Part shown: positions 1-64,000 of the stretch, one piece after another
Layout: each line of letters starts with the position of its first letter
Position numbering within the stretch: position 1 is the stretch's first letter
Sequence record: OQ031072
Source of the DNA: Shigella phage SFPB
Direction: 5' to 3' (one strand)
Length of the DNA stretch: 64,000 nt
Notes under the pieces: generated by a model
Databases searched by the model: none
Seen by the model: only the letters and a program-made list of their open reading frames with translations
Told to the model about the DNA's origin: nothing
Program-made: the position numbers and the translations under genes

Positions 1-166
1 ATCCAGTTTTCTGCCAAGGTTCCCCCTTGTACCATGCAGCCATTGGGTAACCCATTTCACATACAACCTTTCCGTCTTTTATTTCAAAGAACTCATCAGA
101 TGTGAAATTTTCATTTCGAACTTTCTTGCCCTGTTTCATAGCTTCGAGAGCTTCTTCGTATGTCAT
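1..166 (-). CDS. small phage protein, N-terminal 55 aa only (3' end beyond window); DUF2829-like motif
   Basis: Minus-strand ATG at 166..164 overlapping upstream stop (ATGA); translation MTYEEALEAMKQGKKVRNENFTSDEFFEIKDG...; EAL-x-AMK-x-GKKVR resembles DUF2829-type small phage proteins from memory. Confidence 0.4.
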   Translation of the reverse strand, partial: MTYEEALEAMKQGKKVRNENFTSDEFFEIKDGKVVCEMGYPMAAWYKGEPWQKTG

Positions 167-372
167 TTTTGGTGTCTCCAAAATTCAATGTCAATAAGTT
201 CCTGTGCAATACTCTTCAGATTCCCTTTCAAGAAAACCTTTTCAGAGTTAGGTAGGCTTGCATTATCGATGAGTCTATTCATTCTGTCAAAAAGAGTTTT
301 CTTCCGATTCTTGATAGTCTCTTTTGAAGCACCTTGCATCATGGCGAGATGAGTTCTTCCACGATGGCTCAT
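163..372 (-). CDS. hypothetical protein
   Basis: ORF track 69 aa; start overlaps upstream ORF stop (ATGA). Confidence 0.4.
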   Translation of the reverse strand: MSHRGRTHLAMMQGASKETIKNRKKTLFDRMNRLIDNASLPNSEKVFLKGNLKSIAQELIDIEFWRHQK

Positions 373-569
373 AGACGTTCACCTTTAAGGTAGCCTGTCT
401 TATCCTTGATAATCTTACCTCCAGCAATAAAAATATCAACCTTGCGAAGATTTTCATTAGAAAGCTTGAGGTGCTTATGGCTACTGCAAATGATGATGCA
501 CATAGCCTCAATCTCACTTTGAGAATATCCAGCACATTGCAGTTGAACTTCAATTTCTGAAATAGTCAT
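369..569 (-). CDS. hypothetical small protein (possible HTH)
   Basis: ORF track 66 aa; weak resemblance to LuxR/sigma region-4 HTH; directly downstream of polymerase gene. Confidence 0.3.
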   Translation of the reverse strand: MTISEIEVQLQCAGYSQSEIEAMCIIICSSHKHLKLSNENLRKVDIFIAGGKIIKDKTGYLKGERL

Positions 570-630
570 ACAAGTCTCCTATACAATATATAGTATAAGG
601 TACTCTTCCATGAGCACCTTGTCAACACTA

Positions 631-3330
631 TTAGTGGACTTCAAGCCACGATTTACCAACTTTCCCTGCACCTGTGACCAATGTCTCTTTTCTTAGCCCA
701 AGGTTCTTAGATGCTTGACCATAATACCAGTCAGTTACTGCTTTCACATCTGCTGTCATGCTCTCTGGACATTCCCAGCTTGTTTCATCGTGGTAAGCAC
801 AGAGTAAGCGAGCACCAATAGCTGGTTTACGACCATTCAACTTCATCAAACCCTCATCAATCATACGACGACATGCAAGGTTGATTGCTTCATTCTGAAC
901 TTGTGCTTCTGAACCCATCAGCAAATAGTTCAAGAGTTTGTGTGGAGACTTACACCACAGCCAAGCCCCAGCAACCTTCACAAAACCACCTTTAGCTATT
1001 GCAGCAGTTTTACCAAACACCTCTTCAAGTGCTTTCTTAGTTGCTTTGAAATCAGCTTCCAAGTTGTCTAACAGTTTCTTAATCTTCGGTAAACGCACAA
1101 AGTAAGTCTGCTTAGTCAATGCACCTTCCTGAGTAGTTGCTGCTTTAATTGTTTTAGCAAACTTCTCATCACCTGCACCGAACAACAGGGCATAGATACC
1201 ATTCTTAGCTTTCTTACGCCCCTTGCTAATCTCATGAAGAAGATTCTCATCCTGAGTAGCACGACAAGTCAAGATATCTTGCTCATCATTAAGGCTGAAG
1301 TAGATACTGTTCAGAGTGTGAGCATCAGTCCCTGAGTAAACTACGTACAAATCGTTTTCAGAGTCGTAACGCAGATACTTGTCAATCTCTGGATTCAGAT
1401 ACTGGTCAAAGTGTTTACAGTAGTATCTTCCATCCTCTTGACGGACAAACTCAATCTCTTCTTTACCCTCTGTTACCGCTTTGGTGAAGTCTTTATCACC
1501 CATGAAGTTACAGAGTAGTACAAGCTGTGCAGAGTTCATATCAACAGATACTACGTTGGTTCCCTCTTCACAAATCCACACTGCCCTCATTGGCTCACCG
1601 TACACGGCAGCACCAGAAGGTACGTTTACAATACCATACTGAGTCATACGTCCAGTAGAAGTACCAAACACCATTGCACCTGCACTCAAACGACCATCTG
1701 GACGAATCTGGTTCAGCCAACCTTTCTCATCATCCTTTGAGTTCTCAATAGTCCTGCGTCGGTGCATCAAAGTATAGTACTTCGCAATCTTCTGTCCAAG
1801 CTCACCTTCGATTGTATCATAAGAAGACTCTGTAAGCTTTGGTGAAGTCCTAATCAAGCAAGGCTCAAGCACATCTGTGTACTTCTTAACAGACCAGTTA
1901 TGCTCAATGTAATAGACACCTTCATGCTCAATGTAATTCAATCCACAACGTTCAACCATCTCATCCCACTTAGGATGTTTGCGAATCATCTTTTTGTTGT
2001 CTTTGAATCTGCAAACCTTGATAGGACGACCATCAGAATCTTTTTTATAGTTCCAATCATCAGGAATCCAACCAACGGATTTTAAGTAATCCTTCACCAC
2101 AGCTACCTGAGTCATTCGTGAAACTTCAAACTCAATTGGTGTAAATGGTGCATCAATCAAACCAGTGTAGCGACTAGACTCTAATTCAAAGTGATTAACA
2201 ACGTGAACGTTGTAGTACTTCACAGTTTTCACAGTCTTAACTGGCTTCCAATCTTTACACTTCTTGCCAATCTTCTCATTCAGTTCATTACAAACTGCAC
2301 GAGCATCTTTCATTGCTACAAAACCTTCAGGGTACTCTTCTTTTGTGACCGTGTTAGTTGGAGTGTAGCAGTTGCGCTTCTCAACATTAAAAATCTTTGT
2401 AGTTGGCTTACCATACGGCTTGATAGGGTACTGCTTCAACTCACCTTCACGCATCTGTTCACGATACTTTGTCTTAGGGTACTTGGTAATCCTTTTCAAA
2501 CCATCAACGTGACCAAATGTATCTACATACTCGTTCCAAGACTTGGCAAATTCTTCACCTGTGACTTTACCTTTTGTCTTAATAGTTGGTGGAAGGTGTG
2601 GTTCAACCTCAGCAGCCAACTCGTTAGTTAACTTGTCAAGTTCTTTAACGTGGAACTGCATAAGTTCTACATCAGCTTTCCAACCGTTGATAGCTTGCTG
2701 ACTCATCCAGAAGGATGTTTCTTTAGCTCGCATGTAGGTTTCATAAGTGTCAACACCACACTTCTTAAGTTTGAGGTACTCATTATCAAGAGCACGTTTA
2801 GTTTTGGCGTTAATCTTAATATCTTCTACAACACGAGTAAGAATCTCTGCATTCCAGACACCCCACTCTTCAATCTCTGGTTTACGGACACCTACACGAG
2901 CACCCCATGCAGCTAAACCATGAGCACCTTTGTAACCTTTTGGCGTAGGTCTATCCATCCACTGTACGCGAGATTGGATAAGTGAATCCTGAAAGAAGTC
3001 ACCCCAAGGCTTACACTTAGTATTCTCAAAGTTCCACAGGTCAGGTGCAATGTGATTAAACACCCACCAGTCATAACCAAGACCATTGTGGATACAAAGA
3101 CGTTTAGCTTTCAGTGCAAACTCAACACCTTCACGCAGACCACCTTTGATGTATTTTGTATACTTGTGACCAAGAATAGGCTCATCAGTGAAAACCCACA
3201 CAGCAGGTTCATCACTGTCATCTTTATAGTCTGCGAAAGCCATTACGTGTGCTTTTGTAAACTCAAGGAGCAACCCATCAGTTTCTGTATCACCAACCAA
3301 ATGTAATTTTTCGAAATCTACATTGTCCAT
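631..3330 (-). CDS. DNA polymerase, family A, with 3'-5' exonuclease domain
   Basis: About 900 aa; N-terminal exo motif LVGDTETDGL; C-terminal YHDE motif; likely start MDNVDF at 3330 preceded by GAGGAG RBS on minus strand (track start 3345). Confidence 0.9.
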   Translation of the reverse strand: MDNVDFEKLHLVGDTETDGLLLEFTKAHVMAFADYKDDSDEPAVWVFTDEPILGHKYTKYIKGGLREGVEFALKAKRLCIHNGLGYDWWVFNHIAPDLWNFENTKCKPWGDFFQDSLIQSRVQWMDRPTPKGYKGAHGLAAWGARVGVRKPEIEEWGVWNAEILTRVVEDIKINAKTKRALDNEYLKLKKCGVDTYETYMRAKETSFWMSQQAINGWKADVELMQFHVKELDKLTNELAAEVEPHLPPTIKTKGKVTGEEFAKSWNEYVDTFGHVDGLKRITKYPKTKYREQMREGELKQYPIKPYGKPTTKIFNVEKRNCYTPTNTVTKEEYPEGFVAMKDARAVCNELNEKIGKKCKDWKPVKTVKTVKYYNVHVVNHFELESSRYTGLIDAPFTPIEFEVSRMTQVAVVKDYLKSVGWIPDDWNYKKDSDGRPIKVCRFKDNKKMIRKHPKWDEMVERCGLNYIEHEGVYYIEHNWSVKKYTDVLEPCLIRTSPKLTESSYDTIEGELGQKIAKYYTLMHRRRTIENSKDDEKGWLNQIRPDGRLSAGAMVFGTSTGRMTQYGIVNVPSGAAVYGEPMRAVWICEEGTNVVSVDMNSAQLVLLCNFMGDKDFTKAVTEGKEEIEFVRQEDGRYYCKHFDQYLNPEIDKYLRYDSENDLYVVYSGTDAHTLNSIYFSLNDEQDILTCRATQDENLLHEISKGRKKAKNGIYALLFGAGDEKFAKTIKAATTQEGALTKQTYFVRLPKIKKLLDNLEADFKATKKALEEVFGKTAAIAKGGFVKVAGAWLWCKSPHKLLNYLLMGSEAQVQNEAINLACRRMIDEGLMKLNGRKPAIGARLLCAYHDETSWECPESMTADVKAVTDWYYGQASKNLGLRKETLVTGAGKVGKSWLEVH

Positions 3331-3588
3331 TTTTACTCCTCTCAAATCATTCTGGATAATACCCTACAGCAATTTTCTTCAAAAAGCAAGTTGACAAACT
3401 ACTTGACAAGGTGTTAGTCTTTTCGAAGTGGGTTTTATCTTAATAGACTCCCTTTATAGATTAACTATACAGTTTCTTTAAAAGTCTTAAAAGATTTTTA
3501 ATAGCTTTTAAAAAGCTTTAAAGTTATATGTATAACATACATAAAGATAAGAGATTAAAATCTTTATAGATACTTAACAGAGGCAATC

Positions 3589-4029
3589 ATGCAGAGGATG
3601 TACGTTCACCCAGATATCAATAACCTTGTCCAAGCTTTAGAAAAAGTTGAAGCACTTTACATTGAGGCTCAGAAGGAGTATGCTTATCAACATCGTCGAA
3701 TGGTTGATGTTCAGCATGAGATAGAACTATCAAGTGGATATGACGAAGGTTTAAAGTGCTCGGTATTTGAGCACATGAAAGAGATATCTTCAGAAAGACG
3801 TAAAGCGAAAGACACAATCTTTTTGATAGATACCTTAAAAAATAAGTTGCAAAATGGAACGGACTTAGATAGTCTATCCCAACTGCTTCAGGATGCAGAG
3901 AATACATGGGACAGAAATTACTTCCCACGGTCTGAAAAAGGGCTTGACTTCTCTTCACAAGAAAGCTTAAGATTATCACGACTTACTATTAACAAAATGA
4001 GAGAGATTAAAGATGAAAACTGTAAATGA
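3589..4029 (+). CDS. hypothetical protein
   Basis: ORF track 146 aa. Confidence 0.4.
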   Translation: MQRMYVHPDINNLVQALEKVEALYIEAQKEYAYQHRRMVDVQHEIELSSGYDEGLKCSVFEHMKEISSERRKAKDTIFLIDTLKNKLQNGTDLDSLSQLLQDAENTWDRNYFPRSEKGLDFSSQESLRLSRLTINKMREIKDENCK

Positions 4030-4807
4030 GATTCTGGAAGAAAAAGGTATTGACGAAGCATTCATGCTGAACACCGTTGAGACTCTTGCTATCATTATGC
4101 GTAGCAACTCACTGTCAGGAAAATTTATCCCTGAATCTCTGCGTGTTGTAAAAAACGCTGTAGAGAATGACGAAGATTTCCGTAAAGAGGTTGAATACCT
4201 GCTGTCTAATAAGACTGATGCTCTGAAGACCATCTTCATTGGTGTTGATGCCTTTGCAGCATACATCTTTGATGAAATGTATTCAGGTGGATACATCCAG
4301 ATTACTGAGCAGGGTATTAAAGAACTTGATAACATGAGTGATGAAGACCTTCTGAAAGGTATTTGTACACCAGTTGCTGCTGTAATGGCATCGCTAGAGA
4401 AGCGTATGAATGATAAGTCACCACGTTATGCAAAACTGGATTGGGGCTTTGATGAAGTCTCTGACAAGGCAATTCAGTACGCTGATGAGACAATGAATAA
4501 GCTGTCAGAGATTACTAATGGTCTCTCTTTAGACCCTATTCAGGTTAAGGTAACTTCACTGTTAAACGCTATCTTTAGTATCATGGGTATCCATGCTTTA
4601 CTTGAAGTGTCAAAAATGTTAGAGTCTGACCCAAGCTTTGTAGAGAGCATTTCACAAGGTGCTCATACAGCAGCACTCGGGGATGTATTTAGCCAAACTG
4701 GTGCAGCAGTTCTTAGCACCAAGATTGCAATCAACTTCGGTGAAGAGTTTGTTCAGCAGTTAGAAGCAATGTCTGAGCGTGAACTCACTGGTTCTCAACT
4801 ACAATAA
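4013..4807 (+). CDS. hypothetical protein
   Basis: ORF track 264 aa. Confidence 0.45.
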   Translation: MKTVNEILEEKGIDEAFMLNTVETLAIIMRSNSLSGKFIPESLRVVKNAVENDEDFRKEVEYLLSNKTDALKTIFIGVDAFAAYIFDEMYSGGYIQITEQGIKELDNMSDEDLLKGICTPVAAVMASLEKRMNDKSPRYAKLDWGFDEVSDKAIQYADETMNKLSEITNGLSLDPIQVKVTSLLNAIFSIMGIHALLEVSKMLESDPSFVESISQGAHTAALGDVFSQTGAAVLSTKIAINFGEEFVQQLEAMSERELTGSQLQ

Positions 4808-4864
4808 TTGTGGCATACCCTTAAGCCTCCTTAATTGGGGGCTTTTTATTATGGAGTGACTTAT

Positions 4865-5605
4865 ATGAAAAGTGTTATTGCATTTACTGGAAAAGCTCGT
4901 TCTGGAAAGGATACGTCTTGCAGCATTGTAAAAAATCTATTGAATGAGGCTGGATACACTGTTAAAGTATTTGCGTTTGCCGATAACTTAAAAGCAACTG
5001 CTGGATTTATCTTTGACTTAAACTGGCACGACCTATATGGTGATACGAAAGAAACACCTAAAAAGTTTAGCTTAGATTTTGACAATCTTAACTCCCGTGT
5101 GGCATGGGCTTTCAATATAAACATGAAAAGCAAAGGCATACAAGATGATGCAAAACTTTGTGGGGAAATCACAGACAGGCTTATCAAAGAGTTAAAGAAA
5201 GTTGGTAAACCTACATTGCTTACAAAGCTTGGTTTGAAAAATGAATATATGATTTCCTCAAGACAAATACAGCAAGTCTGGGGTAGTGAGGTTATCCGTA
5301 AAATTCTTGGAGAGCGTTTCTGGATTACAGATTTGGCAGAACGTATTGAAAAATTCTATGGTGATTGCGTTAAGAAAAGTCACATAGGTATTGCACTGGT
5401 ATGTGATTTAAGGTTTGATATTGAAGCTGAGTTCCTTCAAAGCTATGATAGTCAGATAATTGAGATTACAAGAAAAGATGCTATTCAGGTGGCTTCCCAT
5501 AGCTCTGAACGTGGTATCTCCACTAACTTCTCTCGTGATATTATCCAGAATAATGGAACGATGGAAGAATTAGAGAGCAAACTTAAAACCATTATCAATC
5601 TGTAA
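4865..5605 (+). CDS. deoxynucleoside monophosphate kinase-like P-loop kinase
   Basis: MKSVIAFTGKARSGKDT resembles T4 gp1 dNMP kinase N-terminus; GGAG RBS 9 nt upstream of ATG 4865 (track start 4835). Confidence 0.6.
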   Translation: MKSVIAFTGKARSGKDTSCSIVKNLLNEAGYTVKVFAFADNLKATAGFIFDLNWHDLYGDTKETPKKFSLDFDNLNSRVAWAFNINMKSKGIQDDAKLCGEITDRLIKELKKVGKPTLLTKLGLKNEYMISSRQIQQVWGSEVIRKILGERFWITDLAERIEKFYGDCVKKSHIGIALVCDLRFDIEAEFLQSYDSQIIEITRKDAIQVASHSSERGISTNFSRDIIQNNGTMEELESKLKTIINL

Positions 5606-5608
5606 AAG

Positions 5609-5809
5609 GTGTTGAAGATGAGAGAGAATAACTTTAAAGTAATTGACCACCGTACAGTGGAACTCTCATCTCTTTCCAAAGAAGTTATGATGGAGCGACT
5701 TGAAAGGGTCGCTTCAAGAAGGAAAGAGATTGCAGAAGAAATCCATGAGCTTGATAAGATTGAAAACGGTCTTAAGGCAGAACTACAACGAAGAGGTGTG
5801 AATGGCTAA
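5609..5809 (+). CDS. hypothetical protein
   Basis: ORF track 66 aa, coiled-coil-like. Confidence 0.35.
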   Translation: MLKMRENNFKVIDHRTVELSSLSKEVMMERLERVASRRKEIAEEIHELDKIENGLKAELQRRGVNG

Positions 5810-7487
5810 ACAGAGAAAACTGAAAGATGCTGGAACATTTGTAGGTCACTGTGCATGTCCACGCCCTCAATGTTTATCTTCAGATGCAGGTTCTATATAT
5901 CGTCATGATGACGGTTCATATTCAATGACATGTTTCAGTTGTGGAAAAGGTTTTCCAGAGTGGGATTTTGATAAAGGGCAGATTGTGAGTACTCATACTT
6001 CAGGTTCAGAGAATAAAAACCGTACATTTCGTGGTATGGATTTAGATGATGTGAAAGAAAACCTAGAAGCAATGGATTTAAAAGACAGGAAGATTCCTGC
6101 AAAAGTCCTTGAGCGCCTTGGTATTAAAGTTGATATTGACGACAATGGTGACATTGATGCGCACTTCTATCCAACATACAAAAAAGATGAAGATGGTAAG
6201 TTGCAACATGTAGGTTATCGTGTTCGTCACAAATATCCAGATGATTATCACAAAGAGCACTTACGTGGGAAGTTGAAAGACTTTTCTGGTGGTGTCGGAG
6301 ATATCAAAGGTGAACTGGCTATGTTCGGTTCATGGATTGCTCCAGAAGGTGGTAACCGTCTTTTCATCTGGGAAGGTGAGATGGAATGTGCTACAGCAAT
6401 CTACATGACTTCTTTAGCAATTAAAGATAAGTCTAGACGTAAGAATTACTGCCACGTTTCTGTACCATCCGGTGCTAATGTTAAGTCTATCAAAGAGAAC
6501 TATCAGTATATTACTTCCTTTGATGAGATTTACCTATGCTTTGATAATGATGAAGCAGGGGCTAAAGCAACTAAGGAAGCTGCTGGTATCTTACCTATTG
6601 AAAAAGTAAGACTGTTCCAGTATCCTGAAGGTATTAAAGACCTTAGTGAGTGGTGGACTAAGTTCTTCAAAGACAAAGATACAGTCTTGGAAGGATTTAA
6701 ACAACGAATCTACAATGCACCTCGTTACTGCCCTGCTGGTATCAAGAACTTTGCAGATGGTTTCGATGCTATGAAGAATCGTGGTCAGATTCCTTTAATT
6801 CCTTTCCCAGATTCTTTCGGGGATTTGAATAAGTTGACTTATGGCGGGTATGGTTTAGGTGAGATTACAACCCTTGCTGCACCTTCATCTGTAGGTAAGT
6901 CTGCATATACTCGTGAAATGATTTACAAAGCATGGAAAGATACTGAGTACAACATCGGTGTAATTCCTGTAGAAGACACTTACGAAGAACTTATGGAAAT
7001 GCTCTGTGCAATCCATCTTAGTAAGCAGATTTCAGAGATTCCTTACGATGAGCGTAATTGGGATGAGATTAAGGTTGCACATGCTGAGTTGTCAAAAGGT
7101 CGTCGTATTCACATCGTAGACCACCAAGGGGCAATTGACCAAGATAACCTGCTGGAGTTTGTTGACTATCTGGTTAACAGCCTTGATTGTAAGATTATCA
7201 TTCTTGACCCTATTACATTGGCGCTGTCACGCTCTGATACAGATGAAGAAGAAGTTCTGTCTGAGTTACTTCGTCGCTGTAAGCGTTATCAGTATGCTCA
7301 GGTAAACGTGTGTCACGTTCGTAAGAGTGCAGGTGGTCAAAAGGCCAACTCTGAAGGTGGTGATATTTCTGAAGAAGATATCAAGGGTTCTGGTGCATAC
7401 TTCCAGATTTCCATGAACAACATTTTGCTTATGCGTAACAAGGTTGACCCAGACCCTGTTAAAAAGAACTTGACAAAATCAAGTTAA
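5802..7487 (+). CDS. DNA primase-helicase (T7 gp4-like), frame-disrupted near 3' end
   Basis: Zn-finger CxxC...CxxC, TOPRIM (EGEMECA, FDNDEAG), Walker A AAPSSVGKS, Walker B IIILDP; frame ends KKNLTKSS* while helicase C-terminus continues in -1 frame. Confidence 0.85.
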   Translation: MAKQRKLKDAGTFVGHCACPRPQCLSSDAGSIYRHDDGSYSMTCFSCGKGFPEWDFDKGQIVSTHTSGSENKNRTFRGMDLDDVKENLEAMDLKDRKIPAKVLERLGIKVDIDDNGDIDAHFYPTYKKDEDGKLQHVGYRVRHKYPDDYHKEHLRGKLKDFSGGVGDIKGELAMFGSWIAPEGGNRLFIWEGEMECATAIYMTSLAIKDKSRRKNYCHVSVPSGANVKSIKENYQYITSFDEIYLCFDNDEAGAKATKEAAGILPIEKVRLFQYPEGIKDLSEWWTKFFKDKDTVLEGFKQRIYNAPRYCPAGIKNFADGFDAMKNRGQIPLIPFPDSFGDLNKLTYGGYGLGEITTLAAPSSVGKSAYTREMIYKAWKDTEYNIGVIPVEDTYEELMEMLCAIHLSKQISEIPYDERNWDEIKVAHAELSKGRRIHIVDHQGAIDQDNLLEFVDYLVNSLDCKIIILDPITLALSRSDTDEEEVLSELLRRCKRYQYAQVNVCHVRKSAGGQKANSEGGDISEEDIKGSGAYFQISMNNILLMRNKVDPDPVKKNLTKSS

Positions 7488-7792
7488 CGAAATGTCGTCG
7501 TCATGGTAAATCAACTGGTATTGCTGGTCACACTTGGTACAATCCAGATACAGGCCGTCTTGTAAAGGCTGCTGGATGTGGTGTTGATATTGATGGTGCA
7601 GCAGAGAATATTCGTCAGCAGTTTGGTATTGGTGAGGCTGAAGACCATTATGATGACTCTATGCCACACTATGAAGATGTTGATTTTGACCGTGAATCTG
7701 GAGAGATTTACACACAAGAGCAACGTGAAAGCTCCACCATTCCACCTGTGATTAACGAGGATAATGATGACTGTCCGTTCGAAACTGATTGA
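7463..7792 (+). CDS. primase-helicase C-terminal segment (continuation in -1 frame)
   Basis: Open frame translating ...KLTKCRRHGKSTGIAGHTWYNPDTGRL..., resembling T7 gp4 C-terminus; no start codon of its own. Confidence 0.6.
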   Translation, partial: KELDKIKLTKCRRHGKSTGIAGHTWYNPDTGRLVKAAGCGVDIDGAAENIRQQFGIGEAEDHYDDSMPHYEDVDFDRESGEIYTQEQRESSTIPPVINEDNDDCPFETD

Positions 7793-8045
7793 TAGTTATC
7801 TGAAGGAGGGTTTTGAACCCTTCTATTCAGAAGAAAGTAGAAAAAAATTTGTAAAAGAGTGCTTGACTAAGATAGAGCAGTTCGGTAAAGTACTCATCAA
7901 CAAGGGACATGAAGTAAAGTTTGAGCACTTATCAAAAGATAATGTTGAGCAGTTTGCATTAGCGATTGATGGTTTATCTACAGTTTACATCTTTACCTTG
8001 ACTAATAAACATTTTGAATATGAAATATATCGGAGAGATTCATGA
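7764..8045 (+). CDS. hypothetical protein
   Basis: ORF track 93 aa. Confidence 0.35.
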   Translation: MMTVRSKLIDSYLKEGFEPFYSEESRKKFVKECLTKIEQFGKVLINKGHEVKFEHLSKDNVEQFALAIDGLSTVYIFTLTNKHFEYEIYRRDS

Positions 8046-8179
8046 AACATTCTAAAGCATTCGAGAAAGTATTTGGTGATTCCATGAAAGCAACTGCTGG
8101 TAAACCTGCTGAATACTATGTACAGAAGCGAGTTCGCATGGGTAAGACGGCTCGTAAAGCAGCTAAGAAATCTGCTTAA
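8042..8179 (+). CDS. small basic protein (45 aa)
   Basis: ATG 8042 preceded by GGAGAG; MKHSKAFEKVFGDSMKATAGKPAEYYVQKRVRMGKTARKAAKKSA; below track size cutoff. Confidence 0.3.
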   Translation: MKHSKAFEKVFGDSMKATAGKPAEYYVQKRVRMGKTARKAAKKSA

Positions 8180-8184
8180 AGTGT

Positions 8185-8213
8185 TTGACAAGGGAGTACG
8201 AAGTCTGTAAGAT
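8185..8213 (+). promoter_or_regulatory. sigma70-like promoter TTGACA-N17-TAAGAT with hairpin spanning spacer and -10
   Basis: Sequence match to consensus; inverted repeat GGAGTAC/GTACTCC. Confidence 0.45.
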
Positions 8214-8264
8214 TGTACTCCTTGATAGTTGAGTTGAAAGTTAATTTGAGAAAGAGGTATTAAA

Positions 8265-8672
8265 ATGTCTAAAGTTGTTAAAATGAAAGCTCCGGTAGAG
8301 AAGTACAATGGTCAAGAACGTGAGACTCTGCGTTACCTACTGAAAGATGTTTGGTTCTATTACCTGAACACTATTCCACGTCCTCAAAAGGGTAAATCTG
8401 TGGATAAGCATTTTCCGGGCAAAGATTGTAACTACAGCGTTTCAATTCTGGCAAAAGATGGTAACAAGCTCTTTAAAGAGTTCACCAAATCCAAGCGCAA
8501 TGCTGAAGGTTGGGATAAAGTTACTACAGAGGCTGTTGATGCAGATGACTTCGAAGAGAAGTTTGGTTGTGAGCCTCCGTTTGAAGCTGACACCTATCAC
8601 ATCCTGAAGGTTAGCCGTTCAGCAGCATATAAAGACGGTGCTGTGTGGTCAGCAAAACAGAGTTTCCTGTAA
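8265..8672 (+). CDS. SSB-like protein, N-terminal part (T7 gp2.5-like)
   Basis: ORF track 135 aa; sits in replication module; downstream ORF in -1 frame carries LVPY and acidic tail. Confidence 0.45.
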   Translation: MSKVVKMKAPVEKYNGQERETLRYLLKDVWFYYLNTIPRPQKGKSVDKHFPGKDCNYSVSILAKDGNKLFKEFTKSKRNAEGWDKVTTEAVDADDFEEKFGCEPPFEADTYHILKVSRSAAYKDGAVWSAKQSFL

Positions 8673-9124
8673 TGCTGGTTGAAGAAATCAACGGTAAGCG
8701 TGTTGCAGTTAAGCAGCCTATGAAGAAAATCAAGGCAGCAAAATCTGATAAGCACGATGATGATAAGACTTACGATGTAATTCATCCAGATATTGCAGTT
8801 GGTAACGGCTCATTTGGTAGTGTGATTCTGGCGACTCACTTCTACACATTTGAAGGTAACGTTCTGACCAAGCCAATTCAGGAACAATTTATCATTGATA
8901 CTCTGGTTCCTTACACTGGTGGTACTGGTGGTGCTACTGAGACTGAACTGGATGAAGATGAACTGGCAATGCTTGGTCTTGCAGGTGTTGAAGACAACGG
9001 TGAAATCACTGAAGAAGATGCAAAAGATTCTGGTGATGAAGGTAAAGGTGGTGATGACGATGACGACGACCTACCAAACCCAGATGATGACGACGAAGAT
9101 GATTTCGAAACTGACGACGAGTAA
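8645..9124 (+). CDS. acidic C-terminal protein; probable SSB C-terminal part
   Basis: C-terminus GGDDDDDDLPNPDDDDEDDFETDDE; LVPYTGGTGG resembles T7 gp2.5; internal ATG at 8672 overlaps upstream stop (TAATG). Confidence 0.45.
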   Translation: MVSKTEFPVMLVEEINGKRVAVKQPMKKIKAAKSDKHDDDKTYDVIHPDIAVGNGSFGSVILATHFYTFEGNVLTKPIQEQFIIDTLVPYTGGTGGATETELDEDELAMLGLAGVEDNGEITEEDAKDSGDEGKGGDDDDDDLPNPDDDDEDDFETDDE

Positions 9125-9159
9125 TAGTCAGTAACTACTACAAAGCCCTGTACAGACGT

Positions 9160-10227
9160 ATGGGGCTTTTTCGTATGGAGAGTACAATGGAACAATACAC
9201 CTTAACAAAGCTCCCAGAGAGCGTTACACACGTCTTTATTGACTCTGATAGCATTGCTTACAAAGGTGCTTGTGTAGTTGAAAAAGCAAAGTACAAGTAT
9301 GTGAATAAAATCACTGCTGAAGAATCCGACGCTTTTGATAGTGCAAAACTGGCAGCACAATGGCTGTCTGACCAAAGAGTTTTAACTGAAGAGTTAGGAC
9401 TTGACTTTGATGAAGATGAATGGGAAAGACAGACTTGGAAGGAGGCTAAGAGTGAAGCTGAAGCAATTATGGCTACACAGCAAGTTCTTCAGGAGTGGTT
9501 GAAAGTCGTTGGTAAAGAACGCAAATGGATGGGTTACCTTACTGAGAAAGGTGTTCACAAACACAAGGATATCAAAGGTCTTGAACACCAATATCAAGGT
9601 AACAGAAAAGAAGCTGTAACACCTACACACCTAGTTGCTTGTCGTGAGTATCTTCTGTCACGACCAGAGTTTAAGCTCTTAAAAGGGGGCTTCGAAGCAG
9701 ACTCTATCGTTATTGCAAAAGCTGAGAAGATGGGGAAAAAAGCTGCTCTGATGAGTATTGATAAAGACCTTCGTCAAGCTGAAGGAACTTACTGTATTGA
9801 TATGACTTACGAGAAAGCTCCATTAATTTTCATTGCAGATAATAACGTTGGTGAGATTTGGGATTGCCCTATCAAATCTAAACCGAAAGCTAAGAAGACA
9901 GTCGGAGTAGGTTTTAAATTCCTCTGCTATCAAGCTGTAGCAGGTGATAATGCAGACAACTACTTCGGTTTAAAAGGTGCTGGTAAGGTTGCGGTGATGA
10001 ATGCACTGGAAGGTAAAACTACCTACAAAGAGTGCTTAGATGCCATCTATGAACTTTATGCTAAGAAAGAGTCATACACTTATGAATCGTGGGATGGTCA
10101 GATTGTGACAAGAACTCCACTAGAATTAATGGAGCAACACTTCTGGATTGCTTATCAAGAACGAAATCCTAAAGATGATTTTACGTTTAAAAAATACAAT
10201 TGGGAGCCAGTTATGAATGAAGATTAA
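9160..10227 (+). CDS. 5'-3' exonuclease / flap endonuclease-like
   Basis: HVFIDSDSIAYKG and SIDKDL motifs typical of FEN/T7 gp6-like nucleases; replication-module context. Confidence 0.55.
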   Translation: MGLFRMESTMEQYTLTKLPESVTHVFIDSDSIAYKGACVVEKAKYKYVNKITAEESDAFDSAKLAAQWLSDQRVLTEELGLDFDEDEWERQTWKEAKSEAEAIMATQQVLQEWLKVVGKERKWMGYLTEKGVHKHKDIKGLEHQYQGNRKEAVTPTHLVACREYLLSRPEFKLLKGGFEADSIVIAKAEKMGKKAALMSIDKDLRQAEGTYCIDMTYEKAPLIFIADNNVGEIWDCPIKSKPKAKKTVGVGFKFLCYQAVAGDNADNYFGLKGAGKVAVMNALEGKTTYKECLDAIYELYAKKESYTYESWDGQIVTRTPLELMEQHFWIAYQERNPKDDFTFKKYNWEPVMNED

Positions 10228-10717
10228 AGGATTTGGAAATTGCCCTGTTTATGGACATTGGGTTTCACTGTGCGGGGAAATTGACCCCGCTAACTATTTT
10301 GGTTTTGTCTATTTAGTATACTGTAAGAAAACTGGACAATATTATATTGGGAAGAAACAATTTAATAACGTCACTAAGAAAAAGGTTGCTGGAAAGACCA
10401 GACGTAAAGTCGTGACAAAAGAAAGTGATTGGATGACTTATCAAACATCTTCTGAGTACATTAAGAAGGATATTGAATCTTTTGGTGAAAAAGAGTTTGA
10501 CTTCTACATCATCCAGACTTACTATACGCGAGGTGGCTTAGTTTATGGCGAAGCTAACCTACAACATAAGTTTGACGTCATGACAAAAAGGATTGACTCT
10601 AAGCTTCGACTCTTCTACAATGCGAACATTGCAGCAATCAAGTTTCTTACAAAAGAGACTTATGATGAAGCTGAGAAGAGAATCACTAAAATCATGAAAC
10701 TTAATGAGAGAGTTTAA
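10217..10717 (+). CDS. GIY-YIG endonuclease-like protein
   Basis: GFVYLVYCKKTGQYYIGKK matches GIY-YIG motif. Confidence 0.55.
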   Translation: MKIKGFGNCPVYGHWVSLCGEIDPANYFGFVYLVYCKKTGQYYIGKKQFNNVTKKKVAGKTRRKVVTKESDWMTYQTSSEYIKKDIESFGEKEFDFYIIQTYYTRGGLVYGEANLQHKFDVMTKRIDSKLRLFYNANIAAIKFLTKETYDEAEKRITKIMKLNERV

Positions 10718-10934
10718 AATGTTTAATAAAATCAAAAATGACCATGTTTCTAAAATCCAGAGTGGCGTAGCAGCACTGAAGGAAACTATCAGTAAAGCTA
10801 AGTCAGCTACAGAAGCTGAGATGGATGCTCTGGAATCACAAATTCAACATCTGTTAAGCAAACGTGTTGAACTCAAAGAACGAATGGACTATATTGAGTC
10901 TCAACAAAAGTTGTTTGAAGATAAGGAGGCTTAA
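10704..10934 (+). CDS. hypothetical coiled-coil protein
   Basis: ORF track 76 aa. Confidence 0.4.
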   Translation: MREFKMFNKIKNDHVSKIQSGVAALKETISKAKSATEAEMDALESQIQHLLSKRVELKERMDYIESQQKLFEDKEA

Positions 10935-11689
10935 TGTTTAATTCCAGAGAATCCGTAAGAAATTGGAATCTACGTTGTGGCAATAATCCAAAAGAGCCAT
11001 ACAGTACAGAGTATTGGGAATCACTGAAAAGTCAATCTCTGTGTATGATTGAAGAAGCTAGAGAGTTAGTCGCAGCAGTAGAAGCCAAAGACCCTGTTGA
11101 GACCCTTGATGCTCAAGCTGATTTGCAGTATGTACTTGACGGTTTAATTTTCCTGACACAACATGACCATGATGGTGCTATTAAGGCTGTTTGTGAAAAC
11201 AACAACCTCAAATACACAGATGACTATCAAGAAGCTTTACAGCGAATGTTTGATATTGAGAAACGTACTGGTGATGAATGTTACCTGCGTCAATCAATTA
11301 TTGAAGGTAAAGAGTGGTTTGCGATTATTCGCAAGTCTGATGGTAAGATTATGAAACAGTCTAATCTTCCAAAAGTTCAACTTGAAAGTTTTATTGCAGA
11401 AGTTGACGCAAAAGAATTATTTGTGGTAACATCTGACACATGCGTTATCTGCCAAGGACTGATTGGAAGTCTTGGTAGTCTTGGCATTAAAAACTTTTCT
11501 AAAGTTGAACCAATCTCTTCAAAAGCAGATAAAGACTTCTGCCGTGAGAATGGATTATGGCTTGCGGATATTGTGTACTATGATGGTGAGAAGTTCCATG
11601 TAACCTCATATCCGAAATTGAATTATGATGCAATCAACCTCAAGCAGTGGTTGAAAGGAGTCGGTTATAATGGATTCACAGAACATTAA
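10934..11689 (+). CDS. MazG-like nucleotide pyrophosphohydrolase domain protein
   Basis: N-terminus EEARELVAAVEAKDPVETLDAQADLQYVLDG resembles MazG/NTP-PPase helices. Confidence 0.45.
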   Translation: MFNSRESVRNWNLRCGNNPKEPYSTEYWESLKSQSLCMIEEARELVAAVEAKDPVETLDAQADLQYVLDGLIFLTQHDHDGAIKAVCENNNLKYTDDYQEALQRMFDIEKRTGDECYLRQSIIEGKEWFAIIRKSDGKIMKQSNLPKVQLESFIAEVDAKELFVVTSDTCVICQGLIGSLGSLGIKNFSKVEPISSKADKDFCRENGLWLADIVYYDGEKFHVTSYPKLNYDAINLKQWLKGVGYNGFTEH

Positions 11690-11996
11690 TAAAGGTGAAG
11701 AAGTGGTGGCAAAAAGCCACTTCTCCAACTACAACCTCTCTATGACAGTGTTTATGAATGATTCACTGTTAGACAAGTACGGAGAGAAGCCAGAAACGAT
11801 TCTGGATAATGAACAAGTATTAGCAGCAGTGTTGTATAAGTATGGCTTAAATATTGATAAACCGTACTCTTACGAGATTTGCCAGCATAGAAATACTTTT
11901 GGTAAAGTTGTTGTAGCCCCCCTGTTCATGGGTGTAGAGCGCACAGATGACCAGTGGATTTACTTGAAACGAAACTTGGATAGATACCATGTCTAA
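11670..11996 (+). CDS. hypothetical protein
   Basis: ORF track 108 aa. Confidence 0.4.
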   Translation: MDSQNINKGEEVVAKSHFSNYNLSMTVFMNDSLLDKYGEKPETILDNEQVLAAVLYKYGLNIDKPYSYEICQHRNTFGKVVVAPLFMGVERTDDQWIYLKRNLDRYHV

Positions 11997-12324
11997 AACG
12001 AAAAAGTTAACTAAAGAAGAAATTAAATCTGGCGAAGAATTAGGCACTGATAAGTTTGGTGAGACATTACGTCATGGTGACTTTGTAATGTACACTGAAG
12101 ATTGCAAAGGTCGCAGCGATATCAAATTTGGAAGAGTTGTCTGCAAAGTCCGTGGTAACTTTTCAATTGCACGACTTGAAGATGATGTTAGTGAAAAACT
12201 TGATATGGCATTCGATGATGGTATGCGTTACTGGTACATGAATGCAATGTCTAAAGGTTCACTGACAAAAGTATCACAGAAGTTCGTTGAACTCTGGGTA
12301 AGTAAAAAGATTTTTAGCATTTAA
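11989..12324 (+). CDS. hypothetical protein
   Basis: ORF track 111 aa. Confidence 0.4.
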   Translation: MSKTKKLTKEEIKSGEELGTDKFGETLRHGDFVMYTEDCKGRSDIKFGRVVCKVRGNFSIARLEDDVSEKLDMAFDDGMRYWYMNAMSKGSLTKVSQKFVELWVSKKIFSI

Positions 12325-12331
12325 TCTCTAA

Positions 12332-12356
12332 GGGGTCTCTTCGGAGACCCTTTTTC
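12332..12356 (+). terminator. rho-independent terminator (GGGGTCTC-UUCG-GAGACCC + T-run)
   Basis: Perfect stem with UUCG tetraloop followed by TTTTT. Confidence 0.7.
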
Positions 12357-12375
12357 ACCTGTAGGATTTAATATA

Positions 12376-14610
12376 ATGATTACTACTATTCGCAAATCAG
12401 ACGGTACAATCGTACCATTCGAACCAGAGCGTTTAAATAAATGGGCTTCATGGGCTGACAAGAGAGGAATTATCTGGTCAGAGGTTGTCATGGAAGCTAT
12501 GAAGCGTGTCTATGAAGGTTGTACAACAAAAGAAATGCACCAAGCTATGATTGACGTTTGTATTGATAAGCAAACTCAAGAGTACTCTGATATGGCTGGG
12601 AGACTACTTCTTGGCATTATCTACAAAGAAGCTTTTGGTGGATTTACAAAGGTTCCTCAGTTACTTCCATTTGTGATGAAGATGGAGCAGATGGGGCTTT
12701 GGGAACATATGGATTACACACCTGAAGAGATTGACTACTTACAAGGTCACATCGTACATTCAAAAGATATCTCTTATGGGTATGCAGTGCTGAAGCAGTT
12801 CCGTGATAAGTATGGAATCCGTGACATTAAAAGTGGTAAACTGTTTGAGTCTCCACAGTTTATGTTCATGGGTATGGCTATGAAAGCCTTTGAAAGACAG
12901 CCTAAACAGCGTCGTTTAGATGATGTTATTAAGCTCTACACATATCTATCTGACCTGAAGATTAATGCTCCTACACCGTACCTGAACGGTCTGAGAGCTA
13001 CAAAATCTGGCTATGCTTCTTGCTGCCTAATTAAAGCAAATGATACTGCTGAATCTCTTGGCATTGCTACAAAAGTAGCTTATGACATGACCACTAAGCA
13101 AGCAGGTATTGGTATGCTGATGGAGACCAGAACAATTGGTGATGGAATCCGACAAAACACTATTGAGCATATGGGAAAACTCCCTTATTATAAGCTGGTA
13201 CGTGCTGCTGTAGAGGCTAATAAGCAGAAGAGTCGTGGTGGTTCAGCGAACAACTTCTACACTGCTCTTGACCCTCAGATTGAAGATTTACTTCGTCTGA
13301 AGCACCCTACAACGGTTACTTCAAAGCGTATTAATGAGATGGATTACTCATTTGGAACAAACGATTACTTCTGGCAATGTGTGCAGTACGATACAGATTG
13401 GCTACTATTCTCTTACAAGGACGCTCCAAAATTGTATGATATGTTCTACACAGCAAGTGCAGATGAGTTTGCAATGGCTGTTGGACATGCGGTTCACACT
13501 GGTGTTAAACATAAGCGAGTAAAAGCTCGTGAGATTGCTAAGTTGTTTATCCAGCAACGTTATGCAACTGGTCGTGTTTATCCGTTCTTTACGAACAACG
13601 CAAACACACATACGCCGTTCAAAGAACCTTTGAAAATGTCTAACCTGTGCATGGAAATTATATTGCCAGTTTATGGATTTGAGAAAGAGACAGACCTTTA
13701 CAGCTACAATGCTGCTAAAGAAGATGGTGAAGTAGCTCTTTGCTTCCTAGCTAGTTTGGTTGCAGGGAGAATTTCAGAAGATGAATACGCTGACGTTGCT
13801 TATTATGCTCTTGCAATGGTTGACTCCGTTATTGACCTCATGGACTACCCGTATCCGTCGATGCGTAACCATGTACAGAAACGTCGCTCTGTTGGGATTG
13901 GCCTTACAAATGTGGCTCATTACCTTGCAAAGAACTACGTGAACTACTCTTCAAGGGCTGGTAAAACGAAGCTACATGAACTTGCAGAGATGCACTCATT
14001 CTATCTGCATGAGGCTTCACTGAGACTGTCTAAAGAGCGTGGTGTGCCTGAGTACATGAAGTTTACTAAGTACCCTGATGGTTGGGTTCCAACTAAGACA
14101 GCTAACAAGAAGATTGATGAAAAACATGATGCAAAACTAAGATATGATTGGGATGACTTAGCACAACGTATCAAAGAAAATGGTGGAATCCGAAACTCTG
14201 TATTAGAAGCTTACATGCCTAACGAGAGTTCTTCACTGGCAACTAACACGACAAACGGGCTGTACCCTATTCGTGACTTCATCTTAACTAAGAAGTCTGC
14301 AACTGGTAACGTTCTGTTTATTGTACCTGATTATGAAGAGTTGAAGTATGTATACGAAATTGCTTGGGATATTGACACCTTTGATATGATTGATTGCTAT
14401 GCAATTGTTCAAAAATTCACTGGTCAAGCTATCTCTTCAGATTTCTATGTTGACTACTCGAAGTCTAAGAAGGTATCATTAGAGCAAGCTTTGAAGTACA
14501 TGATTTATGCAAACTCTGTAGGTATGAAAACCATGTACTACCTAAACAGTCGTATTGGTGTTGGTAAATCAGCACTTCAAGATGCTTACTGCGAAGGTTG
14601 TGGTGTTTAG
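12376..14610 (+). CDS. nrdA: ribonucleoside-diphosphate reductase alpha subunit (class Ia)
   Basis: 744 aa; N-terminal ATP-cone; active-site SNLCMEI motif. Confidence 0.9.
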   Translation: MITTIRKSDGTIVPFEPERLNKWASWADKRGIIWSEVVMEAMKRVYEGCTTKEMHQAMIDVCIDKQTQEYSDMAGRLLLGIIYKEAFGGFTKVPQLLPFVMKMEQMGLWEHMDYTPEEIDYLQGHIVHSKDISYGYAVLKQFRDKYGIRDIKSGKLFESPQFMFMGMAMKAFERQPKQRRLDDVIKLYTYLSDLKINAPTPYLNGLRATKSGYASCCLIKANDTAESLGIATKVAYDMTTKQAGIGMLMETRTIGDGIRQNTIEHMGKLPYYKLVRAAVEANKQKSRGGSANNFYTALDPQIEDLLRLKHPTTVTSKRINEMDYSFGTNDYFWQCVQYDTDWLLFSYKDAPKLYDMFYTASADEFAMAVGHAVHTGVKHKRVKAREIAKLFIQQRYATGRVYPFFTNNANTHTPFKEPLKMSNLCMEIILPVYGFEKETDLYSYNAAKEDGEVALCFLASLVAGRISEDEYADVAYYALAMVDSVIDLMDYPYPSMRNHVQKRRSVGIGLTNVAHYLAKNYVNYSSRAGKTKLHELAEMHSFYLHEASLRLSKERGVPEYMKFTKYPDGWVPTKTANKKIDEKHDAKLRYDWDDLAQRIKENGGIRNSVLEAYMPNESSSLATNTTNGLYPIRDFILTKKSATGNVLFIVPDYEELKYVYEIAWDIDTFDMIDCYAIVQKFTGQAISSDFYVDYSKSKKVSLEQALKYMIYANSVGMKTMYYLNSRIGVGKSALQDAYCEGCGV

Positions 14611-14665
14611 TTTCAATAACTATGAGGGTCGTAAAAGACCCTCTAAAATTAACTTTGGAGAGTCT

Positions 14666-14941
14666 ATGATAGACTTAATAGAATCCGCAAGAAATAAAGC
14701 AGAAGGTAAATCTGTTTATCTGATGTATAAGCCAAGAAATACACTTTACTATGTTGCCAGTACAGAGGTAATGGTAAAGCAGGATGATGATTCTTGGAAG
14801 AAATGTGTGAGATATATTGACTGCTTTAATGGCGGCAAAGAATATGTTAGAGCACCTGAGTTATTTAATATGGAAAACTGGCTAGTCCTTACAAGACAAG
14901 CTGCGAGAGATATGTTCAGAACAGGAAAATTACCAGAATGA
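14666..14941 (+). CDS. hypothetical protein
   Basis: ATG 14666 after GGAGAG RBS (track ORF 14555 starts upstream across intergenic region). Confidence 0.4.
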   Translation: MIDLIESARNKAEGKSVYLMYKPRNTLYYVASTEVMVKQDDDSWKKCVRYIDCFNGGKEYVRAPELFNMENWLVLTRQAARDMFRTGKLPE

Positions 14942-16011
14942 TTAATTCACATCCAATCTTCTTAGGTGAAGAACGTAAGACTTTTGATTCACTTAATAAA
15001 CACTATCCAAAAATCTTTGAACTGTATAAGCAACAGAAAGCTCAAGACTGGTCTGAAGAGGAATTTCCATTTGAGCAATCACGCTTAGACTTTGAGAGTG
15101 TCCCTCAGTCAATGTCTGGTGTAATGCTTGAGATTCTGAAATGGCAATGGGAAGCAGATACACAGGTTGCTAAGAGTTTAGCTTTTGCATTTGCACCATT
15201 CATCTCTGATGATATCTATGCAACTGCTATCATGAAGCAATCAGAAATTGAGAACCTTCATGCACTAACTTATTCAGAGATTGTTCGTCAGTGTATCAAG
15301 AACCCTGAAACAATCCTTGATGAGATTAACCAGAACGCTGCTGTTCAGGACAGATTGAAGACTGTGAACAGAGCACTGGCAGAACTTCTTGACGAAGGTA
15401 TTAACTATCGTTTAAGCTATGTTCGTCAAGAGCTAATGGAGAAAGACCCTTTACACTTCCACAAAGTAATCTTAAAAGGTCTCTTTGCAGTAACAGCACT
15501 TGAGGGTATTTCCTTCATGGCATCCTTTGCATGTACCTTTGCACTTGATGCACAAGATAAGTTCCAAGGGATTGCACAAGCAGTACAGAAAATTATGCTT
15601 GACGAAATCATTCACACAAAGATTGATATCGAAGCATTAAAAGAAACTTTGAAAGATGAAGAGTGGCAAGAAGCTTTCCGTCAAGTACTCCCAGAAATTA
15701 AAGTAATTCTGGATGAGGTAGTTGAAAGTGAAGAGAAATGGTCTTATTATATTTTCTCTGAAGGACGTGCTGTTGTAGGTTTAAATACAAAACTTCTTCA
15801 CGAATGGGTTTACTACAACGCTGCTCCATTGTATGATATGTTTGGTATTCCAAGAGACTTCGTAGCTCCTGAAGAACCACCTTTGAAATATATGATTAAG
15901 AAGATGGAAATTGATAAAGAGCAAAACGCTAACCAAGAACAACAAAATGGTGCGTACCTTTTGAATACCGTTGTTGATGATTTAAATTCAGGATTTTTAG
16001 AGGTTCCTTAA
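14938..16011 (+). CDS. nrdB: ribonucleoside-diphosphate reductase beta subunit
   Basis: 357 aa immediately downstream of nrdA; size and position consistent with R2 subunit. Confidence 0.8.
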   Translation: MINSHPIFLGEERKTFDSLNKHYPKIFELYKQQKAQDWSEEEFPFEQSRLDFESVPQSMSGVMLEILKWQWEADTQVAKSLAFAFAPFISDDIYATAIMKQSEIENLHALTYSEIVRQCIKNPETILDEINQNAAVQDRLKTVNRALAELLDEGINYRLSYVRQELMEKDPLHFHKVILKGLFAVTALEGISFMASFACTFALDAQDKFQGIAQAVQKIMLDEIIHTKIDIEALKETLKDEEWQEAFRQVLPEIKVILDEVVESEEKWSYYIFSEGRAVVGLNTKLLHEWVYYNAAPLYDMFGIPRDFVAPEEPPLKYMIKKMEIDKEQNANQEQQNGAYLLNTVVDDLNSGFLEVP

Positions 16012-16253
16012 TGACTTATGTAATTTACTCAAAAGATGGATGCCCACAGTGTGTGACTGCTAAGAACTTTGCTCAGGCTCGTGGCTTAGACCATGTTGTT
16101 AGAATGCTTGGGAAAGATTATGAGCTAAGTGACCTGATGGATATTGCAAAGATACCTGTTCGTCAGATGCCTTTCATTATGAAGGTTGAAGACAATGAAA
16201 TGAAACCTGTTGGAACACTACAGAACTTTATGGCAGAGGTGAATAATGCTTAA
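16011..16253 (+). CDS. nrdH: glutaredoxin-like protein (NrdH-like)
   Basis: 80 aa with KDGCPQCV redox CxxC motif, between nrdB and nrdD. Confidence 0.6.
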   Translation: MTYVIYSKDGCPQCVTAKNFAQARGLDHVVRMLGKDYELSDLMDIAKIPVRQMPFIMKVEDNEMKPVGTLQNFMAEVNNA

Positions 16254-16446
16254 ACGTTTATGGGATGGTTTTGTTGAAGATGCTCCGATGATTGCTCTGG
16301 CATTCATGGTTACTAGCCTGTTTACTGATTTAAAACAAGGTGCTCTATTTGGAGCTATGCTAGTATGGGTTATCTTTGAGATATTAGATATCAAACATGA
16401 TTTGAGTGGAAAGCTTAAAAAGCTTATTGAAAAGTTTTCTAAGTAG
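16246..16446 (+). CDS. small membrane protein
   Basis: 66 aa with hydrophobic segments. Confidence 0.35.
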   Translation: MLKRLWDGFVEDAPMIALAFMVTSLFTDLKQGALFGAMLVWVIFEILDIKHDLSGKLKKLIEKFSK

Positions 16447-16457
16447 AATTAATATAA

Positions 16458-16480
16458 GGGTCTCTTCGGAGACCTTTTTT
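16458..16480 (+). terminator. rho-independent terminator (same GGGTCTC-UUCG-GAGACC hairpin as at 12332)
   Basis: Stem-loop + TTTTTT. Confidence 0.7.
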
Positions 16481-16495
16481 GCATTAGGAGTCAGA

Positions 16496-18637
16496 ATGGT
16501 TAAAGTACAAATTATTAAGAAAGACGGTTCACTGGAAAAGCCAAACGTAAATAAAATCGTCGAAGCAGTTACCAAGTCAGCTAATAGAGTTGGCTACAAA
16601 GAGTTACCACTAGAAGTTACCCATGCTCTTGAATCAGCCTTTATGAGACTGCTTGTCAGAGCAACTAATCAGAATGCTATGCTCATCTCTGTAGATGATG
16701 TTCACAGTATTGTAGAAGGGACTCTGGCAGAGGTAAACCATGAAATCTATGAGTCATATTCAACCTACAGAAACTATCGTAAAGAGGTTGCACAGAATTG
16801 GGATGAACTTTACCAGAAAACTAAAGACACACTCTTCTTAGGTGACCGTGAGAATGCTAACTTTGACAGTAGCTTAATCTCTACAAAAGGTTCAATCATC
16901 CGTGGATATTTGACAAAAGAAATCTTTAAGCAGTATCACTTGACACCAGAAGAAGCAAGTGCTATTGAAGATGGATTCATTTATATCCATGACTTAAGAG
17001 ACTTAATCTTCGGTGGTATTAACTGTTGCTTGTTTGACATGGGAAGCGTCTTGAAAGGTGGTTTTGAAATGTCAGGCATCGAATACTGTGAACCAAAGTC
17101 TGTACTTTCAGCTTTACAGGTTATTGGTGACGTTGTACTCTCAGCAACTGCACAGCAATTTGGTGGGTTTACTATCCCAGAGATTGACAAGGTTCTTGTG
17201 CCATATGCTAAGAAGTCTTTTGAGTATCATCTGGAGAAAGCAAAGCAGTATAATATCCCAAGTAAAGAAGTATACCACTACGCTAAAGAGCAACTTCAGA
17301 TTGAGCTAACCCAAGGCTTCCAATCTCTGGAAATGAAACTGAATACAGTTCCTTGCAGCCGTGGTGATTTTGCATTCACAACTTTAACGTTTGGTTTACT
17401 CGAACCAGATATGGCTAGTGAAGATAACCGCTTGCAATTTATGATTGCAAAGACTATTCTTGATGTGAGAATGAATGGTCAAGGCAAGTCTAAGAAGCCT
17501 GTTGTATTCCCTAAACTGGTTTACATTTATGATGAGACAAGGCACATGTTAGACCCTTGGCAGGGAACTCTTTATGACAAAGCTATTGAGTGCTGTTCTA
17601 AAGCTATGTATCCAGACTTCTTAAGTGTTTCTGGTCATGGTTCTGTTGCAGAAGCTTTTGAGCGTTCAGGTGCAGTCATCTCTCCAATGGGTTGTAGGGC
17701 TTTCTTATCACCATATTATGATGAAGATGGTAAAGAGTTCTACACAGGGCGAGCAAATATCGGTGCAGTATCTCTTAATCTGCCAATGATTTACAAGTAT
17801 TCTGAAGAGAATGGTTTAGACTTCTGGACAGAACTTGACAAATACCTTGAAATGATTCGAAGCTTCCATAAGAAGCGTTATGAGATGATTGCTAATATGC
17901 CAGCAAGCTCTAACCCTTTAGCTTTCACACAAGGTGGATTGTATAAAGGACATAAGAAGCCAACTGATAAGATTGGTTGGGATACTGTTAAGTCTTTTAC
18001 AGCATCTTTTGGCGTGACCGCATTAGATGAATTAACAGTGCTTGCTCAAGGTAGAAGATTGCATGAGTCTGATGGTGATATTGCAAGCAAGGTTTTAAGC
18101 TATCTGAATAGCAAGCTGGAGCAGTTTAAGCAGGAAGACGGCTTCCTGTATGCACTTTATGGTACACCTGCTGAGAGTCTTTGTGGTACGCAATTGAAGC
18201 AGTTTAGAAATATGTTCGGAGTTGTTAAAGGTGTTTCTGATAAAGAGTACTTTACAAACAGTTTCCACATGAATGTTGGTGCAGACATTACACCGTTTGA
18301 AAAGCAAGACTTAGAAGAACCTTTCTTCCACTCTTGTAATGGAGGCCATATCATCTACTCAAGGTTAGCCAATCCTGAGAACTTGCAAGCTATCAGGGCT
18401 TGTGTAACAAGGGGTATGGGTAAAGGATTCTATCAAGGTATCAACTTTGACTTAGCAATCTGTGAAAATTGTGGTCACAGACCTAACAAAGATGTTGAAC
18501 TATGCCCTAAGTGCAACTCCCATGATATCTCTGTGATTAATCGTGTGTGTGGTTATCTAGGTTGGACTAAGATTAAAGGTACTTCCAGAATGAACGATGC
18601 AAAAATTGCAGAAATCAAGGACAGAGTATGTATGTAA
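16496..18637 (+). CDS. nrdD: anaerobic ribonucleoside-triphosphate reductase (class III)
   Basis: ATG 16496 after AGGAG RBS; N-terminal ATP-cone; C-terminal Zn-ribbon CxxC...CxxC and glycyl-radical RVCGY motif. Confidence 0.9.
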   Translation: MVKVQIIKKDGSLEKPNVNKIVEAVTKSANRVGYKELPLEVTHALESAFMRLLVRATNQNAMLISVDDVHSIVEGTLAEVNHEIYESYSTYRNYRKEVAQNWDELYQKTKDTLFLGDRENANFDSSLISTKGSIIRGYLTKEIFKQYHLTPEEASAIEDGFIYIHDLRDLIFGGINCCLFDMGSVLKGGFEMSGIEYCEPKSVLSALQVIGDVVLSATAQQFGGFTIPEIDKVLVPYAKKSFEYHLEKAKQYNIPSKEVYHYAKEQLQIELTQGFQSLEMKLNTVPCSRGDFAFTTLTFGLLEPDMASEDNRLQFMIAKTILDVRMNGQGKSKKPVVFPKLVYIYDETRHMLDPWQGTLYDKAIECCSKAMYPDFLSVSGHGSVAEAFERSGAVISPMGCRAFLSPYYDEDGKEFYTGRANIGAVSLNLPMIYKYSEENGLDFWTELDKYLEMIRSFHKKRYEMIANMPASSNPLAFTQGGLYKGHKKPTDKIGWDTVKSFTASFGVTALDELTVLAQGRRLHESDGDIASKVLSYLNSKLEQFKQEDGFLYALYGTPAESLCGTQLKQFRNMFGVVKGVSDKEYFTNSFHMNVGADITPFEKQDLEEPFFHSCNGGHIIYSRLANPENLQAIRACVTRGMGKGFYQGINFDLAICENCGHRPNKDVELCPKCNSHDISVINRVCGYLGWTKIKGTSRMNDAKIAEIKDRVCM

Positions 18638-19083
18638 AGGAGCTTCTTTGCTACAATCCAGAAAATGGTGAAATAAGATGGAAGAGTGACGGCAGCCTTG
18701 CTGGAAGTAAAATTTCAGGAGGCTACATTCTCATAACACTTCCAGATGGTTCCAAAGAATATGCTCACAGACTGGCATTCTTACTTATGGGTGAAGAGAT
18801 ACCTGAGTTAGTAGACCACATCAATGGTATTAGAGATGATAACCGTTGGAGCAACTTAAGAAGCTCTAACAAGGTTGATAATGCTTGTAATGCTAAATTA
18901 AGAGATGACAATAAAACAGGGTATAAAGGTATTTCTTGGGACTCTTCGAGAAAGAGGTGGAGAGTTTCAATAACCTATAACAAAAGGACAGTTTCCAAGA
19001 GATTCAAAAACTTTGAAGATGCTGTAGAGTACATGCAAGACTTAAGATTGGAACTTCATTCACAGTACTGTAGGTTCAAATAA
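18628..19083 (+). CDS. HNH homing endonuclease with AP2-like DNA-binding domain
   Basis: VDHINGIRDDNRWSNLR HNH motif; GYKGISWDSSRKRWRVSI AP2-like; inserted between nrdD and nrdG. Confidence 0.65.
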   Translation: MYVKELLCYNPENGEIRWKSDGSLAGSKISGGYILITLPDGSKEYAHRLAFLLMGEEIPELVDHINGIRDDNRWSNLRSSNKVDNACNAKLRDDNKTGYKGISWDSSRKRWRVSITYNKRTVSKRFKNFEDAVEYMQDLRLELHSQYCRFK

Positions 19084-19093
19084 AGTAGTTGAC

Positions 19094-19133
19094 AAGGTGG
19101 TGTAGGTCTTGATAGGCTTACATCACCTTTTTA
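19094..19133 (+). terminator. long hairpin + T-run
   Basis: AAGGTGGTGTAGG...CTTACATCACCTT inverted repeat followed by TTTTT. Confidence 0.45.
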
Positions 19134-19241
19134 TTAGGAATCACAACATGATTAAGACATTCTTGTTAGTCACCTTAGTAGGCTCTGTCTTACTAGGTTT
19201 CTTGTTAGGGCTTTTATACAACACATTGAAAGGAAAGAGAA

Positions 19242-19634
19242 ATGACTAAATTAAATAAAAATCAAATGAACTGGCTTAAAGACTATGCTTTAGAGTGTGG
19301 CTCTTGTGAGAAAACTCACAGAAAATACTCAGAGTTTTACATAGCATGTACTCTTTTAATAACTGACTCTGTTATTGATGACGCAAAGGATGATGACATT
19401 GAACTCCCTACGGAGTTGAGTGATAAAGTCTTAGTAGTAACTGGAACATGGTCAGATTCATATGGTACAGAAATTGGTGACATGTCTTTCTACAGTATTC
19501 AGCAAACAATGAATCCAAAGTATGTTGCTTTGATGACTCGTGCTCAGGAAGATGAACTGCTTCAGGAATTTATTAAAGAGCATTGTGAAGAGTACGTCAC
19601 AAAACATGTAAGTTTTGAAGTTGAGGTGTGCTAA
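19242..19634 (+). CDS. hypothetical protein
   Basis: ORF track 130 aa. Confidence 0.4.
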   Translation: MTKLNKNQMNWLKDYALECGSCEKTHRKYSEFYIACTLLITDSVIDDAKDDDIELPTELSDKVLVVTGTWSDSYGTEIGDMSFYSIQQTMNPKYVALMTRAQEDELLQEFIKEHCEEYVTKHVSFEVEVC

Positions 19635-20119
19635 TGAACTACATGGAAATACGAAAATTCGATACAGCGAACGGTGAAGGTGCTCGTGTCAGTCTTTTTG
19701 TAGCTGGCTGCAAACATCACTGTGAAGGTTGTTTTAACAAGGAATCTTGGAAGTTTAATGCTGGTAAAGAGTTTACTTATGCAAACCTTTATGGCATTAT
19801 GCAGATAATGAATGATGATGGAATCAGTGGTCTATCTATCCTTGGTGGAGAGCCACTTGATGATAGGAATGTTCAGACAGTAACAAATATCTGTAAGCGG
19901 ATTAAAACCGTATACCCAGACAAATCTATATGGTTATGGACAGGTTACCAGCTACATGAAAAAATTAACTTAGAAGTGATGAAATATGTTGACGTGGTAA
20001 TAGATGGTAAGTATGATGCTTCTAAACCAACACACAAACCATATCGTGGGTCTGACAATCAAATACTTTGGAGAAAAGAATATGGCTGGCAAGGCGACTG
20101 TCAATGGAGAGCAGAATAG
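19628..20119 (+). CDS. nrdG: anaerobic ribonucleotide reductase activating protein (radical SAM)
   Basis: 163 aa; Cys cluster CKHHCEGC near N-terminus; adjacent to nrdD. Confidence 0.8.
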   Translation: MLMNYMEIRKFDTANGEGARVSLFVAGCKHHCEGCFNKESWKFNAGKEFTYANLYGIMQIMNDDGISGLSILGGEPLDDRNVQTVTNICKRIKTVYPDKSIWLWTGYQLHEKINLEVMKYVDVVIDGKYDASKPTHKPYRGSDNQILWRKEYGWQGDCQWRAE

Positions 20120-20144
20120 AGCGGGTTTTCGAAGAGGTGAGATT

Positions 20145-20402
20145 ATGACCATTTCTTGCAATAGCTCACTGTTTGGAGAGTATAAGGTTAACCCTAACAC
20201 TCTTGAAGATTGGCAGAAGTACACAAAGAGTCTTTTTGATACAACTGGATTAGACGCTTTAAAAAAGCTTGCAGAAGTTGAAGTTTTCAGAGTAAAATAT
20301 AAGTCACACATGTCAAACTTCTACGCAACAAATATTGTTGAAGATGACAAAGTGGTTTCCGTAACAGAAGAAGAACTGAAGCAGTTCTGTATTAAACTTT
20401 AA
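20145..20402 (+). CDS. hypothetical protein
   Basis: Internal ATG 20145 after nrdG stop (track start 20004 overlaps nrdG). Confidence 0.35.
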   Translation: MTISCNSSLFGEYKVNPNTLEDWQKYTKSLFDTTGLDALKKLAEVEVFRVKYKSHMSNFYATNIVEDDKVVSVTEEELKQFCIKL

Positions 20403-20417
20403 TAGAGAGATATTAAA

Positions 20418-20675
20418 ATGGGAATTTTTTCAAACATGAAAGCAGGTTTCTTAGCAGCTCTGGCAAAATCAGCAGCTATCGTTTCAATGACTGGTAAGCA
20501 GGTTGGAGTAGACGCTTCAGCAGTTGCACAGGTTCTTGCAAGCCAGATTGAACAGCAACCTTACATCCATGTTGGACGTGGTAAAGGTGGTAAGAAGCAA
20601 GCTCATCGCCAAACTGGTGCAGCAGCAATTAAACGTGCAGCTAAAAAAGCTCGCAACCGTAAACGTAGCAAGTAA
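20418..20675 (+). CDS. hypothetical basic protein
   Basis: 85 aa, Lys/Arg-rich C-terminus. Confidence 0.4.
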   Translation: MGIFSNMKAGFLAALAKSAAIVSMTGKQVGVDASAVAQVLASQIEQQPYIHVGRGKGGKKQAHRQTGAAAIKRAAKKARNRKRSK

Positions 20676-20686
20676 GGATTATTAAA

Positions 20687-20998
20687 ATGGAAAAGGTTTA
20701 TAACACTCGTAAAATTCAGATTTCTATCCTGTGCCAGTTTATGGCTGATAAACACAACTCCCACTATTGTGGTACAGGTTTCCTTACTCTAGGTGGTGGC
20801 TACATTAGCTTCAAAGAAGCTGTGAAGATGTATAATGAGCACCCTGAAGATGACAAAGAGTTGAAACAACTGAAGCTTACTTATGACAAGAAGCGTAAGA
20901 AAATTATCTGCTTGAACAATTTTATCAAGCCAACTGAGAACGTCTATGATGCAATTGGTGAAGAAGGCTTCTTCAAAGTCTTGAAATTAACTCAGTAA
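20687..20998 (+). CDS. hypothetical protein
   Basis: ORF track 103 aa. Confidence 0.4.
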   Translation: MEKVYNTRKIQISILCQFMADKHNSHYCGTGFLTLGGGYISFKEAVKMYNEHPEDDKELKQLKLTYDKKRKKIICLNNFIKPTENVYDAIGEEGFFKVLKLTQ

Positions 20999-21011
20999 AT
21001 GTATATGATTA

Positions 21012-21036
21012 GGGAACTGTAAAAGGTTCCTTTTTA
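21012..21036 (+). terminator. rho-independent terminator
   Basis: GGGAAC...GTTCC hairpin + TTTTTATTTT. Confidence 0.6.
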
Positions 21037-21049
21037 TTTTGGAGAAATC

Positions 21050-21565
21050 ATGTACCATTCAAATCTGAAACGTGCTGCTGCAATGTCTGTTCTTCGTCTT
21101 GATTTTGATGAGCGTCAAGAGTTTATCGATTCACATCAGTATGACCCTTCAAATTCTAACCACATGGTACTTTGGAACCGTGGTAAGTTTCGTGATAGTG
21201 CCTTGTTCCAGTACTACCCTCACTATACTATTGACAACCTCTATGAATACTGTGTTGTCAAGAACACTATTGCAACCCTTAATAAGCTTTGTAGATATTC
21301 TGGAAAGAAAGCTTTCACATTAGGCCACCATAAGCCCGTGACAAAAGGTGGAGAGCACCATTGCTCAAACTGGTTTATCCAGACTCAAGAAGATAACCAG
21401 AAGCAGGGAGAGAAGCTTCCAGAGGCTCCTAAGATGACTTGGGAGGAACAGAAAGCATATCTTAAAAATAATATGCCACCAATGCTTGACAGGGAATATG
21501 CAGTTCTGGCAATATCACTCTTGTTGAAGCTTGAGACAGTTTATGAGGCAACTTATCATGGCTAG
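21050..21565 (+). CDS. HNH endonuclease-like protein
   Basis: LGHHKPVTKGGEHHCSNW resembles HNH core. Confidence 0.4.
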   Translation: MYHSNLKRAAAMSVLRLDFDERQEFIDSHQYDPSNSNHMVLWNRGKFRDSALFQYYPHYTIDNLYEYCVVKNTIATLNKLCRYSGKKAFTLGHHKPVTKGGEHHCSNWFIQTQEDNQKQGEKLPEAPKMTWEEQKAYLKNNMPPMLDREYAVLAISLLLKLETVYEATYHG

Positions 21566-21836
21566 AGAACAATGGGATATCAAAGAGCTAATTAGCGAAG
21601 CTGGAAATGGTAGTGAGATGTATATGATACGTGGTCACGTCCCAGATGCACTTGCTATTGAGATGATAGACCACTACTCCAACGGATTCTATAAAGAGTT
21701 TGGAGAGCCAAATATTGAACGTACTTGGACAAAACCAGTACCAGACGGAACAGGAAACTGTTCAGTTATCTACCATATTGTAGACCCAAAGAAATGTAAA
21801 TCAGCTATGGCTGTAACATTTGTAACTTTTGATTGA
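21531..21836 (+). CDS. hypothetical protein
   Basis: ORF track 101 aa. Confidence 0.35.
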   Translation: MRQFMRQLIMAREQWDIKELISEAGNGSEMYMIRGHVPDALAIEMIDHYSNGFYKEFGEPNIERTWTKPVPDGTGNCSVIYHIVDPKKCKSAMAVTFVTFD

Positions 21837-21846
21837 GAGAAATATT

Positions 21847-22728
21847 ATGAAAACTACTATTCGAGTTCTACTTAATTCAAATTCCAAAGGTTCTCATCAA
21901 GAGACCTTCAACATTATCCAGTTCCCTTCTGGGGAGATTGGTGGTAACTTCTCAGAAGACTTAGTAGACTTTGCTGAACATGCTGCTGGTAAGATTGAAA
22001 ACGTAATATTCACTGTACAAGGTTATGACAAAGACACACTCTTTGCATTGGCTATGGCTAAAGAAGCAATTGACCGTTTGATTCCTCAGAAAGCAACCCT
22101 GAAAACTGTTGTCTTTGGATTCTTACCAAATGCTCGCTATGACCGTCACATGTTTAAAGGTGATGCAGCAGCACTTAAAGTCTTTGCAAATCTTGTAAAT
22201 GCTATGGAGTTCGATGCAGTATGTGCTCTGGATACTCACAGTAATGTTGCAGAGAATTTGTTTAAGAGCTTCTACAACCTCCCTCAAAAAGAGGCAGCAG
22301 TCCACTTTGCAAGTGACCCACGCATTGATTACTTAGTGGCTCCAGATGCAGGTGCAGCTAAGAAGACTGAAGAGGCTGCTAAAGAGGTTGAGAAACCTTA
22401 CATTACAATGGCTAAGGTACGAAACCTGAAAACTGGTGAAATCACTGGTATGCGAATCCTTGATGATGTAGACTTGACAGGTAAGACCGTCATGATTCTG
22501 GATGATATCTGTGACGGTGGTCGAACATTTATCGAGGCTGCAAAGTATCTTCGTGAAGCTGGAGCAGAACGTGTAGAACTGTATGTCACTCATGGGATTT
22601 TCTCTAAAGGTGTTGAAAATCTCCTTGACAATGGTATCGACCATATCTACACTACAAACTCACTAGGGGATGAAAAAGACCGTGGTCTTTCCCACTTCTC
22701 ACAAGTGACCGTAGCAAATATTGAATAA
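21847..22728 (+). CDS. ribose-phosphate pyrophosphokinase (PRPP synthetase)-like; possible ADPR-PP synthetase
   Basis: PRPP-binding loop VMILDDICDGGRTF; ATG 21847 after GAGAG RBS (track start 21829); adjacent to NAMPT-like gene. Confidence 0.7.
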   Translation: MKTTIRVLLNSNSKGSHQETFNIIQFPSGEIGGNFSEDLVDFAEHAAGKIENVIFTVQGYDKDTLFALAMAKEAIDRLIPQKATLKTVVFGFLPNARYDRHMFKGDAAALKVFANLVNAMEFDAVCALDTHSNVAENLFKSFYNLPQKEAAVHFASDPRIDYLVAPDAGAAKKTEEAAKEVEKPYITMAKVRNLKTGEITGMRILDDVDLTGKTVMILDDICDGGRTFIEAAKYLREAGAERVELYVTHGIFSKGVENLLDNGIDHIYTTNSLGDEKDRGLSHFSQVTVANIE

Positions 22729-22772
22729 AAACTTTAGGGGCTGAAAAGCCCCACTTTGAGAGAGATAAAAAG

Positions 22773-24599
22773 ATGACTAAATCAATCTATGCAGTACCAG
22801 CAGGTCTTAATGCAGATGCTTATAAAGCGGGTCATATCTATCAGTATCCAGATGCTACACAGTATCTTATGTTGAACTTAACACCTCGTGGAGATAAATG
22901 GTTTAACTCTCCGTTAGAGATTGATGGTGTTGTAGCTTTTGGTATTCAGCGTTTTGTAAAAGACTATCTGGTAGACCACTGGAATGCAACGTTCTTTGAA
23001 CGTGATAAGAAAGAAGCCATTGACGAAATCTTGGAAATCATGAATGGTGTCCTTGGTGCAGATACTATTGGTCGTCAACATTGGGAAGAACTTCATGACT
23101 TGGGTTACCTACCTGTTGAAGTCTACTCTGTAGAGGAAGGTACAATTGTCCCTATGCGTGTCCCGATGATTGTCTTCAAAAATACTGTAGAGGGATTCCA
23201 TTGGGTAGCTGGTTACCTTGAAGATGCTTTCTCTGCTGAAATCTGGAAAGCTTGTACGATTGCAACTATTGCACTGCATTACAAACGTATTTGTAAGCAA
23301 TGGGCTGATTTAACCTGTGACAACGACTCCCATTTACCTTGGCAGTGTCATGACTTTGCAATGCGTGGCATGTCTGGCTTCACAGATGATGCGTTTAACG
23401 CAGTAGGACACCTGACAAGCTTTAAAGGCACTGACAGCTTCCCTGCTGTCTACACTGCTAAACGTTCTTATGGTCAGTTTATGGAAGTAAGTGATATCGG
23501 CAACTCTGTACCAGCTACTGAACACTCTGTGATGTGCGCAAACATTTCATGGAATATGAAAGACTTGTCAGAGGAAGATATTCATTCACAGTACATCATG
23601 CGGTCTGATAGCTTGCTGGATGCAAAACGTTGGCGTGGTGAGGTTAAAACCTTTGAGCATTTACTGGTAGACGTATATCCAACTGGTATTGCAAGTGTTG
23701 TTTCAGATACTTACAACTTCTGGCGTACTGTTACAGAGATTCTGCCAGAGCTACGTAATGTAATTCTGAATCGTGATGGTAAGTTGGTAATTCGTCCAGA
23801 CTCTGGAGACCCTGTTCACATTGTTACAGGTTACAAAGCCGTTGAATGGGAAACTGCTAAGTCAATGTTCTACAAGCACATGAAAGGTCTTGCACCAGAT
23901 AATACCCATCTGCATGACACAATCTTGAATTGTGAAATGTCTGATATTGGTTTTGGGTTCTCTGCTTGGTTAATCTCTGAAGGTTATGAGATGGTTGTTG
24001 AAAATGAAGATTTTGATTATATTGATACAATCAACCTGATTACCGCTCAGAAAACTGGACAGTTTACTGTGAAGCGTATGTTAACAGCAGAAATTGATGG
24101 AGCTATCCACACGCTGTATAACATATTTGGTGGCACTGTTAACTCCAAAGGGTACAAAGTACTGGATGAGCACATTGGGCTAATCTACGGTGATTCTATC
24201 ACTCTGGAAAGGGCTAATGAGATTCTGTCACGTCTTGCTGATAAAGGTTTTGCAAGTTCTAACGTGGTGTTTGGTGTAGGCTCATATACCTATCAGTACC
24301 TGACCCGTGACACCTTTGCATTTGCTGTTAAAGCAACTCTTGCACAGATGGATGGTCAAGAAATTATGCTGGCTAAAGACCCTAAAACTGACAGTGGTCT
24401 TAAGAAGTCTGCTTTTGGTGGGGTTGTCCCTATGTGGGATGGTGACAAGCTGGTAGCTGTAGATGGTTTTGGATTTGCAGAGTTTGAAGGTGCAATTGAC
24501 AATTGCCATAGTGCTTTGAAACTGGTATTTAGCAATTCACAGGCTTGTAACCGTGTTAACCTGCGTGATGTTCGAAATACTATTGACAAGCAACTTTAA
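22773..24599 (+). CDS. nicotinamide phosphoribosyltransferase (NAMPT/NadV) family protein
   Basis: 608 aa; NAMPT motifs NADAYKAGH and RPDSGDP. Confidence 0.8.
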   Translation: MTKSIYAVPAGLNADAYKAGHIYQYPDATQYLMLNLTPRGDKWFNSPLEIDGVVAFGIQRFVKDYLVDHWNATFFERDKKEAIDEILEIMNGVLGADTIGRQHWEELHDLGYLPVEVYSVEEGTIVPMRVPMIVFKNTVEGFHWVAGYLEDAFSAEIWKACTIATIALHYKRICKQWADLTCDNDSHLPWQCHDFAMRGMSGFTDDAFNAVGHLTSFKGTDSFPAVYTAKRSYGQFMEVSDIGNSVPATEHSVMCANISWNMKDLSEEDIHSQYIMRSDSLLDAKRWRGEVKTFEHLLVDVYPTGIASVVSDTYNFWRTVTEILPELRNVILNRDGKLVIRPDSGDPVHIVTGYKAVEWETAKSMFYKHMKGLAPDNTHLHDTILNCEMSDIGFGFSAWLISEGYEMVVENEDFDYIDTINLITAQKTGQFTVKRMLTAEIDGAIHTLYNIFGGTVNSKGYKVLDEHIGLIYGDSITLERANEILSRLADKGFASSNVVFGVGSYTYQYLTRDTFAFAVKATLAQMDGQEIMLAKDPKTDSGLKKSAFGGVVPMWDGDKLVAVDGFGFAEFEGAIDNCHSALKLVFSNSQACNRVNLRDVRNTIDKQL

Positions 24600-24612
24600 A
24601 ACAGTATGATAA

Positions 24613-24636
24613 GAGGCTCCTACGGGAGCCTTTTTA
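24613..24636 (+). terminator. rho-independent terminator
   Basis: GGCTCC-TACG-GGAGCC + TTTTT. Confidence 0.7.
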
Positions 24637-24640
24637 ATTT

Positions 24641-24868
24641 GTGGAGAAGAATATGAGATTTAACACGGATTTATTTTATACAGATAGCACTGGATTCTTT
24701 GGTGGATATTGTGTAGCATCTTGGCAGTTATGGTTCTCAGAAGAGTACAGGGGTGATATGCAGGTTTTTGTAGAAGATTATAAGTTCCCTACAAAACCTA
24801 CTAAACGCCAGATTAGAAAGCTTCGCAGAGAGTTTCGTAAAACTTGCAAAGGGATTAACAGACTATGA
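24641..24868 (+). CDS. hypothetical protein
   Basis: ORF track 75 aa. Confidence 0.4.
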   Translation: MEKNMRFNTDLFYTDSTGFFGGYCVASWQLWFSEEYRGDMQVFVEDYKFPTKPTKRQIRKLRREFRKTCKGINRL

Positions 24869-25200
24869 AAATTAAACAGATGAATGTTAATTTAATCATT
24901 GAAGAACGTTGGGAAAACATCAAGCGCCATGAAGATGGTCATAAGTTTATCAATGAACTGTTTCAAGCAGCACAATCAGAGTTAGCTTCTGAGATTTATA
25001 CAACGGTTACTTTGAAGGTTTATATCAAAGGTCTTCCACAGAACCATCAAGAAGCTCTTGATTTGTTTCAAGAAGAATTTTACAATCCAAACAAAAAGAT
25101 ACTTGAGAATAGTTTTGCAGTATCTTCGAGTATTGTCCATGACAGGAGTTTTGTCCTATTCAGAACTATAGGAGACAAGGTATGCAAGGTTATTGGTTAG
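24865..25200 (+). CDS. hypothetical protein
   Basis: ORF track 111 aa. Confidence 0.4.
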   Translation: MKIKQMNVNLIIEERWENIKRHEDGHKFINELFQAAQSELASEIYTTVTLKVYIKGLPQNHQEALDLFQEEFYNPNKKILENSFAVSSSIVHDRSFVLFRTIGDKVCKVIG

Positions 25201-25361
25201 AAATTGTTCTTTCACTCGGTTGTATAGTTGCTATTGCAGTATTACTATGCAAGTACTTCTCAGAGACTGAACCTTGTGATGAATGTGAAGGTTCTGGGGT
25301 AGTTGGTATAGGGCATTGTTGCCCTTACTGTAATGGAACTGGAAAGAAATTTAAAAAGTAA
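25182..25361 (+). CDS. small membrane protein with C-terminal CxxC...CxxC (59 aa)
   Basis: MQGYWLEIVLSLGCIVAIAVLLC...CDECEG...CCPYCNG; below track cutoff. Confidence 0.3.
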   Translation: MQGYWLEIVLSLGCIVAIAVLLCKYFSETEPCDECEGSGVVGIGHCCPYCNGTGKKFKK

Positions 25362-25389
25362 CTTGACAGTGGCATCTATAAAATTATAT
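25362..25389 (+). promoter_or_regulatory. sigma70-like promoter TTGACA-N16-TATATA upstream of rIIA-like gene
   Basis: Consensus match. Confidence 0.5.
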
Positions 25390-25423
25390 AGTTTGCCACA
25401 TCGACAACTAAGGAGATACTCTT

Positions 25424-27796
25424 ATGCGCATGGTAAATGACCACGCAACGGTAATTAAAAGCTCAAGTACACTGGAAACCTCTCAGGCTCAGATTAAGAT
25501 GACACCTGAAATGTTCAGTCTTCTAAGCTCAGGTGTTTACACATATAAAGAACGTGCTGTAATTCGTGAATTGTCATGTAACGCAGTAGATGCTCACATT
25601 GATTCTGGTAACGTTGATAAACCTTTCTTGGTTCACTTACCAACTCGTTTCGAGCCATTCTTTGAAGTTCGTGACTTTGGTACTGGATTGACTCATGATA
25701 AAGTAATGGACCTCTACATGAACTACGGAGAGTCAACAAAGAATGATTCAAATGACTACATCGGAGCTATGGGTATCGGTTCAAAGTCACCGTTTGCGAT
25801 TGCTCAATCATTTACTGTATCAAGCTACGTTGATGGTGTTGTTAACAAGTACTCTGTATATCTTGAGAATGGTATCCCTCAAGTTACTAAGTTGACTACT
25901 AACCCAACTACAGAGCCAAATGGTTTAGCTGTTCGAGTAGCGGTATCTGATAACCGTATTAACAAGTTTCATGAAGAAGCGAGCAATGTATACTCGTACT
26001 TTAAAGTTAAGCCAGAGTGTAATGTTGAGTACTATGACATTCTTGAAGCAATGACTTCCATTTCTCGTGAAGATGGTGTCTATGATGCAATGAAGTACAA
26101 AGAGAACTGGCGCTCAAATAGTAACAGTGTCCATTTCAACGTAATCATGGGAGATATTGCTTATCCTGTTGAAATGGGCGAGTTGCTTGGTTCAGAGTTT
26201 ACAAGTATTCTGCCTCAGTTCTTCCGTAGTGCTGTAGACCTTGTTAATATCTACATGCCAATTGGTTCAGTGGCTATTGCTGCATCTCGTGAAGCATTAC
26301 AGATGAATGAGACCACTAAGACAAAGATTGTTGAAGCCGTGAAGAAAATCACTAAGACAATCGTTGAAGATGTGGTTAAAGAGATTGCTAATAAGCCAAC
26401 GCTGATTGATGCTGCTCAGGCTTATGATACCATGAGGAAAGAGGCTCGTGAAATCTTTAATCACGTCCAAGATTCTCTGGAGTGGCAAGGTCAGAACTTG
26501 AAAAAGCTTGAACAAAAGCTATTGGGTATTCGTCGTGGTCAGTTAACTGAAGCAGATGGTTCTCCATCATTCTTGAAAGATGATGCAGGTAACTTAAGGC
26601 TTGACAAAGACGGTAATCCAGTCCCTAATATTGGTAATCTGTATGAGCCTGTAGCATATTACAAGTACAGCAGTCTGGAGAATCGTATTCGAGCAACTTC
26701 AGCAACATATTCACAAGATGCTGCCATGTTTAGTATCTTTGGTGCAATGAGTAAAGATAAGTTGAGCAACTATTTGTTCCTTATCAATGACCGTCGAAAC
26801 AAGAACGGGTCTGAAAAGACGACTGGTAAAAATCAGATTATCCGTGGAGCTTGCCGTGACCGTGAACAGGAAGATTCTAACTTCCGTCGCTACAATGGTA
26901 TTGCTTTCTTGTTCAGCAGTCAGCAGCAATTTGATGAATTTGTAGCTCTGCATATGCTTGACAAGACTCTGTTAAGTGTGCATACAATGTCATCTAAAGA
27001 GCACCACTATGAGAAACGTACCATTGTACGTGGAGTGGTGAAGCTGTACAAAGCATTTATATGTCCAAATACTTACATGATTCGTTATACAGAGGTTAAA
27101 GAGAACTTTGATGAGATTGAAGAACCACAACTGTATATCAAAGCACAGAGTGATGAAGTGATTGGTGGAATCTTCTCATGTTCACCAGAACGTGCTGCAA
27201 CGTTGATGACAGAGTTAACTGGACAGTCTGTTTATGTCTTCCGTAAAGCCAACTGGAAAAAGATTCCTGAAGACTGGACAGAAGTCAATGAACAAGTAAT
27301 GAAAGATTTTATTGATAACACTCATTGGATTGAGTATCACCGTTACTTGACTCACCAATATATGACTAATAATCATGATATCACTGATTGTAATGTGATT
27401 TCTCGAAACTTTATGTTTGCTGATAAGCGTAAGTCCAGAGGCCACATTTACAGTAAAGACTTTAAGAAGACTATTTTCTTAGAGGGGAATGAAGAGGCTA
27501 TAGAAGCAATGTTTGGACGCTTGGCATATACTGCTGCACCAGTTGCTTACAAAGATATTACCAGCACTCTTGATACCATTCGCAGGAATATGAGAGGCTC
27601 TTGTAAGCCAAGAAAGGTTCTGGATAACGCTAAGAAGCGTCTTGAAAGTAAGTTCAAAGATTACTTTGAGAAACGCCGTAAAGAAAACTTCTTGCTTTCT
27701 AATCTGGATTGGAATAAAGTATCACCAGTCGAAGTTGGTAAGTTTTTAGGTTTTGACACTAAGAGCATTCCAGAAGATACTGTATGCTGGGATTAA
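25424..27796 (+). CDS. rIIA: rIIA-like protein (GHKL ATPase N-terminal domain)
   Basis: 790 aa; HATPase_c-like boxes ELSCNAVDA, RDFGTGL, GAMGIGSKS; followed by rIIB-like gene. Confidence 0.65.
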   Translation: MRMVNDHATVIKSSSTLETSQAQIKMTPEMFSLLSSGVYTYKERAVIRELSCNAVDAHIDSGNVDKPFLVHLPTRFEPFFEVRDFGTGLTHDKVMDLYMNYGESTKNDSNDYIGAMGIGSKSPFAIAQSFTVSSYVDGVVNKYSVYLENGIPQVTKLTTNPTTEPNGLAVRVAVSDNRINKFHEEASNVYSYFKVKPECNVEYYDILEAMTSISREDGVYDAMKYKENWRSNSNSVHFNVIMGDIAYPVEMGELLGSEFTSILPQFFRSAVDLVNIYMPIGSVAIAASREALQMNETTKTKIVEAVKKITKTIVEDVVKEIANKPTLIDAAQAYDTMRKEAREIFNHVQDSLEWQGQNLKKLEQKLLGIRRGQLTEADGSPSFLKDDAGNLRLDKDGNPVPNIGNLYEPVAYYKYSSLENRIRATSATYSQDAAMFSIFGAMSKDKLSNYLFLINDRRNKNGSEKTTGKNQIIRGACRDREQEDSNFRRYNGIAFLFSSQQQFDEFVALHMLDKTLLSVHTMSSKEHHYEKRTIVRGVVKLYKAFICPNTYMIRYTEVKENFDEIEEPQLYIKAQSDEVIGGIFSCSPERAATLMTELTGQSVYVFRKANWKKIPEDWTEVNEQVMKDFIDNTHWIEYHRYLTHQYMTNNHDITDCNVISRNFMFADKRKSRGHIYSKDFKKTIFLEGNEEAIEAMFGRLAYTAAPVAYKDITSTLDTIRRNMRGSCKPRKVLDNAKKRLESKFKDYFEKRRKENFLLSNLDWNKVSPVEVGKFLGFDTKSIPEDTVCWD

Positions 27797-27803
27797 AAAT
27801 AGT

Positions 27804-27832
27804 TTGACAGGGGCTGAAAAGCCCCTTAGAAT
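27804..27832 (+). promoter_or_regulatory. sigma70-like promoter TTGACA-N17-TAGAAT with GGGGCT/AGCCCC hairpin in spacer
   Basis: Consensus match. Confidence 0.5.
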
Positions 27833-27875
27833 ACGAACCACTAAGTAATTTTAAACAACAAAGAGAGATATTGAA

Positions 27876-28988
27876 ATGACTACTAAGACTAAAGCACAAA
27901 TCGACGCAGAAATCTATGCACTGGTTAAAGAAGGTAAACTGACCAAAACTGCAATCGCTCTGAAGTATAACACTTCAACCCGTTCGGTAGGTCGTGCTGT
28001 AGAGCGTCATGAAGCAACGCTGCTGTCAGGGAAAACCAAAGCAAAACCTGCAAAGACTCTGAAAGATATTGCTAAGAAAGCTAAAGCAACCAAGAAAGTA
28101 TCTAAGCAGAAAACTGTTGCAAAAGCTGTTAAAGAAGCAGTCAAAACAGAACCTGTGAATGCTCTGCATGAAGCAATGCAGAATAACAGCCAGATTGAAT
28201 ACATGATTACTGGTGATTCTGTTATCATGACTTTCGGTGCAGAGTCTGAGATTGTTGAGTCAACTCATCCTAACTACACTGATATTGTAATGGCTGTTGT
28301 TTCAGGTGAGTACAAGAAAGCTTTTGAACTGATGAACATTCACAAGTCTATTGAGAACTTCACTCAAGGTGCTGTAACCATCAAAGGTGACAACCTGTAT
28401 TACGGTGCTGTTCAGATGCGCTCAACTCTGGTAGACCGTATTCTGGATATGATGAAGAAAGGTGATAATGGTTTTGTTCGACTGATTGCATTCTTCGAAA
28501 AACTTATGGAAAACCCATCAAAAGATTCTGTAGAACAACTTTGGGGCTTCGTATCACACCTTGATGTTGAAATTGATGAAGAAGGTTATATCATCGGCTG
28601 GAAGAAAGTCACAACCCGTGGTGGTAAACTGTTTGACTCTCGTACCTGCAAAGTTCCAAATGATTTGGGTAACATTGTAGAGATGCCACGTTGGATGGTT
28701 GATAATAACCGTCATGTAACCTGCTCTCAGGGTCTGCACGTTGGTGCTTGGGATTATGTAACTAGCTTCTCTGGTGACACTATCCTGAAAGTTCGTGTTC
28801 ATCCTCGTGATGTTGTTTCAGTACCAACTGACTACAACGACATGAAAATGCGAGCTTCCCGTTATGAAGTTGCAGCGATTGTAAATAGTCGCCGTGAAGT
28901 CATCAAAGAGTGGGATGGTTCAGAAGCACTCCACGTAGTTGTAGGTACTGCTGGTGAACTGATTTCTCAGCGTAAACGTGAAGTCTAA
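27876..28988 (+). CDS. rIIB: rIIB-like protein
   Basis: 370 aa directly downstream of rIIA-like gene; N-terminal region resembles T4 rIIB. Confidence 0.55.
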   Translation: MTTKTKAQIDAEIYALVKEGKLTKTAIALKYNTSTRSVGRAVERHEATLLSGKTKAKPAKTLKDIAKKAKATKKVSKQKTVAKAVKEAVKTEPVNALHEAMQNNSQIEYMITGDSVIMTFGAESEIVESTHPNYTDIVMAVVSGEYKKAFELMNIHKSIENFTQGAVTIKGDNLYYGAVQMRSTLVDRILDMMKKGDNGFVRLIAFFEKLMENPSKDSVEQLWGFVSHLDVEIDEEGYIIGWKKVTTRGGKLFDSRTCKVPNDLGNIVEMPRWMVDNNRHVTCSQGLHVGAWDYVTSFSGDTILKVRVHPRDVVSVPTDYNDMKMRASRYEVAAIVNSRREVIKEWDGSEALHVVVGTAGELISQRKREV

Positions 28989-29003
28989 TAAGTAAATTCC
29001 TAA

Positions 29004-29029
29004 AGGGGCTGCTTCGGCAGCCTTTTTTA
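29004..29029 (+). terminator. rho-independent terminator
   Basis: GGCTGC-TTCG-GCAGCC + TTTTTT. Confidence 0.7.
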
Positions 29030-29089
29030 TTTGAAAAATGTGCAGGTTAGTGTATAATTGTCTGCATGTTTAACAAAATAGGAGTGCAA

Positions 29090-29638
29090 ATGAAGAAATT
29101 TGTTTTAGGTTTGTGCTTATTCTTTACAGCACATTTAGCTACAGCGTCTGACTGTCCAGAGCTTACAATCAGTCAGAAAGTTAATATGTTAAAAGCATAT
29201 AACTATGGCGAAGGACAGATGGGAAAAGGTTGGGGAATCCCTTTAGCAGCTATAGCCTTACAAGAGTCACAATTAGGTGTCATGTTAGAAAATAAAAAGA
29301 CTCATGATTATGGTGTTTTCCAAAATCACTTGAAGACTGTTGTAAAGCGTAACAAGGTATCTCCAAAGGTTGCTAAGAAGAAGCTAGTAAGTGACTTCCA
29401 TTACTCAGCGAAAGAGGCTCATAAGGAGCTATTATTCTGGACTAAGGTTCATGGTAACCCAGATGGAAAGTACTCTATGAAGCGTGTCCTAGCTTCTTAT
29501 AATGCTGGTTACAAATACAAGATTCCAAAGGCTAGACAATACTCTCAAGATGTGTACAATAACATGAAACTGCTGGCTCAATGTGAGTTTGCAACAAACA
29601 TTAAAAAGGTAAAATATGAGCGAATCAAAACAATTTGA
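29090..29638 (+). CDS. secreted lytic transglycosylase-like protein
   Basis: Signal peptide MKKFVLGLCLFFTAHLATA; SLT-like motifs ALQESQLG and SYNAGYKY; ATG 29090 after AGGAG. Confidence 0.45.
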   Translation: MKKFVLGLCLFFTAHLATASDCPELTISQKVNMLKAYNYGEGQMGKGWGIPLAAIALQESQLGVMLENKKTHDYGVFQNHLKTVVKRNKVSPKVAKKKLVSDFHYSAKEAHKELLFWTKVHGNPDGKYSMKRVLASYNAGYKYKIPKARQYSQDVYNNMKLLAQCEFATNIKKVKYERIKTI

Positions 29639-30311
29639 CATGGTTCTGTGTCATGCTTATGATATCAAGCCACTTGATTTAGATATCAGTTCTGCAAGTT
29701 GGTCAGATATTGCTAAAGCTGACTTTGCAGATACAGCAAGAAATGTTGTGTGTAGCTTTGAAGACTTCCACTCAACAAAGACACAGATTCCTTGTCAGGA
29801 TTTGCTAACAGGTAAAACTGTATATGTTGGTCGTAACAGCCTTATCTTGGTTGCAAAGAACTTGGAAGAAAAACGTAAAATGGTCTTAGCAGACATTGAT
29901 GGTGTTCTTACAAGTTTTGACAAGAAACTTAATGCAACTCTGTTAGATGATGGTACTTACTCACAGTATACTAACTTGGTAGACTCTCGCAGAGCTAAAC
30001 CAACATATGTTTTTAACATCCTGTGTGGTATATCAAGAAATGCTGATATAGGATTCTTAACTGCTCGTGGAGAATCACAAAGAGTTGTCACACATCTTTT
30101 CCTGAATGAGAATGTAGACAGTGATTTCCTACTGTTTATGCGTGGATTTGGTGACAATGAGATTAGTGCAGAAAGTTTGAAAGTTCGTATGCTTCAGTCT
30201 TGCATTCTACCTTACTATGATGTAGTATGCTTTATAGAAGATACGGTGAAGAACGTGGCAAAGGTTGAAAGAATCTTACCACACATCAAAACAATGCTTG
30301 TTAAAAACTGA
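29616..30311 (+). CDS. HAD-family phosphatase (possible 5'-deoxynucleotidase)
   Basis: HAD motif I LADIDGVL. Confidence 0.45.
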   Translation: MSESKQFDMVLCHAYDIKPLDLDISSASWSDIAKADFADTARNVVCSFEDFHSTKTQIPCQDLLTGKTVYVGRNSLILVAKNLEEKRKMVLADIDGVLTSFDKKLNATLLDDGTYSQYTNLVDSRRAKPTYVFNILCGISRNADIGFLTARGESQRVVTHLFLNENVDSDFLLFMRGFGDNEISAESLKVRMLQSCILPYYDVVCFIEDTVKNVAKVERILPHIKTMLVKN

Positions 30312-30322
30312 GAGAGTAAACC

Positions 30323-30787
30323 ATGCAAAACATTATTACAGTAGCTATCGATGCTTCCGGTAACAAATCACAGGTAGTTCGTGAGATTATCAAAAGTAAT
30401 TTCGATGGTAAAATCTTTCGTGCAGTAAACGTGAAAGCTGATGGTAACATTCGTGAGTATCGTGCAATGTTGAATGTTACAAAACACGTTAAGGGTGTTG
30501 GTTCAACTACTGCTCATAAAGAAAATCTGATGACTATCTATGATATGGGTATGGCTTCAGAGTTAGGTGCAAAAGGGATTGTACAATCTGGTGCTCCTTA
30601 CCGTTCTTTCAATCTGGAAACTGCTCTTATGCTTTCCTTTACAAGTGGTTCTCAAACTACCACTTACCTCTTCACAGATACTGCAACGGTTTCTGCGATT
30701 AAGGACAATACCATTAAGGCTGGTGTAGCTGCTGCTTCAAAAGCCTCAACAATGGCAGCAAATGTCCTTGCGAAAGTTCTTGGTTAA
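30323..30787 (+). CDS. hypothetical protein
   Basis: ORF track 154 aa. Confidence 0.4.
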   Translation: MQNIITVAIDASGNKSQVVREIIKSNFDGKIFRAVNVKADGNIREYRAMLNVTKHVKGVGSTTAHKENLMTIYDMGMASELGAKGIVQSGAPYRSFNLETALMLSFTSGSQTTTYLFTDTATVSAIKDNTIKAGVAAASKASTMAANVLAKVLG

Positions 30788-30797
30788 AGTTATTATA

Positions 30798-30821
30798 GAG
30801 GCTCCTTCGGGAGCCTTTTTC
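30798..30821 (+). terminator. rho-independent terminator
   Basis: GGCTCC-TTCG-GGAGCC + TTTTT. Confidence 0.7.
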
Positions 30822-30839
30822 ATTTCTAGGAGAAGTTAA

Positions 30840-31187
30840 ATGACGTTTAAAGAATTTTGTCAAGCAGCTTTTGTAATCATTTTCTTAACAGGTGTTGGTG
30901 CTTGGGGAGGTTACACTTACAAGACCAGCCAAGTTAATGAAAAGGAGCTAACTAACCAGAGACTTGTAAGCGTTGCTAAAGATGCTTATCAAGAAGGTTT
31001 ATCAAATCTTAGCTCCAATTACAAAAATGATTTGAAAGATGTGCTTGCTAAAAACAAACACACCAAAGAGGTATTGAACTATGAAAAAACTAAGACAGTC
31101 TTTATTAATGATTGTGCTACTGAGCCTTATGTCAGGGTGTTCAACGAACAAAGTGAGCAGTACCTTCAAAAACTCCCAAGTAAGTGA
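30840..31187 (+). CDS. putative i-spanin (N-terminal TM + coiled coil)
   Basis: TM segment FVIIFLTGVGAWGGYTY; overlapped out-of-frame by lipoprotein ORF. Confidence 0.35.
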   Translation: MTFKEFCQAAFVIIFLTGVGAWGGYTYKTSQVNEKELTNQRLVSVAKDAYQEGLSNLSSNYKNDLKDVLAKNKHTKEVLNYEKTKTVFINDCATEPYVRVFNEQSEQYLQKLPSK

Positions 31188-31347
31188 GAGTGACAAGTAT
31201 ACTCAAGAAGAAGCACGTTATGAGGTTAAAGGCACTAAAGGTGAAGACCTTGCAAGTGCTCTTGAGTTTTATCGTGATGGTTACTATGAATGTACTATTA
31301 AGGCAAACAATTTAATTGATATGATTTTGTTAGGGAATAAGCAGTAA
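31081..31347 (+). CDS. putative o-spanin lipoprotein
   Basis: Signal peptide + lipobox LMSGC; starts inside preceding gene in another frame. Confidence 0.35.
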   Translation: MKKLRQSLLMIVLLSLMSGCSTNKVSSTFKNSQVSESDKYTQEEARYEVKGTKGEDLASALEFYRDGYYECTIKANNLIDMILLGNKQ

Positions 31348-31616
31348 TGACAGAGAAGAATGAAACATTTTTTGTGGAAGGTTATCTTCTGTTACCAAGA
31401 CCAAGTAACACTTACATGAGATTTGACATTATGCCAACGGTTATGGATTATGTAACTTGTCACATCTTTATGCAGGGTGTTTCTGCACAACTTAAACATG
31501 TTGGAAGAGATTGCAAAATACGTGTTGACAACCATCCTGAAATCAACGAGAATCACTACACATGGTTCGGGGAAGATTCTAAAGAAATCTATGCAGTCCT
31601 TAAAACAAGGAAGTGA
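31347..31616 (+). CDS. hypothetical protein
   Basis: ORF track 89 aa. Confidence 0.4.
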   Translation: MTEKNETFFVEGYLLLPRPSNTYMRFDIMPTVMDYVTCHIFMQGVSAQLKHVGRDCKIRVDNHPEINENHYTWFGEDSKEIYAVLKTRK

Positions 31617-31622
31617 GGGTTA

Positions 31623-31952
31623 GTGATGCAACTAGATGGTAAGAATTATGTAGCCGTCTTCTCAGACGGTGAAAAGGAAATTGGTACAGCACAAGTCTGT
31701 CACAGTGGTAAAGAGTTTCTCTATGGGGTTGTTGCATTCATTGGTACTCGTGGTGATATGAAATCTTTTAAAGATTGTGTTGACAAGCTTGAAGAATCCA
31801 TAGAGAATCATTGGTGTCTGATATGGCTTAATGCAGAGAATGTTAAAGAACGCTATGCAAAAGTTGGTATCCATATTGAAAGCATCGAACATGTTGACCT
31901 GTTTGAACTAACTGAAAAGGTGATGTATGAAAGCAATTCTGGTAAGAAGTAA
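31623..31952 (+). CDS. hypothetical protein
   Basis: ORF track 109 aa. Confidence 0.4.
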   Translation: MMQLDGKNYVAVFSDGEKEIGTAQVCHSGKEFLYGVVAFIGTRGDMKSFKDCVDKLEESIENHWCLIWLNAENVKERYAKVGIHIESIEHVDLFELTEKVMYESNSGKK

Positions 31953-32187
31953 AGTTACACGTCAAGTGTTAGCAGGGGCTATATTTGTTGGACGGGATGA
32001 GGTGATGCCATTTGGTTCACGAATCTATAAAGGTTCTGTACTATCACATAGCCACTTTAAGGCTGGTGATTTTTGTCACTATATTAACAGGGGCTATCTA
32101 AGAGAGGAACTCGGATATTGGAAGACCCGCATTAAGGAAAGATACGGTGACAGAGTATTCTTACAAGAGGTAATCTCAAATGGCTGA
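31927..32187 (+). CDS. hypothetical protein
   Basis: ORF track 86 aa. Confidence 0.35.
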   Translation: MKAILVRSKVTRQVLAGAIFVGRDEVMPFGSRIYKGSVLSHSHFKAGDFCHYINRGYLREELGYWKTRIKERYGDRVFLQEVISNG

Positions 32188-32380
32188 TTTCTGCACTAAG
32201 TGTTCTGTTGAGATGTTTGGAAAAGACACAGGGGACTTAAAAGGCCTCTTTACAAAAGCAGAGTTTGAAGCTGGTTCAGCAATGCCAGTAATCTGTGAAG
32301 GTTGTGGTGCTTTATGGGTAGACCATGAAGGTAACCGAGTTAAACCATCTGAAGATAACGAACGTTGGGAGCATTACTAA
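32180..32380 (+). CDS. small zinc-ribbon protein
   Basis: 66 aa with CTKC...CEGC. Confidence 0.35.
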   Translation: MADFCTKCSVEMFGKDTGDLKGLFTKAEFEAGSAMPVICEGCGALWVDHEGNRVKPSEDNERWEHY

Positions 32381-32381
32381 T

Positions 32382-33176
32382 ATGGGTATCGTAAAAATTA
32401 TTAAAGGTGATATCTTTAAAGACTTTGATGGTAAGAAATTTGATATCATTGGTCACGGTTGCAACTGCATGAACTTGATGGGTGCAGGTATCGCAGCAAC
32501 AATTGCCAAACGTTACCCAAAAGCTTATGAAACTGATGCTGAAGTTTATGCTACAGTAGGTGGTGAAAATCATAACCCTAAGCATCTAATGCTTGGTAAC
32601 ATCTCTGTAGCACGTTTTAAGCAGGGTCGAATTGCTAACCTTTACACTCAGGTTATCACTGGCAAAGATGCACGATACAACGCCTTAGAAGCAGCTTTAC
32701 AGCGTCTTAACAACTACTGTAAAGTTAATCAACTTAAGAAAGTTGGACTTCCTATGATTGGTGCAGGGATTGGTGGTCTTGACAGCATGGCTGTGCTGTC
32801 TATCATCAATCAGACCATGAAAGATGTTGACGTTTATATGTATGTCTATGAAGATAAGATGTACAGTCAGTTGACTAGTCCGGTTACTGGTTGGGAAAAC
32901 TTTAGTGAACCTCAATACTTTGATGGTGTTGCCGTGGTAGGCAAGGATAAAGTTACTCTCAAGGTGAAGCGTAATGGTAAGGTACACACCAGTTACCCTC
33001 CGGTTGATAAGTACAATCGAAGTAACGCTCAAGTTACCCACCCGTTACAAGGCCATTGTCACAGAGCCGTAACATTTGGTGATGATGCAAGTGTGTATAT
33101 CGGTGCTGCTACAGAAGAGTTTGCAGAGGATTATATCACACATGAGAATGTTAACTATGTTGAAGCACGTAACTAA
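32382..33176 (+). CDS. macro-domain (ADP-ribose binding/processing) protein
   Basis: GDIFKDFDGKKFDIIGHGCNCMNLMGAGIAATI matches macro-domain GDIT...NAAN...GGGV core; ATG 32382 (track start 32325 overlaps upstream ORF). Confidence 0.5.
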   Translation: MGIVKIIKGDIFKDFDGKKFDIIGHGCNCMNLMGAGIAATIAKRYPKAYETDAEVYATVGGENHNPKHLMLGNISVARFKQGRIANLYTQVITGKDARYNALEAALQRLNNYCKVNQLKKVGLPMIGAGIGGLDSMAVLSIINQTMKDVDVYMYVYEDKMYSQLTSPVTGWENFSEPQYFDGVAVVGKDKVTLKVKRNGKVHTSYPPVDKYNRSNAQVTHPLQGHCHRAVTFGDDASVYIGAATEEFAEDYITHENVNYVEARN

Positions 33177-33201
33177 TAAGTTACCTAAATAGACATAGAC
33201 A

Positions 33202-33250
33202 AGCCCTCCAAAGTTTGAGTTTAAAATCTCAGGTAAGGAGGGCTTTTTCA
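33202..33250 (+). terminator. hairpin + T-run
   Basis: AGCCCTCC...GGAGGGCT + TTTTT. Confidence 0.5.
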
Positions 33251-33430
33251 TTTCAAATTTGTGCAGGTGCAATTGCATAGAACTCTGGACAGATTTCTTT
33301 AGCTGAACTCCAAAGGGAAAATTCATTTTCAATTTGTGCAGGTCTAGACTCCAAAGAGCTTTTTCATTTTCAATCTGTGCAGATGCAGTTGGACTCCAAA
33401 GGGAAAATTCATTTTCAATTTGTGCAGGTA
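33250..33430. repeat. tandem direct repeats (about 40 bp unit, 3-4 copies; core TTCATTTTCAATTTGTGCAGG)
   Basis: Copies near 33250, 33326, 33362, 33406 with ACTCCAAAG(G/A)G spacers. Confidence 0.6.
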
Positions 33431-33602
33431 GGTAGCTATAGGAAGCCAGCCCCACCATCCCCTCTTACTCCCCTTCCTCCCAAAAGTCAAGAGAAAAATT
33501 TGTAGAGAACTAAAAAATAATTCTTGACTAGTTTTCTGTTTTCTGTTAGTTGCGTACACGCGTTTCATTCACAACATGCCAAAAATATTTTTAAAAATTT
33601 TG

Positions 33603-33631
33603 TTGACTCTATGAATCCAGTTTTGTAGTAT
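33603..33631 (+). promoter_or_regulatory. sigma70-like promoter TTGACT-N17-TAGTAT (first cassette)
   Basis: Consensus match. Confidence 0.55.
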
Positions 33632-33685
33632 TTGCATCAACGGGGCAAGATAAAGCCCCAACAATCCTAAACTGGAGAATCTAGA

Positions 33686-33892
33686 ATGTTATATCAACGG
33701 GAATTAATGATTGTAGACAATAACAAAACTAAAAAACGTCGCTTCTTTATGTTAATCTGTGACGTGTGGCAAAGAATATCTGAAAAGGATTATGACAAGT
33801 ATGTTGATACATCAATCAGGTCGGATTGTTATTTGACAAATCACACAAGACAGTTTACAAGACATACAGCAGTTTACTACTATGACGTTTAA
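33686..33892 (+). CDS. hypothetical small protein (cassette-driven)
   Basis: ORF track 68 aa; cassette + ATG. Confidence 0.45.
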   Translation: MLYQRELMIVDNNKTKKRRFFMLICDVWQRISEKDYDKYVDTSIRSDCYLTNHTRQFTRHTAVYYYDV

Positions 33893-33903
33893 AGGGCTTG
33901 ACA

Positions 33904-34065
33904 ATGATTAAAGAAGGCAATGTAATAAGCTACAAAGATTTAGACGGATACCCAAAAATTGGGAAAGTTTTCTACCTTTACAAGTCAGTGATGGATAATG
34001 ACTGCATAGCCCTAACAAATGGCGACAAGATAACCATGAAAGATTTTATAAAAATTATTTCATAA
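33904..34065 (+). CDS. hypothetical small protein (53 aa)
   Basis: ATG 33904; below track cutoff. Confidence 0.3.
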   Translation: MIKEGNVISYKDLDGYPKIGKVFYLYKSVMDNDCIALTNGDKITMKDFIKIIS

Positions 34066-34154
34066 AGTGCTTTACATGGGGTTTAAAAAGGTAGTATCTT
34101 AAGCCCCAGATAAAGAGCTTTACCACTAAACAATCCTAAACTGGAGATTCTAAA

Positions 34155-34538
34155 ATGAAAAAATATTATATGCCAAAATTCATCAAGAAAGAAAACTTTC
34201 GTGATGCTCTGGAAAAATACATGAATGAGCAGTTCAAAGGTAAATTAATTGTTGTCCACGCATACAATTTTAAGTATGATGTAAATGGAAACAAGACAAA
34301 TCACTATACCGCTACGATGCTGGATGGTACACTCTCAGGTGAAAAAGCCATTATCAATGCACTGGCTGGACGTGGTAAAACGTTGATACGTTGTGATAAA
34401 CGCCGATATCAGGGCAGTTCTTATGGTTATGAGGATGCAGTCTATCACCTTGATAACATGGGTTACAATGTCGAAAAAGCTGGCGTGTCTCAAATGATTG
34501 GTAGTGATGGATATGTGACAATTTTTAAAATTAACTAA
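34155..34538 (+). CDS. hypothetical protein (cassette-driven)
   Basis: ORF track 127 aa; cassette upstream. Confidence 0.5.
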   Translation: MKKYYMPKFIKKENFRDALEKYMNEQFKGKLIVVHAYNFKYDVNGNKTNHYTATMLDGTLSGEKAIINALAGRGKTLIRCDKRRYQGSSYGYEDAVYHLDNMGYNVEKAGVSQMIGSDGYVTIFKIN

Positions 34539-34625
34539 TAAAGTGCTTTACATGGGGTTTATAGTTCAATAAGATAAGCCCCAGATAAAGAACTTTATTA
34601 CTAACCTAAACTGGAGATTCAAAAA

Positions 34626-34883
34626 ATGGCTACCATTAAAAACATCGTAATTACTGCAAAATCCCGTGATGATGCTCGTGCAACTGCTAAAAAATTAAAT
34701 GGTAAAGTGGTTGACAACGGAAAAGATTCTACTGTAAGATGGGGCGTAAAGACAGACAAAAAATTAACTCTTAAACATAGCTCTTACAATATGTTTAAAG
34801 GTGTAAAAACTATCGGTAACACTAACGTGTTTACAAAACAGGGTTACAAAATGCACTTAGCATTAATTGGCAATTTAATCTAA
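34626..34883 (+). CDS. hypothetical protein (cassette-driven)
   Basis: ORF track 85 aa; cassette upstream. Confidence 0.5.
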   Translation: MATIKNIVITAKSRDDARATAKKLNGKVVDNGKDSTVRWGVKTDKKLTLKHSSYNMFKGVKTIGNTNVFTKQGYKMHLALIGNLI

Positions 34884-34889
34884 AAGTAC

Positions 34890-34918
34890 TTTACATGGGG
34901 TTTATAAGTCGATAGTAT
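34890..34918 (+). promoter_or_regulatory. cassette promoter TTTACA-N17-TAGTAT inside GGGG/CCCC stem-loop
   Basis: Representative cassette copy. Confidence 0.5.
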
Positions 34919-34969
34919 AAGCCCCAGATAAAGAGCTTTACCAACAATCCTAAACTGGAGATTCAAAAA

Positions 34970-35482
34970 ATGAAATCAGTCGAAAGCACCTTTGAAGTTC
35001 AAAAAGAAAAATTTACTATCATCTTTGAAGCAATGAATGTTTATGAGCCTTCCCATTGTGTGGATAACTGGCAATTCACTGATGAGCATAAAGGAGGAGT
35101 TACAATCAAAGTTAAAAACTCAGAACGTAACGGCTACAAATATGCAATTCCTATGCACTATGCGCTTTCACAGCTTGCCAGTGATTACGCAAAACAGGGA
35201 AGGGATAACCCATCATTAGCCGCTTACAAGAGCTTACAAGATGAACTAGAAAGGGATTTAGGGGCTAATAGCTACATTCTATACGCCTCAGTAGTTGACG
35301 CTGAAGGCAACACGGTTTTAAATAGTTTTTCCCTTGCGTATGGTTTTGATTGGTGCTATCTTGACGGGGAAGATTTAGATTCACGCTTAAAAGAGGAAGT
35401 AAGCAATTCAGGTGCTGAAGAGGAAGTTTTAGAGCGCTTGGAAGATTTAAAAGATAGTGTGATGAATATCTTTAATATCTAA
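34970..35482 (+). CDS. hypothetical protein (cassette-driven)
   Basis: ORF track 170 aa. Confidence 0.5.
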   Translation: MKSVESTFEVQKEKFTIIFEAMNVYEPSHCVDNWQFTDEHKGGVTIKVKNSERNGYKYAIPMHYALSQLASDYAKQGRDNPSLAAYKSLQDELERDLGANSYILYASVVDAEGNTVLNSFSLAYGFDWCYLDGEDLDSRLKEEVSNSGAEEEVLERLEDLKDSVMNIFNI

Positions 35483-35567
35483 AAGTACTTTACATGGGGG
35501 TTATCAAGTTGCTAAGATAGCCCCAGATAAAGAGCTTTACCAACAATCCTAAACTGGAGAATCTAAA

Positions 35568-35858
35568 ATGAAAATTCCTGCTAATGTACGCTCAAAGTTA
35601 AGCCAATTACTACAAAACATTTCTTTTGTAGAATCTCATAGACGTTCACAGGATGTTATAGAGTGGTATCATGGGAAGATTAACAAGAAAGAAGTTTTAA
35701 TCTGTATTTGGAACTTTCAAAAAGAACATGGCAAGCCATTGCTTCAGGTTGACATTTATGATAATACTAGCAAATCAGCAGTAAAATCAAAAGCTGATAT
35801 GATTGATTCATATGAAATTAGTCACACTGGTAGATTATCACACGTTGGGAAGGTTTAA
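35568..35858 (+). CDS. hypothetical protein (cassette-driven)
   Basis: ORF track 96 aa. Confidence 0.5.
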   Translation: MKIPANVRSKLSQLLQNISFVESHRRSQDVIEWYHGKINKKEVLICIWNFQKEHGKPLLQVDIYDNTSKSAVKSKADMIDSYEISHTGRLSHVGKV

Positions 35859-35859
35859 A

Positions 35860-36186
35860 ATGTTACTTTCTGGTATCGCAATTCTGATTTCAATTGTGGC
35901 GCTATGTAAAGCTTATCAAGCCTCAGCATATGCAGATAAGGCCATCACAAGGAAAGTTAAAATAAACCTTGTAAGTAGCTTCTTAGAGCGTTTAAGCGTG
36001 GAACAATTACAACGTTTAGAGATGGGCTTCAGGTTTAAGGCAGACACTTATCAAATCAGTGATGTTTTATCCGGTAACTTTGAGCTTGTTAATGATTACA
36101 ATACGTTACTAAATGCTATTCAAGCTACTGATTTAAAAGAATATTATCCGGCTATTGCACAAGAAATTAATAAACGCAAAAAATAG
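35860..36186 (+). CDS. membrane protein (N-terminal TM)
   Basis: ATG 35860 after GGAAGG; MLLSGIAILISIVALC (track start 35803 overlaps upstream gene). Confidence 0.4.
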   Translation: MLLSGIAILISIVALCKAYQASAYADKAITRKVKINLVSSFLERLSVEQLQRLEMGFRFKADTYQISDVLSGNFELVNDYNTLLNAIQATDLKEYYPAIAQEINKRKK

Positions 36187-36269
36187 CTTGCAAAGGCAAA
36201 TCAAAACAAGTAAAGTACTCATCAACGGGGCAAGCAAGCCCCCAACAATCCTAAACTGGAGAATCTAAG

Positions 36270-36542
36270 ATGTATACAACTAATAATGGCAGAACTTTAA
36301 ATGTAACTTTAAAGCACTATGTAGATGGTGTATTAAACTTTGAAGACTTGCAAGCAGAACAGCACTTGTTAGCTTGGCAAGTAGCAGGATTACAAAAAAC
36401 CGCCACCGGATATGGGAAGAAAATCCCTACATCTTGGAAAGTTCGATACCTTGGAAAGTTACGCAGAATTTATCAAGATGTTTACAGTAATAGTGGTGTA
36501 AGTTACATTATTGTTAGTGGTAAAAAGTTACATCTTGCTTAA
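36270..36542 (+). CDS. hypothetical protein (cassette-driven)
   Basis: ORF track 90 aa. Confidence 0.5.
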   Translation: MYTTNNGRTLNVTLKHYVDGVLNFEDLQAEQHLLAWQVAGLQKTATGYGKKIPTSWKVRYLGKLRRIYQDVYSNSGVSYIIVSGKKLHLA

Positions 36543-36629
36543 TAAAGTGCTTTACATGGGGTTTATAAGTCGATAGTATAAGCCCCAGATAAAGAACTTT
36601 ATCACTAACCTAAACTGGAGATTCAAAAA

Positions 36630-37031
36630 ATGGCTACGAACAAAGATATAGCAGTACTGAAAGCACGTTTGACCGTTAACCGTATTAATGCTATCACATC
36701 AACCGCACCAGATGAGGTTTTACATAACATTATCGGTAAAATTCAGGGTGTAATTTTAGACGTTGAAAACATCAGAAATTCACTTGCAAATGTTGCACAG
36801 GGTGTTACACTTGACGGCGCACAATATGAAATGGCTGATATGCTTTCAAAGTCAAAAGTTCTTAATAAAGAATTAGACTTGAAAATGTTTCGATTTGCTG
36901 TTAAAGTGTGGTTATCTGTTGAGTTTGATGCTAACTTTGCAATTGCTGATTTCTTTGCAACGTGGTTACAACGTAATTTAGAAAAGCAAGATTTTCAAGA
37001 TATCTGCGATACAATTTACGCAGAACTTTAA
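36630..37031 (+). CDS. hypothetical protein (cassette-driven)
   Basis: ORF track 133 aa. Confidence 0.5.
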   Translation: MATNKDIAVLKARLTVNRINAITSTAPDEVLHNIIGKIQGVILDVENIRNSLANVAQGVTLDGAQYEMADMLSKSKVLNKELDLKMFRFAVKVWLSVEFDANFAIADFFATWLQRNLEKQDFQDICDTIYAEL

Positions 37032-37127
37032 AAAACGTTTGACACTAATTTTTAGATAGATTAAAGTACTCATCAACGGGGCAAGACAGAAGCCCCAACA
37101 ATCCTAAACTGGAGATTCAAAAATGAA

Positions 37128-37679
37128 ATGCTTTCACGGAACTACTCAAGAAAATTTTGTAAACCTGCTGAGTGGTGGAGAAAACCTTCAGGGGCTTGGA
37201 ATTGCTCAGACAGTGACGGGTGTTTTTATGTTTACCCTGTTAGTAAGTTCTATGATGTAGAGGATATGGACGCAGAACAAATCACTGAAGAGGGTATTAG
37301 AAACGCTCTGGATAGCGCAAGTATCACAGCGGCTTTCCAGATGAAATCACAAAAAATCGTTATCTTGGAACTTGATATTCCAGAAGATGAATTACAAGAT
37401 GACTGGAGCTGTGAGAACATGAGCGATGTTGCAAGCTTTACAGAATACTTTGATAGGGCTTGGATTAAAAAGATTTACACAACTGAATTTAATGCTATGT
37501 ATGCACCGTTTTTTGTACCTAACTTGAACAATAGAAATCTGGGCTATGTACCTGATGAATTACATAACATTGCTGTAATGATTCAACGTAGCGATGAGAT
37601 GAATAACGTGTTTTGTGATTTGTGCGACAACTTGCAATCTAACATAACAGAAAGCACTGTAAGCGACGTTTTAGCGTAA
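37128..37679 (+). CDS. hypothetical protein (cassette-driven)
   Basis: ORF track 183 aa; cassette-spaced ATG at 37123 is in another frame, start uncertain. Confidence 0.45.
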   Translation: MLSRNYSRKFCKPAEWWRKPSGAWNCSDSDGCFYVYPVSKFYDVEDMDAEQITEEGIRNALDSASITAAFQMKSQKIVILELDIPEDELQDDWSCENMSDVASFTEYFDRAWIKKIYTTEFNAMYAPFFVPNLNNRNLGYVPDELHNIAVMIQRSDEMNNVFCDLCDNLQSNITESTVSDVLA

Positions 37680-37742
37680 ACCATACAATCACACTAACAA
37701 CATTCAAAAGCCCTGTATAGGGGCTTACAAGGGGTTTAAATC

Positions 37743-37979
37743 ATGTTAACGACTATCTATCTCATGCTTGCCGTTTGCTCTGGTGCAAATAATTGTCATT
37801 ATGGCATTATGGAATCTTTCGAAGGCACTAAACAAAATGCAGTAGAGGCTTGCAATATTGCTAGACAGGACTACCCGAAATCGTCTATAATGGGCTGTTA
37901 TGTCTTACAAGGTGAAGACGAAAGCACAGAATACTACGAAAACGTTAATGAAGATGAGTTTTTAGAGATTTACAAATAA
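37743..37979 (+). CDS. small protein with N-terminal hydrophobic segment
   Basis: ORF track 78 aa; MLTTIYLMLAVCSG. Confidence 0.4.
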   Translation: MLTTIYLMLAVCSGANNCHYGIMESFEGTKQNAVEACNIARQDYPKSSIMGCYVLQGEDESTEYYENVNEDEFLEIYK

Positions 37980-38053
37980 AGTACTTTACATGGGGCTTTA
38001 AACCTTGCTACTATAAGCCCCAGATAAAGAGCTTTCCTAAACTGGAGATTCAA

Positions 38054-38203
38054 ATGATGACGCATACTATTGAGACAGTTTTTAACAACCCTGTATTCTC
38101 AGAGATGATTTTCTCATTTATCATGATGTTACTAGTAAAAATCATGAAAAAAGCAGAAAAACTACATTTAAAGAAAAAATCTATTGTAAACCGTATTAAG
38201 TAA
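38054..38203 (+). CDS. small membrane protein (49 aa, cassette-driven)
   Basis: Cassette + ATG; hydrophobic core IFSFIMMLLV; below cutoff. Confidence 0.3.
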   Translation: MMTHTIETVFNNPVFSEMIFSFIMMLLVKIMKKAEKLHLKKKSIVNRIK

Positions 38204-38250
38204 AGTTACAGTATCTATCAAGCCCACTTCCTAAACTGGAGAATCTGAAA

Positions 38251-38592
38251 ATGGCACATGTAACCATAATTACTGATAAAGAAAATTCATCTTGGTCTAC
38301 AAAAGTAAGTGATAAAGTGTCGCCTTTACAGTGCCTAAAATACTTTGAGCAATGGAATCGCGGCGAGGATGTTAGCCCGTTTCATGTGATGCGTATAGTT
38401 CACACTGACAAAGAAGGGAATAAAACAACCTTAAACAGTGAATACTATGCAACACGATTTGAAACAAAAGTTAACACAATGAAAATATTACGTGAATCCG
38501 GCTATGGTCACATTGCCGCTTTAATCTGGAGTGATTTACTCAAAGACCAAAAAATGACCTATGTCAAGACAGAAAAAATCTTTATAAGCTAA
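38251..38592 (+). CDS. hypothetical protein (cassette-driven)
   Basis: ORF track 113 aa. Confidence 0.5.
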   Translation: MAHVTIITDKENSSWSTKVSDKVSPLQCLKYFEQWNRGEDVSPFHVMRIVHTDKEGNKTTLNSEYYATRFETKVNTMKILRESGYGHIAALIWSDLLKDQKMTYVKTEKIFIS

Positions 38593-38787
38593 TCAATGAC
38601 TTACAAAATTCTTTGAAAAAACTGTTGACAATACCCCTTGACATTGATAGATTTGTTCGAGGGGTTTATCTAAAAGGGATTCACTTAAAAGATTCTTTAT
38701 AGATAAGCGTAAAAAGTACTTGCAAAGGTCTAATCATATCTATATAGTATCTTCAAAAGGCAACTTCCTAAACTGGAGAATCACTAA

Positions 38788-38928
38788 ATGTTAGATATCA
38801 TTAAAAACCCTATCCTTTGCGGTATGATTGTCTCTGTTGTGTTGCCATTAGCAATACTCATCATTGGTGAAATCTCAGATAAACTTTTTGATAAAAAACT
38901 ACTTGCAATACAGAATCAAAACAAGTAA
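38788..38928 (+). CDS. small membrane protein (46 aa, cassette-driven)
   Basis: Cassette + ATG; below cutoff. Confidence 0.3.
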   Translation: MLDIIKNPILCGMIVSVVLPLAILIIGEISDKLFDKKLLAIQNQNK

Positions 38929-38992
38929 AGTATTTATCAACGGGGAGGAGACTTCCCCACTAAAACAAAATTCCTAAACTGGAGAATCTAGA

Positions 38993-39520
38993 ATGAATAA
39001 GTTCCAAGCAATTAATCATATCCGTTCCAATGCAGTAATGAGCAAGCCAGTAAAAGACACCTTCGAATTTCGCTGTAATGACAAGTTGTTTGCAGTCATT
39101 ACGAAAGGGGAAGATAAAAAGTATTATGTACATCGCCAAAACGTTAAGGCGGTAACAGCAGATAACTTTATGCAAGCTGTTGCAAAAATTCTACCGGATT
39201 TTATGGAACTGGTAGCAGAACTTTGTGAACACTGCATCAAGTCATCAAAGGCAGAATTAAACCGCTTTAAAATGGCTTATGAGCGTTCTATCAAGTCTCA
39301 TAACATGTATATCATGCCATTGGCTTTTGGTACTCAGGCAATGGGAACAGGTTGTCATCCTTGCCACCTTTACGATGTAGAAAGCATTTACCTTAGTGAG
39401 ACAAAAGATATTGATTTTAGTTTACAGTTAGGACAAGCATTAAACGATATGATTAAATTACACGAAAAATCCGTAAAAGATATGCAAAAAGAGCTTGACG
39501 AAATCATCGTAAATCTATAA
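38993..39520 (+). CDS. hypothetical protein (cassette-driven)
   Basis: ORF track 175 aa. Confidence 0.5.
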   Translation: MNKFQAINHIRSNAVMSKPVKDTFEFRCNDKLFAVITKGEDKKYYVHRQNVKAVTADNFMQAVAKILPDFMELVAELCEHCIKSSKAELNRFKMAYERSIKSHNMYIMPLAFGTQAMGTGCHPCHLYDVESIYLSETKDIDFSLQLGQALNDMIKLHEKSVKDMQKELDEIIVNL

Positions 39521-39580
39521 AGTACTTATCAACGGGGAGGGAATGACCTTCCCCAACAATCCTAAACTGGAGACTAGAAA

Positions 39581-39844
39581 ATGAATAATCAAGAAATCAC
39601 TATCCTGTTACAAATTGGCACTGACAAAGAAGATATCCAACTTTGCAAACGTATTGAGAGTGATTGGTTCAACGGTGAAATCATCGCAGAATCTTATGAA
39701 GTAGTTGGATTCATGAATGGTGAAGTTGTAAGCCATTTTGGTTTAACTAAATCTGAAGCCGTTGCAAAGTATGACGTTTTATCTTGTGAGATTCTTACAA
39801 AATACAATGAAAAAAGACTTGCAACTTATGCAGCAATGAATTAA
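39581..39844 (+). CDS. hypothetical protein (cassette-driven)
   Basis: ORF track 87 aa. Confidence 0.5.
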   Translation: MNNQEITILLQIGTDKEDIQLCKRIESDWFNGEIIAESYEVVGFMNGEVVSHFGLTKSEAVAKYDVLSCEILTKYNEKRLATYAAMN

Positions 39845-39907
39845 TATTACTTTCAACGGGGAGGAGACTCCCCACTAAAACAAAATTCTAAACTGGAGAC
39901 TAGAAAG

Positions 39908-40084
39908 ATGAATTTTGAACAGCGTATGATTAGTAAATTTGGTGCTAAACGTTGGGAAGAGATGAAAAAAGAGCACGAAGAAAGAAAAAATGAAGAAACG
40001 GTAGTTATCACTGGTGTAGACTTACTAAATCACTCAGTTACTAACTATATCTTATCTGGTAACTCTTATAAGAAAGTTATCTAA
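39908..40084 (+). CDS. hypothetical small protein (58 aa, cassette-driven)
   Basis: Cassette + ATG; below cutoff. Confidence 0.3.
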   Translation: MNFEQRMISKFGAKRWEEMKKEHEERKNEETVVITGVDLLNHSVTNYILSGNSYKKVI

Positions 40085-40156
40085 TAAGTGTTGACAAGGG
40101 GTGTAAAAGCCCCTACTATTTAGAACCTAAACAATCCTAAACTGGAGAATCTGAAA

Positions 40157-40408
40157 ATGGCTACTATCCGCGCAACTGTTAATAATTTTGGCTTCCACGT
40201 ATTAGATGTTAAATTCGATATGGTTGGAACTGCCGATGCTTTCGGCATGGTTGATATGTGTCTAAAAGCAACTATTCAGGACTACAATCAATCTGAGTGG
40301 TTCTGGAAAGAAGTAAAACAAGAAGTCTTAAAGGATGGCGTATCCTCTTACTATTGGGGTGATTCTCTTATCACGCTTTACTATGAAGTTGACGGCTTCA
40401 ATAACTAA
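40157..40408 (+). CDS. hypothetical protein (cassette-driven, last of array)
   Basis: ORF track 83 aa. Confidence 0.5.
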   Translation: MATIRATVNNFGFHVLDVKFDMVGTADAFGMVDMCLKATIQDYNQSEWFWKEVKQEVLKDGVSSYYWGDSLITLYYEVDGFNN

Positions 40409-40449
40409 CAAGACGCCGCAACGGGGCAAATAGCCCCAGACCCTATACA

Positions 40450-40472
40450 AGCCCCTTCAATGGGGCTTTTTG
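40450..40472 (+). terminator. rho-independent terminator
   Basis: AGCCCC-TTCAAT-GGGGCT + TTTTT. Confidence 0.7.
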
Positions 40473-42017
40473 ACGTCTATACAATCTCTTTCTAGACTCT
40501 TACCAGACATTTAGAATAATAACTCTATAGATTACTCTATAACCTCTTATCAAATCAACTAACTTTTCCCTTAAATATAAGCCCATAACCCGAAAGGGAA
40601 GGGCAATCCCTAAAACGCTCTATAACGCTCTATACGGGCTTATCATCTCATCTTAAGCAATCATATTAAACCATTCTTAAAAGCCCTTCATAGAGCTTTC
40701 TAGAGCCTTAAAAGAATCTTATAAGGATATAAGCTTTATTATCTCGTTAGTATCTTGTGAATGGTTAAACAGGGGCTTGATAATAGCTTTAAAGTATGTT
40801 ATGGAGACTAAAAAGAGCTTAAAAGTAACGTAAAAGATGCTTAAAAGTAACGTAAAAGTTAGCCCCCTTTACATTCTCTTAACAAAATCTTAACAAATGC
40901 AACATAGTTATGCTTATTAGAGACTTGTTAAGCCTCAGTTAAATCCTTGTTAGAGGTATGTTAAAAGCTTGTTAGACACTTTGAAGTCCCTGTATAAGCC
41001 CCTAGAAAGCCCTATAAAGAGCTATACAGGTATTTGGGGTGTAGTTACTAGGGAGAATCTTAGAAGAGGCTATACAGAGCTACAGAGAACTTTTAAGAGG
41101 GCTTTATAGAGAATCACTAAGAAGGGAAGGGAACTATAGACCAAGAGATAGTGACCATGTTAATAGCTTGTTAAAAAGGTTTAGAACTTGTTAGCATCTT
41201 GTTAATTATCTTAACAAAATAACTATTAAGATTTAACTATTTAGCAACTTATAAGCAACTTGTTAGATTCTTGTTAGTAATGTTACAGAATGGTTAAGTT
41301 CTTGTTAGTTCTGTTAAGGGATTGTTAAGAACTCTGAAGAGATGTTAAGAGCTTGAGAGAGTTGTTAAGAGATTGTTAATGATATTTTAAGATTTTGCAA
41401 AGGGGATGTTACAGGGCTGTTAAGGGCTACCAAGCAGATATACACCCATGAGGTAGATTCTACCGAATCCACTAGTAGATATTTTTAGATTCTCCAAAGA
41501 CCCTAAAAAGTAACCTACCTAGTCTATTTTATAAAAATTTTATAGAACTGAATAACTATCTATACACTATCTTATATAAAACAGGAATTAACAGGCTTAT
41601 AAGATACCTTGTTAGTACCGTGTTAGACCTTGTAGGATAAGCCTTTACAGGGAATACCTGTTTAGTGTTATATAACAGTCTATATAGAGGCTTAGTTGAC
41701 CCTAGTGAACCATCTATAGAGAGTACTCTCTGTGACATAGAGATTAAGATGGATATAGGGGCTTCTAAGGGGCTATGAAGAGACTAGGAAGGTGATTATA
41801 TAGGTTTGGAAGAGGGCTTGTTAGAGAGCTTTGTAGAGGGCTATTTAGAAGGGGCTATATAGTTTCACTAGATAGAGACTAAGAGGCTATATAGATACTA
41901 TATAATACTATATAGAGAGTATGCTTAGATAGGTTGTTTAGAAGGTCTAGATATTTTATCACATATCATGGTGACCCAAGATGAACGGAGTGAATCCAAA
42001 TTTTATAAAATAATAAA
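40473..42017. repeat. ORF-free repeat-dense region; candidate origin or terminus-associated region
   Basis: No credible ORF; many short repeats (CTTGTTAG/TTGTTAAGA family, GCTATA(T/C)AGAG family); bounded by convergent terminators. Confidence 0.5.
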
Positions 42018-42036
42018 AGCCCCAAAAGAGGGGCTG
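42018..42036 (-). terminator. hairpin terminator at end of minus-strand operon
   Basis: AGCCCC-AAAAGA-GGGGCT with A-run on plus side. Confidence 0.5.
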
Positions 42037-42044
42037 TAAAGTTC

Positions 42045-42710
42045 TTAGCAAAGGTTATCTATGACAGCCTGAATAGCTGGAATAGTTGTGTGATAAAAAT
42101 GAGTGTTTCCGTTATGGGCTTCTCTCACTTGTAACATGATAGAGTGACCCTTTACAGGGAAGCATTGAATGTGATAACGATTCCCGTTAAATACTACTCC
42201 ACCACCTGAACAGAACCCTTCCAAGACTGACTTAGCAAGGAACTCTTCTTTCCCTGTGACCTTTATGAAGACACCCCTGTTAACTTGTGAATGGTAAATG
42301 TCTTCCATAAACAGCATCTGTTGTCCACCAAGTGAAACCATAGAGATACCTTTACGATTCTGCTCTTTAACATATATCTCAAGTTTCTTCAAAGTCTCTT
42401 CATAGAACGGATAAGACTTCTTCACAAAGATACCTTCAAGTGGCTCATCACCAGCATCTTCACGTTCATCTTTAAGTCTCTCTACAAGACAATTAAGACT
42501 TCTTCTCTCGCTATCGTCAAGATACTTATTGATATCTTCCAAGCTAAGTACCAAGTACTTTCTCTCTAAGTTAAATTCTTTGGTCATCTCTATCAAATCC
42601 TTAAAAGCTTTTTCAGTAACCTTCTTCCATTCTTCTGAGTTCTTCTTCTGAGGGAGTACCATATCTCTCAAGAACTTGAAACTCTTCTTCAGACGGGCTT
42701 CCATAATCAT
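42045..42710 (-). CDS. hypothetical protein
   Basis: ORF track 221 aa. Confidence 0.45.
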   Translation of the reverse strand: MIMEARLKKSFKFLRDMVLPQKKNSEEWKKVTEKAFKDLIEMTKEFNLERKYLVLSLEDINKYLDDSERRSLNCLVERLKDEREDAGDEPLEGIFVKKSYPFYEETLKKLEIYVKEQNRKGISMVSLGGQQMLFMEDIYHSQVNRGVFIKVTGKEEFLAKSVLEGFCSGGGVVFNGNRYHIQCFPVKGHSIMLQVREAHNGNTHFYHTTIPAIQAVIDNLC

Positions 42711-42715
42711 ACTCT

Positions 42716-43174
42716 TCAGAAATCGATTCTGTAGTCTGAACGGCTATAGTTTGCTGTAATGAATCCATCGTAACCTACCAACCATCTTCCATAGGTGTTA
42801 AAAATTGAAGTGTTATCAGCACTCATAATATCACCTTCATAGCCTAAATCGTCAATCTCTCTAACAAGCTTAATAGAGCCGACTGTTTCACCTGTTGGTG
42901 CATGTTTGATGATGTATACACGATTTAATTTACAATCTTCTTCTTCTTCACGTAAATCATATGGCTTCAGTAAATCTCTATCTGCTTGTAAGTTGGACTC
43001 TGAAAAAGCTGCATGAACCATGTAAGCTTCTGAACACTCCCAGATAAAGCTATGAAGAAGAACCTTTGCAGCATTTCTTGAACAATCAAATTCTGCAACG
43101 ATATCTTTGTACATGTCATCTTTAGTTCCGTTGTTAAGCAAAGCTTTACGGACTACCTCTTTAACATTCTTCAT
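42716..43174 (-). CDS. hypothetical protein
   Basis: Track ORF 169 aa; likely start MKNVKE at 43174. Confidence 0.4.
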   Translation of the reverse strand: MKNVKEVVRKALLNNGTKDDMYKDIVAEFDCSRNAAKVLLHSFIWECSEAYMVHAAFSESNLQADRDLLKPYDLREEEEDCKLNRVYIIKHAPTGETVGSIKLVREIDDLGYEGDIMSADNTSIFNTYGRWLVGYDGFITANYSRSDYRIDF

Positions 43175-43457
43175 CTTTCCAATCCTCATCCCTCTCAATC
43201 TGAAACTCATCAGGCAACTCTGCAATAGCTTTCAAGTAATATGCTTCTTGAATACTACAGAGGTCTTCATAACCACCATTCATAAGCCAGTTGTAACCAG
43301 CAGGTACACCATCTTCATCACAGAACCCTGTGTAGAACATCGCTTTATGAATCATGTTAAGTGGCTTGTAAGCAACTTCAACGATGTAGAAAGTGTTATC
43401 TTTCCAACCACCCTTTGGAGGATGGATACCTTTAACGCCTCTGGATTGTGGAGTCAT
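43161..43457 (-). CDS. hypothetical protein
   Basis: ORF track 98 aa. Confidence 0.4.
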   Translation of the reverse strand: MTPQSRGVKGIHPPKGGWKDNTFYIVEVAYKPLNMIHKAMFYTGFCDEDGVPAGYNWLMNGGYEDLCSIQEAYYLKAIAELPDEFQIERDEDWKDEEC

Positions 43458-43498
43458 AGATTTTCCTCTAAACAGGGGCTTTTACACCCCTTGACAGA

Positions 43499-43708
43499 TT
43501 ACTCTTCAGCAGATTCTTTATCTTTCTTTGAAGAAGTCTTTTTATCTTTCTTCTTAGTCTCAGTTGCTGCAATAGCAATGTCAACAAGCTGTGCTAAGTC
43601 AGATTTAATCACTGTTACTGGTTGTTCGTTGTAGAAACCTTTCTCAAGGTACTCTTTGAACTCTTCCAGAGTGTTAAAGCCAAAAGGCTTGACAGGTGTT
43701 CTAATCAT
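43499..43708 (-). CDS. hypothetical protein (Lys-rich C-terminus)
   Basis: ORF track 69 aa. Confidence 0.4.
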   Translation of the reverse strand: MIRTPVKPFGFNTLEEFKEYLEKGFYNEQPVTVIKSDLAQLVDIAIAATETKKKDKKTSSKKDKESAEE

Positions 43709-43778
43709 TTACCCTCCGAGATATCTTTTAAGATTTTCTGGTTAATCATTTCCGCAATAGCATAGCGGATACAAACTA

Positions 43779-44285
43779 CTAAAATTTTAGGTTGCATTCT
43801 TTACTTACCTCTTCAAACTTACTCTCAAACTCTACAATCTTCTTCTTGTAAGTTGTCATTCTCAAACATGAGAGGATGATACCAACTATTGGAATCACAT
43901 ACAAGAACCAAATCTCAGAAATTTTCTTCTCAGCTTGGTTAAACGTTAAATCCTGCATGTACATGCCACCGAATGAGATTACACAAATCATAGCAAGGAA
44001 TACAGATAACATGATTGCTATTCCTGCCCACCCTCTGGTATTATGTTCAGCATTTCTACGCTTATTTTCCAGATTGATAAGTTCGTTGTAGTCTGCTGAG
44101 AAGTCTCTGTAGAAAGCTTTCAAGTACTCTCTGCTGTAACCTTCAAAACATCCTGTACCAAACCAATTTTCACCTCCAAAGTGTGAAATAGTTCCTTCTT
44201 CACCGTTTGCTTTCACAATCTTGAAAGATACATGGTGTCTTGACTTCTCATAAGAAATCTGGTCTCTTGAATCTTCATAAATCAT
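43779..44285 (-). CDS. membrane protein (two predicted TM helices)
   Basis: ORF track 168 aa; hydrophobic AGIAIMLSVFLAMICVI and IWFLYVIPIVGIILSCL. Confidence 0.4.
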   Translation of the reverse strand: MIYEDSRDQISYEKSRHHVSFKIVKANGEEGTISHFGGENWFGTGCFEGYSREYLKAFYRDFSADYNELINLENKRRNAEHNTRGWAGIAIMLSVFLAMICVISFGGMYMQDLTFNQAEKKISEIWFLYVIPIVGIILSCLRMTTYKKKIVEFESKFEEVSKECNLKF

Positions 44286-44500
44286 TGTTCAATCCTCTTT
44301 AATCGTGCATTCCACTCTCTGTCAATCATTCTCTGGAATGTCTTACCTCTTGGAGTAACATTCTTAAGTGACTCTTCAGTACATACCAGAATATCACCTC
44401 TGGCAAACTTGCCATAGCACTGTTTAGTCTTCTTAGCTCGTCTGTACTGCTCAGAAACAGAGAGCTTCCAGTATTCACCTAGAGTTGTAAACTTTTTCAT
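44282..44500 (-). CDS. hypothetical protein
   Basis: ORF track 72 aa. Confidence 0.4.
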   Translation of the reverse strand: MKKFTTLGEYWKLSVSEQYRRAKKTKQCYGKFARGDILVCTEESLKNVTPRGKTFQRMIDREWNARLKRIEQ

Positions 44501-45237
44501 TCTTTCACCATTGCATTGTAGAATTGCCTTTGAATCTCTTCAGCAATCTGATAAGGTGTTAAACCAGCTTTTAACATCATCCTTACTGTGTACTCAATGT
44601 CATTCTTATTAACCACATGGTCTGTGACACTGATTGCTTCTTTTAACTCTTCAGCTTTCTTTTTAGCATCTTCACAAGCATTGGTCAACATGGAGTCAAA
44701 TTTCTTTTGTGGTGTAGTCCAAGCATGGCTATGTGGATTCGCATCACAGAAATACTTGAAGTAATCTCTGACATTATCTACGACCAGAGTTTGATGACCG
44801 TTTTCTTTAGCTTGATATCTAGACTCTTGCTCAGGTACATCTGCGAGTCTGTGTGTAGGAGCCTCAATAGTAACATCAATCGTTCTAACCTTTGGAGTTA
44901 CCTCTTTCTTCAGAGTCGGAGTTGCCTCAAAAGTTGCCTTTTCAGACTCTTCATCTTTAACAATTCCAGTATCTACCAAAGCAATACCAAGGAGGTCTCT
45001 AAAGCTTCCTGTGAATACCAGATTTTCTATATCAGCAGTTGAATAAACTTTACCAGCCCACAAATGTCCTTCTGCAAGGTTTTGAGAATCTGGGTACAGC
45101 TTGAAGTGTATATTTTTCAAAGGTCTGAAGTACACCACACCACTATCAGAGACATGTGTGACCGTGGCTGCAACTCTACGCAATGGGTTTTCCTTGACAT
45201 ATATAAATATTGTATCTGATTCATTAACTTTGTTCAT
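44497..45237 (-). CDS. hypothetical protein
   Basis: ORF track 246 aa. Confidence 0.45.
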   Translation of the reverse strand: MNKVNESDTIFIYVKENPLRRVAATVTHVSDSGVVYFRPLKNIHFKLYPDSQNLAEGHLWAGKVYSTADIENLVFTGSFRDLLGIALVDTGIVKDEESEKATFEATPTLKKEVTPKVRTIDVTIEAPTHRLADVPEQESRYQAKENGHQTLVVDNVRDYFKYFCDANPHSHAWTTPQKKFDSMLTNACEDAKKKAEELKEAISVTDHVVNKNDIEYTVRMMLKAGLTPYQIAEEIQRQFYNAMVKE

Positions 45238-45307
45238 TTTATCTCTCCAACAAAAAAGGGAACCACCTTTCGATAGCTCCCATCATACAAAATTCTAGAT
45301 ATTACTG

Positions 45308-45901
45308 TCAAGTATATTTTCTAGGCAGTAACTTACTTTTTCTGCTTCGAACATCTTCAAGGATAGCTATGAAGTCATCAGAAGCACCCTTCCAAGGGCT
45401 GAAGTTTGGGATATGCTGACGAATAGCTTCAATAATCGTCTTCATACCTGTGTTCTTCGTCCACCAATCTGAGCTTGAAGCAGTCATAACAAAGAACTGC
45501 TCATCATCGGTTAAGATGACCTCTTTAGTGAATGGGGAGGTGTACGTGGTGATAACTGAACCGCCATTCATGTAATATGTACGCTTGTGGACTTTATCAA
45601 GCATATCATGTAGGTCACCAAACAGTTTCACAACCTCTTGGTGGTTAATGTCTTTCTCAAGGTCTAAACGGTACTTCAGAAGTGCTTCATCAACTTCTTT
45701 AGATGAGAACTTAAAGTACTGCACATCTTCAATGATACATGCAGAGATGTTGTTCACATCCATAGTCAATTTGACAACTTTTGCTGGTGAGTTAATGTTT
45801 GGCTGGAACGCAGCAAGCACACCCTGAACATTACCGTAGTGTTGAACTAATGCAACTTGTGGAGAATCAACTCCACCATTTTCTTTAATGTTTACACTCA
45901 T
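45308..45901 (-). CDS. hypothetical protein
   Basis: ORF track 197 aa. Confidence 0.45.
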   Translation of the reverse strand: MSVNIKENGGVDSPQVALVQHYGNVQGVLAAFQPNINSPAKVVKLTMDVNNISACIIEDVQYFKFSSKEVDEALLKYRLDLEKDINHQEVVKLFGDLHDMLDKVHKRTYYMNGGSVITTYTSPFTKEVILTDDEQFFVMTASSSDWWTKNTGMKTIIEAIRQHIPNFSPWKGASDDFIAILEDVRSRKSKLLPRKYT

Positions 45902-45902
45902 A

Positions 45903-46247
45903 CTATAACTTCCTCACTAAATACTTTTTAAGTGGTGTCTTCGGTTTTTCAAAGACCTCAATAGAATCTATTTTGATGCCCTCACCACGCATACCTGTGG
46001 ATTGGTAGATGTAGAACTCAAGCATCCCTATATTTTTAGCTGGCATATCATGCTTAACAAAGATGGTCACTGAATCTTCACTTTTAAAGATTACTGTACC
46101 ATCTTTATACACAAGCTTATCAGGTTGTTTATAGTCAAGCATATCAAACATCAGAAATAGTCTTTGCTGACATTTGTCCAGCCTTGATGACAGGGCTTCT
46201 TGTATATCTGCAAAATTCTTATAAACAACGATGTGGAGCTTAAGCAT
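45903..46247 (-). CDS. hypothetical protein
   Basis: Track ORF 145 aa; likely start MLKLHIV at 46247 overlapping upstream stop. Confidence 0.4.
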   Translation of the reverse strand: MLKLHIVVYKNFADIQEALSSRLDKCQQRLFLMFDMLDYKQPDKLVYKDGTVIFKSEDSVTIFVKHDMPAKNIGMLEFYIYQSTGMRGEGIKIDSIEVFEKPKTPLKKYLVRKL

Positions 46248-46533
46248 CTGCGTATTCTCTGACGAAGAAGTAGTTGATTTTGTTATCAGATACCAGAAGG
46301 TCATAGCAAGTAATTTCGAACTTACTCTTTTCAGCATCATAGCTGGTGTATGGCTCAGAAACTTGCTTTGTTGACACTTTTGGGTTATTAGGGTTTAAAA
46401 GGCCACCATAAAGTTTCTTAATGGCCTTTGATACCACACTCCAGATAACATCATCAGTGAGTTCTTCGTACAGGTCAAACTCAGCTTCGTAGCTGAAGTC
46501 ATTAATCGGAAAGATAACCTGTACTTTACTCAT
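46240..46533 (-). CDS. hypothetical protein
   Basis: ORF track 97 aa. Confidence 0.4.
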   Translation of the reverse strand: MSKVQVIFPINDFSYEAEFDLYEELTDDVIWSVVSKAIKKLYGGLLNPNNPKVSTKQVSEPYTSYDAEKSKFEITCYDLLVSDNKINYFFVREYADA

Positions 46534-46534
46534 A

Positions 46535-46915
46535 TCAAACTACCTGTGTAACTTGCAACGCTTCTGTTACGGAGATATCACCGACTTTTTCTTCTTTGAT
46601 GAAGGTGAAAGTTAGAAGAGTTGGTTCTTTAACCTCATCTTCCCGAGGTACACCATTCAGTTCATCAAAGATAGCTTGTGTAGTCCAATCTTCCTGACCG
46701 TCTGGGTAGTGGTAAGCATATTTGTTAAAGTTCAGGTCAAACCATCCAAAAATTGGACAACCATCTGCATCATCCCCTCGGTGGTCTAATGTGCTACCTG
46801 ATTCAAACTGTAACTTCAGTTTCCCATTGTCTTGGAAAATAATTGCTTTTGCAAAATCGCGGCAATCGTTATCATCGTGACCTGAAGTGTCAACCAATAC
46901 ATCAATCTTATTCAT
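46535..46915 (-). CDS. hypothetical protein
   Basis: Track ORF 159 aa; likely start MNKIDV at 46915 overlapping upstream stop. Confidence 0.4.
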   Translation of the reverse strand: MNKIDVLVDTSGHDDNDCRDFAKAIIFQDNGKLKLQFESGSTLDHRGDDADGCPIFGWFDLNFNKYAYHYPDGQEDWTTQAIFDELNGVPREDEVKEPTLLTFTFIKEEKVGDISVTEALQVTQVV

Positions 46916-47318
46916 AATAACCTCTCTCAGCTTTCTCAATTTTATCCAGAAGTTTAATACACTCATTGTTATGGTATGTAGCCTCACTCTGGTGTAACTT
47001 CTTCTTCTGCTCAAGTAGAACTTTATAGTAACCTGATAACTGCTCTCTTGTCAAGGGGTGCTCTGAAATAATATCAAGAGAACTTTCACCTAAAGGTGAG
47101 AACATGCCATTGTCATCCACGTTGTACAGTTCACCAGCAAAGAAACCTTTGTTAGCCATTGTGATAGGTGAACGTTCAATGACCTCAACAACAAACTTTG
47201 TGAACACCTTATCTCCCATCGTAATCAACTTGGTTCCTGCAATACGAACCTTCATACCACTTCTTGTGTACTTGAAAGTACCATTATCATCTGCCCAAAG
47301 CTTCATAGTTTTCTCCAT
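46908..47318 (-). CDS. hypothetical protein
   Basis: ORF track 136 aa. Confidence 0.4.
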   Translation of the reverse strand: MEKTMKLWADDNGTFKYTRSGMKVRIAGTKLITMGDKVFTKFVVEVIERSPITMANKGFFAGELYNVDDNGMFSPLGESSLDIISEHPLTREQLSGYYKVLLEQKKKLHQSEATYHNNECIKLLDKIEKAERGYYE

Positions 47319-47321
47319 AGA

Positions 47322-47346
47322 AATAAAAAAGGCTCCCGAAGGAGCC
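47322..47346 (-). terminator. rho-independent terminator (minus strand)
   Basis: GGCTCC-CGAA-GGAGCC with A-run on plus strand. Confidence 0.6.
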
Positions 47347-47356
47347 TCTTAATCTA

Positions 47357-47827
47357 CTATTTTGGATAAACAGCGTCAAGGTAAATCTTGGCTTCCAAAC
47401 TACGTCTATTTTGTAGACCCTTGGAAGTTACTTTTTGACCATTCACTGTAATCTTGTTCCACCACTGCATAGCTTCTGCACAACCAACTTTATTACCAGC
47501 ATTGTGACGCTTGATAAAAGTTGAATCCTGCATAGCACCGATACCAATGTTGTAAGTCTCTACAACAAGTGCGTCAAATTCGTTCTGCGTAGTCGGAACC
47601 TTAATTGCTCTGTTTACTGCACCTACATAACTTTCAACATCTGCAAGGAGATATTGAACAGCTTGTTCAGCAGTAATCTTCATCCCCATTGTTACAGGTC
47701 TTCCGTTGATACGGATTGTTCCATAACCAATTGTAGGGATTCCAGCAGAGTCTTTATAGGCTTCTAAGCGAAGCCCTTCAAAGAACTTAATGGCTTCTAA
47801 GCCTTTACTTGAGAGTTGCATTATCAA
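47357..47827 (-). CDS. endolysin, GH24 lysozyme
   Basis: LEAYKDSAGIPTIGYGT matches GH24 catalytic motif. Confidence 0.85.
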   Translation of the reverse strand: MIMQLSSKGLEAIKFFEGLRLEAYKDSAGIPTIGYGTIRINGRPVTMGMKITAEQAVQYLLADVESYVGAVNRAIKVPTTQNEFDALVVETYNIGIGAMQDSTFIKRHNAGNKVGCAEAMQWWNKITVNGQKVTSKGLQNRRSLEAKIYLDAVYPK

Positions 47828-48456
47828 CCTCCTACTGCGTTAATAACCACCTTGGCAGATTGGGATGTGATTGAGCCACCTACACCAGTTACAACACAAG
47901 AGTAAGTACCTTCATCATCAGCTTTAGAAGTCGGTGTCTTTTCATATGTTGCAGATGTTGCTGAAGGGATATCTACATCATCTTTCTTCCACTGATAACC
48001 AGTTGCACCAGTGGCAACAACTGAAAGTGTAAGTGTTCCACCCTCGTTAACAGTTTGGTCAGTTGGCTGCTGTGTAATAACTGGAGGTGTGATTGCATCC
48101 TTCAACTTTGCATTAAGCATGGAGAAAGGTTTAACCCTTGCAAGCCATTCACAGTAAATAGTGTCAACATCTTTACCGTTGATGATTGCATACTGCAAAT
48201 CCATGAAGAAGTCAGCAGTTCTCATTTGAGCACCTACAGAGTATAGGAGTTCTTCAGAGAATGGAACTGTGTAGCTTGGGGTGTAGTTGAAATCGGTAAC
48301 CTCAGCAATGTCTGACTCAGGCCACGGAGAGCTATATGTCAGTGGTAGCACAGCTTCTTGATACGTTCTGAAGTCGTATCTCTTACCAGCTTTAACATTC
48401 GCAATAAAAACTTTTACGAACTCTTTAAAATCTGGATATGTTTTTGCTTTAATCAT
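47824..48456 (-). CDS. protein with C-terminal Ig-like domain
   Basis: C-terminus ...TLTLSVVATGATGYQWKKDDVDI...GTYSCVVT Ig-like; N-terminal domain paralogous to next ORF. Confidence 0.45.
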   Translation of the reverse strand: MIKAKTYPDFKEFVKVFIANVKAGKRYDFRTYQEAVLPLTYSSPWPESDIAEVTDFNYTPSYTVPFSEELLYSVGAQMRTADFFMDLQYAIINGKDVDTIYCEWLARVKPFSMLNAKLKDAITPPVITQQPTDQTVNEGGTLTLSVVATGATGYQWKKDDVDIPSATSATYEKTPTSKADDEGTYSCVVTGVGGSITSQSAKVVINAVGG

Positions 48457-56664: not shown

Positions 56665-56670
56665 AATATT

Positions 56671-56746
56671 AGCAGTGTAGCATAACTGGAAATGCACCAG
56701 CCTCTGAAGCTGAAAGATTAAGGTTCAAATCCTTATACTGCTGCCA
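56671..56746 (+). tRNA. tRNA-Gln (anticodon CTG)
   Basis: Acceptor AGCAGTG/TACTGCT; loop CTCTGAA; G73; CCA. Confidence 0.55.
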
Positions 56747-56777
56747 CTTCTAAGGGTTCTTACGAGAGTCCTTAAAT

Positions 56778-56854
56778 GTGGCCTTATCATAAATGGATAA
56801 TGACCCATGCTGTGAACATGGTCTATACGGGTTCGATTCCCGTAGGTCACCCCA
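56778..56854 (+). tRNA. tRNA-His (anticodon GTG)
   Basis: Anticodon stem CCATG/CATGG, loop CTGTGAA; C73; CCA. Confidence 0.6.
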
Positions 56855-56861
56855 ATTTAAT

Positions 56862-56937
56862 AGCTCAATTAGCTTATATGGTTAAAGCGCGTGTCTGAAA
56901 AACATGAGAACAGGGTTCAAATCCCGATGGGCTACCA
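56862..56937 (+). tRNA. tRNA-Phe (anticodon GAA)
   Basis: Loop CTGAAAA; A73; CCA; T-stem weak. Confidence 0.5.
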
Positions 56938-56953
56938 ACTTTATAGGTGCATA

Positions 56954-57688
56954 ATGAAAGAGATGACAGAACAAAGTAAAGAGATTTTTAATCTCCTTAA
57001 AACCGGTAATGGTTTCTCAAACCCTCTTATTACTGGTGCAGCAGTTCTTGGTGGTACAGTTGCCGCTTCTCAGTCATTAGTAACTTCTATTGGTTCTGTA
57101 TCAGACCCAGCCACACAGCAAATTCTTATTGCTGCTGGACTGACAACAGCCTTATTAGGAAGCTTCACAACAAGCCTTGGAAGTACAACTTCAACGACAA
57201 GTACACTCACTGAGTATGGACAAAAGTCTGTAGATGAGTTTTCACAGCGTATGCAGGTAGCTAAAGGCTACTCTAACGTCATGGGAGCAGTAGGTGAGCA
57301 AGTTGGATGTACACCATTTAGTGGCATTATGGGTGTAGCTACTGAGTACGGCAATAAAGCGATGGATTTGATTAATACCTCCATAGACGCTGTAAACAGC
57401 GTTCTAAGCGATTTGCAAGATGCAATCGATAAAGGACTAGGGACAATCTCTGAACTCGCTACACAGGCTGTTACAGCGATTAATGAGGGCATTGCAAAGA
57501 TTACTGCATATGCTAACGAAGTAGCTCAGATGATTGCAGATGAAGCAGCATTGATTGCAGAATACCTGAAAACAAATATTAATGGTTTCCTTGCAAATGT
57601 TCTACCAAGCTGGTTTGATGATTCATGTAAAACTGGTGTGATTGATACTATTGCAACTCCAGAGATGAAAGAAGCTCTGAACAAATAA
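56954..57688 (+). CDS. hypothetical Ala/Ser/Thr-rich protein with N-terminal hydrophobic segment
   Basis: ATG 56954 just after tRNA-Phe (track start 56891 overlaps tRNA). Confidence 0.45.
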   Translation: MKEMTEQSKEIFNLLKTGNGFSNPLITGAAVLGGTVAASQSLVTSIGSVSDPATQQILIAAGLTTALLGSFTTSLGSTTSTTSTLTEYGQKSVDEFSQRMQVAKGYSNVMGAVGEQVGCTPFSGIMGVATEYGNKAMDLINTSIDAVNSVLSDLQDAIDKGLGTISELATQAVTAINEGIAKITAYANEVAQMIADEAALIAEYLKTNINGFLANVLPSWFDDSCKTGVIDTIATPEMKEALNK

Positions 57689-57689
57689 T

Positions 57690-57781
57690 GGAAGATTAAC
57701 CCTAAAGGTAAGGGAGCAGTTTGCTAAACTGCCAGTAACCGAGAAATCGGCGTACCAGTTCAAGTCTGGTATCTTCCTCCA
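57690..57781 (+). tRNA. tRNA-Ser (anticodon GCT), long variable arm
   Basis: Acceptor GGAAGAT/ATCTTCC; anticodon stem GCAGT/ACTGC, loop TTGCTAA; CCA. Confidence 0.6.
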
Positions 57782-57787
57782 AATTAT

Positions 57788-57863
57788 GTGTCGGTGTCAG
57801 AAATGGTTATGTGCCTGTCTGCAAAACAGGTTTATGAGGGTTCGAGTCCCTTCCGATACTCCA
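57788..57863 (+). tRNA. tRNA-Cys (anticodon GCA)
   Basis: Anticodon stem CCTGT/ACAGG, loop CTGCAAA; U73; CCA. Confidence 0.6.
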
Positions 57864-57895
57864 ATTTATATTAATATCTCTCTCAAAGTTATTAT

Positions 57896-57956
57896 GCCCT
57901 GCTATGAGTATTCTCCCTTTCGCTACCGGAGAGTATTTTTAGACAGGGCTTTTTTA
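57896..57956 (+). terminator. rho-independent terminator ending tRNA array
   Basis: GCCCTG...CAGGGC + TTTTTT. Confidence 0.55.
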
Positions 57957-58020
57957 TAGAGTTATACTTTATGGGCAGACCTATACAGTATGTCTCTGGC
58001 ATACATTGTGGTTTCTCCTT

Positions 58021-58044
58021 GACGGTCTCTGCACCGTCTTTTTT
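58021..58044 (+). terminator. rho-independent terminator
   Basis: GACGGT-CTCTGC-ACCGTC + TTTTTT. Confidence 0.6.
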
Positions 58045-58082
58045 CAGGAGAATCACTATAACTTTAATTTTGGAGAAATACA

Positions 58083-58289
58083 ATGAACGAGACTAATGTT
58101 TACAAAGAACTATATGAAACTCAGAAACAGGCTCAGATGCTTCAAGCAACTGTAATGGCTGTGGCTGAACGTTTAATTGTTGCAACTGGTATTAATCCAC
58201 AAGAAGCAACGATGGATAAACTTCTTAATTTAGTAGATGAAAAGTTTGGTGTAGAACCTAAACAGGAATCTGAAGAAGTTTCTGAATAA
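58083..58289 (+). CDS. hypothetical protein upstream of terminase
   Basis: ORF track 68 aa. Confidence 0.4.
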   Translation: MNETNVYKELYETQKQAQMLQATVMAVAERLIVATGINPQEATMDKLLNLVDEKFGVEPKQESEEVSE

Positions 58290-58295
58290 TTCTAT

Positions 58296-59753
58296 TTGCA
58301 GAGGTGCTTAATGGACTTAAATGTTATTAAGCAGAAGCGAGTGGAAGATGTAAGGAAAGTCCTAGCAGGTGAGTTGGGGCTTTCTGAAGAAGTAAAAGAT
58401 ATTATCAAATCCTTTGGTAAAGACCCCTCTAAATTCCTTCCAACTCAAATTCTGACTTTATTAAGGTACACCCCAGACCAAGTAAGACTCATCTTTAAAT
58501 TGATGACTGACAAGAACTATGTAGCTCCACAGCCTGGCTCTCAAGAGGTATTCTTGAACACTAATGCTGACTTGGTACTATATGGTGGTGCTGCTGGTGC
58601 TGGTAAGACTGCTGCCCTATTAATGGACTCACTAAGGTTTATTGAAGACCCAAACTATAACGCTGTTTATTTCCGTCGAAATACAACACAGTTACAAGGT
58701 GGTTTGTGGCCTGCGGCTAAGAAGTTATTTGGTAAGTTTGGTGGAGTTCCACATGAACAGAAAATGACTATCACTTTCCCTTCTGGAGCAACTATCAAGT
58801 TTACTTATTTGGAACTTGAGAAACACTCAGAAGGTCACCAAGGTATCGAATACTCAGCTATTTATTTCGACGAAGGTACACACTTCTCGGCTTCACAGAT
58901 TTCATATCTTCAGACACGTTTACGTTCTGGTGCTGAAGGTGACTCATATATGAAAATCTCAATGAACCCAGATAGAGACCACTTTATTTATGATTGGGTA
59001 GAACCTTTCCTAGATGATGCTGGATATCCAGACCCAGAGAAGTGCGGTAGGATTCGTTGGTATGTTATGAATGATGGTGTCATGGTTTCTGATTGGGATA
59101 GAGATAAAATTCTTGAAATGTTCCCTCTTGAGATTCCTCAAACATATACCTTTATTTCCGGTACAATTGATGACAACCCTATTCTAGATTTCCTTGAACC
59201 TAAGTATCGTGGTAAATTAGAAAACAACACACCAGTTAACGTTGCACGTTTACGTTTTGGTAACTGGAAAGCTCGTGCTGAAGGTTCAAACTATTGGCAA
59301 AGACAATGGTGTGAAATTGTTGATAGTGTTCCAGCAGATGTATTTGACGTAAGAGCATGGGACTTAGCAGCAACATTACCTTCTGAGGTTAACCCTAACC
59401 CTGACTGGACAGCAGGTGTTAAAATGGGTAAATCTAAAAAAGATGGTTGCTATTATGTGATTAACGTAGTAAGATTTAGAGATAGACCTTCTGGAGTTGA
59501 AACACAAATTAACCAAACTGCTGAAGGTGATGGTAAGCGCACAGGTATTTTTATCCCTCAAGACCCCGGCGCTGCTGGTAAATCCTACGCAACCTCCTTA
59601 TTAGAAAACTTGCTGAGAAAGGTTTCCGAGCAAGAGCTAAACCAACAAATAAAGATAAAGTCACCCGTTTTGCGGGTTTCTCTGCTGCTTCTGAGGCAGG
59701 ACTTGTCAAAATTGTTAGAGGCTCTTGGAATGAAGCATATTTCCAAGAACTAG
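58296..59753 (+). CDS. terminase large subunit (ATPase domain), frame-disrupted before nuclease domain
   Basis: Walker A LYGGAAGAGKTA; DPGAAGKSYA motif; frame ends in atypical sequence while terminase C-terminus continues in -1 frame. Confidence 0.8.
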   Translation: MQRCLMDLNVIKQKRVEDVRKVLAGELGLSEEVKDIIKSFGKDPSKFLPTQILTLLRYTPDQVRLIFKLMTDKNYVAPQPGSQEVFLNTNADLVLYGGAAGAGKTAALLMDSLRFIEDPNYNAVYFRRNTTQLQGGLWPAAKKLFGKFGGVPHEQKMTITFPSGATIKFTYLELEKHSEGHQGIEYSAIYFDEGTHFSASQISYLQTRLRSGAEGDSYMKISMNPDRDHFIYDWVEPFLDDAGYPDPEKCGRIRWYVMNDGVMVSDWDRDKILEMFPLEIPQTYTFISGTIDDNPILDFLEPKYRGKLENNTPVNVARLRFGNWKARAEGSNYWQRQWCEIVDSVPADVFDVRAWDLAATLPSEVNPNPDWTAGVKMGKSKKDGCYYVINVVRFRDRPSGVETQINQTAEGDGKRTGIFIPQDPGAAGKSYATSLLENLLRKVSEQELNQQIKIKSPVLRVSLLLLRQDLSKLLEALGMKHISKN

Positions 59754-59911
59754 AAGGTTTTTGTGGCGATGGTCGTACTAAGGATGACCAAGTGGATGCT
59801 ACCAGTGATGCTTTCAACAGTCTAAACGAAGTTAAACTATTCAAGCCACCTTCAATGGGTGCTCATACAGATATTATGAAGAGTAATCCATATCAGGGGC
59901 TAAGACGCTAA
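59582..59911 (+). CDS. terminase large subunit C-terminal segment (continuation in -1 frame)
   Basis: Translation ...RKLAEKGFRARAKPTNKDKVTRFAGFSAASEAGLVKIVRGSWNEAYFQELEGFCGDGRTKDDQVDATSDAFNSL... with terminase KxDDxVDA..AF motif. Confidence 0.65.
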   Translation: MLRNLLIRKLAEKGFRARAKPTNKDKVTRFAGFSAASEAGLVKIVRGSWNEAYFQELEGFCGDGRTKDDQVDATSDAFNSLNEVKLFKPPSMGAHTDIMKSNPYQGLRR

Positions 59912-59923
59912 TAGGTAGAAAGA

Positions 59924-61387
59924 ATGGCAGATATCACAGAAACACAAGAAAGCCTTCCTCCATTCAGAATGGGTGAGGTTGGGAGTCTTGGCCTTAAAGT
60001 TCGCTCAGGAAGAATCTATGAAGAACCTAGACAGGCTTTAAGATTCCCAGAAAGTATTAAGACTTTCCAACTTATGATGAGAGACCCTTCAGTAGCAGCC
60101 TCTGTAAATATTATTAAGATGTTTGTCAGAAAGGTTAACTGGAGATTCGTACCACCGAAGGGAAAAGAGAAAGATGCCAAGATGATTGAAAGGGCTAATT
60201 TCTTTAACTCACTAATGAATGACATGGAGCACGATTGGGCTGACTTTATTAACTCTGTAATGTCATTCTGTACTTACGGTTTCTGTGTAAACGAGAAAGT
60301 TTATAAGAAACGTCAAGGTAAGAAAGGTAAGTACCCTTCAAAATATAATGATGGTTTAATTGGTTGGGCTAAATTACCAATCCGTAATCAGACTACATTA
60401 GATAAATGGTACTTTGACTCTGACTATAGAAAAGTTATTGGTGTTAGACAGAACCTGCGTAATGTTTCCCATATTGCAGGAGCAATTAATCTTGGTGAAC
60501 AACCATTGACAAGAAAGCTTCCTAGTAAATTCTTATTGTTCAAGTATGACGATGAATACGGTAACCCAGAGGGACGTTCACCATTACTTAATGCTTATGT
60601 TCCTTGGAAATACAAAGTTCAAATTGAAGAGTTTGAAGCAGTTGGTGTTTCCAGAGACTTAGTAGGTATGCCAAAGATTGGTCTTCCACCTGATTACTTA
60701 GGTGAAGATGCAGAGCCTGAAAAGAAAGCTTTTGTTAAATACTGCCAAGAAGTAGTAAATGATTTAATTGCTAATGACAGAGCAGGTTTAATTTGGCCTA
60801 GATTTATCGACCCAGAAACTAAAGAAGATATCTTTGAGTTCTCATTAGTTTCTCGACAGGGTGCTAAAGCTTATGATACAGGTTCTATCATTGATAGATA
60901 CTCTAAGCAAATTATGATGGCGTTTATGTCTGATGTTCTTGCTATGGGACAGTCAAAATATGGTTCATTCTCTCTGGCAGATTCTAAGACAAGCTTACTG
61001 GCAATGTCAGTTGATATTCTTCTGAAGCAAGTGAAGAATGTAATTAACCGTGATTTGGTTGCTCAGACTTATGCACTAAATATGTGGGATGATGAAGAAC
61101 ACGTAGAAATTGTGTATGATGATATTGAGACACCAGACCTTGAAGCTATTGCATCATTCATTCAGAAGACAGTTGCAGTTGGTGCTCTGGAAGTTGATAA
61201 GCCATTGTCTGACAAGCTTAGAGAATATCTTGACCTTGAACCTGCTGATGAGTCTAAACCAGTATCTGAGAAACTATCTCCAAACACTCAAAGTCGTTCT
61301 GGTGATGGTTATCAAACTGCTGGAGAAGGGACTGCTAAAACTCCTTCAGCTAAAGACCCAAGCACAGCTAATAAGGCAAACAAATAA
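59924..61387 (+). CDS. portal protein
   Basis: 487 aa between terminase and prohead protease. Confidence 0.65.
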   Translation: MADITETQESLPPFRMGEVGSLGLKVRSGRIYEEPRQALRFPESIKTFQLMMRDPSVAASVNIIKMFVRKVNWRFVPPKGKEKDAKMIERANFFNSLMNDMEHDWADFINSVMSFCTYGFCVNEKVYKKRQGKKGKYPSKYNDGLIGWAKLPIRNQTTLDKWYFDSDYRKVIGVRQNLRNVSHIAGAINLGEQPLTRKLPSKFLLFKYDDEYGNPEGRSPLLNAYVPWKYKVQIEEFEAVGVSRDLVGMPKIGLPPDYLGEDAEPEKKAFVKYCQEVVNDLIANDRAGLIWPRFIDPETKEDIFEFSLVSRQGAKAYDTGSIIDRYSKQIMMAFMSDVLAMGQSKYGSFSLADSKTSLLAMSVDILLKQVKNVINRDLVAQTYALNMWDDEEHVEIVYDDIETPDLEAIASFIQKTVAVGALEVDKPLSDKLREYLDLEPADESKPVSEKLSPNTQSRSGDGYQTAGEGTAKTPSAKDPSTANKANK

Positions 61388-61887
61388 TGGCAGAAGTTAT
61401 CTCTATTTCCAATGCTACGCGAGTGCATTCTTATAGAGGTGTCTTAATTATCACTGATGAATTAACTGTAGAGGCTGGCTCAAGGGTCAGCCTTTCAGGG
61501 TATGTTAGTGATGGTGGAACCTCTGACGTTTTCACTATTTGCAGGTTACTTGATGCTCCAATGAGCGGAAAACAGTTTATTTCAAACAATTGTAACGAAA
61601 TTGTTAAAATTCCATTTGACAGTTCATGCCTTTTGGGTGTAAAGTTATATAACTGTGAGAATAAACGTGTTAACGTTAATAGTGTTGAAGCTGCGTTCAT
61701 TACCATTGATACAGCATTTCAATCTCCAATGACAGTAAATAAAGAGTCTAACAGACTTGAGTACATTTTTTCACAAAATGATTACAAAGTACTTGTCAAA
61801 GGTAAAGTTTATGATATGATTGTAAATGTGGTAGATGAATCTGGTAACCATTCAACAATCCTTAAACAAAAAGTAAGGTTTAATTAA
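61387..61887 (+). CDS. hypothetical protein (head module)
   Basis: ORF track 166 aa. Confidence 0.4.
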   Translation: MAEVISISNATRVHSYRGVLIITDELTVEAGSRVSLSGYVSDGGTSDVFTICRLLDAPMSGKQFISNNCNEIVKIPFDSSCLLGVKLYNCENKRVNVNSVEAAFITIDTAFQSPMTVNKESNRLEYIFSQNDYKVLVKGKVYDMIVNVVDESGNHSTILKQKVRFN

Positions 61888-62219
61888 TGGGAACATTAAC
61901 GATTGATGGTAAGAATAAAATCCTAGCCACACTAACCCCGACAACTATTGTATTACACAATGTAGACCCAACGGCAGACCCTACAGCAAACAAGGTTACT
62001 CAGCCAGTGGCTATCTTCTTCTCAGAACCTAATAATGGATTAATTGCCTCAGAAGACACAGTTAATATTACTGTTCCGGCTTCTGCTACAGTTTCTCATT
62101 TTAGCTTATGGGATGACAACTCTAAGTGCGTGGCAACAGGTGCTCTAAGTAGCCCTCAGTTCTTTGCTGAAGAAGGAATTTATGTTATCTCTTCAGTATC
62201 CATTGACTTAAATAAATAG
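61887..62219 (+). CDS. hypothetical protein (head module)
   Basis: ORF track 110 aa. Confidence 0.4.
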   Translation: MGTLTIDGKNKILATLTPTTIVLHNVDPTADPTANKVTQPVAIFFSEPNNGLIASEDTVNITVPASATVSHFSLWDDNSKCVATGALSSPQFFAEEGIYVISSVSIDLNK

Positions 62220-62230
62220 GGTGAGTAAAA

Positions 62231-62443
62231 ATGAGTTCGAATATCTTCAGACTTGCTGACAGATTATTCAACCAACCTTTACTAGCTACAGAATCATTAG
62301 CCCACTCAGCAGCGACTTATGTTAATAACCGCTTGTTAGGTGAGGTACAAGCAGCAGTAAACTTCGATAAGCCAAAAGGTGAAGCAAGGAGTCTTTTAAA
62401 GTTAAAGAAGACATTGCTATCATCCCTATTATGGGTGGCCTAA
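62231..62443 (+). CDS. prohead protease N-terminal segment (upstream frame)
   Basis: MSSNIFRLADRLFNQPLLATE... resembles N-terminus of S49-type phage head proteases; main protease frame is -1 relative. Confidence 0.5.
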   Translation: MSSNIFRLADRLFNQPLLATESLAHSAATYVNNRLLGEVQAAVNFDKPKGEARSLLKLKKTLLSSLLWVA

Positions 62444-63579
62444 CACATCGTATGACCTTCATGGATGCAATGTGTACTGGTGGACTAAGTTCTTATGAAG
62501 GTTTACGCAGAGGCTTTGACGAAGCCCTAGCAGATGAGTCTATTAAGACTATCGTGCTGCACGTTGATTCAGGTGGTGGTGAAGCGTCAGGTTGTTTTGA
62601 GTTGGCACGTCACATCATGGCTTCAAGAGGCCAAAAGAAAATTATTGCTTATGTAGATGAGTTTGCTTGCTCTGCTGCATATGCTCTTGCATCTTCCGCT
62701 GAAGAAATTATTGCATCACCAGATGCAGATGTTGGTTCAATTGGTGTGATTATGGTTCACCAAGAATTAACTAAAGCATTTGAAAAGAATGGCGTAACTA
62801 TTAACGTTATTAAAGCTGGTGAATTTAAAGGTATGGGTTCCCCATTCCAAGCATTATCAGAAGAAAGCAAGAATAGACTTCAAAAGAGAATTGATGACAC
62901 TTACAAGACTTTTACTAGTTTTGTTGCAGACTCACGTAATATCTCCGAAGAAGCTGTAAAGAATACTGAGGCGAATGTTTATTCTGCTCAGGAAGCTCTT
63001 GAACTTGGTTTAATTAACTCTATCATGTCTCAAGATGATTTCTTAAATTACTTACAAGGTTCTGAAGAAGCTCCTGTAAGTTTAAACACAAACAATTCAG
63101 GTGAAGAAATGACTGAACAAGAAAAGCAAGAACTAGAAGCTCTGCGTCTTCAGGTTGCTCAAATGAAAGCTAAGGAACAGGAAGCAGTTCTTACAGATTT
63201 AACTGGTAAGGTTTCTGCATCTGCTGAAGCTTTTGGGTTTGATGCAAAAGAAGCTGCAACAGCTATTTTAGGTGCTGGTCTTGACAACCCTCTGAGTGTT
63301 CTGTTTATGAATGCTATGGAAGGTGCTAACCAGAAACTTAATGAAACTATCGCGTCCCATGCTTCTGCCATGTCTGAGAAGGATTCTGAAATCACTAAGC
63401 TGAAAGAAGCTGCTGGTGCTGTTCTGGAACACTCAAACGCTATGGAAGAACTTGGCAATGACGGCGAAGCAGAAGTGGATGATGGTAAAGATACCACTCC
63501 AGAAGCAAATGTTAATGCTAACGCTGACCAACGCAAACTGGCTCTCCAGAATGCTTTGAATACTCTTATCAAGAAATAA
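62431..63579 (+). CDS. prohead protease (S49/ClpP-like) with C-terminal coiled-coil scaffold-like region
   Basis: VLHVDSGGGEASG and CSAAYALASSA motifs; coiled-coil C-terminus; frame open upstream to 62383. Confidence 0.75.
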   Translation: MGGLTHRMTFMDAMCTGGLSSYEGLRRGFDEALADESIKTIVLHVDSGGGEASGCFELARHIMASRGQKKIIAYVDEFACSAAYALASSAEEIIASPDADVGSIGVIMVHQELTKAFEKNGVTINVIKAGEFKGMGSPFQALSEESKNRLQKRIDDTYKTFTSFVADSRNISEEAVKNTEANVYSAQEALELGLINSIMSQDDFLNYLQGSEEAPVSLNTNNSGEEMTEQEKQELEALRLQVAQMKAKEQEAVLTDLTGKVSASAEAFGFDAKEAATAILGAGLDNPLSVLFMNAMEGANQKLNETIASHASAMSEKDSEITKLKEAAGAVLEHSNAMEELGNDGEAEVDDGKDTTPEANVNANADQRKLALQNALNTLIKK

Positions 63580-63591
63580 GGAACACAAATA

Positions 63592-63969
63592 ATGGCATAT
63601 CAAGGTTTTACTAAATTAGGTGAAAGAGAACCTCTTAACGATATCATCCTTTGGGAAGAAATTACCCCAACTGGTCACTCTCGTAAAGAGTATGCTCCAG
63701 TGGCAAGCACAGAATACCGTGTTGGTGAAGTTCTGAAGGCTGACGGCTCTAAAGTAGCTGCTGGTCAAGAAGCTCAGGCAGATTCTGTATGTATCGTTAA
63801 CTTCTATGCAGACCTGCAACTGTCTTATCATGGTCAGTTAAAAGTCGTTGGTATCTACCGTGACGCTGAACTGAAAGACTTGCTGAAGCTAGAGAGTGGT
63901 GTTGATGCTGCTGCTGTCAAGTCTGCTCTTAAGGCGAAAGGTATTGATTTCGTCCCAACTGGCCTGTAA
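63592..63969 (+). CDS. head decoration-like protein
   Basis: 125 aa immediately after protease/scaffold gene; call is positional. Confidence 0.35.
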   Translation: MAYQGFTKLGEREPLNDIILWEEITPTGHSRKEYAPVASTEYRVGEVLKADGSKVAAGQEAQADSVCIVNFYADLQLSYHGQLKVVGIYRDAELKDLLKLESGVDAAAVKSALKAKGIDFVPTGL

Positions 63970-64000
63970 TTAATAATAAGACATTCTGGAGAATTTTACA

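Follow-up and report, generated by a model that had tools for sequence, protein, structure and literature searches.

Frameshifting to −1 is well known for phage structural genes, among them the tail chaperone G/GT and T7 gene 10. In lambda G/GT and T7 10A/10B the reading frames overlap and the downstream part lies in the −1 frame, and the same arrangement is written at a locus of Shigella phage SFPB, where the gene for the terminase large subunit (TerL) runs across two frames. Unlike those two systems, the SFPB locus lacks a slippery heptamer, the RNA downstream of it has an unremarkable predicted fold, and the arrangement is not conserved. Its junction also cuts through the middle of a catalytic domain, and TerL needs both halves.

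The closest described genes are the TerL genes of Mooglevirus and Felixounavirus (KPS64, QBP32846.1; Sf17, YP_009618704.1; Moogle, YP_009145724.1), with which the SFPB locus shares its position and its Terminase_6N/6C architecture and to which it is 95.7–99.4% identical at the DNA level. The sole difference of the SFPB gene from the Mooglevirus form is a missing C at 59596–59597, which leaves a product of 480 amino acids. Two members of the same genus, the Citrobacter phages BSwM KMM2 (OP902295) and KMM4 (OP902293), likewise have a TerL gene split by homopolymer deletions, at other homopolymer sites than that of SFPB. In KMM4 the gene (1516–3115) is recorded as three 'hypothetical protein' open reading frames (ORFs) and in KMM2 (1516–3116) as two; the two genomes share a shortening from A6 to A5 at the equivalent of window positions 59436–59441, and KMM4 also has C4 reduced to C3 at 58421–58424. 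Both phages were sequenced by Nanopore R9.4.1 only, with Guppy basecalling, and both are viable, forming plaques with measured burst sizes (bioRxiv 10.1101/2023.06.01.543199). An apparently split TerL in this genus is thus a documented result of run-length errors in the genomes of viable phages.

We analysed a 64-kb stretch of DNA (hereafter, the window) that covers the greater part of the SFPB genome. SFPB is a member of Mooglevirus (Ounavirinae, FelixO1-like), and a literature search found no paper describing it. A megablast search against a phage collection matched 286 records, with the top matches all belonging to Mooglevirus (Shigella phages KPS64, ESh20, Henu11 and Sf13–Sf19; 99.0–99.4% identity) and with the Citrobacter phages Michonne, Mordin and Moogle at ~96% to the window. 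For the TerL region we compared 30 relatives among the matches listed, each covering the full query, and examined the site of the break in detailed alignments of five of them. The features of the gene as written in the SFPB record are as follows.

58311..59597, plus strand: TerL codons 1–429, frame 0, native reading; start as annotated in relatives
58587–58610, plus strand: Walker A motif GAAGAGKT, amino acids 93–100, in the packaging ATPase domain
58860–58874, plus strand: Walker B motif IYFDE, amino acids 184–188, in the packaging ATPase domain
59582..59597, plus strand: −1 frame, open upstream of the lesion, reading ILRNL; outside the native protein
59596..59597, plus strand: the lesion, a CC run with one C missing; CCC in all five aligned relatives, in the context T-CCC-T
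59598..59753, plus strand: non-native frame-0 tail LLENLLRKVSEQELNQQIKIKSPVLRVSLLLLRQDLSKLLEALGMKHISKN and stop, the C terminus of the 480-amino-acid WBF69689.1
59598..59911, plus strand: TerL codons 430–533 and TAA, −1 frame, second half of the RNase H-like nuclease domain
59783–59800, plus strand: acidic motif DDQVDA, −1 frame, in the second half of the nuclease domain

A preliminary description of this DNA, made from the letters alone, had reported that the gene is divided between two frames, and the three-frame translation and the ORF list bear this out, with a frame-0 stop at 59753 and a −1 frame open from 59582. The ORF listing begins the frame-0 ORF at a TTG at 58296, and the start annotated in relatives is the ATG at 58311. 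Frame 0 encodes TerL as far as ...IPQDPGAAGKSYATSL and continues through 50 atypical residues to its stop codon at 59751–59753, a tail that would not exist if the missing base were present. A TAA at 59579–59581 closes the −1 frame upstream, making 59582 the 5' limit of a two-frame overlap of 172 nt; the −1 frame reads ILRNLLIRKLAEKGFRARAKPTNKDK...DDQVDATSDAFNSL... and contains ...IRKLAEKGFRARAKPTNKDKVTRFAGFSAASEAGLVKIVRGSWNEAYFQELEGF..KDDQVDATSDAFNSL..., before ending at a TAA at 59909–59911. The deposited protein, identified by exact sequence, is WBF69689.1, a 480-amino-acid 'terminase large subunit' encoded on an 88,550-bp contig. It belongs to a 90% identity cluster of 387 proteins; a length of 533 amino acids is seen in 12 of the 15 members listed, the others being the SFPB entry, a 538-amino-acid form and a 116-amino-acid partial sequence. 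The gene is flanked by a gene for a 68-amino-acid hypothetical protein and by the portal gene (WBF69690.1), whose homologue starts at 59924, 12 nt past the TerL stop; the order is the same in KPS64, Sf17 and Moogle. As a separate observation, the SFPB portal gene as written has one codon fewer than that of KPS64 at 60526, a difference that may be real or an error, giving 487 amino acids compared to 488 in all 14 other listed members of its cluster.

Domain assignments place the break precisely. The Pfam ATPase domain Terminase_6N (amino acids 91–335, 58581–59315, E = 5.6e-42) lies wholly in frame 0. Terminase_6C was matched in two pieces, one in frame 0 from 59355 (profile positions 2–78, E = 1e-10, 42.2 bits) and one in the −1 frame (profile positions 71–154, E = 7e-17, 62.2 bits), and since both frames match one and the same domain the resemblance does not arise by chance. 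With one C restored, the pieces merge into a single continuous Terminase_6C match (amino acids 349–504, profile positions 2–154 of 155, 112.8 bits). The break after amino acid 429 therefore comes midway through the RNase H-like nuclease domain (amino acids 349–504) and not at the border between ATPase and nuclease. That the nuclease is offset by −1 from the ATPase, as had been claimed, accordingly holds for its second half and fails for its first, which shares frame 0 with the ATPase. The locus has the Walker-motif ATPase and the portal-adjacent position in the packaging and head module of a T4-type terminase large subunit, and it shows the contiguous C-terminal RNase H-like nuclease of such a protein only once one C is restored. 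A search of PDB sequences with the repaired TerL gave no match at an E value of 0.01 or better, so statements on catalytic residues are by analogy only.

The ortholog alignment that the preliminary description had proposed as a check located the missing base. The window reads ACCTCC-TTATT at the point where every aligned relative reads ACCTCCCTTATT; over a longer stretch, the sequence is GCAACCTCCCTTATTAG in the relatives and GCAACCTCC-TTATTAG in the window. The run is CCC in each of the five relatives aligned, and a split terminase is not conserved among relatives. Of the 30 relatives listed, 28 span 1,621 nt over the region compared to 1,620 in the window and have a single TerL coding sequence of 1,602 nt, the other two being KMM2 and KMM4 with deletions of their own. 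Inserting one C yields a TerL of 533 amino acids that is identical to that of KPS64 at 533 of 533 positions. Searches of viral, genome and metagenome contig collections returned no exact match to the deletion allele, and the CCC allele does match there.

The preliminary description had suggested instead that an A was lost from the nearby A run. An extra A does reopen the frame, but it produces ...TSLLEKLAEK... where the native protein has ...TSLIRKLAEK.... This repair, at 59605–59608, gives LE for the native IR at amino acids 431–432, and the A run itself (GAAAAC) is alike in all aligned sequences; the lesion is in the C run. The native junction peptide is SYATSLIRK and the alternative is SYATSLLENLLR.

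Codon comparison 3' of the break, in the restored frame, revealed one synonymous and no non-synonymous differences from KPS64, three and none from Sf17, and 11 and none from Moogle. By this measure the downstream part of TerL is still under selection in the restored frame, and nothing in the sequence hints at past evolution out of frame.

To place the TerL break in the context of the whole assembly, we aligned the window to the KPS64 genome (blastn), retaining frame-changing indels without a nearby compensating indel, and checked for split genes by tblastn with KPS64 proteins as queries. Three further genes proved to be split in this comparison, and a fourth, for an HNH endonuclease, is split relative to other relatives.

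5802–7789, plus strand: DNA primase/helicase, split; lesion at 7475..7478, A5 in relatives reduced to A4
8265–9121, plus strand: homologue of gp27 (conserved hypothetical), split; lesion at 8666..8667, TCCCT reduced to TCCT, as at TerL
55269–55683, plus strand: HNH endonuclease, split; insertion at 55359..55362, AAA extended to AAAA compared to BPS15Q2 and 11 other relatives listed
62231–63573, plus strand: head maturation (prohead) protease, split; lesion at 62398..62400, A4 in relatives reduced to A3

At the primase/helicase site, 24 of the 25 relatives listed are 1 nt longer and have an intact gene, the exception being the Nanopore-only KMM4; at the gp27 and protease sites, every relative listed is 1 nt longer with the gene intact. 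Ten other large genes are intact in the window by tblastn with KPS64 proteins. The HNH endonuclease gene sits between the genes for tRNA-Gly and tRNA-Thr and is found in BPS15Q2 and FelixO1 but not in KPS64. Counting TerL, run-length errors appear to have frameshifted at least five genes of the deposited SFPB genome and to have shortened tRNAs.

The window differs from KPS64 at other places too. A different HNH endonuclease gene, gp36 (~510 bp, KPS64 26953–27463, after the DNA polymerase gene), is missing at ~622–626, so that this homing endonuclease is polymorphic for presence or absence. Two in-frame length differences, which may be real or errors, are a loss of 9 nt from rIIB at 28073 and a gain of 3 nt at 63573, where the protease gene ends, beside its stop codon.

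One-base deletions unique to the window were also found outside coding sequence, at six sites that we compared with KPS64, Sf17 and Michonne, representing three species.

3339: ribosome-binding site of the DNA polymerase gene
21030: 3' arm of a terminator stem, GGGAAC...GTTCC[C]TTTTT
53338: T arm of tRNA-Lys-TTT
53747: intergenic run, C5 reduced to C4
56512: acceptor stem of tRNA-Gln-TTG, with the predicted fold changing from −20.6 to −17.3 kcal/mol
57706: D loop of tRNA-Ser-GCT

The extra base is present at all six sites in the three genomes alike. ARAGORN still calls the affected tRNAs, 1 nt shorter or shifted. As a control, we counted isolated one-base indels in a ~5-kb tRNA region and found 1–2 between pairs of good genomes compared to 9–10 between the window and Sf17 or Michonne, a roughly fivefold excess. 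A tRNA-Tyr(GTA)-like sequence at 52658–52738 was considered separately: it receives no ARAGORN call and scores 22.8 bits compared to the Rfam tRNA gathering threshold of 29. The surrounding segment (52560–52780) is 100% identical in ESh19 and KMM4, which rules out a sequencing error here and identifies a natural tRNA-Tyr allele; tRNA-Tyr is annotated in Sf13–Sf18, and the KPS64 allele differs.

Five of the deletions share the context TCC[C]T on the same strand, a context that accounts for ~1.4% of homopolymer runs (binomial P ~3e-7). Such a bias is typical of k-mer-specific basecalling error. It is a partial bias, and a global collapse of TCCCT is ruled out by the 45 copies that are left in the window. 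The distribution of the indels is less easily accommodated: about half of the one-base indels unique to the window fall in the 6-kb tRNA cluster (52000–58300), which makes up ~10% of the window, and coding sequence holds comparatively few of them. The skew exceeds what a model of uniform homopolymer error predicts and weighs against reading the indels as artifacts. Structured DNA, local coverage and partial curation of coding sequences are possible causes, and genuine polymorphism may account for some indels outside coding sequence.

Based on these comparisons, we consider the TerL split to be an assembly or basecalling run-length artifact in the deposited SFPB genome, with a probability of about 0.9. 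Positions 58311–59911 would then hold an ordinary TerL gene, coding for a packaging ATPase at the N terminus and an RNase H-like nuclease at the C terminus, in which CCC was probably miscalled as CC at 59596–59597, producing an apparent −1 frameshift. The real gene is most likely one ORF of 1,602 nt whose 533-amino-acid product is identical to KPS64 TerL, and the calling of CCC as CC would be why the deposited record annotates a truncated protein of 480 amino acids. The same error process would also have shortened or lengthened about ten other homopolymers in the window. The preliminary description had put a homopolymer deletion in the assembly first among its explanations, and that preference gains support from the extra base in relatives, from the 100% identity to KPS64 on repair and from the further damage to genes, tRNAs and a terminator. 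The locus looks as a run-length error should: a one-base indel in a mononucleotide run, an allele unique to one record, relatives that agree with one another, many other indels in the same assembly and no decay downstream. The indel, its restriction to the SFPB record, the intact protein on restoration, the other broken genes and the lack of recoding signals can all be read directly from the sequences; from these we infer that the cause was technical (long-read or flow-chemistry homopolymer miscalling) and not a real mutation.

The best surviving alternative is that the deletion is genuine and was present in the DNA that was sequenced, either in a defective genome or in a dominant mutant accompanied by a helper wild type, with TerL truly 480 amino acids long. 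The deletion does stand in the deposited sequence, the depositors annotated the 480-amino-acid product, and a change from CCC to CC is plausible as replication slippage. Nonetheless, four conserved genes would have been hit together, three of them essential (primase/helicase, prohead protease and terminase), and a plaque-forming lytic phage cannot lose these three simultaneously. A truncated TerL would lack the second half of the nuclease fold, including DDQVDA. Non-synonymous changes 3' of the break number zero, and the window shows the fivefold excess of isolated one-base indels over pairs of good genomes. We therefore regard a genuine mutation as unlikely.

Programmed recoding, by −1 ribosomal frameshifting or transcriptional slippage within 59582–59753, would yield full-length TerL and perhaps a truncated regulatory form as well. 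A −1 shift anywhere in the 172-nt overlap would give a fusion, and the preliminary description had listed an unusual programmed shift as its second option. The search for a slippery site, the lack of conservation and the position of the break inside a domain all go against that option. The zero frame contains no X_XXY_YYZ heptamer in 59570–59753. Transcriptional slippage would lack a long A/T run, as none of about 8 or more occurs at the junction: no run in the overlap exceeds A4 or T4, and the lesion itself affects a C2/C3 run. The predicted RNA fold at 59599–59720 (−31.3 kcal/mol) is unremarkable, with z = −1.82 and 10 of 200 shuffles equal or better, and has no slip site against which to be positioned. 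To give the native sequence, the shift would have to occur exactly at codons 429–430 (UCC UUA), where re-pairing of the tRNAs is probably impossible. Every relative listed with a TerL annotation carries the gene in a single frame, which in effect refutes recoding, and the four other broken genes would need recoding sites too. Recoding thus seems to us very improbable.

A naturally split terminase, in which the C-terminal part of the nuclease would be made as a polypeptide of its own and join the 480-amino-acid fragment, has a precedent in that split phage genes exist, with homing endonucleases, introns or inteins among the interrupting elements. In the −1 frame from 59582 to 59911, no ATG, GTG or TTG start yields an ORF of at least 40 amino acids, and the sole methionine leaves 18 residues, so that a C-terminal fragment of that size has no start codon. 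Nor is there any inserted sequence relative to intact genes; the cut passes through the RNase H-like fold, and the arrangement is absent from listed relatives, with no exact match in viral, genome and metagenome contigs. Given no start codon and no conservation, we regard a split of this kind as refuted. Finally, that a viable SFPB truly has the CC allele and makes full-length TerL by a heptamer-independent −1 shift at UCC-UUA, with the like in the primase/helicase and protease genes, strikes us as far-fetched; if true, it would mean that a lytic phage tolerates frameshifts in essential genes across its genome.

With the run-length artifact as the preferred reading, the TerL split of SFPB has no biological significance, and the practical value of the result lies in curation of the SFPB record, whose run-length errors automated scans will go on flagging as frameshifts or pseudogenes. 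The lesson for phage genomes is that, when an essential gene appears to be split, a comparison with close relatives and with the remainder of the assembly should come first.

Follow-up and report, generated by a model that had tools for sequence, protein, structure and literature searches.

The closest described counterparts of the locus considered here are the head maturation protease genes of Mooglevirus phages, in which the protease is encoded by a single uninterrupted ORF of 448-449 aa. A single CDS is annotated at the corresponding place in Shigella phage Sf14 (gp32, 1350 nt, AUV62773.1), in Sf18 (gp118, 1347 nt) and in Citrobacter phage Moogle (gp77, 1350 nt), where it is named head maturation or prohead protease, and the gene order in the relatives runs portal, two small genes, protease, decoration-like protein and major capsid protein. 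Concerning -1 frameshifting, U_UU.A_AA.G is among the efficient motifs in E. coli, where it shifts at more than 0.1% in the absence of stimulators; even the best heptamers attain only ~0.3% when unstimulated and up to ~3.7% in the best 3' context, and slippage on AAG should be less frequent in the presence of a tRNA-Lys whose anticodon is 3'-UUC-5' (Sharma et al., 2014; PMC4066793). Shine-Dalgarno-like stimulators of +1 shifts act at a spacing of 3 nt, and those of -1 shifts at 9-14 nt (Atkins et al., 2016; PMC5009743).

The DNA analysed here, hereafter the window, is a stretch of 64,000 nucleotides of Shigella phage SFPB (record OQ031072), a Mooglevirus phage (FelixO1-like myovirus, Ounavirinae). 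A 1.5-kb query round the site matched 256 phage records, the best being Shigella phage Sf14 at 99.8% (2 substitutions and 1 gap over 1501 nt), and when 25 kb are compared Shigella phage Henu11 comes closest, with 97.0% identity at 95% coverage. The protease gene of the window lies in two frames and is one base short. The elements relevant to this break are the following:

62231..63579, + strand: complete head maturation (prohead) protease gene, S49 family, 1349 nt against 1347-1350 nt in relatives
62231..62443, + strand: upstream ORF fragment of 70 codons (70 aa), starting MSSNIFRLADRLFNQPLLATE
62383..62443, + strand: overlap of 61 nt in which the upstream frame and the -1 frame are both open
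62386..62391, + strand: Shine-Dalgarno-like AAGGAG, 3 nt upstream of the heptamer
62395..62401, + strand: heptamer T_TTA_AAG (TTTAAAG), in the X_XXY_YYZ register of the upstream frame
62398..62400, + strand: A3 run, A4 in every relative examined, the site of the missing base
62431..63579, + strand: mechanically delimited ORF of 382 aa with an internal Met start, comprising the protease body and the C-terminal half
55016..55091, + strand: phage tRNA-Lys with anticodon CUU, cognate for AAG (ARAGORN)

We consider it very probable that this is an ordinary S49 head maturation protease gene in which one A was under-called during sequencing or assembly, and that it holds no new recoding signal. Codons 1-57 of the 70-aa ORF (to LLK) are the genuine N-terminus of the protease: residues 1-53 of the relatives' proteins correspond to 62231..62389 with 100% identity, after which the frame changes (tblastn), and the final 13 codons (LKKTLLSSLLWVA) are out of frame and end at the TAA at 62441..62443. 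A TGA at 62380..62382 precedes the opening of the -1 frame, which reads SKESFKVKEDIAIIPIMGG from 62383 and continues into the 382-aa ORF up to the stop at 63579. This second frame displays 98.2-98.5% identity to relatives (tblastn), and the 382-aa ORF is without the first 66 residues of the protease. With one A restored, tblastn aligns residues 1-137 without interruption to the head maturation protease of Sf14, at 100% identity, which bears out the proposal of the initial annotation that the 70-aa ORF is the N-terminus of an S49 protease. The repaired N-terminus also aligns with the S49 proteases of Erwinia, Yersinia PY54 and Rheinheimera phages at 30-56% identity (tblastn). The repaired protein of 449 aa matches Pfam PF01343 Peptidase_S49 (E = 3.8e-39; 134.6 bits against a cutoff of 24.9) over residues 134-275, a segment located entirely inside the 382-aa part. 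Given its identity of 98-100% to annotated proteases, the protein presumably keeps the catalytic Ser/Lys residues of the family. The gene shows no decay, its amino acid identity to relatives being 100% before the break and 98% after it.

The setting of the gene is that of the relatives, with the large terminase at 58311..59908, a portal homologue at 59924..61387, the protease at 62231..63579 and a decoration-like ORF at 63592..63969; the major capsid protein follows the decoration-like gene in relatives, and the protease is thus placed between the portal and the capsid gene. The C-terminal half of the protease gene is rich in coiled coil. The last ~190 residues (within 63100..63579) are coiled-coil-like (EQEKQELEALRLQVAQMKAKEQEA...), and an internal ATG at ~63110 could start a putative nested scaffold protein, as Nu3 does within C of lambda.

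The missing base is one A of an A4 run within a T4A4 stretch. All aligned relatives read TTTTAAAAG against TTTTAAAG in the window; in the finer comparison Sf14, Sf18 and Moogle all carry TCTTTTAAAAGTTAAAGA, the window has TCTTTT-AAAGTTAAAGA, and the flanks are otherwise identical. Henu11, Sf18 and Sf14 are concordant on A4 at 62398, and 25 nt on each side of the deletion are 100% identical to Sf18. Using a 76-nt query in a megablast search of the phage collection, we found that all the close records (15 of 15) span 77 nt and that none matches at 100%. By tblastn, 254 Ounavirinae records share at least 90% amino acid identity with the repaired N-terminal 137 aa (252 of them 95-100%), and each of 60 rows sampled across the ranking, the distant Erwinia, Yersinia and Rheinheimera phage proteases included, covers the junction in one piece, hence in one frame. 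The A3 allele was sought in four public collections, and neither this megablast search nor exact-pattern scans of contigs from IMG/VR (viral), GTDB (genomes) and JGI (metagenomes) returned a copy of it. The relatives therefore carry an unbroken ORF with exactly one A more, which is the first of the two observations that the initial annotation had named as contrary to its own proposal.

The protease deletion has company in the window. Homopolymer deletions of one base with respect to concordant Henu11, Sf18 and Sf14 sequences are located at 3338, 7475, 8666, 21029, 38947, 39863 and 53337, and further ones at 54002, 57704, 59596 and 62398; another, at 56510, has the backing of two relatives. Against these 11-12 deletions stand only three window-specific insertions of one base on which all three relatives agree. 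Seven of the deletions (3338, 8666, 21029, 38947, 39863, 53337 and 59596) reduce C3 to C2 in the context TCCCT/AGGGA, a pattern that looks like a context-specific base-calling error. A wholesale loss of TCCCT sites was considered and rejected, with 86 TCCCT/AGGGA remaining in the window; the error is context-biased but partial. An intergenic repeat (GGGGAGGGAGACTTCCCCACTAAAACAAAATTCC) is also present in at least two copies among the small early genes, at 38940..38965 and 39860..39890, each with window-specific differences in homopolymer length.

Four of the deletions (7475, 8666, 59596 and 62398) produce a -1 shift of frame in conserved genes, as judged by tblastn of the relatives' ORFs. Besides the protease, the genes concerned are:

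5802..7789: DNA primase/helicase, broken by A5 to A4 at 7475 in GACAAAAATC; one CDS of 1992 nt in relatives
8265..9121: conserved hypothetical gp34-like gene of 286 aa, CCC to CC at 8666 in TTTCCCTG; homologue of Henu11 gp12 and Sf18 gp34
58311..59908: large terminase, CCC to CC at 59596 in ACCTCCCTTA; one CDS of 1602 nt in relatives

The primase/helicase, the large terminase and the head protease are normally indispensable. Since all three are broken in the window, a viable phage in which all the lesions are real is implausible. The tRNA genes are affected as well: the tRNA-Lys(UUU) at 53276..53350 has lost one C of its T-arm CCC at 53337 with respect to Sf18 and Sf14, and the deletions at 56510 and 57704 affect the beginning of tRNA-Gln(UUG) and the interior of tRNA-Ser(GCU). 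The cluster in which these genes lie (52100..57870) comprises 25 tRNA genes according to ARAGORN, including tRNA-Lys with both UUU and CUU anticodons and three tRNA-Leu. The apparent lack of a tRNA-Tyr between tRNA-Asn and tRNA-Asp was considered as a further lesion and discarded, the DNA being identical to that of Sf18, in which ARAGORN is silent too; the tRNA-Tyr in the annotation of Sf14 and Sf18 is a tRNAscan-SE call, and the difference is one between tools.

We observed the protease deletion, its uniqueness to the window and the other deletions directly. Given the bias in direction, the bias in context and the perfect flanks, we infer that the cause of the missing A is most likely technical and not a mutation; an unpolished assembly from nanopore reads alone, 454 or Ion Torrent would produce such a pattern. 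It would be an under-called homopolymer, one of about a dozen deletions in the window, and the real phage would encode the protease as one ORF of ~449 codons, translated conventionally.

The initial annotation had pointed to a slippery heptamer at the locus, and the sequence facts that it gave hold: the -1 frame opens at 62383, and TTTAAAG lies inside the overlap in X_XXY_YYZ register. The codons of the upstream frame at the site are AGT CTT TTA AAG TTA, and T_TTA_AAG is the sole in-register X_XXY_YYZ heptamer within 62383..62443. It was also right that this is the only frame break with a textbook slippery site, the other three being free of such heptamers: we found none in register in the overlaps of the primase/helicase, gp34-like and terminase breaks (59582..59753 for the terminase). 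The wild-type codons CTT TTA AAA GTT already hold T_TTA_AAA in register, and the loss of one A converts T_TTA_AAA_G into T_TTA_AAG, making the heptamer a by-product of the deletion. In-register X_XXA_AAG does not occur in the 12,484 codons of the window's 40 intact ORFs of at least 150 aa; this fits the notion that such sites are as a rule avoided, and the one at the protease break was probably not selected for. In any register, the window has 44 copies of TTTAAAG, compared with an expected 24.

How often a deletion would create such a heptamer was estimated by simulation, with one base removed from each of 1,704 homopolymer runs (3 nt or longer) within intact ORFs of 150 aa or more in the window. 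The resulting overlap contained an in-register X_XXY_YYZ heptamer in 6.3% of the simulated deletions and X_XXA_AAG in 1.8% (5% for runs of four), and with four broken ORFs the chance of one heptamer coincidence is ~7-23%. A heptamer beside one of four breaks is thus an unremarkable coincidence. After a tandem -1 slip on T_TTA_AAG the ribosome would read L-L-K followed by GTT as V, and the product, SLLKVKEDIAI, is exactly that of the wild type; consequently, mass spectrometry of the junction peptide, as suggested in the initial annotation, cannot separate an A4 genome from an A3 genome with slippage, and only nucleic-acid sequencing can.

Elements that could stimulate a shift were sought on both sides of the heptamer. 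The initial annotation had suggested looking for a downstream hairpin or pseudoknot, which in sites of this type begins about 5-8 nt past the heptamer, and no hairpin fold beyond that of shuffled controls was found there: minimum free energies for the 49, 79 and 119 nt downstream gave z = -0.13, -0.46 and -0.99 against dinucleotide shuffles. The only significant fold, over 62380..62480 (z = -2.0), was rejected as a stimulator; in it GUCUUUU pairs with AAGAAGAC, and the heptamer is inside the stem-loop, not upstream of it. The AAGGAG upstream of the heptamer was rejected as a dnaX-like stimulator, its spacing being 3 nt against the 9-14 nt needed, and it is unconserved, reading AAGAAG in Moogle and, over a shorter flank, in Henu11; such a 5' element, known from dnaX and IS elements, is an optional part of -1 sites. 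The lack of stimulatory elements, like the deletion itself, is directly observed. The phage's own tRNA-Lys(CUU) is expected to lower slippage on the AAG of the heptamer. None of the relatives examined conserves the two-frame arrangement with its shift site, all having one ORF with A4.

A real mutation in the sequenced phage DNA, leaving a phage that is either defective or rescued by adventitious corrective -1 slippage on U_UUA_AAG, is in our judgement unlikely. It would agree with the correct register of the heptamer and with the efficiency of U_UU.A_AA.G in E. coli (PMC4066793), as well as with a slip product that is exactly wild type over SLLKVKED, a result somewhat more convenient than expected by chance (~2-5% per simulated deletion). 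The window's long ORFs contain no second in-register X_XXA_AAG, and herpesvirus thymidine kinase provides a precedent for compensatory frameshifting on indels (PMC5009743). However, three more conserved genes are broken without a slippery site and a tRNA is damaged, so that several independent lethal lesions would be needed, and the A3 allele was found nowhere else in the four collections. Rescue by slippage would in addition have to proceed without a stimulatory structure, with a Shine-Dalgarno-like element at a spacing of the +1 type and against the lowering of AAG slippage by the phage tRNA-Lys(CUU). That A3 is real in a viable phage which makes full-length protease only via unstimulated -1 slippage appears very unlikely. 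If this were so, an essential virion-assembly gene would be rescued by corrective frameshifting in nature, which would suggest that very little protease suffices for head maturation and would give a rough lower bound on the amount required by a FelixO1-like phage; nothing points there.

Still less probable is a gene that is truly split and yields an N-terminally truncated protease through termination-reinitiation at the ATG at 62431. This start codon lies 10 nt ahead of the TAA of the upstream ORF (62441..62443), and the Pfam S49 match is wholly in the 382-aa part. The truncation would, however, remove 66 conserved residues, including VKEDIAIIPI, that are 95-100% conserved in Ounavirinae and whose alignment with distant S49 phage proteases begins at about residue 1-8; moreover, the split is present in no relative and no obvious Shine-Dalgarno precedes 62431. 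The initial annotation had offered a homopolymer error or genuine programmed -1 frameshifting, and of its two options the former is favoured by the single ORF of the relatives, with one A more, while the latter fails. An evolved frameshift that sets the ratio of the 70-aa product to full-length protease, in the style of dnaX or of the tail-chaperone pair G/GT, would account for the heptamer and the ORF overlap and for nothing else. The two-ORF layout is not conserved, occurring in no relative aligned or sampled, the site has no 3' structure, its Shine-Dalgarno-like element is misplaced and unconserved, and the out-of-frame stretch of 13 codons that ends the short product is without counterpart in relatives; the comparison with relatives in effect refutes this reading, and we regard it as the least probable of all, to the point of being barely conceivable.

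As a recoding signal the feature is best regarded as not real, and the gene is already annotated in relatives. Reading the break as an under-called homopolymer, we suggest that the protease, the large terminase, the primase/helicase and the gp34-like gene each be annotated as one gene carrying a probable sequence error, and not as pseudogenes or recoded genes. In AT-rich phage genomes, errors of homopolymer length hit sequences that resemble slippery sites, and a textbook heptamer at a frame break therefore says little in favour of recoding unless the arrangement is common to relatives.

Among known systems, the G-run mutants of herpes simplex thymidine kinase ('savior-indel', PMC5009743) likewise involve a homopolymer indel that slippage could offset; unlike them, the indel of the window is probably absent from the phage DNA and has no selective reason. 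In dnaX of E. coli the shift site A_AAA_AAG is accompanied by a 5' Shine-Dalgarno-like element and a 3' stem-loop. The window shares with it the X_XXA_AAG type and tRNA-Lys in the A site; it differs from dnaX in having no 3' stem-loop, a Shine-Dalgarno-like element at 3 nt, no conservation and a phage-supplied tRNA-Lys(CUU). In Sf14, two adjacent ORFs annotated as 'putative tape measure chaperone' (29825..30462) lie just upstream of the tape measure gene, and such chaperone ORFs are the expected place for a genuine conserved -1 frameshift of the G/GT type in this phage group. At the level of the protein, the window protease belongs with the lambda gpC-type and SppA S49 peptidases in the common Pfam family PF01343, and its long coiled-coil C-terminal half recalls the protease-scaffold arrangement of lambda C/Nu3. 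The head maturation protease of Mooglevirus and other FelixO1-like phages (Sf14, Sf18, Moogle) is the same gene at the same position, from which the window differs by the lack of one A.
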